A stretch of 64,000 bases of DNA. Source: Alphaproteobacteria bacterium. GTDB lineage: Bacteria > Pseudomonadota > Alphaproteobacteria > JABAAW01. The position numbers were made by a program, and so were the translations under genes. Shown piece by piece: positions 1-64,000 of the stretch. The stretch spans positions 239,645 to 303,644 of the forward strand of contig CBDCGG010000002.1 of NCBI GenBank assembly GCA_965216605.1, in the 5' to 3' direction. How positions within the stretch are numbered: the stretch's first letter is position 1; each line of letters opens with the position of its first letter. The notes beneath the pieces were generated by a model. That model made no database searches and was not told where the DNA came from. It saw only the letters and a program-made list of their open reading frames with translations.

Positions 1-1393
1 CCTGCTGCAAAGAAGGGGGCAAGGGCAAAACTACATCAGGATTAAGCACGCCCGCTGTCGTCAATGCAGCCTCAATATTCGGAGCCTGTAAGGCAGGAGG
101 AAAGCTACGCTGATCTAACTGCAACGCCGACAAAATGTTGCGCGTAGGCTCCGCCGATACCAACGCTTCCCGAAGTTCCAAGTTAAAAGTGTCTGTGCCT
201 ATCGTAACGCTGTCGGCAACGCCGTTAATCACATCGGGAGAAAACTCGATGGTAAAACGAAACAAATTTCTTGCCGAAACTCCGTTCGCAATAAACAAAT
301 CACGCCGCGCCAAGCCGTCCAACGCTGCTTGAAGAACTAGGGGGGGCTGTGCCGCGCCCTCGTTTCTTAGCTGCTCGACACGCGCCAAGTGAAAGGCATC
401 GTTCAACGAGTTCGTCTGAGCGTCCGCATCTGTCGGCGCAGTGCTACCCGCGACGAAAACACGCGCCAAACTCTCCAACTGGTCTTCGTATTTTGCGATC
501 AATGCGACATCCTCATCGGTGCTGAGCCGACTTGTCGCGCTCTCGCGCACCAAGTCAAACAGAGCCGTCAAGCTGCCTGGCCCCAATCTGTTCACCGCGT
601 CGTCGGCGACGACATCGGTATCAACATTCAATGTAAACTCCTTGTTGGCTCGGTCGTAACGCAACTCGTTGGTGATGCCGCCTAACAACAAAGCCCTACC
701 ATTTTGCAAGTACACATTTTTCACGCCCTTGTCGTCCTCCAACACTTGCACCGAGATTCGCTCAGCGAGCTGGCGTAAAATCTCGTCGCGCTGGTTCAAC
801 GCGCCCGCGCCTTGCCCTGTGTTGCGCGAGCGTGCCACGCGCCCGTTCGCCTCGCGCAACTGCCCGACCAACCTGTTGACCTCGGCGGTCTGCTGCTCGA
901 TCTGCTCGTCTAGGCGAAAGCGCAGGCGTTGCAAATCCTCCGCTGAGGAGTTGATCTGCAAGGCGAAATCTCGACCGCTTGCGACGAACTCGTTGTATGC
1001 GCTGCCGCTTTCGGGCGATGCTTGCAAGTCGCGCAACGCGCTCTCGAACCTGCGCAGCGCGAGATCTAACGCGGGAGATTCCAAGTCGCCCGATCCTGAA
1101 GCTACACCGCCCAATCCCGCCGCGCTCTTTAGTTCAGTGGTATAACGCTGCAGGGTGGAGCGATAGGAAGCCTCGGAAATCTGTTGGGTGTAGCGTCGCT
1201 CTAATCCCTCTGATGTGACGCGGCGCACGCGCGCGATGCGCACCAGATTTAAATCTGTCGTTGAGAAATCAATCTCGTGTCGATGATAGTTCGGATTTTC
1301 GGCGTTCGCGATATTCTGCGAGCTCAAGCGCACGGCATCGCTCAAGGTGAGGCTGGATAGAGCCGCGCTCCGCAGGGTTGCAAACAACGCCAT
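1..1393 (-). CDS. flgK: flagellar hook-associated protein 1 FlgK (3' part of gene runs off window start)
   Basis: Minus-strand frame is open from the ATG at 1393-1391 to position 1 with no stop in my hand translation of roughly the first 250 codons (no ORF-track entry, consistent with no stop inside the window). N-terminus MALFATLRSAALSSLTLSDAVRLSSQNIANAENPNYHRHEIDF carries the flagellar rod/hook N-terminal motif (NIANA..NP.Y.R). Later segment LNQRDEILRQLAERISVQVLEDDKGVKNVYLQNGRALLLG parallels the E. coli FlgK segment LDQRDQLVSELNQIVGVEV. Lies downstream of flgI/flgJ. Confidence 0.7.
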   Translation of the reverse strand, partial: MALFATLRSAALSSLTLSDAVRLSSQNIANAENPNYHRHEIDFSTTDLNLVRIARVRRVTSEGLERRYTQQISEASYRSTLQRYTTELKSAAGLGGVASGSGDLESPALDLALRRFESALRDLQASPESGSAYNEFVASGRDFALQINSSAEDLQRLRFRLDEQIEQQTAEVNRLVGQLREANGRVARSRNTGQGAGALNQRDEILRQLAERISVQVLEDDKGVKNVYLQNGRALLLGGITNELRYDRANKEFTLNVDTDVVADDAVNRLGPGSLTALFDLVRESATSRLSTDEDVALIAKYEDQLESLARVFVAGSTAPTDADAQTNSLNDAFHLARVEQLRNEGAAQPPLVLQAALDGLARRDLFIANGVSARNLFRFTIEFSPDVINGVADSVTIGTDTFNLELREALVSAEPTRNILSALQLDQRSFPPALQAPNIEAALTTAGVLNPDVVLPLPPSLQQ

Positions 1394-1404
1394 TGTATCT
1401 GCTG

Positions 1405-1923
1405 CTAGACCTCGCTCTCTTTATCTACCGAGCGCGAAAAGGATACCGATCCTGTCTCGCTCAAGCGTCCCTGCGGGGTGTATAGCTGGGGTCCCTTATT
1501 GCTTTCGGCTTGCGCCGCCTCTGATAGTGCAGCCAACAACATTTCTGACGATGCGACCGCCGCCTTCAAGCGCAATCCGTTTTGGCGCAACGCCTCCTCG
1601 AACTTAGCGTACAACGCCCGCAACCGCGCGCGTGCTGCCTGATCTAACTTTGAGACAAAACCCGACAAGTTGTCCCTGGCAGTTTTTGTATGCAACCCTT
1701 GTAGACGCAACACCTGAAGATCGTGTTGCGTCAGCAATGCCTCCTTCTGCTGCGCGATTGCGCGCAACGCGCTCAAGGGAGAACGACTGGCAACAAGCCT
1801 CGTCTCCTCGTCCACAACGATGGTCGCCTGCGATACAACGCGCGCCAAAGGAGCCAGCTCGCCAAACAGACTCAACGAGGCAATTTTCGTAGAAGCAATC
1901 TTCGTGGAAGAATCGGACGACAA
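1405..1923 (-). CDS. hypothetical protein between flgJ-like and flgK; possibly FlgN-like export chaperone
   Basis: 172-aa ORF, helical composition, C-terminal ...KGPQLYTPQGRLSETG resembles FlgN C-termini (..PTLYGADGQ..). Position between rod-binding protein and flgK matches the usual flgN location. Weak. Confidence 0.35.
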   Translation of the reverse strand: MSSDSSTKIASTKIASLSLFGELAPLARVVSQATIVVDEETRLVASRSPLSALRAIAQQKEALLTQHDLQVLRLQGLHTKTARDNLSGFVSKLDQAARARLRALYAKFEEALRQNGLRLKAAVASSEMLLAALSEAAQAESNKGPQLYTPQGRLSETGSVSFSRSVDKESEV

Positions 1924-2023
1924 AACGAGCGATTCCTCGATGGATCGCCAGACTGCTCGCCAGATTGCTTGGCAACTGGAGGAAAAACCTCTTGTTCCGC
2001 TTGTTGTTCTGGGTTGGGGTCGC

Positions 2024-2401
2024 TCATCGTGATTGCTCCTCAGGGGTGGGAAGTTGTTGGCTCGGTCTTGCTTGCGGCGTTGCTGTTGCTTCTTGCAGCG
2101 TCAGGAGCTGCTGATAGACGAGGTCGGCGATGCCGATGCCGCCGCGTTTCGCCAAGATTTCTGCGTATTGCTCGTGGAGTTGGGATGTCCAAATTTTTTC
2201 GGCATTACCGCCGCCGCCGAAGGCGTTTTCTTTGGGAGCGGGGATCATATCTTCTAGGACGGTGCGCAAGAAGAAAGCCTCGAACTTTTCTGCGGCGATT
2301 CTGGCTTGCTCCTTGTTGCTGCTCGCCTTAGGCAAATCGAGCGCAGGCGACTTTTGGGGCGTGAGCAAAGGGAGCAGATCGGGGCGAGTTGCGATATCCA
2401 T
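2024..2401 (-). CDS. flgJ: flagellar rod-binding protein (FlgJ N-terminal domain-like / CheL-like)
   Basis: 125 aa; AAEKFEAFFLRTVLEDM...ENAFGGGGNAEKIWTSQLHEQYAEILAKRGGIGIADLVYQQL matches the Rod-binding (FlgJ N-terminal) family. Immediately downstream of flgI. Confidence 0.6.
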   Translation of the reverse strand: MDIATRPDLLPLLTPQKSPALDLPKASSNKEQARIAAEKFEAFFLRTVLEDMIPAPKENAFGGGGNAEKIWTSQLHEQYAEILAKRGGIGIADLVYQQLLTLQEATATPQARPSQQLPTPEEQSR

Positions 2402-2413
2402 TTTTTTATCTCG

Positions 2414-3529
2414 CTACAGCACGACTAGGTCTGCTTTCAACGCGCCTGCGGCTTTGATTGTTTGCAAGATTTCGATGAGGTCGCGCGGTGTTGTTCCTAG
2501 TCGGTTGAGTCCCTCGACGAGTTTTCGCAAGGGAACGCTGCGCGGCAAGAGAGCGACGGTGTTTCCGTCTGCGGTTTGTTGAATGATTGCGCCTGCGTCC
2601 GCGGCACCTAAGGGGTTTTCCTCTGCTTCTGCGCTGACGCGTATGGTCAGATTTCCGTGCGCGATGGCAACCTCTTCGATGGCGACATCCGCGCCCATGA
2701 CGATGACGCCCGAATGCTCGTCGATAACGACCTTGGCGGGTTGGTCGGTGTTGACGCGCAATTGTTCGATATCGGCGATCAGCGAAACCGCGCCGCCGCG
2801 TTCCTGCGATAGAATGAACAAATCTACCGTTCCTGGATCGATGGCACGTGCGATCTCGTCGCCGACGAAACCGTTGATGGCGGCGGCGATTCTGCTGGCG
2901 GTTGTGAAATCGGGTTGTCGCAACGCCAGTTTCAAGTTTTGGCGTGCGTTCAGGTCGAAGGCGACCTCCCGCTCGATGATACCTCCATCGGCGATGCGCC
3001 CACTGGTAGAAACGCCGCGCTGGTTGCGACCTTGTCTGAGTGCGTCCTGTCGGCTGACCGCTCCGATGCCGACCCTTCCTTGAGCGACGGCATATACCTC
3101 TCCGTCTGCGCCGATGAGGGGAGTTACGAGCAGGGTTCCTCCTTGCAACGAGGTTGCATCGCCCAAGGCAGATACGGTCACATCAACGCGCGAGCCTTGT
3201 CTTGCGAAGGGAGAAATAGTTGCCGTTACCATGACGGCGGCGACATTGTCGGTGCGCAGATTGGTATCGCGTGCGTTAACGCCCAGTCTTTCGAGCATGC
3301 CGAGCAGGCTCTCGCGTGTAAAGACGGAGTCTTGCAAGGTGTCGCCCGTGCCGTTGAGTCCGGCGGCGATGCCGTATCCGACGAGCAGGTTGTCGCGCAC
3401 GCCCTCGAAATCGGTGATGTCTTTGATGCGCGATGTGCCGAAGGCTTTCTGCACCAAGACGACGCAAACGAGCGCGATCAGTGCGAGGCGGAAGATCCAA
3501 CCGAAGAAGAAGCGCAGAAGAAAAAACAT
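2414..3529 (-). CDS. flgI: flagellar P-ring protein FlgI
   Basis: Signal peptide MFFLLRFFFGWIFRLALIALVCVVLVQKAFG, then the strongly conserved FlgI core (RIKDITDFEGVRDNLLVGYGIAAGLNGTGD...GGTLLVTPL.GADGEVYAVAQG...IADGGIIEREV). Start placed at the internal Met (3529) preceding the signal peptide rather than the ORF-track start at 3607. Confidence 0.9.
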   Translation of the reverse strand: MFFLLRFFFGWIFRLALIALVCVVLVQKAFGTSRIKDITDFEGVRDNLLVGYGIAAGLNGTGDTLQDSVFTRESLLGMLERLGVNARDTNLRTDNVAAVMVTATISPFARQGSRVDVTVSALGDATSLQGGTLLVTPLIGADGEVYAVAQGRVGIGAVSRQDALRQGRNQRGVSTSGRIADGGIIEREVAFDLNARQNLKLALRQPDFTTASRIAAAINGFVGDEIARAIDPGTVDLFILSQERGGAVSLIADIEQLRVNTDQPAKVVIDEHSGVIVMGADVAIEEVAIAHGNLTIRVSAEAEENPLGAADAGAIIQQTADGNTVALLPRSVPLRKLVEGLNRLGTTPRDLIEILQTIKAAGALKADLVVL

Positions 3530-3708
3530 GAAAGACCCATCGAAGCAAAAGGAAGTATCTGCAGAGAGGGATGCAAAATATATGCCAGAGTCTGGTAAGA
3601 TAGGCAAAGGGCAGAAAAATCTTTGACAAGCGCATAAAAATCTTTAGCCTTGCGCGTAAAAAGGCAGTTCTATTTTTCCTTCTATTTTTCTTTGGCTGTT
3701 CTCTTGTT

Positions 3709-3744
3709 TTTAAGCTTAAATTTTCCCTTGCTTTTAAGCTTAAA
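3709..3744. promoter_or_regulatory. two copies of the perfect 12-bp palindrome TTTAAGCTTAAA (3709-3720 and 3733-3744) upstream of hicB; candidate operator pair
   Basis: Seen directly in sequence, 24 bp centre-to-centre, about 70-100 bp upstream of the hicB ATG. Type II antitoxins commonly autoregulate through palindromic operators. Confidence 0.4.
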
Positions 3745-3810
3745 ATCGACCACCATGCGCACGAGCCTTGTGTTTGTGGCTTTTATGCACTTCTCGTTTG
3801 GGATTTCACC

Positions 3811-4245
3811 ATGAAAATCAAAAGTTTTCCCTCCTCGTTGCCCCTCGGCGTAAGTTTGGATTCGGTTGAGATTTGGAAGAAGGGCGAGCAGTTTGTCGTC
3901 GTGATGTCTCCTCCGAAAGGAAAAAGAAGCAAAAAGCAAGCGACTCCTTTAGTTGTCTTCGATCTGAAAATGAGGGTCTACAAAGACGATAAAGACATTA
4001 TCGGAGAATGCCCTGCGTTGGATATCGTCAGCTGCGGCGACTTTGAGCAGGAAGCGCACAAAAACATTCAGGAAGCCGTCACGCTTTTCTTGGAAGATTG
4101 TGCCGAGCGTTCGACGCTCGATGCTGTTTTGGAAGATTGCGGCTTTCGAGAAATGCACAAGCCTTCTGAAGAATCTACCTCCCAATACAAGACGATGCAA
4201 GGATTGACAACGCAAAGCTTTCTAGGCTCGGTCGTTGCCGCCTAA
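3811..4245 (+). CDS. hicB: HicB-family antitoxin (RNase H-like fold)
   Basis: ...PLVVFDLKMRVYKDDKDIIGECPALDIVSCGDFEQEAHKNIQEAVTLFLED fits the HicB/UPF0150 N-terminal pattern (..Y.A.FE.DEDGGY....P..PGC.S.GDT.EEA..N..EA...HLE). 11-nt overlap with the downstream HicA ORF. Confidence 0.6.
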   Translation: MKIKSFPSSLPLGVSLDSVEIWKKGEQFVVVMSPPKGKRSKKQATPLVVFDLKMRVYKDDKDIIGECPALDIVSCGDFEQEAHKNIQEAVTLFLEDCAERSTLDAVLEDCGFREMHKPSEESTSQYKTMQGLTTQSFLGSVVAA

Positions 4246-4528
4246 GCAGCGAAAAACCTCTTCGTCAACAGACGGCAGCAAGGCATATAGTAAGTCAGGC
4301 ACTGTTCATTCGCGCGACCTCATTAGGTTCTTTGAACAGCACGGCTTCAAACAAACAAGAACAAAAGGCAGTCACGCGATACTGTCAAAACTTGGCATGC
4401 CGCGTTCCCTCCCTGTGCCTCACCCTAGGGAGCATAGAATCACAGGAAGGATCGTCAAAAACAACTTGAAAACCGCAGGCTTGACCGAAGAAGACTTGTT
4501 GCGCTTCTTGCAAAAAAAGAGCAAGTAA
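4235..4528 (+). CDS. hicA: HicA-family mRNA interferase toxin (YcfA-like); true start uncertain
   Basis: Core SRDLIRFFEQHGFKQTRTKGSHAILSKLGMPRSLPVPHPREHRITGRIVKNNLKTAGLTEEDL matches HicA (..L...GF...R..GSH........PHP.K.L..G....IL.QAGL). The first about 25 residues (K/S-rich) may be an artefact of the long ORF. Confidence 0.7.
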   Translation: MPPKQRKTSSSTDGSKAYSKSGTVHSRDLIRFFEQHGFKQTRTKGSHAILSKLGMPRSLPVPHPREHRITGRIVKNNLKTAGLTEEDLLRFLQKKSK

Positions 4529-4538
4529 CAAAAAAACA

Positions 4539-4563
4539 AGACTCGCGGAGTCTCCTTTTTTTG
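4539..4563 (+). terminator. putative rho-independent terminator after hicA
   Basis: AGACTCGCGGAGTCT hairpin followed by CCTTTTTTTG. Confidence 0.5.
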
Positions 4564-4576
4564 TAGCGGTGAAGCC

Positions 4577-5749
4577 ATGCTCTTAGATCTTCTTGAAAAC
4601 GAAAGCGCGCTTGAGGTTTTGGCGCAAGCGGTCGCGTTGCAACGCCAAGGTCGCCCTATCATCAACCTCGGTGTGGGACAGCCCGATGCTCCGACTCCCG
4701 CGCATATTTGCGATGCTGCCATCGAGGCTATCCGCCAGGGCAAGCATGGCTACACGCCTCCGCTGGGGATTCCTGAGCTGCGGGCGAGCGTCGCCGCTTA
4801 TGTAAAGACGCACTTCGGCGTGGAGGTAGAAGCCGAGCGCGTTGTCATCACCCCCGGCGGCAAGATGGCGATCTGTTGGGCGTTGCTGATCTGCGGCGGC
4901 GATGGAGCGGAGGTTCTCTACCCCGACCCCTCGTTTCCGATCTACGCCTCGATGGCGCGGGCGAGCGGTGCGAGGGGTGTTCCTGTTCCTCTGAAGGCTT
5001 CGAACGATTTCGCCATGCGCGCGAGCGACCTCCGTCCCTTGCTGAACGAGCGCAGTCGGTTGTTGATTACCAACTCGCCGCACAATCCGACGGGCAGCGT
5101 GATGCGCGCGCAGCATTGGCAGGAGATCGAGGAGCTGTTGCAAGATTTTCCTCGCCTCACATTGCTATCGGACGAGATCTACAGCGACTTCCTGTTTGAC
5201 GATGCTGAGCCTCACGCCTCTGCGTTGCACTGCGAGAGTTTGAGGGAGCGCACGATTCTTGTGCATGGTTGGTCGAAGAGTTTCGCCATGACGGGCTGGC
5301 GATTGGGATGGTCTGTGTGGCCGCGGTCGTTTGTGCCGAAGGTGTTTTCGCTTGCGGTCAATAGTTACTCGTGCCCTGCGACGCCTTTGCAAGATGCGGG
5401 CATCGCGGCGTTGGAGGGCTCGAAGGAGCCTGTCGTACGCATGCGCAAGAGTTTTGCTGAACGAGCGCGCAAGATTACGGAGGCGATGAATGCTATCGAT
5501 GGCGTTGTGTGCGTGCCGCCGCGCGGTGCTTTCTATGTCTATCCTTCGCTTGCGGGCAGAGGGCTTACGGGCAGCGTTGTGCAGAAACGATGGCTAGACG
5601 AGATCGACGTTGCCGTCGTTGCGGGCATCGGGTTCGGGCAAACGGGAGAGCATCACATTCGTCTTTCCTGCGCCGCCTCGGATGAGCAGATCGACGAAGC
5701 CTTGCGCCGTATCGGCGCGTGGTTTGCCAAAAATCCCAAGAATCTGTAG
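4577..5749 (+). CDS. PLP-dependent class I/II aminotransferase (aspartate/aromatic aminotransferase-like)
   Basis: 390 aa; N-terminal INLGVGQPD, conserved NSPHNPTG region, and PLP-lysine region HGWSKSFAMTGWRLGW. Confidence 0.85.
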   Translation: MLLDLLENESALEVLAQAVALQRQGRPIINLGVGQPDAPTPAHICDAAIEAIRQGKHGYTPPLGIPELRASVAAYVKTHFGVEVEAERVVITPGGKMAICWALLICGGDGAEVLYPDPSFPIYASMARASGARGVPVPLKASNDFAMRASDLRPLLNERSRLLITNSPHNPTGSVMRAQHWQEIEELLQDFPRLTLLSDEIYSDFLFDDAEPHASALHCESLRERTILVHGWSKSFAMTGWRLGWSVWPRSFVPKVFSLAVNSYSCPATPLQDAGIAALEGSKEPVVRMRKSFAERARKITEAMNAIDGVVCVPPRGAFYVYPSLAGRGLTGSVVQKRWLDEIDVAVVAGIGFGQTGEHHIRLSCAASDEQIDEALRRIGAWFAKNPKNL

Positions 5750-6018
5750 CCGAGAAGCCTTTTGCCCACCCCCCTAACGACGACAACTGAACGAGCCGTC
5801 CTGCTTGCCTGCCTAGAATGGCAGCTAGAGGCGGGATGCGACAGCTGGCTTGCCCGCGATAGCGCACAGGCACGAGAAGAGAGACAAGGATGGCAACAAG
5901 CGGACAGCCTTGTTCGCAACCTGCTGGATTCGCTCTCTGGGCAAACTTCCTCGACCGAAAGCTCCTCTGCGAAAAAACTCGCAACAAAGCGCGCGACGAG
6001 GTCTGAGGGCGTTGTGTT

Positions 6019-6705
6019 GTGTCGCAAGGTGTGTCAAATGTTTTTCCCGCAGCAGAGCAACGGAGGTCGCCATCGCTATCGCCATCACCGATTCTCGCTC
6101 CTGCCGAGGCTGTGGTGGAGGCACGCAAGGTTGCCGAGGGGTGTCGGACGCTCGAAGAGCTCGAGCTTGCGGTGCGAGCCTTCGCTCTCTGTTCGTTGAA
6201 AGAGGGCGCGCGCAACACGGTCTTCGCCGAGGGCAATCCCAACGCCGAGCTAGTCGTCGTCGGCGAAGCGCCGGGGCGCGAGGAAGACGAACAGGGAAAA
6301 CCCTTCGTAGGCGAGAGCGGACAACTGCTTTCGCGCATGCTCCATGCGATCGGCATCGCTAGCCGCGAGCAATACCGCGTTACCAATTTGGTCTATTGGC
6401 GCCCACCGGGCAATCGTCAGCCGAGCTTGGACGAGATCGCCGTCTGCTACCCCTTCTTTCTGCGTCACATGGCGCTTGTGAAACCGCGTTGGCTTTTGTT
6501 GCTGGGCAATGTTGCGATGCAAAATGTTCTCTCTGAGCGAAGGGGGATCACGAAGCTACGCGGACAATTATTTCCGATCACGCTGGGGGCAACGCCTGTT
6601 GTGGCATTGCCCTCCTTTCATCCCTCCTACCTGCTGCGCACGCCCGTAAAGAAGGCGGCGGCGTGGCACGATCTACTAATGTTGCGACGCGCTATGAATA
6701 AATGA
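6019..6705 (+). CDS. uracil-DNA glycosylase family 4 catalytic core (likely the 3' part of a frameshifted longer gene starting about 5762)
   Basis: RNTVFAEGNPNAELVVVGEAPGREEDEQGKPFVGESGQLLSRML...VYWRPPGNRQP...LPSFHPSYLLR are the family-4 UDG signature blocks. The ORF 5762-6199 in another frame encodes an LL.W..EAG.D-type N-terminal segment typical of alphaproteobacterial family-4 UDGs, so a frameshift is inferred near 5950-6020. Confidence 0.75.
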   Translation: MSQGVSNVFPAAEQRRSPSLSPSPILAPAEAVVEARKVAEGCRTLEELELAVRAFALCSLKEGARNTVFAEGNPNAELVVVGEAPGREEDEQGKPFVGESGQLLSRMLHAIGIASREQYRVTNLVYWRPPGNRQPSLDEIAVCYPFFLRHMALVKPRWLLLLGNVAMQNVLSERRGITKLRGQLFPITLGATPVVALPSFHPSYLLRTPVKKAAAWHDLLMLRRAMNK

Positions 6706-6773
6706 TTTTGGAATAAGTGATTTTGGAATAAATGATTTTGGAATAAGTTATTTTGGAATAAGTGATTTTGGCA
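6701..6773. repeat. AT-rich 15-bp tandem repeat (aaNtgattttggaata), about 4.8 copies, between udg stop and thrC start
   Basis: Seen directly: aatgattttggaata / agtgattttggaata / aatgattttggaata / agttattttggaata / agtgattttgg. Confidence 0.9.
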
Positions 6774-6898
6774 GGTTGCATCGCACCCTAGAAAAGAGTA
6801 GAATGGTGCGAAGAAATAATATAAGCATGATACCTGATGGGGGGATTTATCCCCGACATGATCCACGACAAACACAACAACACGAGCGAGTTTGCAGC

Positions 6899-9322
6899 AT
6901 GAACTACATGCACTACAAATCCACGCGCGGGGGCGAGAAAAAAACCTTCGCGGATATTCTCAGTAGCGGTCTTGCTGCGGACGGCGGTCTGTACGAGCCT
7001 ACGAGTTGGCCGCACCACCGACGGCTACGAAGTTTCTTAGCGAGCGGCCCCACCTTCCCTGAGGTCGTGGGAGCGGTTGTGGGCGTTTTCGCCGGACGGC
7101 GCAGTTTGACGCATCTTGATTTTACGGCGATTGCTCGCAAGGCCTTTGAACCTTTTCACAGCCGCGCTGTCGTGCCTCTGCGCGAGGTGGAGCATAATCT
7201 TTGGCTGCTCGAACTTTTTCACGGACCGACGCTCTCGTTCAAGGATATTCCGTTGCAATTCTACGGACAGCTTCTGGAAGCCCTTGCGTCCGAGAGGAAA
7301 CGGCTGCTGATTATGATCGGCGCAACATCGGGCGACACGGGCTCTGCCGCCATCGAGGCGATGAAACCCGTTCGCGGCGTGCGATTGTTCATGCTGCATC
7401 CGAAGGATCGTATCTCTGCGTTGCAGCGCAAGCAAATGACAAGCGTCCAATCCCCGAACATCTGCAACATCGCCGTCGAGGGCAGCTACGACGATTGCCT
7501 CCGTCTGGTCAAGGCGGCGGCGCAATCGGAGGCGATCAACGCGCGCGGACAGGTCTCGGCGGTCAACTCTTTCAATTGGATTCGCATTGCCGTGCAAAGC
7601 GCTATCTACCTCTACGCAGCCCAACAGATTCCGCGACGCGCCAAGTCGGTGCGCTTTGCGCTCGCCAGCGGCAACTTCGGCAACGCTTACGCCGGCTATG
7701 TTGCCAAAAAGCTGGGTGCGAACATCGAGGGTCTTACGCTCGCGGTCAGTCACAACGACTTCCTGCATAACCTTTTTCAACAAGGCTCTGCTGCAAGCGG
7801 CGAGGTCGTCCCCAGCCTTGCGCCCAGCATCGACATCATGACGCCGAACAACGTCGAGCGATTGCTCTTCCGCAGCCTTGGCGACAGCGCGCGCCAATGG
7901 AGCAAGGTGCGCGAACAAGCGGAAGAAAGCGGGACGCTCCGCGTGCCGAAAGGCGCGTTGCGTTCGGAGATCTTTCGCTTTTTCCGCACGCAACGTTTCG
8001 ACGACGAGCAAATTCTCGAAGCAATGAGCCAAGCCTACGACAGCGTCGGAGAACCCCTTGACCCCCATTCTGCCATTGCGCTCAAGGCGGCAAAGGATGC
8101 GAGCTTCGAGAAGGAAAAGCAGGCGAAAAAGAAAAAGGCGCACGATATGTGCACCATCGCCCTTGCCACTGCTTCTGCGGCGAAGTTTCCTGAGACGGTG
8201 GAGCGCGCGATCGGGGCAAGACCGCACATGCCCTTGAGGCTTGCCGAGCTCGAGACGAGGGCGGAGGAGTACGAGACAATCGCTGCCGACTTCGAGGCGC
8301 TAGAAAGCATTATTGTTGCGCGATTGCAAAAACCTCTCGATTCGGACGCAAGTGTTCAGGATGCAAGTGTTCAGGATGCAAGCGTTCAGGCGGCAAGCGT
8401 TCAGGCCGCAAGCGTTCAGGAACCTGCAAGCGTTCAGGATGCAAGCGTTCAACCTGCGGAGGGACTTGCCGCAACCGCTGCGGGCTCGGCGACAATTGCC
8501 GAGGACGCTGTGGCAAGCGAAACAGCGTTAGAGGTAGCGCAAGAGGACGAGGAGAAGCGCGAGGAGGGAGAGGACGAAAATTTGGCAGGAATGCCCGAAA
8601 AGATGTCCGAGGCGAATCTTGCCATGGGTACTGCATCCGCCCTCTTCTCTTCGGTACAGCCTCCAGAGATGCCTGCTGTAGCTGCGTTGACGGATGAGGA
8701 AGATTCGTTAGAGAAGAAGATCGCCAAACTGAAAGAACAGACGGCGCAACTCGACGAGAGTCTCGACGATCCTATGACTGCTGCTTCCTCGTCTTTGACG
8801 AGCGATCCTTTCGCCGCTCCTTCCGCCGCAGATTTCTCAGCCACCTCTAGCTTGGAGGACACGCCGAGGGAGAGCGATCCTTTTGCGACACCCCTCCCCT
8901 CTCAGCAAGAAGACGAAACGCAAGAAGACGAGCAGACAGATTTCTCTGCAGAAATAGGAACGACAGAAACAGAAACGACGATGGAAACGATGGGAAGCGA
9001 CGGCGGCGATGATGGCATGGTTTCGTTGGCTGACGCGGCGGAGCAGGGGCAGGCATCGTTGCAAGAGAAGATCGCCAAGTTGAAAGAGCAGAGCGAGAAG
9101 CTTGATGAGGTAGCGGAGACGCCATACTCGCCTTTCGAGGAAGCAAAGGAGGAGACGAGCGAGATCGTTGGGGCAGAGAATTTCTTCTCTCAACCTGCGC
9201 CTCCATCTCAAAATGAGGCTGTCGAATCGAGCGAAACATCTTCTACGGCATCTTCTACGACACCCTCTACGACACCTTCTTGGGAAACACCTCTGGCGGA
9301 AGATCAGGAAGAAAAAACTTAA
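6899..9322 (+). CDS. thrC: threonine synthase (ThrC) fused in-frame to about 330 aa of acidic, repeat-rich low-complexity C-terminal tail
   Basis: MNYMHYKSTRGGEKKTFADILSSGLAADGGLYEP... is the ThrC N-terminal signature. The PLP fold continues to about residue 470 (..SAAKFPETV..). The frame then stays open through (DASVQ)x7, a duplicated KIAKLKEQ(T/S)xxLDE block and a long D/E/S/T-rich region to the stop at 9322. Confidence 0.8.
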   Translation: MNYMHYKSTRGGEKKTFADILSSGLAADGGLYEPTSWPHHRRLRSFLASGPTFPEVVGAVVGVFAGRRSLTHLDFTAIARKAFEPFHSRAVVPLREVEHNLWLLELFHGPTLSFKDIPLQFYGQLLEALASERKRLLIMIGATSGDTGSAAIEAMKPVRGVRLFMLHPKDRISALQRKQMTSVQSPNICNIAVEGSYDDCLRLVKAAAQSEAINARGQVSAVNSFNWIRIAVQSAIYLYAAQQIPRRAKSVRFALASGNFGNAYAGYVAKKLGANIEGLTLAVSHNDFLHNLFQQGSAASGEVVPSLAPSIDIMTPNNVERLLFRSLGDSARQWSKVREQAEESGTLRVPKGALRSEIFRFFRTQRFDDEQILEAMSQAYDSVGEPLDPHSAIALKAAKDASFEKEKQAKKKKAHDMCTIALATASAAKFPETVERAIGARPHMPLRLAELETRAEEYETIAADFEALESIIVARLQKPLDSDASVQDASVQDASVQAASVQAASVQEPASVQDASVQPAEGLAATAAGSATIAEDAVASETALEVAQEDEEKREEGEDENLAGMPEKMSEANLAMGTASALFSSVQPPEMPAVAALTDEEDSLEKKIAKLKEQTAQLDESLDDPMTAASSSLTSDPFAAPSAADFSATSSLEDTPRESDPFATPLPSQQEDETQEDEQTDFSAEIGTTETETTMETMGSDGGDDGMVSLADAAEQGQASLQEKIAKLKEQSEKLDEVAETPYSPFEEAKEETSEIVGAENFFSQPAPPSQNEAVESSETSSTASSTTPSTTPSWETPLAEDQEEKT
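8345..8452 (+). repeat. 15-bp in-frame tandem repeat x7 (gaYgcaagYgttcag, encoding DASVQ) inside the thrC tail
   Basis: Seen directly in sequence. Confidence 0.9.
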
Positions 9323-9350
9323 GCCCTTTGATTGACGAATGCAAAACATC

Positions 9351-9404
9351 GCGTGCGTAGCGCGCGTTCGTTTACTCGTCAAAACGCGAGTCCCGTTTTT
9401 TTGG
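9351..9404 (+). repeat. partial copy (3' end) of the dispersed hairpin-rich element (see 42612-42858), directly after the thrC stop; ends in CCCGTTTTTTT
   Basis: gcgtgcgtagcgcgcgttcgtttactcgtcaaaacgcgagtcccgtttttttgg aligns to the 3' end of copy A (gcgcgcaagcgcgcgttcgtttacgcgtcaatgcgcgagtcccgttttttgg). Confidence 0.7.
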
Positions 9405-9457
9405 ACACTGCCGCTATCTGTTACAAAGTTAAAAAGCGATCAAAGCGATCAAAGCAA

Positions 9458-12391
9458 TCAAGCCGCCCAGTTCTCCCCAATCCGATAGTCCACCTCCAAA
9501 ACAACCGACAACATCTGTTGCGGCTCAGCGGCGCGTTGCATAATCTCCTGAACAGCCCGCGCACTCGCCTCCGCTGTCCCCCGCGGTGCCTCCAAAACAA
9601 TCTCGTCATGAACCTGCAAAAGCATGCGCGTGCCATACAAAGCATGCGTCTTCTGCCCCAAAGCGCGGTGAATGCGAATCATCGCCTGCTTGACAATGTC
9701 CGCCGCCGTTCCCTGTATCGGCGCGTTGATCGCCTGCCGCTCAGCATGCAAACGCATGTTCTGCTTGCGATCAGCAATCAAAGGTAGGTGAATCTTCCTG
9801 CCAAACAATGTTTCGACATAACCCCGCTTACGACAAAGCTCGACGGTTTTCGCACGATAGTCTCTGAGCTGAGGGTAACGAGCAAAGTAGAGGGCAATCA
9901 AATCCTGCGCCTCCGCCTCGCCTATACCCAACTGCTTCGACAAGCCAAAGCGCGAGATGCCATAAAGCAATCCGAAGTTCACCGCCTTGGCAGCCCGACG
10001 CTGCTCCTTAGATATTTCTTGAGAAACTTTTTTTCCTTTTGCGCCAAACATTTCCTCTGCGGTTGCCTGATGGATATCGCGTCCTTCTGCGAAGCTTTCC
10101 AACATACCCTCGACGGAGGCGATGGCGGCGACGAGGCGCAGTTCTATCTGCGAATAATCCAACGACACTAAAGCGAATCCCTTCTCTGCGATGAATGCAC
10201 TGCGGATGCCGCGCCCTTCCTCGTTGCGCACGGGAATGTTTTGCAAGTTCGGCTCGGAGGAAGCGAGCCGTCCCGTCTGCGCGCCGCTCAAAGAAAATGA
10301 GGTGTGGATGCGTCCCGTCGCCACTTGCACCTCGCGCGGTAGTGCCTCGGTATAGGTCGAGCGCAACTTCGAGATATGCCGCCATTGCAAGACCTGTTCT
10401 GCGATCTCGTGTCCCTGCTCTGCCAAACCCTCCAAAACACGGCTGTCGGTCGCATACTGCCCGCTCGGTGTCTTCTTAGCTCCCTTCAGCTTGAGACGCT
10501 CGAACAGCACTTCTCCCAACTGCTTCGGCGACGAGAGCAAAAAATCTCCTCCTGCCAAGGCGACGATCTGTTTTTCTAACGCGCTTGTCTGCTTTTCAAA
10601 GCGCGCGCTCAAAGCTTGCAAGACATCCACATCGATCAGCACTCCGCAGCGTTCCATAGCGACGATCACCGGAATCAGAGGACGCTCCAAAGTCTCGTAG
10701 ACCTGCTTACCGCCCTCGTGCAGCAGACGCGGAGAAAAAATTTCGTGCAAGCGTAGCGTAGCCCAAGCGTCCTCTGCGGCGTAAGCGCTCGCCGCCTCGA
10801 TCGAAACGCGATCGAAGCAGACCGCCTTGCGCCCTGTGCCGACGATCTCCTTGTAGCGCGTCAAGCGATGCTGCGCATGCTTATCTACGAGCAGGTCCAA
10901 GCCGTGTCCATGCTTACCGCCGTCAAGCACCGCCGACATCAGCAGCGTATCGTCGCAAGGTGTTATTTCTAGTGCGTATTTTTGCAAGATCGCTGCGTCG
11001 AATTTCAAATTATGTCCGACCTTGAGCGTCGCGCGATCTTCCAACAGAGGCTTCAAGACAGCCAAAGCTTCGTCGAGCGCGATCTGCTGCTCTAATAAAT
11101 TTCCGTCAGCATCGCGATGCGCCAACGGCAGATAGGCAGCGCGCTTGCTTACAGAAGAGTCCGCAGAATAGTCCGCAGAATATTCTATGCACATTGCAAC
11201 GCCGACTAGTTCTGCCGCGATGATATTCAACCCCGTCGTCTCGACATCGATCGCTAGGCAACCTTGCTCTCGTGCTTTGTTGCAAAAATCTTCTAAGGCT
11301 TTTTTATCGCGCAAGGTCTCGATACTGTGGGGAGGGCTTTGTGCCTCGCCCTCCTTGCCCTGCTCACCCTGCTCGCCCTGCTCGCCCTGCTCACCCTGCT
11401 GTGCGTGGAGCAGGCTGTTCAAGCCCTGCTTATATTGCGCTTGGTGCGAATCCAAGTCGCGTACTAATGAGCGAAACTCCTGTTGTTGGAAGAAGGCGCG
11501 CAGCTTCTCGCGTTCGGGACGCGGAGCTTCTAGTGTCTCCAAGGAGAGCGGACAGGGCGCGTCGTCGGCAAGGGATACCAAGTTATAACTTAGGCGCGCT
11601 TGCTCTGCGTGTTGTTGCAACGCCTCGCGCCGTTTAGGCTGAGTGATCTCTGCTGTCCTTGCCAATAAGGACTCCAGGTCTCCGAAGCGCTGGATGAGCT
11701 CGGCTGCGGTTTTGACCCCGATGCCCGGCACGCCCGGCACATTGTCGCTGCTGTCGCCTGCGAGTGCCATTACATCGCGTACTTTGTTCGGCGGCACGCC
11801 GAATCGTTGCTGTACGGAAGCCTCGTCGATGACGACTCCCTTGACGGGGTCGCGCAAGAACAGCTGTCCGTCTTCGACGAGCTGCATCATGTCTTTGTCG
11901 GAAGAGCACACCTCGACGCGCCAGCCCTTGTCGCGCGCCAAGCGAGCGTAGAGGGCGATGAGGTCGTCCGCCTCGAAGCCTTGCTGCTCTACATTAGGCA
12001 TGGAGAAGGCTTCGGCTGCCGCGCGCACGAGGGGAAATTGCGCCTTGAGTTCAGGCGGTGTCTCGCTGCGGTTCGCCTTGTAGGCGGGGTAGAGCGTGTT
12101 GCGAAAGCTCTTGCCCTTGGCATCGAAGACGACGAGGAAACGTTGCTGCGGACGCTCCCGCAACAGCTGCGCGAGCATGCGCGTAAATCCGTAGAGCGCG
12201 CCTACGGGCGTACCGTCCGCGCGCGCCATCGGCGGCAGGGCGAAGAAGGCGCGAAAGACATAGCCGTAGGCATCGATCAGCGTCAAATCCGATGCGGGTT
12301 GCGTCGGCGGAGTTTGTGGCTGCGAGGATTGTGGCTGCGAAGTTTGCGTCTGCGAGTTGTCGCCGCGTGGGCTTGGCTGTTCTGCCACCAA
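9458..12391 (-). CDS. polA: DNA polymerase I (PolA)
   Basis: 977 aa with 5'-3' exonuclease N-terminus (LIDAYGYVFRAFFALP), 3'-5' exonuclease and Klenow polymerase motifs (RRAAKAVNFGLLYGIS, LLQVHDEIVLE). Contains an in-frame (GEQ)x4 repeat insertion and a Q/P/S/T-rich N-terminal extension. Confidence 0.9.
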   Translation of the reverse strand: MVAEQPSPRGDNSQTQTSQPQSSQPQTPPTQPASDLTLIDAYGYVFRAFFALPPMARADGTPVGALYGFTRMLAQLLRERPQQRFLVVFDAKGKSFRNTLYPAYKANRSETPPELKAQFPLVRAAAEAFSMPNVEQQGFEADDLIALYARLARDKGWRVEVCSSDKDMMQLVEDGQLFLRDPVKGVVIDEASVQQRFGVPPNKVRDVMALAGDSSDNVPGVPGIGVKTAAELIQRFGDLESLLARTAEITQPKRREALQQHAEQARLSYNLVSLADDAPCPLSLETLEAPRPEREKLRAFFQQQEFRSLVRDLDSHQAQYKQGLNSLLHAQQGEQGEQGEQGEQGKEGEAQSPPHSIETLRDKKALEDFCNKAREQGCLAIDVETTGLNIIAAELVGVAMCIEYSADYSADSSVSKRAAYLPLAHRDADGNLLEQQIALDEALAVLKPLLEDRATLKVGHNLKFDAAILQKYALEITPCDDTLLMSAVLDGGKHGHGLDLLVDKHAQHRLTRYKEIVGTGRKAVCFDRVSIEAASAYAAEDAWATLRLHEIFSPRLLHEGGKQVYETLERPLIPVIVAMERCGVLIDVDVLQALSARFEKQTSALEKQIVALAGGDFLLSSPKQLGEVLFERLKLKGAKKTPSGQYATDSRVLEGLAEQGHEIAEQVLQWRHISKLRSTYTEALPREVQVATGRIHTSFSLSGAQTGRLASSEPNLQNIPVRNEEGRGIRSAFIAEKGFALVSLDYSQIELRLVAAIASVEGMLESFAEGRDIHQATAEEMFGAKGKKVSQEISKEQRRAAKAVNFGLLYGISRFGLSKQLGIGEAEAQDLIALYFARYPQLRDYRAKTVELCRKRGYVETLFGRKIHLPLIADRKQNMRLHAERQAINAPIQGTAADIVKQAMIRIHRALGQKTHALYGTRMLLQVHDEIVLEAPRGTAEASARAVQEIMQRAAEPQQMLSVVLEVDYRIGENWAA

Positions 12392-12395
12392 AGTT

Positions 12396-13811
12396 CTAGC
12401 GCGAGGGTAGGGTTATGATGTCGTCGATTCGCCCTGCTTGCAAATGCTCGAAGGAGGATTGCAACAACGATCCTAGCGGACGGACGCGCGGTCCTGTGGG
12501 TTCCATCAAGACATAGGTTTTTCCCTGATGGGTGTAGGATGCCTCTCCCTCAAGCGGCTGCATCTCGACACCCAAGAAGGCGTGTTTGGGAACAAGAAAG
12601 ATCGCAACGGAGCGGTCTTCCGCCAGCAGACCAAGGAGTCCCATCATGGCAGTCGATTTAGAATCGCAGTCGCCCTTGTTTTGGGCAAGCATCTCCAACG
12701 GCGGCGAAAAGCCGATGAAGCCACGCACCTTGCCTTGCGTCAGATCGTTATAAGGAATGTTCTGAAAGAAGTGCAAAACCTCGGCAACCCGCTCGCGCTC
12801 GCTTTTGCCCTTGAAGGTCGCGCGAAAGGCGCGCGCGACAGGACGCAGACGCTCCTGCGCTTGGATTGCGATGCGTGCGTAATCGATCAGCGTTCGATCC
12901 GCTTGCTTCTTCGACGGGAGAAGATAGTGCAGGGCGTAGAACTGGGATTTTTTGATCTTCATGTCGGCGATGACTTCCTTGCGCGCCAAGGATAGGCGTT
13001 CAGAAGTCTGTGCGAGCAAGGCACGAGCGCGCTCCTGGCTACCCTCGTTAAACTTTTTCACTTCCACCATGTCGCTTTTGTGACGCGCGAGACGCGAGCG
13101 CAAACGCGCGTTCGTCTCGCTGATAGTTTGGGAGGCACGCGCGCGTGTGCCTGTGTCGTAGGTGCGCTTCTCGTTTTTCAAAGGAAACTTGATGCCGCCC
13201 GCTTCCCTGACCACTCTGAACCGCAAGCCTTCGGGCAAGGTGGCGTTTGCTTGAGCGACGATCGTCTCTAGGTCGGCGTAGAACTTTTTCAATATGTCGT
13301 CCGTGTTGCGAGCAAAGCTCATTCCGGGCAGCAGCGACGAGATTCGGATATCCAACAGATTCTCTCCTGCCAGTTGCAGTTTCAAATCCAGCGTCGAGGG
13401 CTCTTTGAGCGTCATGGAAACAACCCTTGAGCCGAGCCTGCCGTTGAAGGTTGCGATCGATGTTTGCAGAGAGGCTATTCCCGCATCGAATCCCGCTTGC
13501 AAGGCAACGAGGTATTTTGCTGCCGTCTCCTGCCCTGCGAGCAGGATGAAGTCGCTAGCCGCACGATCGAGCGCGGCGTTGTCTAGCAACAAGGCTTGCG
13601 ATTCTTCGATCGTTTTGCGCGGCAAGGCAAAGTCTATCTCCTCGCTGCGCTTTACGCTGTCTTGATAGATGTAGCTAAAGACGATCTTTTGGTCCTTCTC
13701 CTCCTTGTCAAAGTGCAACTGCTTCGCCGCTGAAGATGCAGGGGCAAGCGCACCGCTTGCAAGCAACAGCGACAACAACATCCCGCGCATCGTTTTCTTG
13801 TTCATCGGCAT
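12396..13811 (-). CDS. secreted hypothetical protein with C-terminal transglutaminase-like Cys-His-Asp/Glu core
   Basis: Signal peptide (MRGMLLSLLLASGALAPASSA). C-terminus NKGDCDSKSTAMMGLLGLLAEDRSVAIFLVPKHAFLGVEM...YVLMEPTGP fits G.C....LL..LGI.aR.V....HA...V......DPT of transglutaminase-like cysteine peptidases. Start chosen at an internal Met; 13790 is equally possible. Confidence 0.45.
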   Translation of the reverse strand: MPMNKKTMRGMLLSLLLASGALAPASSAAKQLHFDKEEKDQKIVFSYIYQDSVKRSEEIDFALPRKTIEESQALLLDNAALDRAASDFILLAGQETAAKYLVALQAGFDAGIASLQTSIATFNGRLGSRVVSMTLKEPSTLDLKLQLAGENLLDIRISSLLPGMSFARNTDDILKKFYADLETIVAQANATLPEGLRFRVVREAGGIKFPLKNEKRTYDTGTRARASQTISETNARLRSRLARHKSDMVEVKKFNEGSQERARALLAQTSERLSLARKEVIADMKIKKSQFYALHYLLPSKKQADRTLIDYARIAIQAQERLRPVARAFRATFKGKSERERVAEVLHFFQNIPYNDLTQGKVRGFIGFSPPLEMLAQNKGDCDSKSTAMMGLLGLLAEDRSVAIFLVPKHAFLGVEMQPLEGEASYTHQGKTYVLMEPTGPRVRPLGSLLQSSFEHLQAGRIDDIITLPSR

Positions 13812-13965
13812 CGTTTTTTTGTCCGTTCCATTGCTTGCGAAGTATAGCAAAGGACGACCGCCGTGCATCCGTTTTTTGAGAGCTGTTTGTCTGATCCTCG
13901 AAGCTTGTGCTAGGGTGAGAGCTACAACCTAGGCGACCGACAATAGCAACACGAGTTCTCCCGCC

Positions 13966-15333
13966 ATGAAGATCGGTGTCCGCCGCTCGCAATACTTTCT
14001 GCCGACGCTGCGCGAAGAGCCTGCGGAAGCCTCGATAGTTTCGCACCGCTTGATGCTGCGCGCGGGAATGATTCGCCAAGCGAGCGCGGGGCTGTACAAC
14101 TGGTTGCCGCTGGGCTTTCGCGTCATGAAGAAGATCGAATCGCTCGTGCGCTTGGAGCAAGACCGTATCGGCGCGCACGAGTGCCTTATGCCGACGATTC
14201 AATCGGCAGAGCTGTGGAAGAAGTCGGGACGCTACGACGACTACGGCAAAGAGATGCTGCGCATCACCGATCGCCACGATGCTCCCCTGCTGTACGGGCC
14301 GACGAACGAAGAGGCGATCACGCAACTCTTCGCCGAGACGGTTAAAAGCTACAAGGATCTACCGTGCCGTCTGTATCATATCCAGTGGAAGTTCCGCGAC
14401 GAGATTCGTCCTCGCTTTGGGGTGATGCGCGCGCGCGAGTTTTACATGAAGGACGCCTATTCCTTCGATGCGGACGAGGAGCAGGGGATGGCTTCGTATC
14501 GGGCGATGGCGGTCTCGTACCTGCGCCTCTTCGAACGCATGGGGATGACAGCCGTGCCGATGCGCGCCGAGACAGGTCCGATCGGCGGCGACAACAGCCA
14601 CGAGTTCGTCGTCTTGGCAGAGACGGGCGAGAGTGCCGTCTATTGCGACCAAACCCTTTTGGAACAAAGATGGCAGGACGCTTCAGGCAATGATGCCAAG
14701 ACGCACAAAGAGATGTTTGCTCGCGCCACCTCCTGCTACGCCGCGACCGACGAGGAACACGATGCCGAGCGATTCGCCAAGGATGTTCCCGCCGCGCGCA
14801 GGGTTGAAACCCGCGGCATCGAGGTGGGACATGTCTTCTTCTTCGCCGACAAATACTCGCGTCCGCTGGAGGCTAAGGTGGCAACCCAACAAGGCACAAA
14901 CATTCCTGTTGCCATGGGCTCGTACGGGGTGGGCATTTCGCGGCTGGTCGCCGCCGCCATCGAAGCCTCGCACGATGCGAACGGCATCGTGTGGCACGAT
15001 TCGATCGCCCCATTCGCGGTAGGCTTGGTCTCGCTTGCGTTGGACGAGAAAGATCAAGATGAGGCAGAAAAACTCTACAAAAAACTTTGCCTTGAGGGTA
15101 TCGAGACGCTCTACGACGACCGCCTTGACGCACGCGCGGGCGTGAAACTCAAGGACATGGACTTGATCGGGTTGCCGTGGCAGATCGTCGTCGGCGGCAA
15201 GAATGCCCAAAACAGCGTCGAGCTGAAACGACGCGATGGCAACAAAAAACAAATCCTACCGCTGGACGAGGCACTCGTAAAGATACGAGAAAGCCTAAAA
15301 CAAACTAGGTGTCATGATTCCGTCTTCGACTGA
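13966..15333 (+). CDS. proS: prolyl-tRNA synthetase (short alphaproteobacterial type)
   Basis: 455 aa; class II aaRS motifs; N-terminus MKIGVRRSQYFLPTLREEPAEASIVSHRLMLRAGMIRQ typical of ProRS. Confidence 0.9.
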   Translation: MKIGVRRSQYFLPTLREEPAEASIVSHRLMLRAGMIRQASAGLYNWLPLGFRVMKKIESLVRLEQDRIGAHECLMPTIQSAELWKKSGRYDDYGKEMLRITDRHDAPLLYGPTNEEAITQLFAETVKSYKDLPCRLYHIQWKFRDEIRPRFGVMRAREFYMKDAYSFDADEEQGMASYRAMAVSYLRLFERMGMTAVPMRAETGPIGGDNSHEFVVLAETGESAVYCDQTLLEQRWQDASGNDAKTHKEMFARATSCYAATDEEHDAERFAKDVPAARRVETRGIEVGHVFFFADKYSRPLEAKVATQQGTNIPVAMGSYGVGISRLVAAAIEASHDANGIVWHDSIAPFAVGLVSLALDEKDQDEAEKLYKKLCLEGIETLYDDRLDARAGVKLKDMDLIGLPWQIVVGGKNAQNSVELKRRDGNKKQILPLDEALVKIRESLKQTRCHDSVFD

Positions 15334-16561
15334 GCGCTTTGTCGCGTGGCGTTATCTGCGTGCGCCGCGCAACGAGGGTGTCATCACGCTGACGAGCGTC
15401 TTTGCCTTGGTGGGGATTGCGCTGGGTGTTGCGACCTTGATCGTCGTCACCTCGGTGATGAACGGTTTCCGCGAAGAGCTGTTCGAGCGCATGCTGGGCT
15501 TTACCGCCGAAGCCTCGATCACAGCCCCTGGCGACAAGATAGACGATCCTGAGCAATGGAGCGCGCGGGCGCGGGAAGACAAACAAGTGCGCTCTGCCAC
15601 CTCGCTGGTAGAGGGGCAGGCTTTGTTGAGCGTGCGCGGCTATTCGACGGGCGTGTTGTTGCGTGGGCTTGCTGCTAGTAGCTTGCCGCACAAGCCGCGC
15701 TTGTTCGGCTCGCTCACTGCTGCGGAGCGCGCCGCCTTTGCCGAAGAGGGGGGTGCGCTGATCGGCGAACAGCTGGCGTTGCGACTGGGACTTGAGTTGG
15801 CAGACAACCTTGTCATCCTTGTACCGCAAGGCGTGCCTACCGCCTTCGGCAGCCTGCCGAACGAGGCGACGCTGCCGCTAGTGGGTATCTTCAAAACTGA
15901 AATTTACGAATACGACAACGGCTTTGTGCTGCTGCCGCTTGCGCGTGCGCAAAACCTTCTCGGCTACGGAGAGAGCGTAGATGCGATCGAGCTCAGGCTG
16001 GAGCGTCCCGAACAAGCCGCCGCCGTGCAGGGACGCTTGCAAGAACTGCTGCCCGAAAGGTTGGTCGTGCGCACTTGGCAGGAGCAACACTCCAGCTTGC
16101 ACGAGGCACTCATCGTCGAGCGTAATGTCATGTTTCTCATTCTGACGCTCATCGTGCTGATCGCCGCCTTCAACATCGTCTCAGGGCAGGTCATGTTGGT
16201 GCAAGACAAGCGACAGGGGATCGCCGTGTTGCGCTCGCTGGGCATGAGTCCGAACGGTGTTTTGCGCATTTTCCTTGCGATTGGTTGCTCGATTGGCATC
16301 ACGGGCACTTTCTGCGGTGCGCTGTTGGGGCTGACTTTTGCGAGAAACATCGACTCTATCGAGAGGCTTATCGAGCGTCTTTTCGGCGTCAAGCTCTTCC
16401 CCTTCGATGTCTATTCCTTGCCTTCGCTCCCTTCGCGCATCGAGCCTACCCAAGTCGCGGTGATTATTTCGCTTGCTGTCGCCGTCAGTTTTGCGAGCGC
16501 GCTCTACCCGGCTAGACGAGCTGCTACGCTGTCGCCGATCGACATTCTCCGCAGCTCGTGA
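15314..16561 (+). CDS. lolC: lipoprotein-releasing system permease LolC/LolE (FtsX-like)
   Basis: 415 aa; N-terminal TM segment, periplasmic domain, C-terminal FtsX 3-TM domain. Translationally coupled (GTG overlapping the stop) to the LolD-like ATPase. Confidence 0.8.
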   Translation: MIPSSTERFVAWRYLRAPRNEGVITLTSVFALVGIALGVATLIVVTSVMNGFREELFERMLGFTAEASITAPGDKIDDPEQWSARAREDKQVRSATSLVEGQALLSVRGYSTGVLLRGLAASSLPHKPRLFGSLTAAERAAFAEEGGALIGEQLALRLGLELADNLVILVPQGVPTAFGSLPNEATLPLVGIFKTEIYEYDNGFVLLPLARAQNLLGYGESVDAIELRLERPEQAAAVQGRLQELLPERLVVRTWQEQHSSLHEALIVERNVMFLILTLIVLIAAFNIVSGQVMLVQDKRQGIAVLRSLGMSPNGVLRIFLAIGCSIGITGTFCGALLGLTFARNIDSIERLIERLFGVKLFPFDVYSLPSLPSRIEPTQVAVIISLAVAVSFASALYPARRAATLSPIDILRSS

Positions 16562-17310
16562 GTTCAAAGTCTCAGGTTTCTTCGTTTAAGGCTTCGTCTG
16601 TGTCGCGCAAGGATTCATCTAACCCTTCTGCTGTGCTTGTACTCGACAAGGTTTCGCAGAGTTTCGACACGGATGCCGAGGTGGGTCTGCAAGTTTTGCA
16701 CGAGGCTTCTCTGACCTTACAAGCGGGCGAGAAGGTTGCGCTCAGCGCACCGTCGGGCAGTGGAAAATCGACGGTGCTGCATATAGCGGCGTTGCTTGCC
16801 AAGCCTAGCGCGGGGACGGTCACGCTTGCGGGCGAGAGTCCTGATCCGCGCAGGAAGGGGTTTCAGGAACGAGCGAGCAACTTACGCGCGCGTCATGTTG
16901 GGTTTGTCTATCAGTTTCATCACTTGCTGGATGAGTTCTCGGCGTTGGACAATGTTGCTTTGGCGGCGAGGATTCTCGGCGCGAGTGTTGAGGCGGCGGA
17001 AGCGAGTGCGAAGGAGATATTGTATCGCGTTGAATTGCGCGATCGTTTGCACCATCGTCCGAATCAGCTTTCGGGGGGGGAGAGGCAGCGTGTTGCGATT
17101 GCTAGGGCTCTTGTCAACGATCCTGTATTGTTATTGGCGGACGAGCCTACGGGAAATTTGGATGCGAAGTTGCGTCTTTCTGTTTTTGCGTTGATGATGG
17201 ATATGTCTAAGGATAGGGCTGTGTTAGTTGCGACGCACGATGAGAAACTTGTGGGGGGGGTAGGAAGACGCATTACGCTGCGGGAGAAGAAGATCGTGCC
17301 TGCGCGGTAG
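16558..17310 (+). CDS. lolD: lipoprotein-releasing system ATP-binding protein LolD
   Basis: Walker A GSGKST, signature LSGGERQRVAIARAL, Walker B LLLADEPTGNLD; directly downstream of lolC/E. Confidence 0.85.
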   Translation: MSSKSQVSSFKASSVSRKDSSNPSAVLVLDKVSQSFDTDAEVGLQVLHEASLTLQAGEKVALSAPSGSGKSTVLHIAALLAKPSAGTVTLAGESPDPRRKGFQERASNLRARHVGFVYQFHHLLDEFSALDNVALAARILGASVEAAEASAKEILYRVELRDRLHHRPNQLSGGERQRVAIARALVNDPVLLLADEPTGNLDAKLRLSVFALMMDMSKDRAVLVATHDEKLVGGVGRRITLREKKIVPAR

Positions 17311-17374
17311 GGGGTTTTTACAAGATTTTTAGGAACAAAAAGGCGTGTCTGCTTCTTCTTGGCTTGCGTTTTTT

Positions 17375-17412
17375 GTCTGTCTGTTGCCTTCGCGCAACAG
17401 ACAGGCTTTTTA
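17375..17412 (+). terminator. rho-independent terminator after lolD
   Basis: GTCTGTCTGTTGC-cttcgc-GCAACAGACAGGC stem-loop followed by TTTTTAT. Confidence 0.6.
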
Positions 17413-17502
17413 TAATGAAGGAAAAACGCAAGACGAGCGAGCCTTAAGATTAGTCTTGGACGAAGTGAGTTTTGCGTTCTGTTTTTTGTCAAACAAAGCT
17501 CG

Positions 17503-17553
17503 AAAAAAAAGACCGGCTCCCCCGTTATTATGTTTTTATCGGGGGAGCCGGCC
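17503..17553 (-). terminator. strong minus-strand rho-independent terminator
   Basis: 13-bp perfect stem ACCGGCTCCCCCG / CGGGGGAGCCGGT with a 15-nt loop. An A8 run on the plus side gives U8 after the hairpin on the minus strand. Confidence 0.6.
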
Positions 17554-17658
17554 AACTGTCGCACGCATGGAAAGGGCAAGAGAGAAGAAGGATCCACACG
17601 CGCGAACTTCATCAACAAAACATAGCTTCTTCTTCTATGCCTCGCTGTCCTATAAGCA

Positions 17659-17886
17659 TCACCTTCGATGCAAACTCTGCCCCCTGCCCAACTCCGCCAA
17701 CCGCTCAACTAAACACGCCAAGCTCGGTGCCACAGACGCGCCATTCACATCTTCGTCTTGGGAAGACATATCAACATCAATCGGAGGAAATCCCTCGTGT
17801 GCCAACACTTCCAAATCCTGCAACGCTCCCTCGAAATCTGCGCTATGCACAGACCCCGAAGATAAACCCGTATCTTCTGACATACT
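17659..17886 (-). CDS. possible small acidic hypothetical protein (about 75 aa) between the ABC importer and the terminator
   Basis: MSEDTGLSSGSVHSADFEGALQDLEVLAHEGFPPIDVDMSSQDEDVNG...; no recognisable family. The terminator 110 nt downstream on the same strand suggests a transcribed unit. Low confidence. Confidence 0.2.
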   Translation of the reverse strand, partial: SMSEDTGLSSGSVHSADFEGALQDLEVLAHEGFPPIDVDMSSQDEDVNGASVAPSLACLVERLAELGRGQSLHRR

Positions 17887-18043
17887 CACTACCTCTGCTC
17901 TTCCCCCCTGTTCTTCTCTTGAACCCCTCAAAGCCCATGTAGGACTTCGCCTTTGTCTTATTCTCTATATCGCAAGACTTGTGCCAACAGAATTTATTCA
18001 ACAATATCAATGGCTTGAGTATCAATTGCTTGCATCCACAACC

Positions 18044-18763
18044 TCAAGAAGATTTTTTCACTCGAACGCGCGCCAAACTCTCCATCGTCAAAAGTCTGCC
18101 GCCCGCCGCGCGCGCATCAGCAGGATCGTGGGTCACAAGAAGCGTCGGCACGCATAACGACGCAATCTGCGCAAAAACAAACCGACGAAAACTACGACGC
18201 AAAGGTAAATCCAATTTGGAAAAAGGCTCGTCCAACAACAACGCACGCGGACGCGCCAACAGGCAGCGCATCAACGAAACACGAGCCTTCTGACCGCCCG
18301 AAAGACTATGCGGATCGCGCGTTGCAAACCCCGACAAACCCGCCTGCTCCAACGCCTCTTCAACACGAGCGCGAATTTGCCCGCGAGAAACTTCCACCGC
18401 CCGCGCTGCAAACGCCAAGTTCTCGCCCACCGACATGTGAGGAAAAAGCAAGTCCTCCTGAAACAACAAGCCGACACGACGCAGATGGATGGGCGTCTCG
18501 GTGATCTCCTCTCCGTCCAAAAAGACGCGCCCGCGCGCCCGAAAGGCAGGCGAGAGCCCGCCGCACAAATACGAAAGCAAAGACGATTTTCCCGAACCGC
18601 TCGCCCCCATGCAAACGACGATCTCGCCGCGCCCAACCCGCAAGTCGAGCCCGCGCACAAAGCACTGCTCTTCCAAAAACAGCGATACGCCCTCTAAGCG
18701 CAATCCCCCCTCGCGCTCTATCGTTTGCTCGCTCGTCATTTTTGTTTTCACTTTCATTTTCAC
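18044..18763 (-). CDS. ABC transporter ATP-binding protein (YnjD/ThiQ-like importer ATPase)
   Basis: Walker A GASGSGKSS, LSGGQKARV signature, LLLDEPFSKLD Walker B; short (239 aa) single-domain ATPase. Confidence 0.85.
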   Translation of the reverse strand: MKMKVKTKMTSEQTIEREGGLRLEGVSLFLEEQCFVRGLDLRVGRGEIVVCMGASGSGKSSLLSYLCGGLSPAFRARGRVFLDGEEITETPIHLRRVGLLFQEDLLFPHMSVGENLAFAARAVEVSRGQIRARVEEALEQAGLSGFATRDPHSLSGGQKARVSLMRCLLARPRALLLDEPFSKLDLPLRRSFRRFVFAQIASLCVPTLLVTHDPADARAAGGRLLTMESLARVRVKKSS

Positions 18764-18775
18764 CCTCTCCTCACC

Positions 18776-20569
18776 CTATCCGTAGAGTCCCTTCATGGAT
18801 ACGCGCTTGCGCCAAACGAGCAGCGGCACAAGCAGAGCCGCCCCGAAGAAGAAAAAAGGCACAGCTGCTTGCAGCAGAGCAAACGCACCGACGATTCTCC
18901 GATCGCCCCCCGAAGAAAGAGCGACCGCCTCGCTCGTCAGGGTTGCATAGCGTCCCGCGCCGATCAAGACCGTCGGCGCGTACAGCGCGATCGAAACGGC
19001 AACGCCCAAGGCGAACGCGGTCAGCAGAGGCTTCAACAACAACGGCAGCGTCACGCGCACAAGGCGGCGAGTGGGCGAGCAACCCAAACTCTCGGCGGTG
19101 AGCGCGAATCGCCTGTCCAAACCCCGCATCGATCCGCTCAACGAGAGGAACACATAAGGCAACACGAACAGCATGTGCGACCAAACAAGGATTAGCCAAC
19201 TCGCCCGCACAGAAAGAGAAAACAACAATATCTGAATCCCAAACAAAAACGAGGTGTGCGGCAACAGCAACGGCAAGTAGAGGGCGACCATCGCTCTATT
19301 TTGAACGCTATTGCCAACGCGAACTTTGCCCCCAACGCGAACTTGGTCGCGCGGCTCGTTTTGTATTTTTTTCTCAAGGCGCGTTTTACGCCGCGACTCC
19401 TGCTCTAGGCACAGCACGCACAGCAGCAGCGCGAAGCCTGCCGCGGCGATGGCAAGGGAGAGCGAAAGCCACAGGGGCTCGGCAAGACGCTCGAACTTGT
19501 CGCGCCACAAATCTAGCGTCCATGCGTCAGGCAAGGCGGCAGGAAAACGCCATGCTTTCGTTTCCGCAAAAGACCACAGAGGTAGCAAGGTGATCGCCAA
19601 CAGGCCAAGCAGCCAAACGAGCAATCCACTACTCCCGGCAAGCAAGTCGTAGAAACGGCTTATGAGCCTTGTCTTCCACACTTGAATCTTACTCACCTTA
19701 ATCTTGCGTCCTTGCAACCTTGCGCGCCAAGCTGTCTCGACCAGTTTCTCTCCGCCCCGCCACACGATGATCGCAACCACCACCATGATCACCTGAAACA
19801 AGGCGGCGGCGGCGGCTATGGGTTGCTCCAACAAATCGGGAGCGTTCGCCAAAGCCAACAACCGCTCGGCAAACAGCCCCGGGCGCGAGGGAGCAAGCGT
19901 GAGGGCGACCTCCAAGTTTGTCAGCGAAAACGCCAAGACCGCATAGACGGACAAGCGCACGCGGCGATAGAGCATCGGTAAGATGCTGTGACAAAAGGCT
20001 GCTCGGCGTGCGTAGCCCAAGCCCTGCGCGACTTCGAGAGTGCGCGGCGCGTTGTCGGCGTTCTCGGCAGAGAGCGTCATCAGAAAGAGAAACGGCACTT
20101 CCTTCACGACGAGGGCTACGACATACAGGATGCCGTACGGATCGGGGTTTGTCAGCCACAAGGGCGGCTCGTCGAAGCCCGTCAGCCACGGCGAGAGCAG
20201 ACGCAGAAACCAGCCGCTAGGCGCGAAAAGAAATCCCACCCCCAAGGCTACCGCGGCGTGCGGAACAGATAGCAATGGAGCAAGGCTGCGACGCAAAAAA
20301 CGCATCACGACACCCTCGCCAAACGAGGCGAACAGCGCAAAAACAACAAGACACGAGACCAGCGTCGCCAAAAAGCCGCAGCGCAGCGTGAGCAGAACAG
20401 AGGCGAGCAGGTGCGGAACCTCGAAGAAGGCTACAAACGGCGCGAGCGAAAAGGCGCGCAAGCCCAGCGCGGGAAAGTAGCCGAAGGCGGGCAACACGAC
20501 AGCAAGCAACCCGCACAAGACGGGTGCCAAGAACAGCAACAGGGTTACGGGAGGAGCAAAACGCATCAT
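18776..20569 (-). CDS. ABC transporter permease, fused double-domain (YnjC/ThiP/FbpB-like)
   Basis: 597 aa, two repeated 6-TM BPD_transp_1-like halves. Confidence 0.8.
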   Translation of the reverse strand: MMRFAPPVTLLLFLAPVLCGLLAVVLPAFGYFPALGLRAFSLAPFVAFFEVPHLLASVLLTLRCGFLATLVSCLVVFALFASFGEGVVMRFLRRSLAPLLSVPHAAVALGVGFLFAPSGWFLRLLSPWLTGFDEPPLWLTNPDPYGILYVVALVVKEVPFLFLMTLSAENADNAPRTLEVAQGLGYARRAAFCHSILPMLYRRVRLSVYAVLAFSLTNLEVALTLAPSRPGLFAERLLALANAPDLLEQPIAAAAALFQVIMVVVAIIVWRGGEKLVETAWRARLQGRKIKVSKIQVWKTRLISRFYDLLAGSSGLLVWLLGLLAITLLPLWSFAETKAWRFPAALPDAWTLDLWRDKFERLAEPLWLSLSLAIAAAGFALLLCVLCLEQESRRKTRLEKKIQNEPRDQVRVGGKVRVGNSVQNRAMVALYLPLLLPHTSFLFGIQILLFSLSVRASWLILVWSHMLFVLPYVFLSLSGSMRGLDRRFALTAESLGCSPTRRLVRVTLPLLLKPLLTAFALGVAVSIALYAPTVLIGAGRYATLTSEAVALSSGGDRRIVGAFALLQAAVPFFFFGAALLVPLLVWRKRVSMKGLYG

Positions 20570-20665
20570 TCACTCCCTCTTCCCCTTTCCCCGCCCCTCC
20601 CTCACGCGACTACTTCCTTGTGAGAGTTGCTACGCAGCCCTCCAGCCACTTAGCTCTCTCCCCCC

Positions 20666-21910
20666 TCAGCCGCCATAGCGTTTTTGCCATGCTTTTTTGA
20701 GAAGATCGCTCCAGCTCGGATGAGGCTCAGGCAAGCTGCGTCCCAGCTCTTTTGCGCTCATCGCGCCCAAAGCCGCCTTCGCTTCGATTTGTTTGAAAAT
20801 CTCGCGCTCGGCTTTCGGCAGCTTGGAAACCGCCAAGACACTCGGATCGCCCCACAGGCTCAAGTCCGCCTTGCGCGCTTGCGCCTCGGCAGAAAGCAGA
20901 AAGTTTGCGACCACCTGCGCTCCCTCCTTAGCTCGTGCGTTGTAGGGGATGGCGACAAAGTGAGCGTTGCCGATCGTACCTTTCTTAAAGACAAAGCCGC
21001 GCGAGGTGTCAGGCAGCGTGCCGCCTTTAATCGAGGAGGCGACATCGCCGGGGTTGAAGGTGAGCGAGAAATAGATCTCGCCGTCCGACAGCAGACGATT
21101 TTGATGCGGCCAGTTCTTCGGAAAGCTACGCCCGCCCTGCCACAGCGATGGATGCAGCGCGTCCAAGAAATCCCACAGAGGTTTTGTCGTCTGCTCGAAG
21201 TTTGCAGCCGTGGCAGGCTGCGCGAGCACTGCTCTGTCCGCGCCCAAATCGTATAGGGCTTGTTTCAGAAATGTCACGCCCACGAAATCGGGCGGTGCAG
21301 GATAGGTGAGTCGACCTTGATTCTTCTTCGCATAGGCAGCCAACTGCTTGAGCGAACGCGGTGCGTTTGCCACCCGCGCCGTATCCCTGATCAGCACCAG
21401 TTGCGCCATTCCCCATGGCGATTCGTAACCCTCGGTCGGGATCGTGAAGTCCATCGTGGTCGCGGGTTTGTTCTTAGTATCGACATATTTCCAGTTCGGA
21501 AGACGTGTCGCAAAGGGACCGAACAACAGCTTCTGCTCTTTCATTGTGCGGAAGTTCTCGCCGTTGATCCAAATCAGATCGATGCCTCCACCGGTGTTTT
21601 TGCCCGCGCTCTTTTCTGCCAGCACGCGCTTGACGGCATCGGCGGTGTTGTCCAACTTGAAATGCTTGAGCGTGATGCCATAACGCGCTTGCACCTGCTC
21701 GGCAGTCCAGCGCAGGTAGGCGTTGATTTTCTCCGAGCCTGCCCATGCTGCGAACCACACCGTTTGCCCTCGCGCTTTGTCTTCTGTCTTGTGAAACGCA
21801 CCGTGGTCGGCGTGCGCCAACGACAGAGGCAACAATAGCAACATAACCGCCGCGCCCAGCGACAAGGTCAGGCGAGACAAGGCTCGCGTCAATAAGGGGG
21901 AGGAGGTCAT
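20666..21910 (-). CDS. periplasmic solute-binding protein, family 1 (YnjB/ThiB-like)
   Basis: Signal peptide MTSSPLLTRALSRLTLSLGAAVMLLLLPLSLAHA; GGIDLIWINGENF block; first gene of the SBP-permease-ATPase importer operon on the minus strand. Confidence 0.75.
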   Translation of the reverse strand: MTSSPLLTRALSRLTLSLGAAVMLLLLPLSLAHADHGAFHKTEDKARGQTVWFAAWAGSEKINAYLRWTAEQVQARYGITLKHFKLDNTADAVKRVLAEKSAGKNTGGGIDLIWINGENFRTMKEQKLLFGPFATRLPNWKYVDTKNKPATTMDFTIPTEGYESPWGMAQLVLIRDTARVANAPRSLKQLAAYAKKNQGRLTYPAPPDFVGVTFLKQALYDLGADRAVLAQPATAANFEQTTKPLWDFLDALHPSLWQGGRSFPKNWPHQNRLLSDGEIYFSLTFNPGDVASSIKGGTLPDTSRGFVFKKGTIGNAHFVAIPYNARAKEGAQVVANFLLSAEAQARKADLSLWGDPSVLAVSKLPKAEREIFKQIEAKAALGAMSAKELGRSLPEPHPSWSDLLKKAWQKRYGG

Positions 21911-21992
21911 AGAAAAAAGTCCTTACGGTAAGAGAGAAATTACAGATTCGATGCGTAAAGCTAGCAAAAGAATTCTTAAACAAGAATCCTTA

Positions 21993-22760
21993 TTAAGGTT
22001 TCAAGCTTTTTAGCATAGCACGCAGCTCTTTTACAACCGCGCTGAGTCTGAGTGGATCGGTATCCGAGACGACGATAGCATTTTTCCATGTCGTCGTCAG
22101 CATGGTCGCTCCGCTGGGCAGTTCGCCTTTCAAGCGCGGATAGCTTCCGATCTCGCTTTCGGGATTGCGTTCTTGCACGCCTTGCAGGGCTTCGGCGAAC
22201 TGGCTCTCGAAGAGGTCTGTACGCAGGGTTTCGCTGAGGCTAGCATTTCCGCCTACGATCTTGCAGGCGAGCGTTTGCAGCATGGCATCGAAGACCTGCG
22301 GCACGCCCGCCAAGACATAGACATTTTGGATACGAAAGCCCGGCGCGATCGAAAGAGGATTGGCAATAGGCTCTGCGCCGCGCGGCAGACGCACCATTTT
22401 CAAGCGCGGTGCGGTCATCGATTCGCCGCGCTGTTTGAAGTAGGCGTTCATCTCCTCGAAGTGCTTTTCCGAGATTTCCAGCGGACATCCGAACTCGGCG
22501 GCTATGGCTGCCGTTGTGATGTCGTCGTGCGTAGGACCGATGCCGCCTGAGGTAAACAGCATATCGGCACGGCGCGCGAGGGCTCTTGCCGCGCTACGAA
22601 TCTCGCGCGTCTGGTCCGAGATCATACGCACTTCGACGATTCGAATACCGCGCGGATTCAGAAACTTCGTCAAGACTTGCAAATTCTTTTCTTGCGTCCG
22701 TCCGACCAAGAGTTCGTTTCCGATCGCCAAGTAGGCGGCTGTTGCGGCGTTTGCCACCAT
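21993..22760 (-). CDS. CinA-like / molybdopterin-binding (MoCF_biosynth) domain protein
   Basis: MVANAATAAYLAIGNELLVGRTQEKNLQVLTKFL...MLFTSGGIGPTHDDIT matches the CinA N-terminal MoaB/MogA-like domain. Confidence 0.7.
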   Translation of the reverse strand: MVANAATAAYLAIGNELLVGRTQEKNLQVLTKFLNPRGIRIVEVRMISDQTREIRSAARALARRADMLFTSGGIGPTHDDITTAAIAAEFGCPLEISEKHFEEMNAYFKQRGESMTAPRLKMVRLPRGAEPIANPLSIAPGFRIQNVYVLAGVPQVFDAMLQTLACKIVGGNASLSETLRTDLFESQFAEALQGVQERNPESEIGSYPRLKGELPSGATMLTTTWKNAIVVSDTDPLRLSAVVKELRAMLKSLKP

Positions 22761-22844
22761 TGCCTTTTTTCTCTGTGCTTTGTGAGTATTGCGAGATTTT
22801 CAAAACTATAGCAAAAGAAACGCCCCGTGCGTGCGGAGATGCTC

Positions 22845-22950
22845 TATGGTGTTTGCGGGGAACGGGTGCGGGCGAAGCGTTCTGCCAACCCGGTCAGGTT
22901 CGAAAGAGCGCAGCCGTAACAGAGTGCTTCGGGTCGCGCCCGTCCCTACT
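22845..22950 (+). ncRNA. ffs: signal recognition particle RNA (4.5S RNA, ffs)
   Basis: CCGGTCAGGTTCGAAAGAGCGCAGCC matches the conserved SRP RNA domain IV motif (GGUCAGGUCCGGAAGGAAGCAGCC). Flanking arms (GGGAACGGGTGCGGGCGAAGCG ... GCTTCGGGTCGCGCCCGTCCC) are largely complementary. Sits directly upstream of dnaX, the usual ffs-dnaX arrangement. Boundaries are approximate. Confidence 0.65.
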
Positions 22951-23020
22951 CAGGGATAAATTCCCCTGCAGTAAGGCAAACTCTTAAGAAAATCCTTGAA
23001 GCAAGACACCGCAAGATACC

Positions 23021-24424
23021 ATGGGCGATATCACGAACGACACCAGCGATAGCACGGGCGAGACGACACAGAAAATCGATCCGCCCACCCCTCTGCCTAA
23101 AGAAGACGCGCCGAAAATCTTGCCTGCGAAGGGGGAGCGACTTGTGCTTGCGCGCGCCTATCGTCCGAGGCGATTCGAGGATTTGATCGGGCAAGAGCAG
23201 GCACGCAGAATTGTCGAGAATGCTTTGCGTAGCGATCGGTTGCATCACGCGATTCTGCTGTCAGGACCGCGCGGCACGGGCAAGACGACGATGGCGCGTT
23301 TGATAGCGCGCGCGGTGAATTGCGGCGGCAGGAAGGATGGGGTTGATCCTTGCGGGACATGTTCCGCTTGCGAGGCGATGGCGAGGGGGGAGGTGATCGA
23401 TGTGGTCGAGATCGACGCTGCCTCGCACACGGGGGTCGATGGGGTGCGTGAGATTGTCGATGGGGCGGGATATCGCCCTGTGATGATGGCGTGTCGTGTT
23501 TATATTATTGACGAGGTTCACATGCTATCGCGCGCGGCGTTCAACGCGCTACTGAAGACTTTGGAGGAGCCTCCGCCGCACTTGCGCTTTCTGTTTGCGA
23601 CGACGGAGGTTGAGAAGGTTCCTCTGACTGTGTTGTCTCGTTGTTTGCGGCTAGAGTTGAAGCGATTGGACAGCGAGACTTTGGCAAAGCACTATACTTT
23701 TGTCAGCGAGCAGGAGGGATGGCAGATCGAGCGAGAGGCGGCGGTGGCGATCGCGCGTGCGGCGGAGGGATCGGTGCGTGATGGGTTATCGTTGTTGGAT
23801 TGCGCGATGGTAGAGAGCGAGGGAAAGAGCATTGTGTTAGAGCGGGTTCGAGAAATGCTGTTTCTTTCCGACGGGCATGCTTTGTACGATTTGTTGGAGG
23901 CGATTGTGGATGGAAAATTGTCGGTGGCGTTGGAGCATTTGGATACTTTGATGTTGAAGGGTGCTCAGGCGGAGCGATTGTTGCGCGAGATGATGGAGCG
24001 ATTGCATCGTTTGTCGAGGATGAAGGTTGGGGAGAGCAACAAGGCGACGCAAGACAGGAATGATGCCTTGATATTAGAGCCTAGCGATCGGGAGCGTGGG
24101 GGGAAATTAGCTGAGGGGTTATCTTTGGCGTCGTTGTCGAGGTTGTGGCAGATTGCTTTACGGGGTTATGAGGAGTTGCGATTGGCGCCGCATCCTCGTT
24201 CGGCGTTGGATATGGTTGTTGTGCGATTGGTGGGAGCGGCGGGCATGCCTTTGCCGCAGGAGGTTTTAGCGAGATTGGCGCGGGGGGAGGAAGAAGCGAA
24301 GGGGGGAGAGACGGAGGCGAAAGAGGCGAAAGAAGAGAAAAAAGAAGAAAAGAAGGGGGGGGGATATGAGGAGAAGTTGCGGGAGACTTTTCCGGGGGCG
24401 ACCATTGAGGAGCGTGCCGTGTAG
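23021..24424 (+). CDS. dnaX: DNA polymerase III subunit gamma/tau (DnaX), short form with K/E-rich low-complexity tail
   Basis: RAYRPRRFEDLIGQEQ...LLSGPRGTGKTT (Walker A), Zn-finger Cys cluster CGGRKDGVDPCGTCSAC, SRC motif (LSRCL). Only 467 aa, ending in EEAKGGETEAKEAKEEKKEEKKGGG. Confidence 0.9.
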   Translation: MGDITNDTSDSTGETTQKIDPPTPLPKEDAPKILPAKGERLVLARAYRPRRFEDLIGQEQARRIVENALRSDRLHHAILLSGPRGTGKTTMARLIARAVNCGGRKDGVDPCGTCSACEAMARGEVIDVVEIDAASHTGVDGVREIVDGAGYRPVMMACRVYIIDEVHMLSRAAFNALLKTLEEPPPHLRFLFATTEVEKVPLTVLSRCLRLELKRLDSETLAKHYTFVSEQEGWQIEREAAVAIARAAEGSVRDGLSLLDCAMVESEGKSIVLERVREMLFLSDGHALYDLLEAIVDGKLSVALEHLDTLMLKGAQAERLLREMMERLHRLSRMKVGESNKATQDRNDALILEPSDRERGGKLAEGLSLASLSRLWQIALRGYEELRLAPHPRSALDMVVVRLVGAAGMPLPQEVLARLARGEEEAKGGETEAKEAKEEKKEEKKGGGYEEKLRETFPGATIEERAV

Positions 24425-24446
24425 GGTGTGCTTGTGCTTTTTAGGG

Positions 24447-24530
24447 AGCACGCGCTCACAAAACGGAACTTGCGTTTTGACGCGTAAACATCGTGCGCGT
24501 AGCGCACGGGGGGGTGTGGGGGGCAGTCCC
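24447..24530 (-). repeat. partial reverse-orientation copy of the dispersed hairpin-rich element, directly after the dnaX stop
   Basis: caaaacggaacttgcgttttgacgcgtaaacatcgtgcgcgtagcgcacgggggggtgtgggggg aligns to the reverse complement of the 3' end of copy A. Confidence 0.6.
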
Positions 24531-24582
24531 GTTCCCCCCTACTCCCAGAATCTTACACTAAACAACCCGCAAATCAACTCCA

Positions 24583-25065
24583 TCACACCGCGGTCATGCC
24601 CTCCCCCATCTCCGCAACCCCATGCACAACAATAATCACATGCGTCAACCCACCCTCATCACTCGTACTCATCTCCAAACAAGCCACACAACCCAATCCA
24701 CCCGCACGAGCCAAAATAATCCTCCGCGCACCCCCGCTCAATCGCACACAGGGCTTCCCGCTCGCAAAACGAACGCTCTCAATATCACGCCAATAAACCG
24801 CCGCATTGCCAACCCCAACACCCAGCCGCCTCACCCCCGTCCCTAATGCCTTCCCAATACACTCCTTCGCAGCAAAACAACTCGCTAAATAACTTACCCC
24901 TCGAACCCCCATACCACCTCCCATACCACGCCCCATGCCCCGACGACGCGCCTCCGCAACCTCGCCCTCCGCAAAAACACGCGATAAAAAACGATCGCCA
25001 TAACGCTCAACTAACCTAGCAATACGAGCATGCTCACACAAATCCGTGCCAATCCCCAAAATCAC
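24583..25065 (-). CDS. acpS: holo-[acyl-carrier-protein] synthase (AcpS) with in-frame Gly/Met repeat insertion
   Basis: MILGIGTDLCEHARIARLVERYGDRFLSRVFAEGE is the AcpS signature. Insertion RRGMGRGMGGGMGVRG from a short tandem repeat. Confidence 0.85.
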   Translation of the reverse strand: MILGIGTDLCEHARIARLVERYGDRFLSRVFAEGEVAEARRRGMGRGMGGGMGVRGVSYLASCFAAKECIGKALGTGVRRLGVGVGNAAVYWRDIESVRFASGKPCVRLSGGARRIILARAGGLGCVACLEMSTSDEGGLTHVIIVVHGVAEMGEGMTAV

Positions 25066-25835
25066 AACACAACTCCTTCTTTAATTCTTTCCCCTCTTCC
25101 CCCTCTTGCCTCGCGCATCAACCCCTTCATCTTTGCCACAACCCCGCCCAACGAATCGAACAACGCCTGACACACAAGAAAATAACCGATGTTCAACTCC
25201 TCGATCTGCTCGATTCGCGCCACCACCGCAACATTGTCAAAATCCAAACCATGCCCCGCATGGCACACCAACCCCACCCCCTCCGCAATCCCTGCCGCCT
25301 CGCGCAACCTCGCCACCTGCCCCGCGTCGTCTGGACGCAACGCATAACTGCCCGTATGCAACTCAACTGCCTTCGCCCCCGTCTGCCGCGCCGCTTTGAT
25401 CTGATCTCCATCAGGCTCGACAAACAACGAAACCTCACTCCCTACCGCACTCATCCTCTCAACAAAAGAGCGCAACTCCTTATTGCTACTTCCTTGCTTG
25501 CTGCCGCCGACAACATCTAATCCCCCCTCCGTTGTCTGCTCCTCGCGCCGCTCCGGCACGAAACACACGGCAGCAGGACGAAGAAGCTCGGCAATCGCCA
25601 CCATCTCCTCGCACGCCGCCATCTCCAAGTTGAGCCGCACCCCCGCCGCTAGCAACGCCTCGACATCGCCATCTCGAATATGTCGTCGATCCTCGCGCAG
25701 ATGAACCGTGATACTGTCCGCTCCATGCGCGCACGCAACCCCCGCCGCCTCAACAATGTCAGGATGATCGCCAAAGCGCGCGTTGCGTAAAGTCGCAACA
25801 TGATCGATGTTAACCCCCAAACGAAGAGGACGCAT
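25062..25835 (-). CDS. pdxJ: pyridoxine 5'-phosphate synthase (PdxJ)
   Basis: MRPLRLGVNIDHVATLRNARFGDHPDIVEAAGVACAHGADSITVHLREDRRHI is the PdxJ signature. Confidence 0.9.
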   Translation of the reverse strand: MRPLRLGVNIDHVATLRNARFGDHPDIVEAAGVACAHGADSITVHLREDRRHIRDGDVEALLAAGVRLNLEMAACEEMVAIAELLRPAAVCFVPERREEQTTEGGLDVVGGSKQGSSNKELRSFVERMSAVGSEVSLFVEPDGDQIKAARQTGAKAVELHTGSYALRPDDAGQVARLREAAGIAEGVGLVCHAGHGLDFDNVAVVARIEQIEELNIGYFLVCQALFDSLGGVVAKMKGLMREARGGRGERIKEGVVL

Positions 25836-25892
25836 TAAAAGCCCTCCCCAACAACCGCAAGAACAACTGCAAGAACACCCGCAGAAATAACC

Positions 25893-26405
25893 TCAGCTGC
25901 TCTCCTTGTCCGCAACCTCAACATCTCCACCATCGGAGCCACCATCGGCATCGCTCGCAGAAACAGCCTCGCCGCCAGCCTCGTTGGTAGCCTCGTCGGT
26001 AGTCGCTGTCGCTTCCTCCGCCTCCGCTCCGAAGATAGCCTCTGCATGGATTTCAGGCAGAACCTCTGTAGCATGTCCCTCGAAAGAAACTACACCTTCA
26101 GCAGCAAGGCTCTCACTCACCCCTACTCCCCCCTCCTCGCCCTCTTCGGCTGCCGCCTCGATCGGAGAGAATCGCCGATGGTTTCTCACGATCGAATCTT
26201 CCAAAGCCTCGATATCCAAATTGCCCTGCATGATCTCGCGCAAGGCAATCACGGCGTTTTTCTCATGCTTTATCACACGATCACGCTCGACCGTGGGCTC
26301 GACCCCGCTCGCCAACTCGCGCCCGCGCTGTGCGCCGCACATCACCAAGCGAAAACGATTCGCTATTAAATCAACACTGTCTTCTATCGACACACGCGCC
26401 ATCAC
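25893..26405 (-). CDS. rpoZ: DNA-directed RNA polymerase subunit omega (RpoZ) with long acidic C-terminal tail
   Basis: MARVSIEDSVDLIANRFRLVMCGAQRGRELASG matches the RpoZ N-terminus; the D/E/A/G-rich extension is typical of alphaproteobacterial omega. Confidence 0.8.
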   Translation of the reverse strand: MMARVSIEDSVDLIANRFRLVMCGAQRGRELASGVEPTVERDRVIKHEKNAVIALREIMQGNLDIEALEDSIVRNHRRFSPIEAAAEEGEEGGVGVSESLAAEGVVSFEGHATEVLPEIHAEAIFGAEAEEATATTDEATNEAGGEAVSASDADGGSDGGDVEVADKESS

Positions 26406-26411
26406 AACACC

Positions 26412-27971
26412 TCAAGTTTTAGTTTTAAAAGGGATACCAATGTATCGGTCGCGCTTGCCTTGCAAGTCGGAAACCCTCAACAACACAACTTTACGCCCCG
26501 CCTTCTTCGCCTTCGTCAAGATTCGTCCTGCCGCCTCGACGGATGCAACCTTTACACCATTGATCTCTCGAATGACATTCCCGCGCTGCAAACCCTTCTC
26601 GGCAGCCTCGATGCCCGCCTTCACAATGACGAGCCCCTCAAGCGAGCGCGGAACCTTGTTGTGCGAGCGCACCGCCGCGGTCAATTCTATGACATCGACC
26701 TCGATCAAAGACAAGGATGCCGCCTTCACCTGCTTATCCGTAACAATGCCGTTGCGAGAATCTTCTGTCTTTCCTCCCCCCCCTTTACTTCCTCCGCGCG
26801 TACTGGCAAGCCGCTGCTCGCTCTGTCGCGCCACTTTCAGCGACAAGACAAGTCGCTTGCCTGCGCGCAAAACCTCGACGGGCACTGTCTTGCCGATCGG
26901 CGTTTGGGCTACCATCCACGGCAGGCGATCGTTGCGCGTCACCTTTTTGCGATTGTAAGAAACGATCACATCTCCGTTTTGCAAGCCTGCGCGCGCTGCG
27001 GGACTTTTGGGAGCAATACCTGAAACGATTACTCCCGCTGGCTTTCTAGAGCCCTTCCATCCCAAGCCTGCTGCGATATCTTCTGTGACGGGCTGGAAGG
27101 CGATTCCCATCCATGCGCGTTGCGCTTCTCCGTACTGACCTAGTTGCTCTACGATTGTGCGCGCGACAAGCGATGGAATTGCGAAGCCGATTCCGATCGA
27201 TCCTCCGCTGGGCGAGACGATCGCTGTGTTGATGCCGATCACGCGCCCGGAGAGGTCAAACAGGGGACCTCCTGAGTTGCCGCGATTGATCGGCGCGTCT
27301 GTCTGAATAAAGTCGTCGTAGGGACCTGCGCGAATATCGCGTCCGCGTGCGGAGACGATTCCTGCGGTCACGCTGCCACCGAATCCCAGCGGGTTGCCGA
27401 TCGCCATGACCCAATCTCCGACGCGCGTCCTGTCCGAATCGCCCCACGACACGGCGGGCAGACTTTTGTTGTGCTTTACGCGCAACAGCGCCAGATCGGT
27501 TTGCACATCTTTACCGACCACTTCTGCCGCCAGTTTTGTTCCGTCTTGTAGTACGACGACGATGCTCTCTGCCTTGTCGATCACATGGTTGTTGGTGACG
27601 ATCAGCCCTTTGGCATCGATCACGAAGCCCGACCCTTGCGAACGAGTGCGTCTTCGTTGTTGCGAGCCACCTTTTTCTTTTTGTCCTTGTTGCTCGCGGA
27701 ATTGTCGAAAGAGTTCTTCCAGTTGCGACCCTGGCGGAGCGCGAAACTCGAACTTCAAACCGCTACGCCGCTTGCTTTCGCTGACGGGGTGGCGCGCCTG
27801 AATATTGACGACGGACGGCGAGAGCTTTTCGGCGAGGTCGGCGAAGGAGTTCGGGCTAGAGCGCGCGTCCGCCGTTGCGACAACGCCGCACGAAAGCAGG
27901 AGCAGAGAGAAAATCGCAACCGCAGGCACATTTGCCGACAGCACACGCGAGAGGGATGACATACTAAACAA
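26412..27971 (-). CDS. degP: periplasmic serine endoprotease DegP/HtrA family (Do protease, two PDZ domains)
   Basis: Signal peptide; catalytic blocks GSGFVIDAKGLIVTNNHV, GNSGGPLFDLSGRVIGINTAI; two PDZ-like regions. Confidence 0.9.
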   Translation of the reverse strand: MFSMSSLSRVLSANVPAVAIFSLLLLSCGVVATADARSSPNSFADLAEKLSPSVVNIQARHPVSESKRRSGLKFEFRAPPGSQLEELFRQFREQQGQKEKGGSQQRRRTRSQGSGFVIDAKGLIVTNNHVIDKAESIVVVLQDGTKLAAEVVGKDVQTDLALLRVKHNKSLPAVSWGDSDRTRVGDWVMAIGNPLGFGGSVTAGIVSARGRDIRAGPYDDFIQTDAPINRGNSGGPLFDLSGRVIGINTAIVSPSGGSIGIGFAIPSLVARTIVEQLGQYGEAQRAWMGIAFQPVTEDIAAGLGWKGSRKPAGVIVSGIAPKSPAARAGLQNGDVIVSYNRKKVTRNDRLPWMVAQTPIGKTVPVEVLRAGKRLVLSLKVARQSEQRLASTRGGSKGGGGKTEDSRNGIVTDKQVKAASLSLIEVDVIELTAAVRSHNKVPRSLEGLVIVKAGIEAAEKGLQRGNVIREINGVKVASVEAAGRILTKAKKAGRKVVLLRVSDLQGKRDRYIGIPFKTKT

Positions 27972-28046
27972 GGAAGAGACGAGGAAAAATAAAGTGAGCG
28001 TTGAATTAGATACTGTCTACAATATGGTATTTTTCTTTCTTAAAGC

Positions 28047-28094
28047 AAGGTTTTTCGCAAAATTTTTCACAAGGTTTTTCACAAGATTTTTTTG
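28047..28094. repeat. AT-rich 12-bp tandem repeat x4 (aaggtttttcac-like) upstream of the mttB-family gene
   Basis: aaggtttttcgc / aaaatttttcac / aaggtttttcac / aagatttttttg, seen directly. Confidence 0.85.
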
Positions 28095-28183
28095 TGTGAA
28101 AAAATAAATTGCGATAGAGGCAAAAAAAGATAAGAATACCACGCAAGAACGACATAACAAAATGACATAGCAGGGAGGTTGTT

Positions 28184-29764
28184 GTGATGGCGCAAGAAAC
28201 AGCAAATATTTCTACGGATATTTCTTCGGAACGTCGTCGTGGCGGCGGTCGCGAGGGTCGTCGCGCGCTCCGTGCGCAAGCGGCGGTTGATCGTCGCGAT
28301 ACGGCGGCGGCGTATATCAAGCGCGGCATGCCTGTCTACAACTACTTCAGCGAGGAGCAGCTCGATCGTATTTGCCAAAACGGCGCGAAGATTCTGAAGG
28401 ACATCGGCTTGGAGTTTCGTGAGGATGAGGAATCGCTCGCCCTGTGGAGGCAAGCGGGAGCAAAGGTGGAGGGCGAGCGCGTGCGTTGCGACGAATCCAC
28501 GCTGTTGGATATCGTCAAGAGCGTTCCTTCTCAATTCACGCTACATGCGCGCAATCCGAAACGCTCGGTACAGATCGGCGGGGATGCGACGGTGTTTTTG
28601 CCTACTTATGGACCTCCGTTTGTGCGCTCGCTGAAGGAGGGACGACGCTATGGGACGATCGAGGACTTCCGTAATTTTTCCAAGTTGACCTACTTGTCGC
28701 CCGCGCTGCACCACAACGGCGGCACGCTGTGCGAGCCGACCGATCTTCCCGTCAACAAGCGACACTTGGAGATGCTATACAGCCACGCGCGCTACTCGGA
28801 CAAGGGCTTTCTCGGCTCGGTGACCGCGCCTGAACGAGCGCAAGATTCCGTCGATTTTGCCAAAATCATCTTCGGCGAGGAGTTCACAGACAACAACGCC
28901 GTCATCAGCGCGATCATCAATGTCAACTCGCCGCTCGTCTTCGACAACACGATGACGGGCGCGCTGAAGGTCTATGCGCGGGCTAACCAGCCTTGCATCG
29001 TCTCTCCCTTCATCTTGTCGGGAGCAATGGGCCCCGTCACTGTGGCAGGCACGCTTTCGCAAATCTACGCCGAGAGCCTGCTAGGCGCAGCCCTTGTACA
29101 GCTCTACCGCAAGGGAGCACCACACATCATGGGAACATTTGCAACTTCGCTTTCGATGCTTTCAGGCGCGCCTTGTTTTGGAACTGCCGAATCCAGCATG
29201 GTGCAACTCGGCTGTGGGCAGCTCGCGCGCAGGTTGGGCTTTCCGTTGCGCTCTAGCGGAGCTTTGTGTGGCTCTAAGATCATGGACGCGCAGGCAGCTT
29301 ACGAATCGGCGATCTCTATGCAAACGAATCTGTTTGCGGGCAACAATGTTGTCATGCATACGGCGGGATGGCTGGAGGGAGGCTTAGTGATGGACTACGA
29401 GAAATTTGTATTGGACGCAGATCAGGCTATGGCTTTTGTCAGGTTGGCGACGCCGCCTGAAACGGACGAGAACCAACTGGCTTTCGATGCGCTGCAGGAG
29501 GTCGGACCGGGCGGACACTACTTGGGCTGCGCGCACACGCAAGCCAACTTCGAGACTGCCTTCCACAACTCGCCTTTTGTCGACAACGAGTCCTTCGAGC
29601 GATGGAAAGCTGAGGGAGAAAAAGACATGGTGGCGCGCGCTGCAGAAAAGGTCGAGAAGATGTTGAACGAGTACGAAGCACCGCCTATCGACGAGGCGCT
29701 TGATGAAAACCTGCTCGACTTCATAAAGCGGCGTAAGGAGTCCATGCCCGATGCGTGGATCTAG
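28184..29764 (+). CDS. MttB-superfamily (trimethylamine/glycine-betaine:corrinoid) methyltransferase, non-pyrrolysine type
   Basis: 526 aa. N-terminal region (YNYFSEEQLDRICQNGAKILKDIGLEF.EDEESLALWRQAGAKVEG.RVR) is characteristic of COG5598 MttB-family proteins. No in-frame amber codon. Confidence 0.7.
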   Translation: MMAQETANISTDISSERRRGGGREGRRALRAQAAVDRRDTAAAYIKRGMPVYNYFSEEQLDRICQNGAKILKDIGLEFREDEESLALWRQAGAKVEGERVRCDESTLLDIVKSVPSQFTLHARNPKRSVQIGGDATVFLPTYGPPFVRSLKEGRRYGTIEDFRNFSKLTYLSPALHHNGGTLCEPTDLPVNKRHLEMLYSHARYSDKGFLGSVTAPERAQDSVDFAKIIFGEEFTDNNAVISAIINVNSPLVFDNTMTGALKVYARANQPCIVSPFILSGAMGPVTVAGTLSQIYAESLLGAALVQLYRKGAPHIMGTFATSLSMLSGAPCFGTAESSMVQLGCGQLARRLGFPLRSSGALCGSKIMDAQAAYESAISMQTNLFAGNNVVMHTAGWLEGGLVMDYEKFVLDADQAMAFVRLATPPETDENQLAFDALQEVGPGGHYLGCAHTQANFETAFHNSPFVDNESFERWKAEGEKDMVARAAEKVEKMLNEYEAPPIDEALDENLLDFIKRRKESMPDAWI

Positions 29765-29770
29765 TCAAAA

Positions 29771-30277
29771 TTGCCTGCTGCGTTCTTGAGCCTTTTTGCT
29801 TTTTGCGCGCGGATTATTTTAACGACGATGGCGGATATTTCTTCTGACAAGAACTTGTGGCGACGCTTGTGCGTTTCGTTGCGCGCGTGGGTTATCGATC
29901 ATTGGCGCGGAGATTTATCGCTTGTCGAGTCTTTTTGGATCAACTGTTTTTTCGTAAACTTGGGAGCGGGCATTGTATTGCGTCGCCTTGCGCCTTCGCC
30001 AGCGGGCGTGATGGTGTTCGGCGTGTTGTCGGTGGGGATTTCTGTGTGGCAGTTGGTGGGCTTGTGGCGATCGGCGCACAAGAACAGCAAGAAGCAGCCG
30101 TTTTGGTCGGCGATTGTGAAGGGAGTGTGCGTGATGAATGTTGTCGTTTTTGTGATGGTGATGCTGGCGGTGTTGTTCGGCGACTTCGGAGGGGGGGGAA
30201 TCAATTTGCCTGCCGATTTGCCTGCCGATTTGCCTGCCGATTTACCTGGGCAGAGCATACCGAGCGGCTTTCTTTAA
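29771..30277 (+). CDS. hypothetical small integral membrane protein with C-terminal (LPAD)x4 repeat
   Basis: Three predicted hydrophobic segments. C-terminus NLPADLPADLPADLPG encoded by a 12-bp tandem repeat x4. Real start may be the internal Met at 29828. Confidence 0.45.
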   Translation: MPAAFLSLFAFCARIILTTMADISSDKNLWRRLCVSLRAWVIDHWRGDLSLVESFWINCFFVNLGAGIVLRRLAPSPAGVMVFGVLSVGISVWQLVGLWRSAHKNSKKQPFWSAIVKGVCVMNVVVFVMVMLAVLFGDFGGGGINLPADLPADLPADLPGQSIPSGFL

Positions 30278-30377
30278 ACTTGAGCCAAAATTTACTCAAG
30301 ATTTGACGAAGATTTTTTTACACCAAGCCTTGACGAGGGGAAACAGAGGTGCTAGAAAGCCCTCTTGTCGTGCTGTA

Positions 30378-30490
30378 GGGCTGAAGTTGGGGGGCTGAAG
30401 TTGGGGGGCTGAGCTTGGGGGAGCTGAAGTTGGGGGCTAGAGAGGGCATAGGGGGATGCAGGGGGAAAATGGGGGATACAAATGGGGGAA
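30378..30490 (+). repeat. G-tract-rich tandem array (gggctgaagttgggg x about 4, then GGGGG every 10-12 bp) upstream of the OMP-like gene
   Basis: Seen directly; at least 9 runs of G4-G6 on the plus strand within about 110 bp. Confidence 0.85.
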
Positions 30491-30542
30491 CAATCGTTTT
30501 TTACAAACAACAACATCAACATCACACAAGGAGTTTCTTCTG

Positions 30543-31289
30543 ATGAGAAAAGGAATTATTGTTGCCCTCGCCACGCTGGCGATGGGTTTGACGGGCTTGT
30601 TTGCGTCTCCTGCGAAGGGGCTGCAGTTTGGCTTTAATGCGGGTTATAGCTCGGTGGGCTTTCAGTTGCATGGCATGGGCGGAGAGCTTCTGTTCGGCTT
30701 TCAGGGCAAGGACGAGCATCGTCCTGAAGGCTCGGTGCTACGCATCGGCTTGGCGGGTGCTTCAGGAGAGGGCGAGACCGACCTCACAAAAGCAAAATGG
30801 GGCGGGGTGAGCTTCAATAATTTCATCATCGGAACAGCCGCTCAAGCTTTGGGAGGACTGGCGGGATTTGCTCAGTTGCCTGCTGCGCAACAACAAGGAG
30901 CAATCGCAGGAGCGCTAGCGGGCATCGAGGGAGGTCTTACACAAGCCGGCATCAGCGATCTTACAAAAGCCAAGGGTGTTGGCAATGCCTTCCTTCTCTC
31001 GGCGGCGTATGAGTATGTGTTGCCGCAAGGTGTGCCGGGGCTGGGCTTCATCGTCGGCGGCGAGCTGTATGTTTCGCAAGGGAGCCTCGTAGGTGAATCG
31101 ACCGATGGAGGCATCGGGGGAGGCGGTGTTGTTGGCATCAGCTACTACACGAAGAACGGCTTGAACTTCACTTTCAAGACCGGACTCGGTGTCGTCGATC
31201 CCGGAGAAGTGACTGTGACTAACGTGAAGGTCGAGCCTGAGGCGAAGTTCTACGCCAGCCCGAGTTTCTCGATCGGCTTCATTCACTAG
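30543..31289 (+). CDS. secreted Gly-rich hypothetical protein, possibly outer-membrane beta-barrel
   Basis: AAGGAG RBS 10 nt upstream. Signal peptide MRKGIIVALATLAMGLTGLFASPA. Gly/Ala-rich with alternating aromatic/hydrophobic stretches, internal DLTKAK duplicate, aromatic C-terminus ...FSIGFIH. Confidence 0.5.
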   Translation: MRKGIIVALATLAMGLTGLFASPAKGLQFGFNAGYSSVGFQLHGMGGELLFGFQGKDEHRPEGSVLRIGLAGASGEGETDLTKAKWGGVSFNNFIIGTAAQALGGLAGFAQLPAAQQQGAIAGALAGIEGGLTQAGISDLTKAKGVGNAFLLSAAYEYVLPQGVPGLGFIVGGELYVSQGSLVGESTDGGIGGGGVVGISYYTKNGLNFTFKTGLGVVDPGEVTVTNVKVEPEAKFYASPSFSIGFIH

Positions 31290-31307
31290 TTCCCTTTAAC
31301 AAAATTG

Positions 31308-31347
31308 AGGACGCGGGCTTTCATTGCTCGCGTCCTCTTTTTTTTGC
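31308..31347 (+). terminator. rho-independent terminator
   Basis: GAGGACGCG-ggctttcattgct-CGCGTCCTC followed by TTTTTTTT. Confidence 0.65.
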
Positions 31348-31386
31348 TTGCGGATTGGCGCAGATTAAGTTTAGGATTAGCGTGTT

Positions 31387-31665
31387 ATGCGTTCTTTGAT
31401 CGAGTTAGTGTTGTTGCTGTTGCGTTTGTACGGCTGGTGTCTGATTGCGGTTGCGATCATGAGTTGGATGTTGGCGTTTGGCGTTATCAACGCTTACTCG
31501 CCTGTGGTGCGCTCGCTTTTGGAGATTTTGTATCGATTGACCGAGCCACTCTTGCGTCCGATAAGGCGTATTATTCCGTCGGTTGCGGGGGTTGATTTCT
31601 CGCCGGTGATTGCTCTGCTGGGCTTGTGGTTTGTCGGGCAGTTGATTAGGGAATATCTGCTTTAG
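31387..31665 (+). CDS. yggT: YggT-family membrane protein
   Basis: 92 aa; LLLLRLYGWCLIAVAIMSW...EPLLRPIRRIIPSVAGVDFSPVIALLGL matches YggT/Ycf19. Confidence 0.8.
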   Translation: MRSLIELVLLLLRLYGWCLIAVAIMSWMLAFGVINAYSPVVRSLLEILYRLTEPLLRPIRRIIPSVAGVDFSPVIALLGLWFVGQLIREYLL

Positions 31666-31703
31666 AGAGGGGGAGTGTGTTCGGGGGGTATCTTTAAACG
31701 ACG

Positions 31704-32739
31704 ATGAGCGAAAAGAAGCAGAGGATCGATCCTATTCGGCGGGTACGCGGGATGCAGGATTTTCTGCCTGAGCGCGCGGCGGGGATGCGCAGGATTGCGC
31801 GGATTGCGGAGGATGTTGCGAGGCTGTACGGATTCGAGCGCATAGAGATTCCTATATTAGAGAGGGCAAGTTTGTATCGGAGGTCGTTGGGTTTAGGGAG
31901 CGATGTTGTGATGAAGGAGATGTATGCCTTTGAGGATAAAAAAGACAAGAATGACAATAGCGAGGAGTTATGTTTGCGTCCTGAGGGGACGGCGGGGGTG
32001 ATGCGGATGTTGATCGAGAACGGATTGACGCAGACGCTACCGCAGCGATGGTTTTACGAAGGGGCGATGTTTCGTAGGGAGCGTCCGCAGAAAGGACGAT
32101 TTCGCCAATTTCACCAGTGCGGCGTGGAGTTTTTGACTACTCACTACGATTTCATAACAGTCGACTTAGAGGTATTGAAATGCGCTTGGCATTTTTTGAA
32201 AGAATTAGGATTAGCAAAACAAGGATACTTAAATTCAATTGGCTTGGAACAATTGAGGAAAGAGCGCAATACAACATATTGCTTACGCAACACTTTCAAG
32301 AATATAGAACGATGCTCTTTGCTAGAGAGTGTTGAACGCTTCAACGAGGTCAACGCCTTGCGCATTTTTGATTCTAAAGACCCAAGACCAAGAGGCGATT
32401 GAAAACGCACCAGACTTTGAATTAAACGAAACATCAAAAGAAAATATTAAAACAATAAAAAGCTGGTTAACAGAACATTTAAACATACCTTATGAATCGA
32501 TTCTAGCTTGTGCGCGGATTGGATTATTACAGCAACCTTGTTACGAATTTGTTGAAAAAGGATCGACACGCGAACAAGCAACGCTGTTAGCGGGGGGGCG
32601 GTACAATGGCTTGTGCGAACAAATTAGCGGACGCGCTGACAACCCCCCTTTGACGGGCGTGGGCTGGGCAGCAGGATTGGAACGTTTGCTTAATTTATCT
32701 TCATTGTCGAGTAATTTTAATTCAGAGATAAAAATATAA
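31704..32739 (+). pseudogene. hisS: histidyl-tRNA synthetase (hisS), compositionally chimeric, frameshifted and 3'-degraded
   Basis: First frame (31704-32402): HisRS motif 1 and motif 2 (FRRERPQKGRFRQFHQCGVEFL). GC drops from about 60% to about 35% near 32150 inside the gene. Second frame (32329-32739) continues HisRS (..GGRYNGLCEQISG..PLTGVGWAAGLERL) after a frameshift. The anticodon-binding domain is not intact; only stop-interrupted remnants lie in the AT-rich DNA that follows. Confidence 0.6.
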
Positions 32740-33355
32740 AAATTTGTCTTTCTGATTCTATTGTTCCGATATTTGCAAATAAAATTCCTCTGTAAGCAAA
32801 AGAGTTTATGATTGAAAATTTTAGAAACAAATTACATTTTAAAATTCTTAAAAATAATAAAAATATTGTTCTTGTTCTTCTTAAAATGTCAAATATCATT
32901 ACGCTCAAAATGATTACAGAAAAAATAGAAGAAAATTCAAATTTTCTTATTGTTAGATCTATAAGTAGCGATAAGGAAAAATGATGACTTTACATTGTAT
33001 AATATTAAAAAAAGAGATCAAAGCATTATGTTGAGCGTTTGCAGACTTAATTTTATTGATCAATTAAACAAAGAACTAAAAGATTTCATTCAAGAAGAAA
33101 ATCTATAACCCCCTGATGGAAAAACAATTCTATCGGCATGGTGGGCGTTCGTGTGATGCATGCATCCAAGTCATGACACTTGGCGGATTAAAACATGCGT
33201 ATAGGCACGACGATAAGCAGTATGATCTGCCAAGTCGGGAATAAATTCCCCCGCCATGCCGAATCTACATGCATCCTATAAGCATCTCCCGCGTCGGTAA
33301 GAAAAAGGTTGGTTATTAATTTATTTGCTTTTTTGTTAAATTAAGTTATTGTATT
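32150..33355. other. AT-rich (about 30-38% GC) island in an otherwise about 60% GC region, containing the degraded hisS 3' end
   Basis: Compositional discontinuity seen directly. Short stop-interrupted reading frames with HisRS anticodon-domain-like residues (e.g. 32808-32981 MIENFRNKLHFKILKNNKNIVLVLL...). No intact ORF. Confidence 0.6.
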
Positions 33356-33359
33356 AACT

Positions 33360-34520
33360 ATGAGTACACAAGACGAGTTCTGGCGCGAGCGATTCGCAAC
33401 CTCCCTCCGTCAAGAGGAAACAACCCAACTCGCCCTAAACAATCCCACAATCCCTAATGCCGAGCGCGTAACCCTCGCAAAAACACTCGCATCCCTAACC
33501 CCCCTTTGTAACGAAATCCGCTCCTACAATAATCTAACCCAACAAAAAACCTCCGCCCAAAACCTCCTCGCCGAAGAACCAGATTTGGATAAAGCGCTCA
33601 AATCCCTCGCCTCAGAAGAAATTATAACCCTAGAAAAACAACGCACCGCCATCCTAGACAATATTCAAACCCTCATGCTCGACTCATCGGAGGAAGAAAT
33701 AAATACCGCCATCCTAGAAATTAGACCCGGTACAGGCGGCGAGGAAGCCGCCCTCTTCGCAGCCGACCTCCTATCTATGTACCAACGATACTCCGCAAAT
33801 AATTCCTACAAGTTCGAGGCTATCTCCATACAACAAACCCAACAAGGCGGTATCAAAGAAGCCATCGCTACCATCGAAGGACCCCGCGCCTTCACAAGAC
33901 TCTCGGTAGAATCAGGCGTGCATCGCGTCCAACGAATCCCCGAAACCGAAACACAAGGCAGGATCCATACCTCCGCCGCAACCGTCGCCATCCTACCGCA
34001 AACCTCAGAAGTACAACACCCCCTCCTAGAACAAGACCTCCGAACAGAAACCTTCCGCGCACAAGGCGCAGGAGGACAGCATGTCAATACAACCGACTCC
34101 GCCGTGCGTATAACCCATATACCCTCAGGACAAGTCGTACAATGCCAAGACGAAAAATCTCAACACCGAAACCGCGAAAAAGCACTCAAAGTTCTCACCG
34201 CACGAGTGCAACAACATATCCAAGATTCACAAAATGCCGAACGCTCCGCAACACGCAATTCACAAATAGGTAGTGGTGATCGCTCAGAGCGAATCCGTAC
34301 TTATAACTTTCCGCAAAACCGAATCACCGACCACCGCATCTCCCTCACCCTCTATAAACTCGATCGCATCATGCAAGGCGACGGGTTGGAGCTACTACTC
34401 AATCCCCTCGAAGCCGCCCGAAAATCCGAGCGCATAACCCAACTCCAAGAACAAAGCCCCCTGCCAAAAACCTCCCCCTCTCCCAACAAGCAAGCAAACA
34501 AAAAAAATGCCTCGCCTTGA
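33360..34520 (+). CDS. prfA: peptide chain release factor 1 (PrfA)
   Basis: GGQ motif (FRAQGAGGQHVNTTDSAVRITHIPSG), PxT-type decoding region, RF-1 length. Coding strand is strongly C+A-rich. Confidence 0.9.
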   Translation: MSTQDEFWRERFATSLRQEETTQLALNNPTIPNAERVTLAKTLASLTPLCNEIRSYNNLTQQKTSAQNLLAEEPDLDKALKSLASEEIITLEKQRTAILDNIQTLMLDSSEEEINTAILEIRPGTGGEEAALFAADLLSMYQRYSANNSYKFEAISIQQTQQGGIKEAIATIEGPRAFTRLSVESGVHRVQRIPETETQGRIHTSAATVAILPQTSEVQHPLLEQDLRTETFRAQGAGGQHVNTTDSAVRITHIPSGQVVQCQDEKSQHRNREKALKVLTARVQQHIQDSQNAERSATRNSQIGSGDRSERIRTYNFPQNRITDHRISLTLYKLDRIMQGDGLELLLNPLEAARKSERITQLQEQSPLPKTSPSPNKQANKKNASP

Positions 34521-35482
34521 GCTCAACAAACTCCGCGAACCTCATAAACTCCGCGACCTCCGCGACCTTCATAAAAATTGGCTACTTCGTCTGAAAGATG
34601 CCCACCTAGAAGATCCCCAAGCAGAACTCAACGCGCTGTGGCGAACAATAACAAACGATCCGCTACCCCTGCTCGCTTGCTCTGAAATCACCCCGCGCCT
34701 CGCACAACGCCTGACGCATCTAGTCGAACGCCGAGCCGCGCGCGAACCCCTTGCCCGAATCACCAAGCAGCGCGAGTTCGCCTCCCTGCCCTTCCATCTC
34801 AACAAAGCCTGCCTCATACCCAGAGCCGACAGCGAAACGCTACTAGAAGCTGTCCTTCATCTCACCGCCTCCCCGCACCCCGTTCGCACCATCCGAGAAC
34901 TGGGTTGCGGCAGCGGATGCATCGTCCTCGCCCTCGCTGCAAACCTCTGCGACAAACCTCAACGCCCCGCCCTGCAAGCCTGCGACATCTCCGCCCAAGC
35001 CCTCGTCGCCGCCCGCCTTAACGCACAAAGCCTACAAAAAAAACTTCCCGTCCAATTCTTTCGACAAAACTGGAGCGATAAAAAACATCGCGCAAAAAAT
35101 AACGCAAAAGAGATAACGGAAGAGCAACGGAAGAGATAACGGAAGAGATAACAGAAGATATCGAAGAAACCAACTCGACCTGCTCTTCGCCAATCCCCCC
35201 TACATTCGCCGCTTTGAGCGCATCATGCTCTCGCGCGAAGTTTCCCGCTTCGATCCACCGCTCGCGCTGGACGGCGGCTTCGATGGCATGCGCTCCTTTC
35301 GACACATCCTTCGCTACGCGCAACAAACTTTGCGCTGCGGAGGCTTTCTGCTGCTCGAACACGCCCCCGACCAAACGCGCATGCTCAAACCCCTCGCGCA
35401 ACGAAAACAATTCCGATACCTCCGAACGCTCAAAGATCTGGCAGGCAGGGACAGAGTCTCCGTTTTCAGAAAGCACTCCTAA
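34507..35482 (+). pseudogene. prmC: release factor glutamine methyltransferase PrmC/HemK, split by a frameshift inside a 12-bp tandem repeat
   Basis: Frame 1 (34507-35139) has the SAM-binding region (ELGCGSGCIVLALA). Frame 2 (about 35177-35482) has DLLFANPPYI...LDGG.DG. The shift falls inside cggaagagataa x about 5 at 35101-35160. Either a pseudogene or an assembly error in the repeat. Confidence 0.6.
35101..35160 (+). repeat. 12-bp tandem repeat (cggaagagataa-like) x about 5 inside prmC
   Basis: Seen directly; introduces TAA stops in one frame. Confidence 0.85.
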
Positions 35483-35590
35483 CAAAAAATCCTAACAAAA
35501 AGTCCTTGGCAAAAAATCCTTGCTTGATGCTCCCGCCTCGCCTATCCTAGTTTTAATAATTCCTCCCTTTGCACGAGCCCCTAAATATCC

Positions 35591-36262
35591 ATGTATACCC
35601 AACGAAGGCCCTCCTCCCGCCCGCCCCGTAGCGGCGGCTACTCCCAACGCGGACGCAGTCCCTCCTCTTCAGGACGCAATTTTGAATCGAACGGTCCTGC
35701 GAATTTTCGCGTGCGCGGCAAGCCGATCCAAATTCACGACAAGTATGTGCAGCTTGCGCGCGACTCGGCTGCCAACGGAGACAAGATTCTAACGGAAGGG
35801 CTGCTTCAGCACGCAGAGCATTACTTGCGCATGCAAACCCTCGATCGAGACAGGAGCGCGCCCGATCGCTCCGCAGAACGAGGTGGCGATTCTTCCGACG
35901 AAGGCGATGGCGGCTATCGCCGTTTTGCACCACGCACAAGCGGCGCGCGCCGTCGCTGGGCTGTTTCGCCTGAGGGACCTGCGCGCCAAGAATCACAACA
36001 AGAATCGCAACAAGAATCGCAAAACCCAGAATCGCAAAACCCGGAATCACGAAATGAGGGCTACGCCTCTTCTGAGTCGACCAGCTCTGCTAGCCACGAA
36101 GGCGGCGGCGAAGGCGGTGACCAACCCTCGGAGGCTAACGAGGAGCAGGCGCAAGTAGAGCAAAGACGTCCTCTCTCTGAGGGAGGACTTGCCACCAACG
36201 ATGCGCCCGACAATGCAAGCGGAGACGAAAGAAACTACGGGTCGGAGGCATCCTACGATTGA
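35591..36262 (+). CDS. DUF4167 domain-containing protein (conserved alphaproteobacterial) with acidic low-complexity tail
   Basis: NFRVRGKPIQIHDKYVQLARDSAANGDKILTEGLLQHAEHYLRMQ matches the DUF4167 core. Tail contains (ESQQ/ESQNP) repeats from a short tandem repeat. Confidence 0.65.
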   Translation: MYTQRRPSSRPPRSGGYSQRGRSPSSSGRNFESNGPANFRVRGKPIQIHDKYVQLARDSAANGDKILTEGLLQHAEHYLRMQTLDRDRSAPDRSAERGGDSSDEGDGGYRRFAPRTSGARRRWAVSPEGPARQESQQESQQESQNPESQNPESRNEGYASSESTSSASHEGGGEGGDQPSEANEEQAQVEQRRPLSEGGLATNDAPDNASGDERNYGSEASYD

Positions 36263-36305
36263 AGGACAAGGGCAAAGGATTAACCTATCTCGCCTGCTCT
36301 TGCTG

Positions 36306-37583
36306 TTATCGTTGTTGCGCCTGCTCGGCAAGACGATCGAGCCAATACTGCTGTCCTTCCAAATCGTTGTGCGCCTCCTTAGCCAAGCGGGCGCGCAGGA
36401 CGTTGTAAGAAAGCCTCTCCGCCTGCGTAGCAGCGTTGTCCGCGAGGGAGCTGTCCGTAGCGGATCTGTCGTTTTCTTCCATCTCCATCTCTAACGCCAA
36501 GTCATCGAGCATCTGTGTTGCGCGTGCCCAGACCTTAGCGTCCAACAGCATTTCGCACAAAAGGAGTCGAGATTTCAACGAAGGTTTCTTTGTGCATAAG
36601 CTCTCTAGCAGTCGCGCGCGCTCGATGGGTTCGGTAGCGTTGTGCAGACGGAAAAAGGCTTCGGCGAGAGCGCGCCCTTCGAACTCTGCCCAATGGGTGC
36701 GAACGAGTTTTCGTCCCTGCGCCCTTAAAGCTGCTCCGCCATCGGCGAGTCGTTGGGCGTAGGCGACGATGCCGCGTTGTTTTGATGCGATGAAAGCCAG
36801 ATGCGCTTGTCGCACGGCATCCTTTTCGTCTCCCGCCTCCAAGGCTTTTCGCATGGCGTCGATTCGCAACCCCGCTTCCAGCAGCTGAAATGTCGAGGGC
36901 AGGGTTGTGCCGCGCCGTCGTATTTTATCCAAGAGAGCGAGAGCAGCTTCGGGCGAATCGCCTTGTCGAGCGATCTCGATTTGCTCGACCCACAGCTGCA
37001 ACGACGATGGACGCAACGCCTCCGCCTCGCGCGCATAGATCTGAGCCCGCCCGTAGTCGCCGTTGTGGCGTGCAAGCCGTGCGAGCGATAGCAGTGCTAC
37101 GAAGCGCGTATCGGGATATTGTTGCAAGTTTTCGTAGAGCGTCTGCGCCTGCTCGATGTTGGAGGAAGATTCGGCGACCTGAGCGGCGATCAAAGTCGAG
37201 AGGTTGTCTTTATCCAACAGCTTGCGTGCTTCCAAAGCTTTTTCCAAACGTGCGTTAGTTCCTGCGTTAGCACTCTGGGTATTTTCCATTCCCATCTCCG
37301 CTCTGCCTCCGCTCAAGGCTTGTAGTAGTGCGCGATAGCCGGCATCGCGTCTCCTTGTGCGTCGCCACAAACCGACATGGCGCGGCAAGAGCCAGAGTTC
37401 TCGCAAGATTCGCCCGCCCCACAACACGAGAAACAACGCTAACAGCAACAAGACGAGCAGCGCCCCTGGTCTTGCTGTGAGCTGCCATTCTCCCCACGCG
37501 ATGTCGAGTTGTCCGCGTGCGGTCGCCATCCACGCCGCTATGATGGTCAGCAACGCGAGTTTGACGGTTGTCCAAAACATCAA
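36306..37583 (-). CDS. hemY: HemY-like heme biosynthesis-associated TPR membrane protein (HemY_N domain)
   Basis: N-terminal two TM segments (MMFWTTVKLALLTIIAAWMA...ALLVLLLLALFLVLWGGRIL), then TPR-like repeats. Sits at the end of the hemC-hemD-X-Y cluster. Confidence 0.7.
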   Translation of the reverse strand: MMFWTTVKLALLTIIAAWMATARGQLDIAWGEWQLTARPGALLVLLLLALFLVLWGGRILRELWLLPRHVGLWRRTRRRDAGYRALLQALSGGRAEMGMENTQSANAGTNARLEKALEARKLLDKDNLSTLIAAQVAESSSNIEQAQTLYENLQQYPDTRFVALLSLARLARHNGDYGRAQIYAREAEALRPSSLQLWVEQIEIARQGDSPEAALALLDKIRRRGTTLPSTFQLLEAGLRIDAMRKALEAGDEKDAVRQAHLAFIASKQRGIVAYAQRLADGGAALRAQGRKLVRTHWAEFEGRALAEAFFRLHNATEPIERARLLESLCTKKPSLKSRLLLCEMLLDAKVWARATQMLDDLALEMEMEENDRSATDSSLADNAATQAERLSYNVLRARLAKEAHNDLEGQQYWLDRLAEQAQQR

Positions 37584-37586
37584 AGA

Positions 37587-39212
37587 TCAGGAGGATGGTC
37601 GGCGAGGTATCGTGTCGCCTGTCTCGCTGCTACTCAGGAGGGTGCGAATTTCGTGCAACGCTGCGAAGACGCCGTTGCGTGAGGATAGGGCAGCACGAAA
37701 AGCCTGCAGTCGTGCGGAGACATCTTCGCCCAGCTGCTCGCGCGTCTGTTCGTTGGAGGCGGAGAGGGATGGGAAGGTTTGGAGACGCTCTTCTGCCTGT
37801 TGGAATCGTCCGTCTTCGAGCATGCGTTCGATGGTGAACAGCGCGGATTCGTCTCCCTCTCCATCTCCGCCTCCATCTCTTGTGCCGTAGCGTCGTCGCA
37901 AGGAGAAGATTCCGAACAGCTGCGCGCGCAGTTTTTGAGCAAAGCGTGCTTTGAGCCCTCGCTCTTCCGCACCTTTCTCTGCCCTGTCCGCAGCCTGCCA
38001 TACGAGCAAGTCAGGAAGCAAACGGCGGTAATCGGCGAGCAGTCGCTGTGGAGAGGAGAGATTGTTCGCTTGCAGCAAGAGTGCCAAGGCGTCTTCTAGT
38101 TGCTCGCGTTCTTGGAGATTCAAGGAGGACTCTAGCGGCTCCAGCGAGAAGCTGCTGCGTTGCGCGATTGCATAGGCGATGTTCTCCAGCTGGAACAGAG
38201 CGTTCAAACGCCGTGACAGGCGTTCGGTTGCGCGATTCTGCTCTAGGCGTTCGACTTTTGAACGCAACCGCGACAGAGCCTCGGCGCGCCGCTGCAACAA
38301 CTCGGCGAGCGAATCCAAGCGTGCCGACTGGTTGTCGAAGGCAGCTGCCAGCGCGTCGCTCTCGCTTTTCAGACGACGCAGCTCCGCGGCTGCGGGCGCC
38401 GCCTGCTGCGCGCTCACCCCTGCCATGTCGCGCTCCAATCCTTCTAGGCGCACAAGCAAGTCGCGCGGCAAGGCAGAAAGATTGGCGGAAGAAGAAGCGG
38501 CAGAAGAACCCGTAGAGCCTTCGTCCGTCTTGTTCGAGACAGCGTGCGAGGTATCGTCTTTGTCTTTGTCTTCATTCGTGTGCGACTCTGACGATGCTGC
38601 GCCGTGACCGCCGTCGGCGAAAGTGCCCATCAGTTTTGTATCGATAGGTCCCGCCCAAAGAGGGCGCGTGAGAACGCCGACAAGGGCAATCAGCGAGAGC
38701 AGCATCGCCCACTGACCGCTCGTGCTACGCGGCAGAGCGGCGTGTTCCCATACCTCGCTGGAAATATCCAAATTCTCCTCGTCGCCGCTTGCAAAATCTT
38801 CGCCGCTGGTAAAGGCGCTGACGATCCCCTCCTCCATGGCGACCTCCTCCTTCGCGGAGGAGGCTTCTTTGGGCGCATCCTTTTTCTTCTTTTGTTCTTG
38901 TTCTTTTCCTTCTCCCTTTTGCGCCATAATATTTTCTTGTGCTTGTTCTTGTGCGCTCGAAGTGCTTGCCTCCTCCATGGGAGTGCTGAAGGAGGTGCTT
39001 GCGGGGGTGCTGCTCAAGGGAGAGTTGCTCAGCAGTGCGCGTATTTTCTGTTGGTGGGCGGGAGGGATCGAGCCTCGTTTTTTCCATCCTTGAACCGTGC
39101 CGACGGCAATCCCGAGCTTTGCTGCGCAAGGACGCAAGCCTCCTAAACGAGCTACGAGTGCCTCGACGCCTGAGCGTTTGTCGAAGTTTATGTTTATGTC
39201 GGAGTCCGTCAT
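37587..39212 (-). CDS. HemX-position protein, likely alphaproteobacterial Mic60/mitofilin-like (COG4223) with an extra N-terminal helix-turn-helix-like segment
   Basis: One TM segment (WAMLLSLIALVGVLTRPLWAG), long coiled-coil region (LRRLKSESDALAAAFDNQSARLDSLAELLQRRAEALSRLRSKVERLEQN), conserved C-terminal block. Located between hemD and hemY, where alphaMIC60 is typically found. N-terminal KLGIAVGTVQGWKKRGSIP looks HTH-like. Confidence 0.5.
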   Translation of the reverse strand: MTDSDININFDKRSGVEALVARLGGLRPCAAKLGIAVGTVQGWKKRGSIPPAHQQKIRALLSNSPLSSTPASTSFSTPMEEASTSSAQEQAQENIMAQKGEGKEQEQKKKKDAPKEASSAKEEVAMEEGIVSAFTSGEDFASGDEENLDISSEVWEHAALPRSTSGQWAMLLSLIALVGVLTRPLWAGPIDTKLMGTFADGGHGAASSESHTNEDKDKDDTSHAVSNKTDEGSTGSSAASSSANLSALPRDLLVRLEGLERDMAGVSAQQAAPAAAELRRLKSESDALAAAFDNQSARLDSLAELLQRRAEALSRLRSKVERLEQNRATERLSRRLNALFQLENIAYAIAQRSSFSLEPLESSLNLQEREQLEDALALLLQANNLSSPQRLLADYRRLLPDLLVWQAADRAEKGAEERGLKARFAQKLRAQLFGIFSLRRRYGTRDGGGDGEGDESALFTIERMLEDGRFQQAEERLQTFPSLSASNEQTREQLGEDVSARLQAFRAALSSRNGVFAALHEIRTLLSSSETGDTIPRRPSS

Positions 39213-40003
39213 GGGAGAGCCTCGTCAAGAGCTTGGAGCAAACTCGTCTCCGAAGGCATCGTAGCGCACACGATGCGGGCGCACGGGAAGCTTTGTCGCA
39301 AGCGTACGCCTATGCTAGGCGCAAGGCAGAAGAAGCGCAGGCGTACAGCTCGCATGGCAGGTTCGCCGAAGGCTTGCGCGTACAGTCTTGCAAAAATATC
39401 TGCCGTGCGGGGCGAGTAGAACATAGAAGCGTACAGGGGAGGTTGTGAAGGAGGTTTCGAGGAAAATTTAATGGAGGCGTTCAAGAGTCTGTAAGCAGAA
39501 GAAGGCAATTTTTGTACCGAGACCGCCTCGTACAAGACAATTCTTTCAGCAGAATAGCCCATTTTACGCAAAGATTCCACAAGATTTCCTCGCCGATGCC
39601 TACCACAAAGATGCAGCACGGGCGTGCTTTGGGGGTGGTGTTGGCGGATCTCTTCGATCAAGCTTACAAGCGTTCCTTGCGCGGCGCGTACGCTTGCAAA
39701 ACCTAGGCGTTTTGCCAAGGCTGCGCTTTCCTCTCCCACCGCCAGTAGCGACAAGGCGCGCGTAGCGGAGTTGTGCGAGGGCGAGCAGTCACGCGTACGC
39801 GCGAGCATACGCAAGGCACTTTTCGAGGTTACGAGCAGCGTGGGTTTTTTTTCCAGCTTTTCGGCAAGCTCATAAGCAGGCAAGGCTTCGAGGGAGAGCA
39901 GGGGTGCGCGAAAGACAGACCAACCACGACGGCGGAGCGTCAAGGCACTCGCGTGCGATTCTTCGCGCAAGCGCGTGAGCAGCAAGGCGCCTAAGTTATG
40001 CAC
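39209..40003 (-). CDS. hemD: uroporphyrinogen-III synthase (HemD)
   Basis: 264 aa, HemD-like fold signature, immediately downstream of hemC with a 4-nt overlap into the next gene. Confidence 0.7.
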   Translation of the reverse strand: MHNLGALLLTRLREESHASALTLRRRGWSVFRAPLLSLEALPAYELAEKLEKKPTLLVTSKSALRMLARTRDCSPSHNSATRALSLLAVGEESAALAKRLGFASVRAAQGTLVSLIEEIRQHHPQSTPVLHLCGRHRRGNLVESLRKMGYSAERIVLYEAVSVQKLPSSAYRLLNASIKFSSKPPSQPPLYASMFYSPRTADIFARLYAQAFGEPAMRAVRLRFFCLAPSIGVRLRQSFPCARIVCATMPSETSLLQALDEALP

Positions 40004-40028
40004 TTAGTATATGCACCTAGATCTCTTG

Positions 40029-41036
40029 TTAGAATCTCTCGACCGCCTCCTCTGATCGAGGGGGCTGCGGCGAGGTGTGCGGCGGAGTCTGCTGCGGAGT
40101 TTGGGACGATGCTGCCAAGCGTTGAGCGAGCGCGCGTCCTAGTGTTTCTGCGTCCTTCTGCTTGCCTGCGATGGTGTCTTGCTTTTTCTGCCCTGCTTCG
40201 ATTACGAACGCGGTCAGGGTGAGCGTGTCCTCGCGCAAATGGGCGGATGCGCCCAACGGCGTGTAGCAGCTGCCTGATACAGCGTGGAGGAATGCGCGTT
40301 CGGCGGAAACCTCTGCGTGGCTTGTTCTATCGGATATTTCGCCCAAGAGCGCGAGCATCTCGGCATCGTCGCTACGCGCGACCAAGGCGATCGCGCCTTG
40401 TCCTGCTGCGGGGAGGAATTTTTTTTCGTCCAGCATACACAAAGGCACAGTGATGTCGAGTCTTTGCAAGGCGCAACGAGCCATGACGATTGCGTCGTTT
40501 TTTCCTTCGTCGAGGCTACGGAGTCTTCGCTCGATGTTTCCGCGCAAGGTTTGAATGTTGAGATCGGGTCGTATCGTCTTGACGAGCGCTTCGCGACGCG
40601 GCGACGAGGTGCCGAGGGTGGCGGCGCGCGCCAAGCTGGCAAGCCCACCTCCGTCGGGGTTGCGCATCACGAGACAATCGCGCCGTTCGCCACGCGGCAG
40701 GTATGCTGCGATCGCCGTTCCCGTTGCGAGCGTTGATTCCATGTCCTTTGCCGAGTGCACTGCCAAATCGATCGTGCCGTCGAGCAGCGCACGATCGAGC
40801 TCTTTGGTAAAGAGCCCCTTGCCACCTATCTCGGCGAGCGGGCGATCGAGAACACGGTCGCCGCTTGCAAGGAAGTGCTGCAGGCTCAGCGAGGGCATCT
40901 CGGTGCTTCCTCTCAAAGCAAGGACGCGAGGAAGGGAGGCGCGTAAAAAATTCTGGGCGAGCGCAGCCTGCGCGCGCGAAAGGGGCGAGCGGCGCGTGCC
41001 AAGACGCCAAGCGGCAGAAGGCGCGGCAGAGGTCAT
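40029..41036 (-). CDS. hemC: porphobilinogen deaminase (hydroxymethylbilane synthase, HemC)
   Basis: IGTRRSPLSRAQA...; cofactor-binding Cys region GSCYTPLGA; Q/P-rich C-terminal extension. Confidence 0.9.
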   Translation of the reverse strand: MTSAAPSAAWRLGTRRSPLSRAQAALAQNFLRASLPRVLALRGSTEMPSLSLQHFLASGDRVLDRPLAEIGGKGLFTKELDRALLDGTIDLAVHSAKDMESTLATGTAIAAYLPRGERRDCLVMRNPDGGGLASLARAATLGTSSPRREALVKTIRPDLNIQTLRGNIERRLRSLDEGKNDAIVMARCALQRLDITVPLCMLDEKKFLPAAGQGAIALVARSDDAEMLALLGEISDRTSHAEVSAERAFLHAVSGSCYTPLGASAHLREDTLTLTAFVIEAGQKKQDTIAGKQKDAETLGRALAQRLAASSQTPQQTPPHTSPQPPRSEEAVERF

Positions 41037-41140
41037 AGAAACAACAATCCTAGTATAATCTTTTGAGCGGGATAAAAATAAAAGTCAAAAACAAAGGTGT
41101 GGAAAACACTCTCCACAACGATAGAGCAAGCGAGGCAATG

Positions 41141-41188
41141 TGTCTATATTGCGCGCTGTCTATATTGCGCGCTGTCTATATTGCGCGT
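41141..41188. repeat. 16-bp tandem repeat x3 (tgtctatattgcgcgc) between thiolase stop and hemC start
   Basis: Seen directly. Confidence 0.9.
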
Positions 41189-41199
41189 TTGCTCCAATT

Positions 41200-42417
41200 T
41201 TAATTTTCCCCGACCTCGATGGCGAGCGCGAGGGCTTCTCCGCCACCGATACAGATTGCTGCCATGCCTCGTTTCAGGTTTCTTGCGCGCAGGGCGGAGA
41301 GGAGGGTGATGAGAATGCGTGCACCCGATGCGCCGATAGGGTGTCCGAGCGCGCAAGCACCGCCATTCACATTGACGCGCTCGACGGGCAGGTGCAGGGC
41401 TTGCATCGCTGCCAGGGTGACTATGGCGAAGGCTTCGTTGATTTCAAACAGATCTACATCCTCGAAGTTCCAGCCGCAGGCTTGTTCGAGTTTTTGCAAC
41501 GCTTGGATAGGGGCGAGCGTGAATCGCTGGGGTTCGCGTGCGTGCGCGGCGGCGGCTTTGATCTCAGCGAGGATGCGCCAGCCTTGTTTTTCGGCAAACG
41601 CCCTCCGAGCTAAGACGAGCATGGCAGCCCCGTCGGAGATGGAGGAGGAGTTGGCGGCGGTAACGCTGCCGTCCTTCACAAATGCTCCTTTCAGATGCGG
41701 AATCTTGGAAATATCCGATTTGAAGGGTTGTTCGTCTTGCAGCACGAGCGTCTCTTTTTTGCGCGAGGAGATCGCTACGGGAACGAGTTCCTCCTTGAAA
41801 CTGCCGTCCTCATTAGCACGGCGCGCTTCGGTGAGCGAGCGGATGGCGAAGTCGTCCATCTGCTTACGCGAGATCTGCAACTCTTGCGCGGTTTCTTCGG
41901 CGAAGATTCCCATACTTTTGTTTTGCCCATATGCGTCTTCCAAGCCGTCGCACAGCATGTGGTCGACGAGGCGCGCGTGTCCCATACGCAAGCCGCCGCG
42001 CGCGTGGGGTAGCAGATAGGGAGCGTTGCTCATGCTTTCCATGCCACCTGCGAGGATGGCGGTATGGGCGTTGTGGTGGAGTGCATCGCATGCCATCATC
42101 ACTGTCTTCAACCCTGAGCCGCACATTTTGTTGATTGTCGTTGCGCCCACGCTATCTGGTAGTTTTGCGGCTCGTGTAGCTTGACGCGCGGGGGCTTGTC
42201 CGATTCCTGCGGAGAGCACGCAGCCGATGAGGCTTTCGGAGAAGATGTTTTCGATTGGGGAGTTGTTGTAGTTGATGTCTGCTAGGCAGGCTTGGATGCA
42301 GCTGGAGGCGAGGTAGGGGGCGGAGGCGGGTGCGAGGCAACCTTGGAAGCTACCGATGGGGGTACGACGAGCGGCGACGATGACGACGGGGTCTTTTGAA
42401 TCTGGGGTTTGCGACAT
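41200..42417 (-). CDS. acetyl-CoA C-acetyltransferase (thiolase II)
   Basis: VVIVAARRTPIGSFQG, active-site Cys region NKMCGSGLK, C-terminal NVNGGACALGHPIGASGARIL. Start moved to an internal Met to avoid overlapping tRNA-Val. Confidence 0.9.
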   Translation of the reverse strand: MSQTPDSKDPVVIVAARRTPIGSFQGCLAPASAPYLASSCIQACLADINYNNSPIENIFSESLIGCVLSAGIGQAPARQATRAAKLPDSVGATTINKMCGSGLKTVMMACDALHHNAHTAILAGGMESMSNAPYLLPHARGGLRMGHARLVDHMLCDGLEDAYGQNKSMGIFAEETAQELQISRKQMDDFAIRSLTEARRANEDGSFKEELVPVAISSRKKETLVLQDEQPFKSDISKIPHLKGAFVKDGSVTAANSSSISDGAAMLVLARRAFAEKQGWRILAEIKAAAAHAREPQRFTLAPIQALQKLEQACGWNFEDVDLFEINEAFAIVTLAAMQALHLPVERVNVNGGACALGHPIGASGARILITLLSALRARNLKRGMAAICIGGGEALALAIEVGEN

Positions 42418-42450
42418 GGGAATTAGTAAGGGGACAAGGAGGGGGAGGCG

Positions 42451-42522
42451 TGGGTACGGTTGGGATTGAACCAACGACTTCTGCCGTGTGAAGGCAACGC
42501 TCTACCGCTGAGCTACGCACCC
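42451..42522 (-). tRNA. tRNA-Val (anticodon CAC)
   Basis: Reverse complement GGGTGCGTAGCTCAGCGGTAGAGCGTTGCCTTCACACGGCAGAAGTCGTTGGTTCAATCCCAACCGTACCCA folds as a cloverleaf; anticodon loop TTCACAC. Confidence 0.8.
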
Positions 42523-42611
42523 TTATCAGGATTTTTTCGGGGGAGGTCGCTACCTTAACCTAGCCGATGGCGCGCGAAAGGTCAATTTGCGAAACGCGCG
42601 TAGAACTGCGT

Positions 42612-42858
42612 GCTTTTTTACGGGGGACGCGGAAAACAGAATCGCCCTGCCGTGTTAAAGGTCAGCTTGCGCACGACAAGTCGTGCGCTTTTGAATAAGA
42701 GGCTACACACTTTGCGCTTCGCGCAAAGTGTGTAGAAGGCGCTTACGCGCCCGCTGACGCGGGGTCTTTTGCGGGGGGGCAAAGCCCCCCCACACCCCCA
42801 CGCGCGCAAGCGCGCGTTCGTTTACGCGTCAATGCGCGAGTCCCGTTTTTTGGGTCTA
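42612..42858 (+). repeat. dispersed hairpin-rich intergenic element, full copy A (REP/MITE-like or structured ncRNA)
   Basis: About 85% identical to 51863-52066. Chain of GC-rich hairpins (gcgcacgac-aag-tcgtgcgc; ctacacactttgcgc-ttcg-cgcaaagtgtgtag; gggggggc-aaa-gccccccc; cgcgcgcaagcgcgcg). Fragments at 9351-9404 and 24447-24530. Confidence 0.8.
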
Positions 42859-42947
42859 CACCGCTCCCTCTTAAAATTCATAAACAAAGCGTAAGCGCTT
42901 TCCATGCCTTCGCAAGCCTTCGGCTTGCGAAGGCATGGCTTCTTGAA

Positions 42948-43454
42948 CTACTCCAGCGCACCCCCCCTCTCAATCCGTCCCCCCGCACCCCCCAGCCGCA
43001 CCACCAACTCCCCCACCGAACACCCCAACGCCGGATCACAAAAATTCGACGCAATCTCCTCAAGCGGCAGCAAAACAAAAGCTCGCTCAGCTCTACAAGG
43101 ATGAGGAACAACTAATCCCCGCTCAACAATAATCCGCTGCTCGTAATACAATAAATCCAAATCAATCACACGCGGACCATAACGACGCTTCGATACAACC
43201 CTCCCTAACCCCCTCTCCAAATCCTTCAAACGCACAAGCAACGCCTCAGGCGATAAACTCGTCCGACAACAACAAACCGCGTTGAGAAAATCAGGCTGGT
43301 CAGAGTCATACATCGCACAACTCCGATACAACGACGAAAAACGCTCGACAATAATATCCCCCCTCGCACCCAAAGCCTCGCGCGCCGCCAACAAATGAAC
43401 CCTCTTATCACCAAGATTGCTGCCCAAAGCAACAAAAACCGGAGAATGCCACAT
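42948..43454 (-). CDS. folK: 2-amino-4-hydroxy-6-hydroxymethyldihydropteridine pyrophosphokinase (FolK/HPPK)
   Basis: MWHSPVFVALGSNLGDKRVHLLAAREAL...GPRVIDLDLLYY is the HPPK signature. The longer ORF-track start lies in the tandem repeat and is rejected. Confidence 0.85.
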   Translation of the reverse strand: MWHSPVFVALGSNLGDKRVHLLAAREALGARGDIIVERFSSLYRSCAMYDSDQPDFLNAVCCCRTSLSPEALLVRLKDLERGLGRVVSKRRYGPRVIDLDLLYYEQRIIVERGLVVPHPCRAERAFVLLPLEEIASNFCDPALGCSVGELVVRLGGAGGRIERGGALE

Positions 43455-43480
43455 CCTTCCCTCGAAAATATGTCGCCAAA

Positions 43481-43522
43481 GTATGCCGCAAGAGTATGCC
43501 GCAAGAGTATGCCGCAAGAGTA
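43481..43522. repeat. 13-bp tandem repeat x3 (gtatgccgcaaga) abutting and resembling the 3' end of tRNA-Thr
   Basis: gtatgccgcaaga x3, followed by gtatgccgaag, which is the tRNA 3' acceptor arm. Confidence 0.85.
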
Positions 43523-43594
43523 TGCCGAAGGGGAGATTCGAACTCCCGGCCTACTGATTACGAATCAGTTGCTCTACCCCTGAGCTACTTCGGC
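43523..43594 (-). tRNA. tRNA-Thr (anticodon CGT)
   Basis: Reverse complement GCCGAAGTAGCTCAGGGGTAGAGCAACTGATTCGTAATCAGTAGGCCGGGAGTTCGAATCTCCCCTTCGGCA; anticodon loop TTCGTAA. Confidence 0.8.
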
Positions 43595-43740
43595 TCTTAT
43601 CGAACAAGCACGGACAACATGCTAGCAAACTTTTTCCCCATCTCTCACAGAATATATTGCACACAGACAACTCTGGTGCTTTATACACGAGCCGTTTTGC
43701 ACTATCATGCGCCTTGTCTCCCTTTGTTTTCACAGGCTGC

Positions 43741-44964
43741 ATGCGCGTTCTTGATCGCCATATTTTTTCTTCCCTGACGGCTGTTTTTTTGCTCGCGCTA
43801 GTGAGCCTCTTGCTGCTGTTCTTATCGGTGCTGATTCTGCGCTACAGCAGTCTGATCTCGGAACACCACCAGGTTCTCTCTGCGGTTGTCGCAACCTGCG
43901 TTGCTGGTCTTCCGATGCATGTTAGTTTTTTTATTCCCCCCGCCTCAGGGATCGCGACATTCTTATGCATGCGCAACTGGCAGCGCGAGGGCGCATGGCT
44001 AGGTAGCGTATCTGCCGGCTACGATATTCGCCGATGGCGTATTCCCTTCCTGCTGTTCGCTCTTTTTTGCTCGGTGATGGGTTGGGTGTTCACGCTTTGG
44101 ATCGGTCCCTACGGAGCGAGAGTTTATTTCGCTCGCGTAGACAATCTCTACGCAGATCGCTTCTTCCTCTCGACAGAGCCGAAACGTTTTGTCGATCTGA
44201 CCCACGGGGTGAGGCTGTGGGTAGAATCGAAACCTTCACAAGACGAGCTGCGCAACCTAGTGCTGACGATCAAAAAGAAAGAACACCACACCCTCTTGGC
44301 AGCGCAATCAGGACGGCTGTTGCGAAGCGAGAACGGAATGATGCTAGAAGCGCACAACGGCACTGTGTCAGTTTTTGAGAAAAACGTTTCTCAAACGATC
44401 CACTTCAAAAGGTTTCGCTACGGCTTGGAGAACCTTCTCAACTCACCGCTAAACTGGCAGACGCGCTGGAAAGAGTGGACACGCCTTGAAATTCCAACCC
44501 CCTTGCTCGTAAAACGAATAGCACTCGCTCAACAGGCGCATGCCGACAACAGCGCAACGCAAGACAACGAGAGAGAATACAGCGAGATACAAGATGGCGA
44601 GAGAGAATACAGGGCAAGACAAGACAAGGCAAGGCAGGACAAGGCAAGGCAAGGCAACAAGACGCTGGTTAAAGGAGAGCGAGCAAGACGCGAATTTGTG
44701 TTGCGCCTCGCCTATCCGTTGCTTTCTACTGTGTATGTATTGGCGATCTTTGCCCTCGCTGCTCCGACGAGGGCGCGCGGAGAGAATCGCTGGAGCGGAC
44801 TTGCCGCCTTCTCGTTTTTGCTGGTCTATAGCACGGCTCATATCTACGCGATCACGCTTTCAGAACGAGGAATCTGGGCGACGGGTGCCGTGTTCGCTCT
44901 CAGCGCTGCGGTTTGTTCGGGCGCCTACGCGCTGACCGAGCGCAAAGCCGATGTGCAAGCATGA
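43741..44964 (+). CDS. lptF: LPS export ABC permease LptF (YjgP/YjgQ family)
   Basis: MRVLDRHIFSSLTAVFLLALVSLLLLF... N-terminus typical of the LptF/LptG family. Contains an (QDKAR/EREY) repeat insertion. Followed by lptG and lptD. Confidence 0.75.
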   Translation: MRVLDRHIFSSLTAVFLLALVSLLLLFLSVLILRYSSLISEHHQVLSAVVATCVAGLPMHVSFFIPPASGIATFLCMRNWQREGAWLGSVSAGYDIRRWRIPFLLFALFCSVMGWVFTLWIGPYGARVYFARVDNLYADRFFLSTEPKRFVDLTHGVRLWVESKPSQDELRNLVLTIKKKEHHTLLAAQSGRLLRSENGMMLEAHNGTVSVFEKNVSQTIHFKRFRYGLENLLNSPLNWQTRWKEWTRLEIPTPLLVKRIALAQQAHADNSATQDNEREYSEIQDGEREYRARQDKARQDKARQGNKTLVKGERARREFVLRLAYPLLSTVYVLAIFALAAPTRARGENRWSGLAAFSFLLVYSTAHIYAITLSERGIWATGAVFALSAAVCSGAYALTERKADVQA

Positions 44965-46025
44965 GCCTTTTGGGAAGATTCCTTTTGAAGCACCTCGTGC
45001 TGCACTTGGGCGGCGTGTGGGCAGTGCTAACGCTGAGTATCTTCGTCTTGGGGGTCGTCGAGTTCTCGATGAACCGACTCATCGACGCCGTCGGACGAGG
45101 AACAAGCTCTGTCTTCGTAGAGATCCTGCGCGACCGCATCGACCATCTGCCCGAATACGCCTCCGAAACGATGGCTTACGCCGTCTTGGCAGGTTTCCTC
45201 TTGGGTTTTTGGACGCTATGGCGACGCAGAGAATTCCTGCAATACCAACTGCTCGGAGCCCGAGGCATCCTGTGGCGGTGCGCAGCCCTTGCTGGATTGC
45301 TCTTCGGAACGCTGCACATGACGCTCGTTGAGGACTGGAAATACCGACAGGACACAAGCACCAACATAGTCGTTCGCCACAATCTGAAGATCATACGCGA
45401 CGCGCAACAAGGAGAGAAAATCATGCTGTTTGCCGATCGTTATCGTCCGCACAACGGCACGTTGGAAAACGCGCATGTCATCAAAGTAGACAAAACATTT
45501 CAAGTGCAAAGCGTCTTCTTAGCGCAAAAAGGATACATCAAACCCACCGCCTGGGTGCTCCGCAAGGGAGCGCGCTTGGACGCCACGGGAGAAAAAACTT
45601 CCTTCCGCAAAAAGCAATTCTCCATCGACACCGATTTGGCAGCTCTCGCGCACGCGTTGCAACCCAACCCGCAAGCCTTGTCGCTCTGGAAGCTGCCGCA
45701 AGCCTTCCACGCCGCACGAGCGAATGCGCGCAACGCCAAGCCCTTCGTCGACCGCGCGCTGTTCCTACTGAGCCTGCCGCTCTTCTACGCTAGTTTCGGC
45801 GTGCTCGCCTACGCCCTGTGTCTCACGCTACCGCATCGCACTACGGGAGCGCGCATGGCATTGTTAATCGTGCTATTGCCTAGCAGCATCGAGTTCCTGC
45901 GACATATTGCCTGGTCGCGCGTCTATGCCGACAGCCTGCATGTAAGCGTTCCCGCTCTCGGCATTCCGATCGCCTTCGCTTGCGCGGCAGCTTTCCTTGT
46001 GCGCAACGAACGCCTGTTCTCGTAA
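44961..46025 (+). CDS. lptG: LPS export ABC permease LptG
   Basis: MSLLGRFLLKHLVLHLGGVWAVLTLSIFVLGVVEF... YjgP/YjgQ family; 4-nt overlap with lptF. Confidence 0.75.
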   Translation: MSLLGRFLLKHLVLHLGGVWAVLTLSIFVLGVVEFSMNRLIDAVGRGTSSVFVEILRDRIDHLPEYASETMAYAVLAGFLLGFWTLWRRREFLQYQLLGARGILWRCAALAGLLFGTLHMTLVEDWKYRQDTSTNIVVRHNLKIIRDAQQGEKIMLFADRYRPHNGTLENAHVIKVDKTFQVQSVFLAQKGYIKPTAWVLRKGARLDATGEKTSFRKKQFSIDTDLAALAHALQPNPQALSLWKLPQAFHAARANARNAKPFVDRALFLLSLPLFYASFGVLAYALCLTLPHRTTGARMALLIVLLPSSIEFLRHIAWSRVYADSLHVSVPALGIPIAFACAAAFLVRNERLFS

Positions 46026-46034
46026 AAAATTGCC

Positions 46035-48461
46035 ATGCAACAGCCACGAACCCTACGCGCGCCAACCCTTCGCAACACACATCTCGTCGCGCTCGTCCTC
46101 TGCGCCGCGCTGACAGCCACGAAATGCTCGAAGCCCGCACAAGCTCAGCAGCAAGACGAAGAAAGCGACGATCGCCTGTGGGCAGACGAAATCCTCTACG
46201 AAAGCACGCCGAGATATTTCCGCGCACAAGGAGACGTGCGACTGCGCATACACAGCGACGATGGGCGAACTCTTATTATAACAGACCGACTAGATTACGA
46301 CTGGACAACAGGAACCGTTCGCGCGCAAGGAGGAACCTTCGGCAAAGGACGCAACAGCAGGACGCAAGGTGCATTGCGCCTCGCCGCTGGCGATGTAATC
46401 TTTTTTCAACGCTTGGAAACAGACGACAACCTGCAACCCCTGAAAGGCGAGGGGTTGGGATGGCGCGAAGCAGAAAAGCACGGCGGACTCAGTGCCGCAA
46501 CCTTTCACCGAAGCAAGCGCAAAAAAGACACGAAGCAAGGTGCGAGCAGACACAAGCAAGACGACTGGATCTTTCGTGACGTACGCTACACCCGTTGTCC
46601 TATTTGCGCGGATGCGTTGGCAAAACAAGCTGAAAAGGGCGATGGCAAAAAGGCAACGACAGAAACGCAACGAACTTTACCTCCGCTGTGGAGAATAGAT
46701 GCCACGCGCATGCGTTGGGAGCGTTTCGAGAGCAAGACGCAAGGATGGTTTGCCGATGTGCCGCGCATTCACCTGCGTCATCCGCGCTTGAACCTCTACG
46801 GCGTACCTGTCTTCTACACGCCCTATTTGTCCTTTCCGCGCGATGGCGTGCGTGCGTCCGGGTTGCTGTCGCCACGCTACGGGCAGAACAGCCAACGAGG
46901 ATGGTATACAGCCTTACCGCTCTACTGGGCACCGCACCGCAGCTGGGATATGACCTATGTTCCTATCTTCACGACAGACGACAAGGACGCCAGTCGTTTT
47001 GAGACTCGCGCCGCTTGGAGCGTCGGAGGAGAAGATAGGGCAAGAGGCGAGCGCAAAAAATCTACCGAGCAAAGCAAGAATGCAAAAAAACAAGCAGCAC
47101 ACCTGTTCGACATAACGGCAGCGTGGAGCTTGCCGCACAAAACTATCGGGAGGGGCTTGGACGCACAATTCTTTGCATACGGCAAGGCGAGCTGGCAAGC
47201 GCCTTGGGGATTGCGCGCCGATGGCGTCTATCACGGATTGGGAGATCGACGCTATCTCCATAACTACGGGCAAGGCGTGAGTCTCTTTTCGACGAGCGCA
47301 CCAGAAAAACTGATCGACCACGCGCGCGTCGAACATTTTTCCAGAAACGGATACGCACGCCTGACGCTGGCAGAACAGCACGAACTGCTGGCAGAACCGC
47401 TTGCTGACGCAAGGTTGCTACCGGAGCTTGTCTACAACAACGGCGGCGTTTTCGCACGTTCGCTACGAGGCGGCGGCTCGTGGAATGTCGAGGGCTTGTG
47501 GAGAAGGGCAGAGCAGGACGCGCAACAAGCCATAGGTACAAATGCAGACACAAAAATTGAAGCGCAAAAACCCTTGCAACAAGAAACGCTGAGCGCGGCA
47601 GTCTCGCTTGGTTGGCGGCAGAACCTGCCCTTGAGTTTCGTCAGTCAATCGACGCTCAAACTTGCAACAACATACCGCCACGATACGCAAGAAGGAGATG
47701 TCGTCGTTCCCTTGCCCGAATTTCAGCAGAGCCTCGAAGGACTTTTTGCCCAAAGCTTCCGAAAGGGCAAACGCACCCTGTACTTGCGTCCTTTGCTCGA
47801 GCTTTACGCGACGCTCGACGAGAACGACAACACGAAATTTAACGCGAAATTTAGAGGCAAGTTTGGCGACAAAGCAACCTTCTACGAAACGGGAGCAAGG
47901 CTGGGCGATCGTTTGGCTTTCGACAGCGCACTCGAAAGCGGACAGAGGTTGCTCGTCGCGGCAGAACTCGGGGTCAGGGGGACGCAAGAAAGCTCAGTGG
48001 CTCTGTTCGTCGCACCCACGCTCTTGCGACAGAAGTTTGAACCTCTGGCTGGGCGGCTATGGACAGGTGCACGCGCCAGCTGGAAAAATCGACTCTTGTT
48101 TGCTTACGATTCGACTTGGCTGCTGCCGCAAACGCGCCAGATCAGCCAGCGCGTAGAAGCAGGAACGAAGGGAGAGGCTTTTGCCTTGTCGCTCGCTTAC
48201 AAAGAATTTCGCAACCCCGACGACCCCCCTTCGCTCTACGAGCAAGACATCACCGTCAAGGGCAACCTGCGCCTGAAACAGCGATGGAACTTGGATATGT
48301 CCGCAGGATACGGTTTCTTAGGACACAACGTACCGATAGGCTTTTCCTTGACCTATGGGGGTAGCTGTGTCACTCTAAAATTCTCCTATGATCGCACTAT
48401 CTACAGCGACGGCGAAGACAACGAAAGCTTCAACGCTTCTCTACGCTTCGAGTTCTCCTGA
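46035..48461 (+). CDS. lptD: LPS-assembly protein LptD (OstA)
   Basis: 808 aa, signal peptide, N-terminal OstA-like domain, large beta-barrel; conserved position upstream of surA-pdxA-rsmA. Confidence 0.85.
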   Translation: MQQPRTLRAPTLRNTHLVALVLCAALTATKCSKPAQAQQQDEESDDRLWADEILYESTPRYFRAQGDVRLRIHSDDGRTLIITDRLDYDWTTGTVRAQGGTFGKGRNSRTQGALRLAAGDVIFFQRLETDDNLQPLKGEGLGWREAEKHGGLSAATFHRSKRKKDTKQGASRHKQDDWIFRDVRYTRCPICADALAKQAEKGDGKKATTETQRTLPPLWRIDATRMRWERFESKTQGWFADVPRIHLRHPRLNLYGVPVFYTPYLSFPRDGVRASGLLSPRYGQNSQRGWYTALPLYWAPHRSWDMTYVPIFTTDDKDASRFETRAAWSVGGEDRARGERKKSTEQSKNAKKQAAHLFDITAAWSLPHKTIGRGLDAQFFAYGKASWQAPWGLRADGVYHGLGDRRYLHNYGQGVSLFSTSAPEKLIDHARVEHFSRNGYARLTLAEQHELLAEPLADARLLPELVYNNGGVFARSLRGGGSWNVEGLWRRAEQDAQQAIGTNADTKIEAQKPLQQETLSAAVSLGWRQNLPLSFVSQSTLKLATTYRHDTQEGDVVVPLPEFQQSLEGLFAQSFRKGKRTLYLRPLLELYATLDENDNTKFNAKFRGKFGDKATFYETGARLGDRLAFDSALESGQRLLVAAELGVRGTQESSVALFVAPTLLRQKFEPLAGRLWTGARASWKNRLLFAYDSTWLLPQTRQISQRVEAGTKGEAFALSLAYKEFRNPDDPPSLYEQDITVKGNLRLKQRWNLDMSAGYGFLGHNVPIGFSLTYGGSCVTLKFSYDRTIYSDGEDNESFNASLRFEFS

Positions 48462-48513
48462 GCTTTCTCTTAAGCGAGCTGGCAAAGGCCTGCTTGCAAG
48501 AATCTATCGACGA

Positions 48514-49758
48514 GTGAGAATTCTTTTGTTGCCCAATTCGTTTTTCTGTGTGTTTTTCCTATTGTTTTTCGGGCTGCAAGCCTGCTTAGGAAGCACGAAA
48601 GCTATGGCGGCGGAGATCGTAGCGCGTATCGACGGCGCGATCATCACCGAACGCGATGTCTCAAAGCGTAGCGCCGTGTGGCGAAAAAGGCTTGAGCAGC
48701 TGCTACCAGGCTTGCGTATCGAGAGAAAAGACCTCCAAGCCCTTGCGCTCGACCTGTTGTTACAAGAGGCATTGCAGCAACGACATTTGATCACAGAGCG
48801 CGCCCTCCCCGTAACAGAGGCGGCGGTGAAGAAGAGGTTGTCGCTTTTAAAAACAAAATTTAACGGCAAAACAGAACAGCTATTTTGGGAAGCGTTTGCG
48901 CGACAAGAACTCACTTGGGAGGGCTATGTCGGGCGCGTAGCAGAGTTCAACTCTCCCGTCTCCCCCGAAGACACGCTCGACGAGCGCGCTCGTTTGCGCG
49001 TCAGTGCTGCCGAGCCGCGCTATCGTCTGGAAGAGATATTTCTGCCGCGCTTGGAAGCAGAAGAAAAAACACGCAAGGTCGCCGACGCGCTTTATCGCTC
49101 TTTGCGAAGAGGAGGCTCTTTCGCGCGCGTCGCCAACGTCTTACCCGCCCCTTATGCGCGCGAAGGGCTGGCAAGGCGGGTGCTGTACAGAAGTCATTTG
49201 CCGCCCGCCGTGCTCGACGCCCTTGAGCGAGGTAAGGTCGGGGCAAGAGGAATCGTTCCGCCGATAACCTCACCGTACGGCGTGCATCTCTACCGCATCA
49301 CAAGACAAGGCTCTAACAAAACGATCACGCGCTACAGCTTTGTGCAAACCTTCTTTTTGCAAAGCGGGTTCGGAGCAAGGCAAGCTAACATTCTCGCCAA
49401 TCCCGAATTCTGCAACGCGCCGCAAGAAGCCTCGTTGTCTTTACAAGCCTACGACTTGCAAACCTTCGACGACATTCCCGAAGCTGACCTCAACGCCGAT
49501 TTAAAGCAGAGCCTGTCTGCAATGTCGATCCTTGAGACGGCGGGACCTTTTCCCTTCACGCAAGGCTTGCTCGTGCTGATAACCCTGTGCGACAAGCAGA
49601 AAGCCGTCGAGCGCGGCGATTCGTTCGCAGAACTGACGAGCGAGCTACGGCGGAGACGCGCACGAGCCCTTTCGTTACGGCTTGTTGAAAGCCTGCGCAA
49701 GCAAGCCAGCATCGACAAGCAGGGGGACGAAGCCTTGTCTGCCTTGCCTGCCCGATAA
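48514..49758 (+). CDS. surA: periplasmic chaperone / peptidyl-prolyl isomerase SurA
   Basis: Signal-peptide-like VRILLLPNSFFCVFFLLFFGLQA (GTG start inferred to avoid overlap with lptD). SurA N-terminal domain and one parvulin-like domain (GGSFARVANVLPAPYAREG...ITSPYGVHLYRI). Confidence 0.7.
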   Translation: MRILLLPNSFFCVFFLLFFGLQACLGSTKAMAAEIVARIDGAIITERDVSKRSAVWRKRLEQLLPGLRIERKDLQALALDLLLQEALQQRHLITERALPVTEAAVKKRLSLLKTKFNGKTEQLFWEAFARQELTWEGYVGRVAEFNSPVSPEDTLDERARLRVSAAEPRYRLEEIFLPRLEAEEKTRKVADALYRSLRRGGSFARVANVLPAPYAREGLARRVLYRSHLPPAVLDALERGKVGARGIVPPITSPYGVHLYRITRQGSNKTITRYSFVQTFFLQSGFGARQANILANPEFCNAPQEASLSLQAYDLQTFDDIPEADLNADLKQSLSAMSILETAGPFPFTQGLLVLITLCDKQKAVERGDSFAELTSELRRRRARALSLRLVESLRKQASIDKQGDEALSALPAR

Positions 49759-49781
49759 CGCCTGACAAAGAGGGCACTACC

Positions 49782-50858
49782 ATGCCTCAACCTCCGTTGG
49801 TCGTCACCGCGGGCAGCCGAGAGAGCATCGGTGCGGAAATTCTTGCCAAGGCATGGAAGATTTGGGCGCAGCGGCATCAAGACAAGCAAGGCACGAATCA
49901 AGACAAGCGCGGAGAAGAATCGCCGTGCTTCCTTTCGCTCGGCGGCTGCAAGAAAGACTTCGAGGCTTTCGCTGTGCCTTGTAGTAACATCTCGACTATC
50001 GAGGAGACGAGTGCCATCTTTCCGCTCGCCTTACCCCTGTTGGACGAGGGGCTGGAGGCACGCGATTCGATCGATGCAGCCCTAAAGTTATGCACTGAGG
50101 GCAAGGCTTGTGGAATCGTCACGCTTCCTGTCGAAAAGAAAGTGTTTGCCGATAATCCTCTCCAACGAAACTCGACGACAGCAGATAAAAAAAAATTGTC
50201 TGGCGACCCTGTCCTTTGGGGACATACGGAATATATCGCCGCCTCGCTAGGGATCGAGGAGTACGGCATGCTGCTCGCTTGGCACGGGCTGCGCACGCTA
50301 CCGATCTCACGCCATGTGGCACTGCGCGACGCGGTGGCGATGTTAGACGAGGCAGGCATCGTCGCGGCGGCGCGGCTTGCTCACAAAGCCTTGAGGCAGG
50401 ATTTCGCCATCAAAAAGCCTCGTATAGCGATTGCGGGCTTGAACCCTCACGCGGGAGAGGGAGGGCTGTGCGGGCATGAGGAACAAACAATTCTACAGCC
50501 CGCCATCGATCGTTTGTGCGAGGAAGGAATCGTAGCGACAGGACCACATCCGCCGGACAGTCTTTTTCTTCCCCCAATGCGCAAAACTTTCGATTGCGCC
50601 TTGACGCTCTATCACGACCAGGGATTAATTCCTTTGAAGCTTTTGTCCAACCAACTAGCGGTCAACATCACGCTGGGCTTACCTATCGTGCGCTGCTCGC
50701 CCGACCATGGCACGGCGCGCGACCTTGTAGGGCGAGGTGTCGCCGATGCGGGTAGCCTTGTCGCCGCCTTGGAGACGGCGTGGCAGATGGCGAAACAGAG
50801 GCAGAAGCAGGGAGGAGATAAAAAGGGGCAAACTGGCAATCACAAGCATGCAGCGTGA
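49782..50858 (+). CDS. pdxA: 4-hydroxythreonine-4-phosphate dehydrogenase (PdxA)
   Basis: PLVVTAGSRESIGAEI, HTEYIA, GLNPHAGEGG, LYHDQGLIPLK signatures. Confidence 0.9.
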   Translation: MPQPPLVVTAGSRESIGAEILAKAWKIWAQRHQDKQGTNQDKRGEESPCFLSLGGCKKDFEAFAVPCSNISTIEETSAIFPLALPLLDEGLEARDSIDAALKLCTEGKACGIVTLPVEKKVFADNPLQRNSTTADKKKLSGDPVLWGHTEYIAASLGIEEYGMLLAWHGLRTLPISRHVALRDAVAMLDEAGIVAAARLAHKALRQDFAIKKPRIAIAGLNPHAGEGGLCGHEEQTILQPAIDRLCEEGIVATGPHPPDSLFLPPMRKTFDCALTLYHDQGLIPLKLLSNQLAVNITLGLPIVRCSPDHGTARDLVGRGVADAGSLVAALETAWQMAKQRQKQGGDKKGQTGNHKHAA

Positions 50859-51792
50859 GGCAAAAAACTTGGCAAAACTAAGCTTAAGACTAGACGGAGA
50901 ACTAGACGAGAACGAGGACATTGTTGCTCGGTTGCGCGAGGCGGGTTTGTTGCGCACGAGTGCTTTGCAAAAAAGTCGCGGGCAGAACTTTTTGAGGGAT
51001 ACGAATTGCGCGCGGCGGATTGCTAGGTGTTGTGATGTTGGGGGGGGGCTGGCTACCTCGACGATTGTGGAGATTGGCGCGGGTGCAGGGGCTTTGACGC
51101 GCGCCTTGTTTCACGAGGGAGCGCGGCGCGTTGTTGCTATCGAGTCGGATGTGCGACTAGCAAATTTCTTAAGGCGGACGAGCGAGGGATTGGGCGAGGA
51201 AAAAACCTTGCAGGTCATCGAGGCGGATGCGAGGACTTTGGATTACGCTGAGCTTATCGATAGGGAGCTTACTGAAGAAGATACGATCATTGTTGGCAAC
51301 TTGCCTTACAGCGTTGGGACGGTGATTTTGCGAAAAATTTTGGAGGATGGAGCGAGGTATAGGACGATGGTATTGATGTTTCAGCGCGAGGTTGCGGAGC
51401 GTATTGTGGCGGATGTTAGTTCTTCTGCGTATGGGAGATTATCGGTTATGGTGGGGTTGCGATGTTGTGTCGAGCGATGTTTTGATGTTGAGCCGAGTGT
51501 TTTTGTTCCTGTTCCGAGGGTTGTTTCTTGTGTGTTGCGTTTTTCTGCTCGCGGGGCAGATGAGGAATTAGGCGATATTGTTACGGACGAGGAGTATGGG
51601 GTTGTGGGGGAGATGACGGGGTTATTATTTTCGTATCGTCGGAAGCGGATGTCGACGATTTTGCGGATGGCGGGGCGGGAGAATTGGGGAGGGATTGGGG
51701 AGGGGATTGGCATCGATTGTTCTAGACGCGCGGGGGAGATGGGGATTGGGGAGTGGTTGCGCTGGGCGAGAGCTGTGATGGAGACGCGGTGA
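50848..51792 (+). CDS. rsmA: 16S rRNA (adenine1518/1519-N6)-dimethyltransferase RsmA/KsgA
   Basis: GQNFLRD..., SAM motif IVEIGAGAGALTRAL, NLPYSVGT. The start ATG overlaps the pdxA stop. Gly-rich C-terminal extension. Confidence 0.85.
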   Translation: MQREAKNLAKLSLRLDGELDENEDIVARLREAGLLRTSALQKSRGQNFLRDTNCARRIARCCDVGGGLATSTIVEIGAGAGALTRALFHEGARRVVAIESDVRLANFLRRTSEGLGEEKTLQVIEADARTLDYAELIDRELTEEDTIIVGNLPYSVGTVILRKILEDGARYRTMVLMFQREVAERIVADVSSSAYGRLSVMVGLRCCVERCFDVEPSVFVPVPRVVSCVLRFSARGADEELGDIVTDEEYGVVGEMTGLLFSYRRKRMSTILRMAGRENWGGIGEGIGIDCSRRAGEMGIGEWLRWARAVMETR

Positions 51793-51862
51793 GGCTGGGC
51801 AGACACGGGCTTTGTTGATTAGGTAACATACGCAAGACGAGCGAGCCGCAAGGCGAAGTGAG

Positions 51863-52066
51863 TTTTGCGGGAAGATAGAGACAAAACAGAATCGCCGTAC
51901 CATGTTACAAGTCAGCTTGCGCGAGGCAAAGCCTCGCGCTTTTGAATAAGAGGCTACGCGCTACGCGCGTAGATAAAGCGCACTGCGTGCGCTCCGCTGA
52001 CGCGGGGTCTTTTGCGGGGGGGCAGAGCCCCCCCACACCCCCACGCGCGCAAGCGCGCGTTCGTTT
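51863..52066 (+). repeat. dispersed hairpin-rich intergenic element, full copy B
   Basis: Aligns to 42612-42823 of copy A. Hairpins differ in sequence but keep pairing (gcgcgaggc-aaa-gcctcgcgc versus gcgcacgac-aag-tcgtgcgc). Confidence 0.8.
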
Positions 52067-52144
52067 TGCATCCGTCAAACAAAAAGCCCATCAAGACAAA
52101 AAGTCCATCGTACATCCCTAGTTCTGCTACAATCCCCCCAGCCC

Positions 52145-53587
52145 ATGACCATCCGCGTACGATTTCCCCCCAGCCCCACAGGAAGCCTGCACCTCGGTGG
52201 CGCACGCACCGCCCTCTACAACTTCCTCTACGCTAAAAAACACAATGGACACTTCCTCATCCGTATCGAAGATACCGACAAAAATAACCCCAACGCCATC
52301 ACCAATACAAAAAGCATCCTCAACGATTTACAATGGCTCGGTATCAAGCCCGATAGCAAATATACCCTCCAATCACAAAACCTTGTCCGCCACAAAGAAG
52401 TAGCCTCCCTCCTCCTGAAAGCAGGTAAAGCCTTTCGATGCTACGACAGCGTCAAACACAACAACAAAAACGCAGCCCACACAGAAGCACGCTCCCGTAG
52501 CGATGTCTTCAGAAGTCCCTGGCGCGATAAATCACTCACCGACGCTCCCAAAGATACCGCCTCCGTCGTTCGCCTCAAAGTACCGCTCGAAGGAACCCTG
52601 ACCATCGACGATAGCGTCAAAGGAAAAATCACCTCCCAAAATACACAAATCGACGACTTCGTCCTGCTCCGCTCCGACGACTCCCCCACCTACATGCTCT
52701 CAGTAGTCGTCGACGACTACGATTCCCAAATCACCCACATCATCCGCGGCGACGACCACCTCACCAATACCTTCCGCCAACAAGCCCTCTACGATGCTTG
52801 CGTCAGCGCAAAAATTTTCTCCAACCAACAAGCCAAACCCCTCTACGCACACATCCCCATGGTGCTGGACGAAGAAGGAAACCGCCTCTCTAAACGCAAA
52901 GGCTCGCGCAGCATCAACGACTTTCAAAACGATGGCGTCCTACCCGAAGCATTGGTGAACTTCCTGCTCCGCCTCGGCTGGGGACACAAAGACATGGAAA
53001 TCTTCTCGCTACAACAAGCCATCGACCTGTTCGACCTCAAAGGCTTGAGTGCTGCGCCCGCACGCATCTCCTACGCACGCCTAGAAAACCTGAACGCACA
53101 CTACCTACGCACGATGCCGCTCAGCGAGTTGCAATCTCGCTTACAACCCTTCCTGCCCGCCGACACCGATGAGAAATCTCGCAAGCGATTCTTCCAAGGG
53201 CTCGAAGGCTTGCGACAACGCGCGACAACCCTACGCAACCTTGTCGCACGCGGCGAGTTTTACTTCCAACCCCCTCGCCTCCCATTGCCCGATGCCAAGG
53301 CGCAAAAAGTTTGGGACGAAGCACGCCTCAACCTTCCTCCCCAAGCTTTGTCACAACTCAGTGAAAATTTGGCAGCAACCCCCGACGCAGACTGGCAAGC
53401 CGATGCCCTCGCACAAACGATGCGCGAGTCAGCACAAAACCTTTCGCTCGGCTTCGGCGACCTCGCCAAACCCCTGCGCGCCGTCTGCACAGGACGCATG
53501 GATTCGCCCGACCTCAGCGAAGTGCTTGCCGTGCTAGGAAAACAACAAACCCTAGAACGACTGCAACAAGCACTCGCGCAACGCTAG
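52145..53587 (+). CDS. gltX: glutamyl-tRNA synthetase (GltX)
   Basis: RFPPSPTGSLHLGGARTALYNFLYAK (HIGH region), KLSKRKGS (KMSKS-like). Coding strand strongly C+A-rich. Confidence 0.9.
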   Translation: MTIRVRFPPSPTGSLHLGGARTALYNFLYAKKHNGHFLIRIEDTDKNNPNAITNTKSILNDLQWLGIKPDSKYTLQSQNLVRHKEVASLLLKAGKAFRCYDSVKHNNKNAAHTEARSRSDVFRSPWRDKSLTDAPKDTASVVRLKVPLEGTLTIDDSVKGKITSQNTQIDDFVLLRSDDSPTYMLSVVVDDYDSQITHIIRGDDHLTNTFRQQALYDACVSAKIFSNQQAKPLYAHIPMVLDEEGNRLSKRKGSRSINDFQNDGVLPEALVNFLLRLGWGHKDMEIFSLQQAIDLFDLKGLSAAPARISYARLENLNAHYLRTMPLSELQSRLQPFLPADTDEKSRKRFFQGLEGLRQRATTLRNLVARGEFYFQPPRLPLPDAKAQKVWDEARLNLPPQALSQLSENLAATPDADWQADALAQTMRESAQNLSLGFGDLAKPLRAVCTGRMDSPDLSEVLAVLGKQQTLERLQQALAQR

Positions 53588-53596
53588 CTCGAAGTG

Positions 53597-54499
53597 CTAC
53601 GAGCGCGTAGCTGTCCATCCGTGCAACACAAGCGCGTGGAACTCTGCGAAAAGACGCCCATCTTTACGAGGATACAAGCTGTCCGCAAGCTCGATCACCT
53701 CTCTCGATAAAGGTGTCGTCTCGGCGATCGCCCCCGATTCGCCCATCGTCTGCACATCGCGTAACAAATCCCACAGGTTCTCGTAGTCCGCCTCGACATA
53801 AAAGCTCTCGGCAAAGGGTTGGCGCAAAAAAGGCAGATCGCGCATGGCGTTGCCAACACGCTCCAAAGAAGGAAAAGGAGGAACGCGCAAACAAACACGA
53901 CTTCGCAACCGCGCTTCAGCTTGCAACAAGGTTTGCGCCAAAACACTCAGCGTCCCCTCGCCAAAAGTGACGGCGTAAAAAGGCGCGTCCGTCCTCAACA
54001 AAGCCGCTAGTCCCGTCAAGGCACGCGACAAGTCCTGCTCCCAATGCAGCGAAAAAAACGACAGAGCCGCGTCGAACGGCTCCATCTCCTCCGCAAGCGA
54101 AGCCTTGATGCGTACCTTCGCACGCAACTCCGCGCATAACTTTTGCTCCTCAAGCCGAGAGACGTTTTGCTCCAGCAACATCGTCAAACACCGAGAAGGC
54201 TCGCACAAAGTCAGCTCGCCCATGCGCTGCAAAGCTCCTCCGTCCGCCAAAGCCTGCAACAAAGCCCCGTCGCGCGGCGTGAGCGCAACAACACGCCGCA
54301 AAGGCTTTTTCAAATCAAGCCACTTGTCCGCCAATACCTCGCCCGCATGGCGAAAAAGAAACTCGGCATCCCTCCCCCGTAGTGCACGCCTTGCGACAAT
54401 GCGCTCGCGCAACGCCAAACGCCTGCTCAACGAAACGCCAAACGCTGCCTCCTCCTTTCTCCGCCCCTCGTTCCCCTCGCAACCAGCTCCACCGCTCAC
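53597..54499 (-). CDS. class I SAM-dependent methyltransferase-like protein (NDUFAF5/BioC-like) with degenerate motif I
   Basis: FDAALSFFSLHWEQDLSRALTGLAALLRTDAPFYAVTFG resembles the post-I motifs of NDUFAF5-like methyltransferases. The expected glycine-rich motif I is replaced by VVALTPRDGALLQAL. Confidence 0.4.
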   Translation of the reverse strand: MSGGAGCEGNEGRRKEEAAFGVSLSRRLALRERIVARRALRGRDAEFLFRHAGEVLADKWLDLKKPLRRVVALTPRDGALLQALADGGALQRMGELTLCEPSRCLTMLLEQNVSRLEEQKLCAELRAKVRIKASLAEEMEPFDAALSFFSLHWEQDLSRALTGLAALLRTDAPFYAVTFGEGTLSVLAQTLLQAEARLRSRVCLRVPPFPSLERVGNAMRDLPFLRQPFAESFYVEADYENLWDLLRDVQTMGESGAIAETTPLSREVIELADSLYPRKDGRLFAEFHALVLHGWTATRS

Positions 54500-54505
54500 C
54501 TGACG

Positions 54506-56254
54506 CTACTCAGTCAAAGGCGGCACAACAACCCACCCCACCAGCGGCGCAGGAATGCCGCGCACTCGACTTACCTCCACCCCAAAAATTTTCAACCACG
54601 GCACAGCTAAAGGCGTTTGCAACGCGTAAGGTCTGTCGCGTAAAACTTGACGATACCTAGGCGGCAACCCCTCGTCCGCGCTGCGCGCAAACCACAGCAG
54701 AACGCCTCCCTTCTCGCGCCACTCCTCGCGACGATCGGCAACCCACGCCGTCCTCTCGTCAAACAGCGTGACAACATTCGGGCGCGAAGGCGCAAAAAAC
54801 GCAACATTGCCCGCAAGCCATTTGCCGCCAACAATCGACAAGGGCGGATAACCCTCTCGCCTCCAGCCGTCTGCAACCTTCCTCGCCAAAAACTTGCCGT
54901 CAAAAAAAGGACGCAAACTAGGAGGCATGCCAACCCGCAACAACGTGCGCAACAACTCCTCCTCATTATTTTTCTCTATATTTTGCCCTCTACCTTGCCG
55001 CTCGCTACGACCAAGCAAGCTGTCTACAGCCGAACGCGTCGAAGTCTCAGGCTTCGTCGTCACCTGATAGGGACCGTCGAACAACCACGCCTTTCGCGGC
55101 GACACGACAAAAGGCAAGGACAACACCCCTGCCGTCGTCAACAAGACAAGTCCCCCCCACACAGCAAAGAAAACAGGCAACCTTCGACGGATCGTGTTCT
55201 GACTGATCACTTTCCTGCAAAAATAAAAGAGCGCAATTCCCGTCAAGTTCCAATAGAACAAACCCCACAGGCTGTGAATGTAACGCTGCCCGAACATCGA
55301 CAAGGCAATCGAGACGGCAAAGGGCAACAGTCCCATAGTCAGCAAAAAAGCTTTTTTGTCGCGCGCAGAACAAGCCTGCTCATGGCAGGGGGGGTGAGGA
55401 AAGGGTTGCGGTTTTTCGCGCCACGGCAGAAATACAGCGAAGCACAAAAGAACGGGAAGCATATTGGCGATCTGCCCGTAAGTGAAGCGCAAGGGAAAGT
55501 ACAACATGGGGAAGAACGGCGCAGTGAATTTTTGCGATATCTGCGCCGTTGCGTAAGCGAAGGTTGCGTAGTCGTTGTGTGCGACCCACCACCAGTGCGG
55601 CAGAGTAAGAATCCCGAATAGTGCCATCGCCGCGTACGGCTTGTAGGTCTTGAGATATGCCCTCCAACGAGGACGCGTCAGTAATGTCGTAGCAGCCGCA
55701 AGAAGCAACAGAGCCGCCGCGTATTTTGTCAGCATCGCGAGCGTTGCCACCACCGCGAGCACCATCCACCATCGAGCGCGTCCATCGTCGAGAGCTTTCC
55801 ACAGAAAAAAGTTGAAGGCAGCCCAAAAAAACAACAGGACAGAGTTGCTGGCGTAGGTGAGACTGTAAAAGCTGTAGAAGAGCCCGCAGGCAAGAACCAC
55901 GCTCGCAAGCAGAGCAGACAAGGGCGCGAGAAACTCTTGAGCCAACCGCCAAACAAAAAAATAGGTCGCGAGTAGCGTGATTTGCCCAACAAGATAATAC
56001 GAAGAAAGTGTGTCGGGCAAAAAGAACAAGAAAACCTTAAGAATCCACGCCGGCATGGCAGGATGTTTCTTCCCGCTCCACTGCAACTCGCGCGACCATT
56101 GGAGAACCTCTGCCGCGTCCGTTTGCAAGCCCGGATGCAGCAAGGTAAAAACAGCGACAAGGACAACCGCTTTTAGCGTTAGGAGAATTAAAAGAAAAGT
56201 GCCGAGGTTTTCCTTCTTAAAAAAATTAGAGGTGGTGGGATGTTTTGATTCCAC
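54506..56254 (-). CDS. GT-C fold glycosyltransferase, family 39/83-like (ArnT/PMT-like) with C-terminal periplasmic domain
   Basis: 582 aa, about 11-12 predicted TM segments, N-terminal region (KKHPAMPAWILKVFLFF...YYLVGQ) resembling ArnT/PMT family. Confidence 0.55.
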   Translation of the reverse strand: MESKHPTTSNFFKKENLGTFLLILLTLKAVVLVAVFTLLHPGLQTDAAEVLQWSRELQWSGKKHPAMPAWILKVFLFFLPDTLSSYYLVGQITLLATYFFVWRLAQEFLAPLSALLASVVLACGLFYSFYSLTYASNSVLLFFWAAFNFFLWKALDDGRARWWMVLAVVATLAMLTKYAAALLLLAAATTLLTRPRWRAYLKTYKPYAAMALFGILTLPHWWWVAHNDYATFAYATAQISQKFTAPFFPMLYFPLRFTYGQIANMLPVLLCFAVFLPWREKPQPFPHPPCHEQACSARDKKAFLLTMGLLPFAVSIALSMFGQRYIHSLWGLFYWNLTGIALFYFCRKVISQNTIRRRLPVFFAVWGGLVLLTTAGVLSLPFVVSPRKAWLFDGPYQVTTKPETSTRSAVDSLLGRSERQGRGQNIEKNNEEELLRTLLRVGMPPSLRPFFDGKFLARKVADGWRREGYPPLSIVGGKWLAGNVAFFAPSRPNVVTLFDERTAWVADRREEWREKGGVLLWFARSADEGLPPRYRQVLRDRPYALQTPLAVPWLKIFGVEVSRVRGIPAPLVGWVVVPPLTE

Positions 56255-56305
56255 GGCAGGTTTTTATTGGCTGTTGGTCTTGTCATTTTTTCCGTGCAGA
56301 GAAGG

Positions 56306-56425
56306 GACGGCAACGCCCTACTCTTCCACGCCACGAGGACGCAGTACCATCGGCGCAGGAGGCTTTCACGTTCGAGTTCGGAAAGGGATCGGGTGTTGAG
56401 CCCTCCGCTATGATCGCCGCCCCGT
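56306..56425 (-). rRNA. rrf: 5S ribosomal RNA
   Basis: Reverse complement ...GGCGGCGATCATAGCGGAGGGCTCAACACCCGATCCCTTTCCGAACTCGAACGTGAAAGCCTCCTGCGCCGATGGTACTGCGTCCTCGTGGCGTGGAAGAGTAGGGCGTTGCCGTC matches the 5S consensus (CCGAACTC.GAAGTGAAAC, GCGCCGATGGTA, GAGAGTAGG). Confidence 0.85.
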
Positions 56426-56563
56426 CACTGCACGGAGATAAAGTATAAATTTTTTGCGACAAATTTGTCGTTTTTTGTTTTGAGAACGCTTTTCAATTTG
56501 AATTTCTGTCACAGCACTATCTATGGGCTGAGGCGCTGCTTGCGTTTTGTCGATGCAAAGAGC

Positions 56564-59410
<2,847 letters not shown>

Positions 59411-59760
59411 GCTCTTTGCTGACAATTCGCAAGCAGCGCCTCAACTCATAGAGGGCTGCTGTTGACAGAAATTGTGCGTTCTTTCCGATTTCACAAAACT
59501 CCGTGCGCAACACGCCGACAGAGCCAGAAAATCGAATTCTTACAAACGATGGACTTGTTCAATAGTTCCCCCCCGAAACGCCTCTCGTATTGCAAATACA
59601 AGCAGCGCGAAGCCCATAATAGCCGAGCCAGTACTAGAGCGCAAGATAAAAAGCACAAAAAACGCCTCAACGATAAAAAAACATGCAAGCGAAAATTTTC
59701 CCATCCTCCCCTCTTTTGCTCCCCTCTTTGTGCGCCTTGCCTCAAAGCAACTTGCGTAGA

Positions 59761-59841
59761 AAACGACGCTCTCATGTCGCATTCTCACTTCCGATAACGC
59801 TTCTCAGGCTTACGGAACGCTCCGCTAGCGATGCAACAGAA
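59761..59841 (-). repeat. partial, internally deleted duplicate of a 23S segment (the region flanking the helix-45 IVS) in the rRNA leader
   Basis: ctcatgtcgcattctcacttccgata...aggcttacggaacgctccgctagcgatgcaacagaatctgtccgtcg matches 58052-58154 except for a 28-nt internal gap, same orientation as the rRNA. Confidence 0.8.
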
Positions 59842-59864
59842 TCTGTCCGTCGGCAATCATTTCA

Positions 59865-60122
59865 TCATTTAAATGGTGCTTCAACGCTTTTAGGACTCAA
59901 AGTCCACCCAGCAAAAGCATCCTTCTTTGCTTTTATACGAGCCGTGTAAACCTCTCCTGTGTCGGGGTGTGTTATCTCTACACGGTAATTGCCACTACCA
60001 TTAAGAACCGCCGCATCAGGTGTCAGACCCTTGGCCACCACAACACCTGTTTCCTCATTGAACACAGAATACTTCGCTCTGACCTCTCCCGCAGAACAGA
60101 ACATTTTGCGCTCTGCTTCCAC
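59865..60122 (-). CDS. small hypothetical protein; upstream out-of-frame lipoprotein signal (SLALLGGC) suggests a frameshifted small lipoprotein gene
   Basis: 85-aa ORF (GTG start) ...NGSGNYRVEITHPDTGEVYTARIKAKK.... A lipobox-containing signal peptide lies directly upstream in another frame. Lower GC than surroundings. Confidence 0.35.
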   Translation of the reverse strand: MEAERKMFCSAGEVRAKYSVFNEETGVVVAKGLTPDAAVLNGSGNYRVEITHPDTGEVYTARIKAKKDAFAGWTLSPKSVEAPFK

Positions 60123-60155
60123 TCAACACACCCCCCTAACAAAGCAAGCGAAACG

Positions 60156-60455
60156 CTAACAGAAAAAGCAACAAAGGCGACTCGCGCCATTCATCATCGA
60201 CCCTCGGAAGCAAAACATTCCTCCGCTTCGTTTTTGGAGCAATCGATAACAATAGGAGGTTGGTTTTTCCAGAAGTAAATGACTCTCGTTATTCACGCCC
60301 AAAACGCTCCCACTACCCTGAAACCACTGAGTTTGCTCGAAAAGTGTATTGCGAGAGACCGCGAATTTGTTGTCGCCCAACGGCGCAACTCCTGATGAAG
60401 TCGTAGCTATTTCTTTCGTGGTGCAACCGCCGCTAATGCCAGCCGCTCCAACCAC
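60156..60455 (-). CDS. small putative lipoprotein (signal peptide + lipobox ISGGC), no canonical start codon found
   Basis: Extended frame KIFSFLAVVGAAGISGGCTTKEIATTSSGV...; mature part is homologous to the frameshifted paralog at 60480-60722. Confidence 0.35.
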   Translation of the reverse strand: MVGAAGISGGCTTKEIATTSSGVAPLGDNKFAVSRNTLFEQTQWFQGSGSVLGVNNESHLLLEKPTSYCYRLLQKRSGGMFCFRGSMMNGASRLCCFFC

Positions 60456-60479
60456 CGCAAGAAAAGAAAAAATCTTGCA

Positions 60480-60722
60480 AAATTCTTCTTGAAAACTTCC
60501 TCACTATTTACCAAGTTCTACGCAGACATTACCCTTGGAGCAATCGTAAACTATGGGAGTCTTGTTTCCACTCTTTCCCTTGACATTGGTATACTTTTGA
60601 AACCACAACCCTGCCTTGCCAAAGAAGTGATTCCAGAAGAGTAGTAGTATCAGTCAAAAGAACACCCCCCAAGTGTAACTACACCGACAAGAGCTGCAGC
60701 TGCGATAATAGATTTTTTCATA
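60480..60722 (-). pseudogene. frameshifted paralog of the small lipoprotein gene
   Basis: MKKSIIAAAALVGVVTLGGCSFD-stop; the +1 frame continues LLTDTTTLLESLLWQGRVVVSKV...SHSLRLLQG, alignable with 60156-60455 (LFEQTQWFQGSGSVLGV...SYCYRLLQKRSGG). The shift lies in a T-run just after the lipobox. Confidence 0.4.
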
Positions 60723-60973
60723 TCATCCTCCTTCAAGGATTTTGAGGAAACTGCCTTTCGCGCTCGTGGCTAAGGCACTGCCTTATAGCATTCCATCAGA
60801 GGCATACTCTCTCGGCAGATAGGGCGACAATAGCACTAAAAAAGGTTTTGTCAACCTTTTTTTTGCTTTTTTTCCGCGTCTCCTTTTTCCTTGTTTGTGC
60901 GCGCGTTGGAGTTGGGAACAGACAACTCGACGTGCGCCTTGCCTCTCGGCACGCCTTGCGCCATAGTGGAGGG

Positions 60974-61642
60974 ATGGTCGCGTTCGCTCCCTCGCTCTTG
61001 TCGGCTTCTTTTGCAACGCTCGGCGAGACGGTCACCGACTTCGAGGCTGCCGCGCCTGCCTCGCGCCCCGACCTGCTGCACTTCGACCTGATGGACGGAC
61101 ACTTTGTCCCCAACCTCACCTTCGGCACGCAGGTCATGAGAGATCTGCGAGGCTTGACCGCTATTCCCTTCGACGCGCATCTCATGGTCGAGAACCCCGA
61201 ACGCTACATCGAGGCTTGCGCGCAAGCCAAGGTCGAGCGCGTCACCATCCACGCCGAGGCGACGCATCACTTGCCGCGCCACCTTGCGCAGATAAGGGAG
61301 CAAGGCATGCTCGCAGGGGTTGCGCTCAACCCCGCGACATCGCTAGAGAGCTTACGGTGGGTCAAGCAGGACTTACAATTTTTGCTCGTCATGGGGGTCA
61401 ATCCTGGCTTCAGCGGACAAGCCTTCCTGCCGCAAACGATCGAGAAGGTCGCAGCCGCACGGGAGATGCTACCCGCAACTTGCGTCATCGGTGTCGATGG
61501 CGGCGTAGCTGCTGGCAACGCGGCGCAACTCGTGCGCGCAGGAGCCGCTATGCTGGTCGCAGGCAGTAGCCTGTTTGGAGAGGGCAAACCTTTGGAGGCG
61601 TTGCAAGCCCTGCGCAAAGTCGTCGCAGCGACGGAGCATTAA
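60974..61642 (+). CDS. rpe: ribulose-phosphate 3-epimerase (Rpe)
   Basis: MVAFAPSLLSASFATLGE...HFDLMDGHFVPNLTFG...DAHLMVENP...GVNPGFSGQ signatures. Start moved to an internal Met matching the family N-terminus. Confidence 0.9.
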   Translation: MVAFAPSLLSASFATLGETVTDFEAAAPASRPDLLHFDLMDGHFVPNLTFGTQVMRDLRGLTAIPFDAHLMVENPERYIEACAQAKVERVTIHAEATHHLPRHLAQIREQGMLAGVALNPATSLESLRWVKQDLQFLLVMGVNPGFSGQAFLPQTIEKVAAAREMLPATCVIGVDGGVAAGNAAQLVRAGAAMLVAGSSLFGEGKPLEALQALRKVVAATEH

Positions 61643-63003
61643 TGATCGCACGATACGCCAAGCCTGAGATGGTCGCCCTTTGGTCGGAGCAACGACGACA
61701 AGAGCTGTGGTGCCGTGCTGAGGTTGCTCTCGCGCAGGCGCAGGGCGAGCAGGGAGTCATTCCGCAAAGTGCGGCGGCGGTGATTGCAAAGCATGCGTTT
61801 GCCGACGAGGCGCTCGTGCGGCGCAGCGCAGAGTTGGAAAAAGAGACCCGACACGATGTCACAGCCTTCCTCCGCGCGATCGAAGAAAGAATCGAACGAG
61901 AGGAGGAGAAGAAAAATAGCGATGCCGCGCGCTTCCTCCACTTCGGAGCAACCTCATCCGACATCCTCGACTCTGCCTTCGCCATGCAGCTGCTGCAAGC
62001 AACGCATGCTATAGGGCAAGATCTGACGGCGCTGCTGAAGGCACTGTGCGCGAAAGCCATCGAGCACAAGCACACGCTTTGTCTCGGACGCAGCCACGGC
62101 ATGGCGGCGGAGCCTACGACCTTCGGTCTCAAGTTGCTGGGCTTTTATGCCGAAGGCGCGCGGGCAGAGCAGCGTTTAGAGCGCGCGCGGCGCGAAATTG
62201 CGAGCGTCTCGTTTTCCGGCACGGTCGGACAGCACGCCTTCGTAAGCCCTGCGACCGAGCGACGCGCGGCAGAAATTCTGACCGAAAAACACGGCGCGGA
62301 GTGGGGCGGGATGGTGCTTGCTTGCGAGCCTTGTGCGACGCAGGTTATTCCTCGTGATCGCCATGCTATGCTTTTTGCAACCTTTGCTATCACGGCATCT
62401 TTCTTGGAGCGGCTCAGTACCGAGATACGCCACTTACAACGCAATGAAGTAGCCGAGCTGCGCGAAGCCTTTGGCGAAGGACAGACGGGTTCTTCCGCCA
62501 TGCCGCACAAGCAGAACCCCATCTTGAGCGAGAACATCACAGGATTGGCACGACTTCTGCGTATGCCTTTGCAAGCCGCCTTGGAAAACATCGCTCTGTG
62601 GCACGAACGCGACATTTCTCATTCCTCCGTCGAGCGCGTGATTGCTCCCGATAGTTGCATCACGCTCGATTTCGCCTTGCAGCGCATGACCTCTGTCATC
62701 GAGGGCTTGCAAGTCTTCCCGCAGCGCATGCGCCGCAACATGGAGGCAACGCACGGCACGATCTTCTCGCAAGGGTTGTTGATCGCGCTCGTGCAAAAAG
62801 GGCTTTCGCGCAAGAAAGCCTACGGCATCGTGCAACGCGCGAGCCTGCGGGCAACTTCGGACGCAACCCCTCTCTTCGAGGCTTTGAAAGACGACGCGCA
62901 AGCCAACACGCTGCTCGACGCGCACGATTTGAAACAACTCGAAGACCTCACACCCTATACGCGCCATGTCGATACTCTGTTTGAACGCGTGCTTGCACGA
63001 TAG
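61642..63003 (+). CDS. purB: adenylosuccinate lyase (PurB)
   Basis: MIARYAKPEMVALWSEQRRQELW..., fumarate-lyase signature GSSAMPHKQNP, about 450 aa. Confidence 0.9.
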   Translation: MIARYAKPEMVALWSEQRRQELWCRAEVALAQAQGEQGVIPQSAAAVIAKHAFADEALVRRSAELEKETRHDVTAFLRAIEERIEREEEKKNSDAARFLHFGATSSDILDSAFAMQLLQATHAIGQDLTALLKALCAKAIEHKHTLCLGRSHGMAAEPTTFGLKLLGFYAEGARAEQRLERARREIASVSFSGTVGQHAFVSPATERRAAEILTEKHGAEWGGMVLACEPCATQVIPRDRHAMLFATFAITASFLERLSTEIRHLQRNEVAELREAFGEGQTGSSAMPHKQNPILSENITGLARLLRMPLQAALENIALWHERDISHSSVERVIAPDSCITLDFALQRMTSVIEGLQVFPQRMRRNMEATHGTIFSQGLLIALVQKGLSRKKAYGIVQRASLRATSDATPLFEALKDDAQANTLLDAHDLKQLEDLTPYTRHVDTLFERVLAR

Positions 63004-63064
63004 AAATCACTCCATCTTTGCGTGGATTCGCGCGCGGTTTTTTACCGCTCTGTTGGGATTCGCA

Positions 63065-64000
63065 ATGTCGGGAGTTATTGGAGTCAATGGGTTTTGTGCG
63101 CGCAGCGCCGAAGCGCAACGGCTAGAGCCTGAGGTGGGGGGGCTTTCCCCCGAAGAGCTATTGCTTGCTCCCGACAGGCTGGAGGCTGGCGAAGGCGGCA
63201 TCGTCGAGCGGTGGCAAGCGATCAGATCCTTCATGGAGAAGGGCTTGCAAAACTTCGAGCGCGGTATCGCGCAGGTGTCGCTCACGCGCGCGCTGCTGCA
63301 AACGCAGGGCTGGCAGGCGGCGCAGGACTTTGCCTCCTCGATCGACGAGCCTGTTTGGCGTGCACGCGCGTTGATGACGGTCGCCGCAGCGCAGTTTGCC
63401 ACGCCCAACGGACAGCGATTCGGACGGCTCAATTTGGAATCGGCATTTTCCATCTTGCAAAGCATTCCTGAAAGGCGGCTGGGCGACGAGGGCGAGGAAG
63501 GATTTCGTCTTGCGGGAGAACTCTACGCGAGGCAGGGCTTTTTCCAACAAGTCTCGCAGTACCTGAAGGCAGAGCAGCAAGTTCGACCGCGAACACGCTT
63601 TTTGGAAGGCGCGTTGCCGTACCTCTCGGCGAGCGCGCTTGGCTTAGTGCAAGGCGATCACGACACCTTCATCAACGACCTGCTGTTGCAAGCCACCCGC
63701 CGTAGCCGTCTGGAAGACCTCTTGCGTCTATCCGACTATTCGCAGCAACAGGGCAGGACGCGCTCGGCGAACCGCTTGCTGTTCGAGGCTTATCGTCGCA
63801 CCCTGCTGCTGCCGCCCAGCGAGGAGCGCAATGGCGATCTCGTGCGCGTGGCGAGACACATGCTCGCTAGCAACGCATTTCGCGACGCGCTCAGAGCCAT
63901 TCGCCGTGTCGAAAATGCCTTTCTGCAAAGCGGACTGCTCGCCGAGACGGGAAGAAGGATGATTCAAAACAAGATGGAATACGCAGGACAGCCCCTCATG
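63065..64000 (+). CDS. hypothetical protein, probable signal peptide, helical repeat-like; runs off window end
   Basis: Frame open from 63008 to the window end with no stop (hand translation). ATG at 63065, preceded in-frame by the hydrophobic FFTALLGFA. No ORF-track entry because there is no stop in the window. Confidence 0.4.
   Translation, partial: MSGVIGVNGFCARSAEAQRLEPEVGGLSPEELLLAPDRLEAGEGGIVERWQAIRSFMEKGLQNFERGIAQVSLTRALLQTQGWQAAQDFASSIDEPVWRARALMTVAAAQFATPNGQRFGRLNLESAFSILQSIPERRLGDEGEEGFRLAGELYARQGFFQQVSQYLKAEQQVRPRTRFLEGALPYLSASALGLVQGDHDTFINDLLLQATRRSRLEDLLRLSDYSQQQGRTRSANRLLFEAYRRTLLLPPSEERNGDLVRVARHMLASNAFRDALRAIRRVENAFLQSGLLAETGRRMIQNKMEYAGQPLM

Follow-up and report, generated by a model that had tools for sequence, protein, structure and literature searches.

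A prmC reading frame broken within a 12-nt tandem array beside intact prfA: a probable recent loss of function in an alphaproteobacterium

Genes at the locus

The window analyzed here is a stretch of 64,000 nt from an alphaproteobacterium with a GC content of about 55%. Its forward strand carries a hisS-like pseudogene (31704..33105), the gene for release factor RF1, prfA (33360..34520), and prmC, which is found in two parts (34507..35139 and 35117..35482). The substrate of PrmC is the GGQ motif of RF1 and RF2, whose glutamine it methylates, resulting in faster peptide release.

The prfA gene is intact. Its product of 386 aa bears the GGQ motif that PrmC methylates, scores 422 bits against NF001859 (cut-off 400; profile positions 10-346 of 347) and is 90% identical to RF1 of the relatives L081 and L082 in a single HSP. 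The end of prfA, with its stop, and the start of prmC share 14 nt, and the relatives have an identical overlap. The initial annotation had placed prmC directly beside an intact prfA, which is hereby confirmed.

For the hisS-like gene 5' of prfA, tblastn shows switches of frame at 32384, 32740 and beyond, and DNA alignment to L082 yields 10 or more indels of a length not divisible by three. The 3' part of this gene is AT-rich. Apart from prmC it is the only broken gene among those in synteny: 17 of the 19 are collinear single HSPs, and about 45 genes in the window include just these two broken ones. Scanning the other ORFs gave near-full-length profile matches for about 30 of 50 (PolA, with 984 aa, is an example) and no family match for the rest.

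Tandem repeats are abundant in the window. Tandem Repeats Finder (TRF) reports 19 arrays scoring 50 or more, whereas 20 shuffles of the same sequence that preserve its dinucleotides average 0.3. The repeat in prmC is thus real, yet one among many in this genome. Since all five arrays with a period that is not a multiple of three are intergenic, the prmC array is an exception among the arrays in coding sequence.

It had also been suggested to look for a second prmC paralogue. The window contains none: tblastn returns a single locus, and a search in six frames finds one [ND]PP[YFW] motif. Among the best 120 database matches, no second one comes from the contig of P0004, the twin of the 210-aa PrmC fragment.

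The frame break in prmC

The 5' part of prmC (34507..35139, frame 1) encodes 210 aa comprising the N-terminal helical domain, the SAM motif ELGCGSGC and the ACDIS segment. It matches positions 23-151 of 253 in TIGR03534 (E 3e-31), is 81% identical to residues 1-196 of the L081 PrmC, and stops at the TAA of 35137-35139, within the repeat. The 3' part (35117..35482, frame 2) supplies the NPPY motif (codons 35192-35203), together with the second, C-terminal half of the methyltransferase fold. It matches profile positions 154-252 (E 4e-23) and is 78-80% identical to L081 and L082. Both the ORFs and the profile matches therefore bear out the initial annotation in that the SAM half and the NPPY half occupy different frames.

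According to the ORF list, frame 2 holds no ATG, GTG or TTG from 35117 until 35225, and the first start codon, at 35225, is already 3' of NPPY. Both motifs are thus encoded but never in one translatable ORF. Taken separately, the halves score 108.8 and 82.1 bits on TIGR03534 (cut-off 199.1). After in silico repair by removal of one base the protein reaches 188.2 bits, still under the cut-off, as are the intact PrmC proteins of relatives (193-198 bits); on the HemK subfamily profile TIGR00536 the repaired protein obtains 160.7 bits, above the cut-off of 115.5.

The tandem array

The frame is lost inside an imperfect 12-nt tandem array (35101..35161, forward strand; TRF and manual parse), where it had initially been placed. 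TRF delimits the array as 35108-35158, with period 12, 4.3 copies, 87% matches, 5% indels and a score of 81. The consensus is AACGGAAGAGAT, whose natural phase AGA GAT AAC GGA reads R-D-N-G. Parsed manually, the array opens with a unit of 14 nt (35101-35114, AACGCAAAAGAGAT), followed by an aberrant unit of 11 nt (35115..35125, AACGGAAGAGC) in which GAT is changed to GC. The next two units (35126-35137 and 35138-35149) are both perfect AACGGAAGAGAT, and the last one (35150-35161) is AACAGAAGATAT. A repeat of about five copies had been proposed; the repeat is indeed present at the site, though as two perfect and three imperfect units rather than five clean copies. The in-frame TAA codons that it was said to introduce are likewise found, in frame 1 at 35137 and again at 35149, after the 11-nt unit.

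In the protein, the array falls in the loop between the conserved segments 'NWSDKK' and 'LDLLFANPPY'. Compared with L081 the array region shows a net gain of 49 nt (+1 modulo 3). The 18-mer at 35103-35120, CGCAAAAGAGATAACGGA, matches 17 of 18 bases of the L082 in-frame sequence CGC AGA AGA GAT AAC GGA, which places the first unit, in its natural phase, in frame 0, the upstream flank being in frame 1. A putative first lesion is therefore located in the A4 run at 35106..35109, where an in-phase array needs A5 (GCA AAA followed by AGA GAT). With the 11-nt unit, which would be the second lesion, the natural phase moves out of frame 0 and into frame 2. Judged from this parse, the array might be described as four in-phase AGA-GAT-AAC-GGA units minus two separate losses of 1 nt.

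Repairing either of these presumed lesions alone leaves the prmC ORF broken. The minimal repair is the deletion of a single base: exhaustive in silico single-base deletions show that any one deletion within 35114..35139 gives a continuous PrmC ORF of 324 aa.

Whole repeat units behave differently from single bases. Based on the repeat, it had been proposed that variation in copy number switches the gene on and off, and it was advised to check whether removal of an integral number of units restores the frame. Carried out in silico, the removal of one or two 12-nt units, or the addition of one, leaves prmC out of frame in every case. Because 12-nt units are a multiple of three and hence frame-neutral, simple copy-number switching and copy-number misassembly are both ruled out. 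The only changes at the scale of a unit that do restore the frame are duplication of the 11-nt unit and a deletion of 25 nt.

Related genomes and the variable loop

A continuous PrmC of 283-324 aa is found in all seven relatives (identity 66-79% where aligned), none of which has a split prmC. The order hisS-prfA-prmC-DUF4167 is kept in the four relatives that were fetched (L081-L084) as far as their contigs reach: prfA-prmC-DUF4167 is common to all four, and hisS is present 5' of prfA in L081-L083.

The loop between 'NWSDKK' and 'LDLLFANPPY' is of hypervariable length, three lineages having undergone tandem duplications separately: 24 nt in L082 and 12 nt in L084, independent of each other and of the window array. 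Even the prmC genes of L081 and L082, which are 95-100% identical outside indels (93% in the 5' block with the 27-nt indel), differ by in-frame indels of 24 nt and 27 nt. The loop measures 7 residues in E. coli HemK and 32 in the repaired window protein.

A degenerate pattern of the DNA flanking NPPY had no match in JGI metagenomes, and the best RF1 matches among the species-representative genomes scanned are distant (43-55% identical). We found no literature naming the accessions of the relatives, and literature combining prmC, pseudogene and endosymbiont offered nothing informative for a broken prmC.

Both halves of prmC show dN/dS values of 0.17-0.26 between the window and its relatives, in the same range as among the intact relatives. 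No other stops or indels occur in the 975 nt of the gene. A recent event would be compatible with a dN/dS of about 0.2 and no other lesion, but no more so than an artefact of sequencing or a gene that still functions.

Interpretation of the frame break

We consider it probable that the window carries a very young loss-of-function allele of prmC, an incipient pseudogene and not a regulatory switch. That the methyltransferase is being lost was one of the options in the initial annotation, and it is the best supported one given the seven intact relatives, the lack of any protein with both SAM and NPPY motifs and the hisS pseudogene. Decay is, however, not advanced. With dN/dS near 0.2 in both halves, as in the intact relatives, the break would have to be very recent. 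Of the usual marks of a pseudogene, we observe disruption relative to intact orthologues but neither relaxed selection nor further lesions. The adjoining hisS is a definite pseudogene with multiple lesions, which shows that genes are decaying here. Given the wide conservation of PrmC, a bacterium without it would have to tolerate the loss or possess a substitute.

The probable course of events is the following. The clade continually makes and loses short tandem duplications, and the surface loop of PrmC, leading from strand beta-3 ('NWSDKK') to strand beta-4 ('LDLLFANPPY'), is one hot spot of duplication. In the window lineage the 12-nt unit AGA GAT AAC GGA (R-D-N-G) was presumably amplified to about four copies, which would have been harmless because the frame was preserved. 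Small slippage errors may then have hit the array, the likeliest pair being loss of one A from the A5 at its 5' edge (35106-35109) and the replacement of GAT by GC within the second unit (35124-35125); the net effect is +1 modulo 3. Translation coupled to prfA would end at the TAA of 35137 after 210 residues; and since the NPPY half lacks a start codon from which it could be translated independently, no active methyltransferase is expected to be made.

The main competitor is an error in the consensus or assembly, in which case the true prmC would be continuous and a small indel error would have been introduced in a low-complexity, purine-rich repeat. We regard this as unlikely, though deserving of serious attention. 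Misassembly of the repeat had been raised initially; a wrong copy number cannot produce the shift, which leaves single-base errors in the consensus. Such an error would agree well with the finding that any single-base deletion in 35114-35139 gives a perfect ORF of 324 aa, with the purifying selection in both halves (dN/dS about 0.2) and with the absence of other lesions. Furthermore, one of the two candidate lesions is a homopolymer contraction from A5 to A4, the commonest type of long-read error, and in the metagenome contig L085, which is related, both prfA and prmC are fragmented, as would be consistent with assembly errors in data of this kind. Against this, the window is otherwise clean, with 17 of 19 syntenic genes collinear and its long genes unbroken. 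Moreover, an artefact becomes less probable because the phase deduced from homology implies two lesions within 20 nt, and fixing just one of them leaves the gene broken. GAT to GC, a substitution combined with a deletion, is also atypical of consensus errors. We therefore infer that both lesions are probably real.

Considerably less probable is a reversible switch by slipped-strand mispairing, with ON and OFF alleles of prmC in the population modulating termination efficiency. The 11-nt unit and the next unit have a 10-nt direct repeat in common (AACGGAAGAG), and in silico either an 11-nt duplication or deletion of 35101-35125 results in a full ORF with NPPY. Repeats are gained and lost very often in the clade, even at 1-2% divergence, and the preserved dN/dS would suit a gene that is ON much of the time. 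Nonetheless, the nominal unit of 12 nt leaves the frame unchanged when gained or lost as a whole, the element of 10-11 nt occurs in two copies only, unlike the long perfect tracts of contingency loci, and the length polymorphisms of the relatives are all multiples of three.

More doubtful still is recoding at the stop codon. The AGA codon at 35134-35136 that precedes the TAA has an identical AGA 2 nt upstream (35132-34), and AGAGA-TAA (35132..35139, forward strand) is the sole site at which a P-site tRNA could re-pair into the NPPY frame, by a hypothetical -2 slip. At the UAA of 35137, tRNA-Arg would slip from the one AGA to the other with perfect cognate re-pairing; simulation of this slip gives a PrmC of 325 aa with NPPY. 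One could even imagine a loop as in prfB, in which unmethylated release factors terminate poorly and low release-factor activity leads to more full-length PrmC. It seems highly improbable to us that this repeat-born 'shifty stop' is a newly arisen prfB-like feedback on PrmC, even if it could explain the lasting purifying selection on both halves. Purine-rich GGAAGAG copies lie upstream, and AGA is rare in the window (3.2 per 1000 codons in 11 confirmed genes), both in its favor. The arrangement is however not conserved, as PrmC is in one frame in all seven relatives; the repeat unit generates the motif as a by-product; and bacterial ribosomes seldom shift by -2 with high efficiency. There is also no +1 slippery site: a prfB-like one was rejected as no re-pairing codon occurs in 35117-35136, where both open frames overlap. 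Transcriptional slippage at the A-runs (A8 at 35036-35043, A6 at 35080-35085 and A6 at 35094-35099) was rejected as well, since frame 2 has a stop at 35114, downstream of all these runs, and they cannot by themselves join the frames.

Finally, a split enzyme assembled from two polypeptides is hardly credible: both halves are intact and conserved, but the NPPY-containing fragment has no start codon (a C-terminal fragment initiated independently would be without NPPY), the cut falls between beta-3 and beta-4 of the Rossmann-type fold, a placement based partly on what is generally known of class I methyltransferases, and no relative is split.

If the loss of function is real, prmC at this locus would be a gene inactivation caught nearly at its onset, and termination in this bacterium would be expected to be slower or leakier. 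A harmless in-frame expansion in a tolerant loop could have turned into a frameshift through one or two slippage errors, and the high rate of tandem duplication in the clade would be a source of variation in protein length as well as of gene loss. A new mechanism would be involved only if one of the low-probability readings, recoding or switching, were shown experimentally.

Comparison with known systems

As reference for PrmC/HemK we use the E. coli HemK structure (PDB 1T43) and the complex of HemK with RF1 (2B3T). The window gene shares with this family the order of domains (N-terminal helical domain, GxGxG SAM motif, NPPY motif) and its position directly 3' of prfA, overlapping it. On 1T43, the alignment of the repaired protein covers residues 44-168 and 176-274. 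The window gene differs in that its halves occupy different frames and in that the whole clade scores slightly under the PrmC equivalog cut-off (188-198 against 199.1 bits).

The RF2 gene prfB, autoregulated through a programmed +1 frameshift at its CUU UGA C site, is also a termination gene with an in-frame stop and the remainder in the +1 (equal to -2) frame, and feedback through release-factor activity is conceivable for prmC too. Unlike prfB, prmC has no +1 slippery codon of the CUU-U type, only the -2 re-pairing from AGA to AGA being possible on paper. The frameshift site of prfB is widely conserved, whereas the shift site in prmC is conserved in none of the seven relatives.

Phase-variable simple-sequence contingency loci, among them the methyltransferase genes mod of Haemophilus and Neisseria, resemble prmC in that a tandem repeat sits within a methyltransferase ORF where the reading frame breaks. 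These loci possess long perfect tracts with a unit length not divisible by three. In prmC, by contrast, the unit is 12 nt, only two copies are perfect in what is no long near-perfect tract, and whole-unit changes are frame-neutral.

A further parallel is offered by repeat-rich genomes. Ehrlichia ruminantium has a genome with many actively variable short tandem repeats. The window organism is set apart from such genomes and from host-restricted bacteria by its GC content of about 55% and by having only 2 broken genes among some 45 in the window. Similarities with genomes of the Ehrlichia ruminantium type are the large excess of tandem repeats in the window (19 against 0.3 expected) and the in-frame length polymorphism between the near-identical relatives L081 and L082. 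As in host-restricted bacteria with single-lesion pseudogenes, the pseudogenes here adjoin intact essential genes.

Structure of the prmC locus

The initial annotation described a release-factor methyltransferase gene, prmC, with its halves in different frames and a break in a tandem repeat next to an intact prfA. Open reading frames and profile matches bear this out. The 5' part (34507-35139, frame 1, 210 amino acids) matches positions 23-151 of the 253 in TIGR03534, while the 3' part, open in the next frame from 35117 to 35482, matches positions 154-252 and carries the catalytic NPPY motif at 35192-35203. Past an 11-nt repeat unit, frame 1 reaches AGA TAA at 35134-35139 and a second TAA at 35149. 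The upstream prfA (33360-34520) encodes a full-length RF1 that scores 422 bits (cut-off 400) and overlaps the start of prmC by 14 nt; relatives show the same overlap. Once one base is removed so that the frame runs through, the repaired protein scores 160.7 against a HemK-family cut-off of 115.5. On the PrmC equivalog model the whole clade reaches 188-198 bits, slightly below the cut-off of 199.1. Motif content, linkage to prfA and the repaired protein's score on the HemK family mark the gene as PrmC/HemK. A check of the window for another prmC paralogue, as the initial annotation advised, revealed no second NPPY-type gene in a motif search.

Related loci and the variable loop

A database search with the conceptually joined PrmC yielded seven close relatives (66-79% identity over the aligned region), all with a continuous PrmC of 283-324 amino acids. 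The same search returned a 210-residue protein identical to the PrmC fragment of the window, presumably from the same genome. Four loci with intact prmC (L081 to L084) were fetched. The gene order hisS-prfA-prmC-DUF4167-hemY is common to the three longer ones; the short L084 contig spans prfA-prmC-DUF4167 only.

In the protein alignment, the stretch between the conserved NWSDKK and LDLLFANPPY is variable in every lineage, both in length and in sequence. In the DNA, this loop carries a tandem duplication of 24 nt in L082, one of 12 nt in L084 and none in L081. The prmC genes of L081 and L082 are set apart by this 24-nt indel and by another, of 27 nt, near the N-terminus; identity is 95-100% across the rest, and 93% in the 5' block holding the 27-nt indel. 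As the two genes are nearly identical, such indels must arise very fast, and in frame. The loop measures 32 residues in the repaired window protein against 7 (between W168 and Q176) in E. coli HemK (PDB 1T43, 2B3T). The N-terminus of PrmC also contains an in-frame 9-nt repeat, CTCCGCGAC x2.2 at 34549-34568, which reads KLRDLRDL and differs in length among relatives; a 24-nt repeat is found at the 5' end of prmC in L083.

The repeat array and the frame break

Tandem Repeats Finder (TRF) detects an array of period 12 at 35108-35158, with 4.3 copies, 87% matches and 5% indels. By hand it divides into units of 14 nt (35101-35114) and 11 nt (35115-35125), then two perfect copies of AACGGAAGAGAT and a fifth unit that has diverged. 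The array of about five copies reported initially is thus present, with two perfect copies only.

Compared to L081, a net 49 nt are inserted in the window, equal to +1 modulo 3. The initial annotation asked whether removing whole units would give an intact frame; after in silico loss of one or two 12-nt units, or gain of one, the ORF stays broken. Deleting any one base in 35114-35139 restores it, as does deletion of 35101-35125. The flank upstream of the array reads in frame 1, and frame 2 carries both the later units and the NPPY flank. The 18-mer at 35103-35120 (CGCAAAAGAGATAACGGA) matches 17 of 18 bases of the in-frame CGC AGA AGA GAT AAC GGA of L082, which places the natural phase of the first unit in frame 0. 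Exact 12-nt duplication cannot change the phase within an array, and this makes a history with two losses the most parsimonious. Four R-D-N-G units, all in phase, would have come first; one nucleotide would then have been lost at each of two separate places, turning A5 into A4 at 35106-35109 and GAT into GC at 35124-35125. With both losses repaired in silico the sequence reads ...KKHRAKNNAKRDNGRDNGRDNGRDNRRYRRNQLDLLFANPPY..., and repairing either alone gives no ORF.

Across the window, TRF finds 19 arrays scoring at least 50, where 20 dinucleotide-preserving shuffles average 0.3; with 5-6 arrays per 7 kb, the related loci L081 to L083 are equally repeat-rich. The tendency to short tandem duplication thus belongs to the clade. 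Fourteen of the 19, all within or at ORFs, have a period that is a multiple of 3. The remaining five, with periods of 13, 13, 14, 16 and 17, are all intergenic (located at 30378-30436, 35477-35522, 41141-41187, 43469-43527 and 52075-52109); selection thus normally purges frame-breaking arrays from genes.

Selection, gene decay and sequence quality

Compared with its relatives, the window has a Nei-Gojobori dN/dS of 0.21-0.26 for the N-half and 0.17-0.21 for the C-half of prmC; pairs of intact relatives, near-identical pairs left out, give 0.27-0.32 and 0.09-0.19. No additional stops or indels were seen in the window prmC. Given these intact-like ratios and the lack of further lesions, either the break is recent, or it is not real, or the gene remains functional.

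Directly upstream of prfA lies a hisS-like multi-lesion pseudogene (31704-33105), the only other broken gene. It switches frame at 32384, 32740 and beyond, and differs from L082 by at least 10 small indels whose lengths are not multiples of 3; real gene decay is thus under way at the locus. Over the 450 nt at its 5' end it shares 95% identity with L081 and L082. The AT-rich 3' two-thirds (GC 0.21-0.43 against 0.55 for the window) contain these indels. This 3' part is mosaic among relatives: L081 and L082 are 41-68% identical here, against 95-100% over most of prfA-prmC-DUF4167.

The quality of the window sequence is good. In a 20-kb syntenic block of L086, a further related contig, 17 of 19 genes each align with the window in one collinear HSP. 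About 30 of the 50 other ORFs scanned have near-full-length profile matches (among them PolA, ProS, LolCE, PdxJ, MttB, HemC, HemD, thiolase, GltX and PurB), the rest having no family match. In L085 (ena:ERZ25069828:contig_11), which is related to L083, prfA and prmC both lie in short ORF pieces. This looks like assembly indel errors, and split genes in such a data source can be artefacts.

Other features of the window

Third-codon-position keto/amino skew is strong, gene-specific and window-wide. Coding-strand (G3-C3)/(G3+C3) is -0.67 for prfA (33360-34520) and -0.64 for gltX (52145-53587), against +0.80 for folK (42948-43454) and +0.73 for acpS (24583-25065); AT3 skew is anti-correlated with GC3 skew. 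Since the sign flips between neighbours on the same strand (yggT and hisS versus prfA and prmC; ksgA versus gltX), neither replication strand nor coding strand explains the skew.

Upstream of the 23S and 5S rRNA genes (56305-59411, minus strand) the window has neither a 16S gene nor spacer tRNAs, which makes this an unlinked rRNA operon; the 1.3 kb on that side (59423-60746) contains only short ORFs with no family match. An ORF of 848-874 amino acids (6698-9322, plus strand) matches threonine synthase at residues 141-505 only, continues for some 370 residues that match no family, and carries 15-nt repeats (x5 at its 5' end, 6696-6771; x7 at 8344-8451). Its sequence may represent a fusion or a repeat-extended tail. 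A small HicA-toxin-family ORF (4226-4528, plus strand; PF07927, E 3e-10) adjoins an unassigned ORF at 3604-4245, with flagellar genes on one side and an aminotransferase gene on the other; the two may form a toxin-antitoxin pair.

Interpretation of the frame break

On balance, prmC is probably a very young loss-of-function allele: a repeat would have expanded in a tolerant loop, and slippage errors within it would then have broken the frame. A consensus error in the deposited sequence is a rather unlikely source of the break. Reversible slippage of the 11-nt unit, the in silico duplication of which restores the ORF, is improbable: contingency loci are marked by a long perfect tract and by units whose length is no multiple of 3, and the array has neither. 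The absence of these hallmarks speaks against the copy-number on/off switch suggested initially, as does the failure of whole-unit changes to restore the ORF.

Very improbable is a -2 recoding event in which tRNA-Arg slips from AGA 35134-35136 to AGA 35132-35134 before UAA. A simulated -2 slip does give full-length PrmC and, release factors being PrmC substrates, a neat feedback loop would result. However, no relative has such an arrangement, as a conserved programmed frameshift would demand, and the AGAGA-UAA motif simply follows from the sequence of the repeat unit. No +1 slippery codon occurs where the two open frames overlap. A split enzyme is scarcely credible, because the NPPY fragment cannot be initiated separately (frame 2 has no ATG, GTG or TTG before 35225).

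Against the usual description of a pseudogene, prmC shows the disruption and not the relaxed selection; its break is a fresh instance of a well-known kind of event.

Follow-up and report, generated by a model that had tools for sequence, protein, structure and literature searches.

Modular repeats have been described in several bacterial groups, among them the pneumococcal BOX elements (boxA-boxB(n)-boxC), the Neisseria NIME/dRS3, Correia, the Rhizobium RIME and the Rickettsia RPE. They are intergenic, they vary between strains and in the number and combination of their modules, and they often lie beside genes for variable or surface proteins. The REP/BIME sequences of Enterobacteria, Pseudomonas, Stenotrophomonas and Xanthomonas, which are associated with RAYT/TnpA-REP, are short (20-40 nt) GC-rich extragenic palindromes present in at least 100 copies, and some of those in E. 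coli form hairpins in 3' untranslated regions that stop 3'-5' exonucleases or end transcription. REPs differ from one another in sequence while their complementarity is kept (PMC3333891, Figure 1 legend; PMC2817692), and template switching creates and repairs perfect stems (PMC8794818). In the REPINs of Pseudomonas fluorescens, a head-to-head doublet amounts to one long imperfect palindrome (PMC3116915, PMC3337134).

The family that we describe here, from a window of 64,000 nucleotides (the whole stretch of DNA that was analysed) and from related genomes, has many of these traits. Its hairpin modules of 14-33 nt are extragenic and occur in more than 100 copies, its sequence types are unlike one another and yet keep their complementarity, and it forms mosaic clusters with conserved linkers and an array length that varies between strains, all as in REP/BIME. 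As with REPINs, its copies behave like a population of non-autonomous within-genome replicators, apparently inherited vertically in a narrow lineage, and its head-to-head doublets are long imperfect palindromes. We conclude that it is a new REP/BIME-like mosaic repeat family and that it is mobile or recombining DNA; hundreds of copies with interchangeable hairpins argue for repeat DNA of this kind rather than for a structured-RNA gene. The element under study is probably one copy of this lineage-specific family of interspersed modular palindromic repeats, working in the manner of REP/BIME/REPIN.

Copies in the window and in related genomes

Direct reading, repeat and BLAST searches, and folding place the full element, copy A, at 42631..42876 on the plus strand. 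On that strand it consists of a 5' arm (42633-42660), a closing stem in which GTCAGC (42661-66) pairs with GCTGAC (42753-58), the hairpins H1 (42669-88), H2 (42703-35) and H3 (42738-51), the G-hairpin H4 (42773-91), H5 (42801-16), and a tail module (42817-76) with a T-run at 42846-51. The conserved linker CTTTTGAATAAGAGG (42688-42702) separates H1 from H2, and its first C doubles as the final base of H1. Although copy A had been described as following tRNA-Val, that gene (42450-42522) is on the minus strand, which puts copy A upstream of it; folK is also on the minus strand, and the element lies between the two genes, antisense to both.

Copy B (51883..52067, plus strand), between rsmA and gltX, has the same scaffold as copy A and lacks the T-run tail. 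Its H4 (52016-34) and H5 (52044-59) are preceded by an H1 (51919-39), H2 (51954-72) and H3 (51977-93) that are unlike those of A. The two had been taken in the preliminary description for copies of one element, and the common scaffold, together with five conserved blocks found by direct reading and by repeat and BLAST searches, bears this out. Their 3' blocks (42751-42823 versus 51994-52066) are 99% identical over 73 nt (E 1e-34). The further statement that their shared modules are identical does not hold for the G-hairpin, whose loop reads CAAAG in copy A but CAGAG in copy B.

The two fragments that had been listed beside the full copies are real. Fragment C, which extends over about 9328-9426 (9328..9426 in our feature list, strand unassigned), is a chimera in which two inverted element 3' ends are joined within H5; its right half bears the T-run tail module (T-run 9395-9401), and it sits between a thrC-like ORF (stop 9322) and the converging polA (stop 9458). 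Fragment D (24425..24530, minus strand) is an inverted 3' part located between the converging genes dnaX (stop 24424) and acpS (stop 24583). It contains a G-hairpin variant, the H5 variant CGTGCGC-TAC-GCGCACG, the tail module, and a partial GAGCGCGTGC..AAAAAGCAC module.

That list was nevertheless incomplete. Directly upstream of copy A, at 42588..42619 on the plus strand, is the degenerate remnant of another family copy, with the 3' arm of H1, the GTAG end of H2, a truncated H3 and then a T-run; it was read by comparison with the orthologous site in the related genome L088, and it is terminator-like in a pattern scan. Just downstream of the folK stop, a perfect nested palindrome, CCATGCCTTCGCAAGCC-TTCG-GCTTGCGAAGGCATGG (42901..42940, strand unassigned), has as its core a family H1/H2 cassette and is missing from the orthologous site in L088. 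An inverted 3'-end fragment at 51815..51869 (minus strand), which starts 23 nt past the rsmA stop, carries the 'T-module' CGCAAAACTCACTTCGCC..GGCTCGCTCGTCTTGCG plus TATGTTACCTAATCAA, and the convergent gap that comes after lolD holds another inverted T-module fragment (17390..17476, minus strand), preceded by a GTCTGTTGC..GCAACAGAC palindrome.

The size of the family became apparent in OZ244186.1, part of a 1.9-Mb MAG from a related alphaproteobacterium and close to the organism of the window, with syntenic genes 84-91% identical at the DNA level. The 19-nt linker of the element has 120 matches in 686 kb of this MAG, spread over at least 87 stretches that are nearly all on OZ244186.1, and 259 linker cores with at most 3 substitutions occur in 669 kb of OZ244186.1. 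Module searches found every block of copy A many times over in the same sequence, and repeated 13-mers make up about 12% of the sampled DNA. This density is unusually high for a genome of 1.6-1.9 Mb. A metagenome scan with the 19-nt anchor returned 11 matches, all attributable to chance and none with the family context, and plasmid and phage collections held no match to the family. On these searches the family appears to be restricted to a narrow lineage.

Interchangeable cassettes and maintained pairing

Each copy is an ordered series of slots, H1 to H5, and any slot takes one of several near-perfect palindromes. There are at least 8 perfect stem types for H1 and at least 10 for H2, the exact cassettes of A recur at 6 other loci and those of B at 8, and 64 of 66 aligned copies have a unique combination of cassettes, as exchange of cassettes between copies would produce. 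Across these 66 copies there is tight linkage among the closing stem, H4 and H5, and none between H1 and the remaining slots. Pairing is maintained throughout the alignment: 97.0% of cells are paired versus 87.5% in shuffles, and the covariation score of 0.317 (0.155 when shuffled) was reached in 0 of 500 shuffles. H1 is paired at 99.4%, with double changes at 5 of its 7 pairs.

It had been observed before that three stems, H1, H2 and H3, differ between A and B and still pair perfectly, and indeed each is a perfect palindrome. The selection-like upkeep of pairing that was seen in this is strongly supported; the step from covariation to a structured RNA gene is not. Where the stems of A and B differ, cassettes have been swapped, and in-place compensatory mutation is not the cause: the differing stems are alternative cassettes in circulation, replaced wholesale at one orthologous locus. 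Clean and strong covariation can evidently come from the shuffling of palindromic cassettes among repeat copies, so that covariation alone should not be taken as a sign of an RNA gene, and this is a caution for RNA discovery in general.

Orthologous sites in the relatives, whose genomes are metagenome assemblies in which repeats may be mis-assembled, document this replacement. At the A site of L088, where the flanking genes are 85-88% identical, an element is present and its flanks and 3' half equal those of the window except for one base, in the shared flank; the 5' arm, H1, H2 and H3 have all been swapped for other family cassettes. The A site is empty in L089 and L090 (thiolase 79% identical). 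Instead of the in-place substitution at conserved orthologous sites that marks an ncRNA, then, we found three hairpins replaced as whole cassettes and the site vacant in two relatives. At the B site, where the flanks of L058 and L088 are 97-98% identical, the two strains have unlike cassettes and arrays of unequal length.

The hairpin loops of the family have a strand polarity. Loops on the reader's strand are TNC in 212 of 270 triloops and TNNC in 104 of 146 tetraloops; on the complementary strand they are accordingly GNA/GNNA loops closed by C-G, and the hairpin centres there read GCGAAGC, GCGTAGC, GCGCAGC, GCGTAAGC and GCGATAGC. For the motif GCGNAGC we counted 2 on the reader's strand and 307 on the complementary strand, for GCGNNAGC 15 and 220, and the polarity is also present over distinct hairpins (48 versus 3). 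Part of it could be the legacy of a single ancestral hairpin unit and not the result of selection. We found no bias in the orientation of copies along the chromosome, for which the positions of origin and terminus were a guess from weak GC skew, a result that fits poorly with the simplest lagging-strand model of single-stranded DNA transposition. We consider the turnover of cassettes between strains 97-98% identical, the near-unique combinations and the 307:2 polarity of GCGNAGC to be notable properties of this family.

Genomic context and competing explanations

The copies are largely intergenic (105 of 118 lie outside ORFs of at least 120 aa), and 35 of 88 (40%) are located between convergent genes, versus a background of 20%. 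Such an excess would be expected if the elements were mainly cis-acting RNA modules of 3' untranslated regions, used as an exonuclease block or for termination, with the stems kept by selection on RNA folding. We regard this as unlikely. It is favoured by the complementary strand giving the better RNA fold, by about 4 kcal/mol, in 91 of 113 copies, by the many hairpins of the reader's strand that are followed by T4-T6, and by a pattern scan of 42300-43700 that found 7 terminator-like sites where 2.3 were expected. The T-run tail module, a stem ACTCG..CGAGT (imperfect in A) with a 4-nt CCCG spacer and T6-7, is likewise faced on its 3' side by a converging gene in 12 of 12 scorable copies, of which 9 also have a co-oriented upstream gene, copy A being among the 3 without one; the T-run of the module can alternatively be the loop of GTCCC-GTTTTTT-GGGAC. 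Yet in co-directional gene pairs the orientation of copies is random (18 sense, 20 antisense), and copy A is antisense to both of its neighbours. Among the 1x1 stem mismatches (17 G·T, 36 A·C and 59 other over all copies; 14, 11 and 39 over distinct contexts) there is no G·U excess on either strand after the collapsing of identical contexts, and the T-runs lie on the strand opposite to the stable GNA/GNRA loops, so that no single transcript has both. Nor does a role in untranslated regions need tandem arrays, nested insertions or a fast turnover of cassettes. The use of fragments as terminators, which had been suggested for those after thrC and dnaX, is plausible from the sequence for the T-run tail module only, and fragment D, being inverted, does not present its T-run module as a terminator of dnaX.

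Another idea, that the copies are genes for structured sRNAs that act in trans, each transcribed on its own, is already largely refuted, and we give it very little credence. Copies A and B do fold far above shuffles (z -5 to -6.6), the covariation is striking, and copy A ends in a hairpin and T-run with no co-oriented upstream gene, much as a free-standing sRNA gene would. The folding is equally strong on both strands, however, a pattern scan found no promoter-like site upstream of copy A, and most copies, B included, are without the T-run tail (17 tails versus 259 linker cores). Rfam, one of the searches proposed at the outset, gave no match at gathering thresholds and nothing usable at permissive ones, the best sub-threshold score being at most 24.5 bits where thresholds are at least 34 bits. 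Copies that number in the hundreds in nearly all different combinations, an A site that is empty in L089 and L090, the replacement of cassettes between close relatives and the distribution in a narrow lineage are likewise at odds with sRNA genes. A structured ncRNA gene, one of the two alternatives of the preliminary description, is therefore not supported; the other, a REP/MITE-type repeat, agrees with the hundreds of intergenic copies in the relative, in both orientations, and with the variable presence and cassettes at orthologous sites.

A different possibility arises from the way in which copies are paired. Pairs comprise 16 that are head-to-head, 8 tail-to-tail and 8 in the same orientation, and among those at most 2.8 kb apart, where head-to-head pairs are in excess, the numbers are 15, 3 and 4. 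Eight tight doublets form imperfect palindromes of at least 400 nt, their long inverted arms carrying unlike linker variants and unlike cassettes, and some head-to-head doublets are free of cargo. Other head-to-head pairs hold single low-GC accessory genes, for example those for GmrSD, an HNH protein, proteins with Sel1 repeats and a peroxiredoxin; the last lies between inverted arrays at the B site of L058 and L088 and is missing from the window, L089 and L090. The bracketing of low-GC accessory and defence genes in this manner is notable in itself, and it would suit elements that served some larger transposon or gene-capture unit as its long terminal inverted repeats, or that made up a MITE derived from such a unit, with the solitary A and B as half-elements left by recombination. 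We assign this account a low probability. Six cargo ORFs compared with Pfam gave GmrSD_N and HNH above the cut-off, weak sub-threshold similarities to a coiled-coil, DUF559 and DUF2207_C, and one ORF without a match, and there was no transposase or integrase among the six. The Sel1-repeat paralogues are only 72-75% identical to one another, for which reason we rejected a recent movement of element-Sel1 gene-element units. Same-orientation arrays of partial units are also present, and the size and non-coding nature of the elements suit a MITE, but terminal inverted repeats are lacking in single units, and the ends are heterogeneous. Neither exact termini nor target-site duplications could be defined; for the duplications, the one locus at which a filled site could be set against an empty one, the A site with L089 and L090, is too diverged for them to be read.

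We therefore return to the REP/BIME/REPIN-like repeat as the preferred explanation. A full unit spans some 200-250 nt in the fixed order of 5' arm, H1, linker, H2, H3, G-rich H4, H5 and one of several alternative tails. Copies proliferate and are replaced within intergenic DNA, and they exchange cassettes, apparently with the conserved linkers as sites of recombination or gene conversion. The hairpins may be kept paired for an action of the element as a folded single strand, and the likeliest reader of that fold would be an enzyme of single-stranded DNA hairpins, of the HUH/Y1 type or another structure-specific nuclease or recombinase; template-switch errors of replication could help to restore perfect palindromes. 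Strong hairpins in 3' untranslated RNA, the terminator-like form of one tail module (hairpin, CCCG and T6-7) and the bracketing of horizontally acquired low-GC genes by head-to-head pairs would all be side effects.

A bolder version of the REP-like reading, which we think quite improbable, is that of an undescribed single-strand-hairpin DNA element in which combinatorial cassettes with strand-specific mini-hairpin cores are handled by a non-RAYT enzyme. Its head-to-head doublets would serve as landing pads for foreign genes, integron-like or minimal-mobile-element-like, and would drive the size difference of about 0.3 Mb between close relatives of this probably host-associated alphaproteobacterium.

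Comparison with known systems

Some known systems were considered and set aside. A CRISPR array was rejected since there are no regularly spaced unique spacers, and an integron attC array since no integrase was found and attC hairpins would be longer and less perfect; for a group II intron, a retron or a bridge RNA, the copy number and mosaicism do not fit. We know of no sequence kinship between the family and BOX, NIME, Correia, RIME or RPE, and to our knowledge none of these has been described as slots of interchangeable perfect palindromes in one polarity.

With REP/BIME, for all the resemblance, there are clear differences. The family has five or more hairpins in a fixed order and one polarity, in place of REP/iREP alternation; loops within a unit share a single polarity, and only whole units are inverted, as head-to-head doublets. 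Many alternative cassettes are available at each position. Whereas the TnpA-REP of E. coli requires a stem mismatch, the stems here are mostly perfect. In the aligned copies GTAG stands 2-5 nt 5' of H3, as at the head of GTAG-headed REPs (Xanthomonas GTAGGAGCGCGCTCGCGCGCGA), but unlike theirs it forms the foot of H2, where its partner is CTAC; a second GTAG occurs 15 nt 5' of H1 on the opposite strand, and both are the paired ends of H2 (CTAC...GTAG). REP/BIME are accompanied by RAYT, and in this uncultured alphaproteobacterium a phmmer search with the single query E. coli RayT, of limited reach, against ORFs of at least 60 aa in the window and in relatives (about 0.8 Mb in the latter), which covers 64 kb of the genome that the window belongs to and some 35% of the relative's, gave no match even at E<=10. 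Multi-copy transposases were likewise absent among the repeated ORFs, which comprised only RTX-like and Sel1-repeat proteins and spurious ORFs through the repeats. The arms of REPIN doublets measure about 25 nt; here they are about 200 nt long and multi-hairpin, and singletons and tandem partial arrays are common. In elements derived from IS200/IS605, subterminal hairpins are recognised on a single strand, orientation is biased with respect to replication, and the genome has a Y1 TnpA, with or without TnpB. In this family the hairpins have a one-strand polarity, and we saw no bias along the chromosome (origin and terminus being placed roughly) and no Y1 homologue in the sampled DNA.

We believe that the family is a promising natural system for the recognition and propagation of single-stranded DNA hairpins outside the gammaproteobacterial REP-RAYT model, and for learning how repeats shape the gain and loss of genes in genomes that are reduced and probably host-associated. 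In this regard the centres of its hairpins on the complementary strand are a literal match to the 'mini-hairpin DNA' motif GCGNAGC/GCGNNAGC, which is extra-stable and nuclease-resistant as single-stranded DNA, with listed melting temperatures of 71-76.5 °C for GCGAAGC, GCGTAAGC and GCGATAGC (PMC13037366). That motif is known from the single-strand origins and promoters of phages and plasmids, and not as the core of dispersed chromosomal repeats, which is the place that it occupies in this family.

Structure and distribution of the hairpin family

Direct reading, repeat finding and local BLAST bore out the preliminary description of four places in the window that carry a hairpin-rich repeat: two full elements, copy A (42631-42876, plus strand) and copy B (51883-52067, plus strand), and two partial ones, fragments C (about 9328-9426) and D (24425-24530, minus strand). 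The same methods identified five blocks common to A and B (AAAACAGAATCGCC, GTCAGCTTGCGC, GCGCTTTTGAATAAGAGGCTAC, CCGCTGACGCGGGGTCTTTTGCGGGGGGGCA and AGCCCCCCCACACCCCCACGCGCGCAAGCGCGCGTTCGTTT), and by local BLAST the last 73 nt of the two copies are 99% identical (E 1e-34). Between the common blocks lie three hairpins, H1 (42669-42688 in A, 51919-51939 in B), H2 (42703-42735 and 51954-51972) and H3 (42738-42751 and 51977-51993), each a perfect palindrome in either copy and wholly different between the two. The G-hairpin, H4, had been listed as an identical module, but its loops in A and B are one base apart. Folding of both copies is far above that of shuffled sequence, with the two strands alike (z -5.1 to -6.6).

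Some placements required correction. Copy A does not follow tRNA-Val; it lies between folK and tRNA-Val, both on the minus strand, and is antisense to both. Fragment D is inverted, as had been reported, and its position after dnaX is more exactly the gap between the converging dnaX and acpS. Fragment C, between a converging thrC-like ORF and polA, consists of two inverted 3' ends fused within hairpin H5. A 13-mer map derived from the copies on OZ244186.1, the 1.9-Mb chromosome of an uncultured alphaproteobacterium, places family DNA in five patches of the 64 kb (9339-9401, 17390-17476, 24486-24523, 42631-42854 and 51798-52078).

In a scan of a genome collection, the 19-nt linker CTTTTGAATAAGAGGCTAC gave at least 120 copies in at least 87 stretches; among the matches listed, almost all were on OZ244186.1. 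Because its syntenic genes are 84-91% identical to those of the window at the DNA level, OZ244186.1 is a relative and not the source of the window. With three substitutions allowed, 259 linker cores were present in 669 kb, and about 12% of this same (biased) sample consists of 13-mers occurring six or more times. The family is also carried by bin109s and bin96p, two further MAGs of this lineage, and, as a diverged copy, by L089, a relative's locus with a thiolase 79% identical. The family was not found in relatives with a 65% identical thiolase, in the metagenome collection, or in the plasmid and phage collections.

Printing and aligning the copies revealed a fixed order of slots: 5' arm, GTCAGC, H1, linker, H2, H3, GCTGAC, H4, H5 and tail. 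The 5' arm is of two types, H2 is bounded by CTAC...GTAG, the GCTGAC slot alternatively holds CGCTCGCGGCGCGC, a "T-module" may take the H5 position, and the element ends in one of several alternative tails. Every slot is filled from a limited set of alternative palindromes, or cassettes: at least eight stem types for H1, all perfect, at least ten for H2, some hybrid and imperfect, and about four, five and five for H3, H4 and H5. Exact A-type cassettes occur in six other loci and exact B-type cassettes in eight. Different combinations account for 64 of the 66 aligned copies, in which H1 assorts freely with every other slot while the closing stem, H4 and H5 are linked. Larger hairpins can have small ones (GTAACCCTTCTCGGGTTAC, GGGGATAAATTCCCC and others) nested in their loops.

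The OZ244186.1 sample (L001-L087) contains the 15-nt mini-hairpin GGGGATAAATTCCCC 128 times, at several positions within larger elements (for example, L058 2370-2385 and 3563-3577). The 19-nt hairpin GTAACCCTTCTCGGGTTAC sits in H2 or H3 loops, its own 3' arm always being the pre-existing loop TAC, and forms one triple tandem. Another palindromic family, GTCTGTTGCGCG...CGCGCAACAGAC, often with an inner GTGC..AAAAAGCAC hairpin, is found at 17370-17400 of the window, in L001-L087, and at 170-440 of the more distant relative L090, there without the main family. Its 12-nt arm has 74 matches with at most one mismatch in L001-L088 and the window; nearly all belong to the OZ244186.1 sample, in which it usually lies 3' of H5-GATGTTTTGC..CCGTCATCATACAAAGCCC.

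The window has other repeats and features of its own. Intergenic tandem arrays lie at 6696-6770 (GAATAAATGATTTTG, about five times), upstream of the thrC-like ORF, and at 43460-43524 (CCGCAAGAGTATG, about four to five times), between the folK start and tRNA-Thr. The threonine-synthase-like ORF itself (6776-9322) has an acidic, repetitive C-terminal extension of about 400 aa, in which 15-nt tandem repeats (8317-8477) encode DASVQ units and a KIAKLKEQ segment is duplicated. A bacterial small SRP RNA (22857-22951, 47.2 bits) is directly upstream of dnaX, an ordinary arrangement. The segment 32001-34000, with a GC content of 0.416 against about 0.55-0.59 elsewhere, may be acquired; the 13-mer map shows no family repeat adjoining it. 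The 23S (56305-59411) and 5S rRNA genes are on the minus strand, and about 380 nt before the 5' end of the 23S lies a 91% repeat (59788-59855) of a 68-nt piece of that gene (58091-58158), with an inverted partial copy at 58236-58261. No 16S or spacer tRNAs lie in the 4.6 kb upstream of the 23S, so that the rRNA operon is unlinked, as is the case for many host-associated bacteria with reduced genomes. A host-associated lifestyle is suggested by the unlinked rRNA genes, the small genome and the abundance, in the OZ244186.1 sample, of large paralogous proteins of the RTX-like (GGxGxD repeat) and Sel1-repeat types (e.g. L032, L053, L062 and L080), taken together.

Pairing and the exchange of cassettes

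The preserved pairing noticed between A and B extends beyond chance across the 66-copy alignment. Standard pairs fill 97.0% of cells, compared with 87.5% in shuffles; the covariation score was 0.317 against 0.155, and none of 500 shuffles attained it. When the partners were offset by 1-3 columns, pairing fell to 42-65%. H1 is paired at 99.4%, with both-side changes in five of seven pairs (one pair is AU in 30 copies, UA in 30 and CG in 6). Near-identical cassettes such as GCGCACGAC, GCGCACGCC and GCGCACGGC are changed at one position on both arms, each having a matching 3' arm; the family therefore does undergo compensation, or templated repair.

The stem differences between A and B are nonetheless cassette exchange. 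An element occupies the orthologous folK/tRNA-Val site in L088, a relative's locus with 91% (thiolase) and 85-88% (flanking DNA) identity to the window. Save one shared-flank base, the window is matched in the unique flanks and from CCGCTGAC to past the T-run; the element's 5' arm, H1, H2 and H3 are all other family cassettes. The rsmA/gltX gap that holds copy B is about 350 bp in the window versus about 1.9 kb in L058 and L088, where a peroxiredoxin gene is flanked by inverted arrays of units, some full and some partial. These two loci have flanks 97-98% identical and differ in their B-site cassettes and number of tandem units. In L089 and L090 the A site is empty. These comparisons indicate that turnover proceeds far faster than point substitution, by whole-module replacement, for which recombination would be the mechanism. 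At the DNA level, the "compensatory" pattern could also arise through template-switch mutation, in which perfect stems can arise and be repaired in a single event (PMC8794818).

The empty site of L090 (9700-9840) contains two different short tandem arrays, of GCCAAGATCAAT and of CCAAGACAAATAAT. The window, L089 and L090 all lack the peroxiredoxin gene in the rsmA/gltX gap.

Strand polarity, placement and neighbors

The preliminary description had offered two readings, a structured RNA and a REP/MITE-type repeat. Single stem mismatches are rare (112 per 6412 pairs) and show no G·T enrichment on the reader's strand, that is, in the orientation first described, whether over all copies (G·T 17, A·C 36, other 59) or over distinct contexts (14, 11 and 39), which argues against an RNA read from that strand. 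Between co-directional genes, 18 copies are sense and 20 antisense. Rfam, for which a cmscan search had been proposed, gave no family match. With whole modules replaced at orthologous sites as well, the RNA reading is without support; copy number, mosaicism, that same replacement and intergenic placement (105 of 118 copies) support the REP/MITE-type reading.

Unexpectedly, the loops show marked strand polarity. On the reader's strand, triloops are T-N-C in 212 of 270 cases and tetraloops T-N-N-C in 104 of 146, so that the complement carries C-G-closed GNA and GNNA (mostly GTAA) loops. GCGNAGC occurs twice on the reader's strand versus 307 times on the complement, and GCGNNAGC 15 versus 220 times; over distinct hairpins only, the polarity is 48 to 3. 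The middle base of the triloop is free (TAC 81, TGC 66, TTC 62) and the outer two are fixed, as sheared G·A loop closure requires. Such motifs are those of "mini-hairpin DNA", for which extraordinary stability and resistance to nucleases have been described in single-stranded DNA (PMC13037366). We infer that single-stranded folding in one polarity is what the element is selected, or was built, for, and because this polarity is not aligned with transcription, single-stranded DNA is the likelier medium. Copy orientation showed no pattern with chromosome position, although the placing of origin and terminus in that comparison is only approximate.

Copies are twice as frequent as expected between convergent genes. 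Adjacent copies are arranged head-to-head (5' arms facing) in 16 cases, tail-to-tail in 8 and in the same orientation in 8; pairs at most 2.8 kb apart number 15, 3 and 4, respectively. In eight tight doublets the copies make up an imperfect palindrome of at least 400 nt, with a different linker variant, CTTTGGTACAAGAGGC, in the left arm. Wider head-to-head pairs surround single low-GC genes (GC 0.29-0.47 in 9 of 12 pairs versus 0.51-0.58 outside), including a GmrSD-type restriction enzyme, an HNH protein, Sel1-repeat proteins and the peroxiredoxin (L058 2677-3250; L019, L083, L008, L012, L016 and others), none of those tested being a transposase. Such pairs may play a part in gene capture. The T-run tail module, a hairpin and T-run after H5, has a converging gene 3' of it in all 12 scorable copies and a co-oriented gene upstream too in 9 of them. 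It may serve in transcription termination, as had been suggested, or in insulation; that of copy A is antisense to both neighbors.

Relation to REP, BIME and REPIN elements

The original observation is confirmed and extended by these results, which support three unusual features of the family: combinatorial cassettes, one-strand mini-hairpin polarity, and the bracketing of acquired genes. Like REPs, BIMEs and REPINs, the family comprises abundant extragenic palindromes in mosaic clusters and strain-variable arrays, and GTAG precedes H3. Its sequence types differ and keep complementarity, as has been stated for REPs (PMC3333891, PMC2817692). Unlike REPs, it has no REP/iREP alternation within a unit, its GTAG is paired, and its stems are mostly perfect. 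No RAYT is known for it: a phmmer search with E. coli RayT (from NC_000913) against all ORFs of at least 60 aa in about 0.8 Mb, a set that took in the 64-kb window and roughly a third of the relative's genome, gave no match, and no multi-copy transposase was among the repeated ORFs. Because its behavior is REP-like while several defining features are lacking or not clearly present, we regard the family as a new variant of the REP/BIME/REPIN kind and do not place it in the RAYT-REP family.
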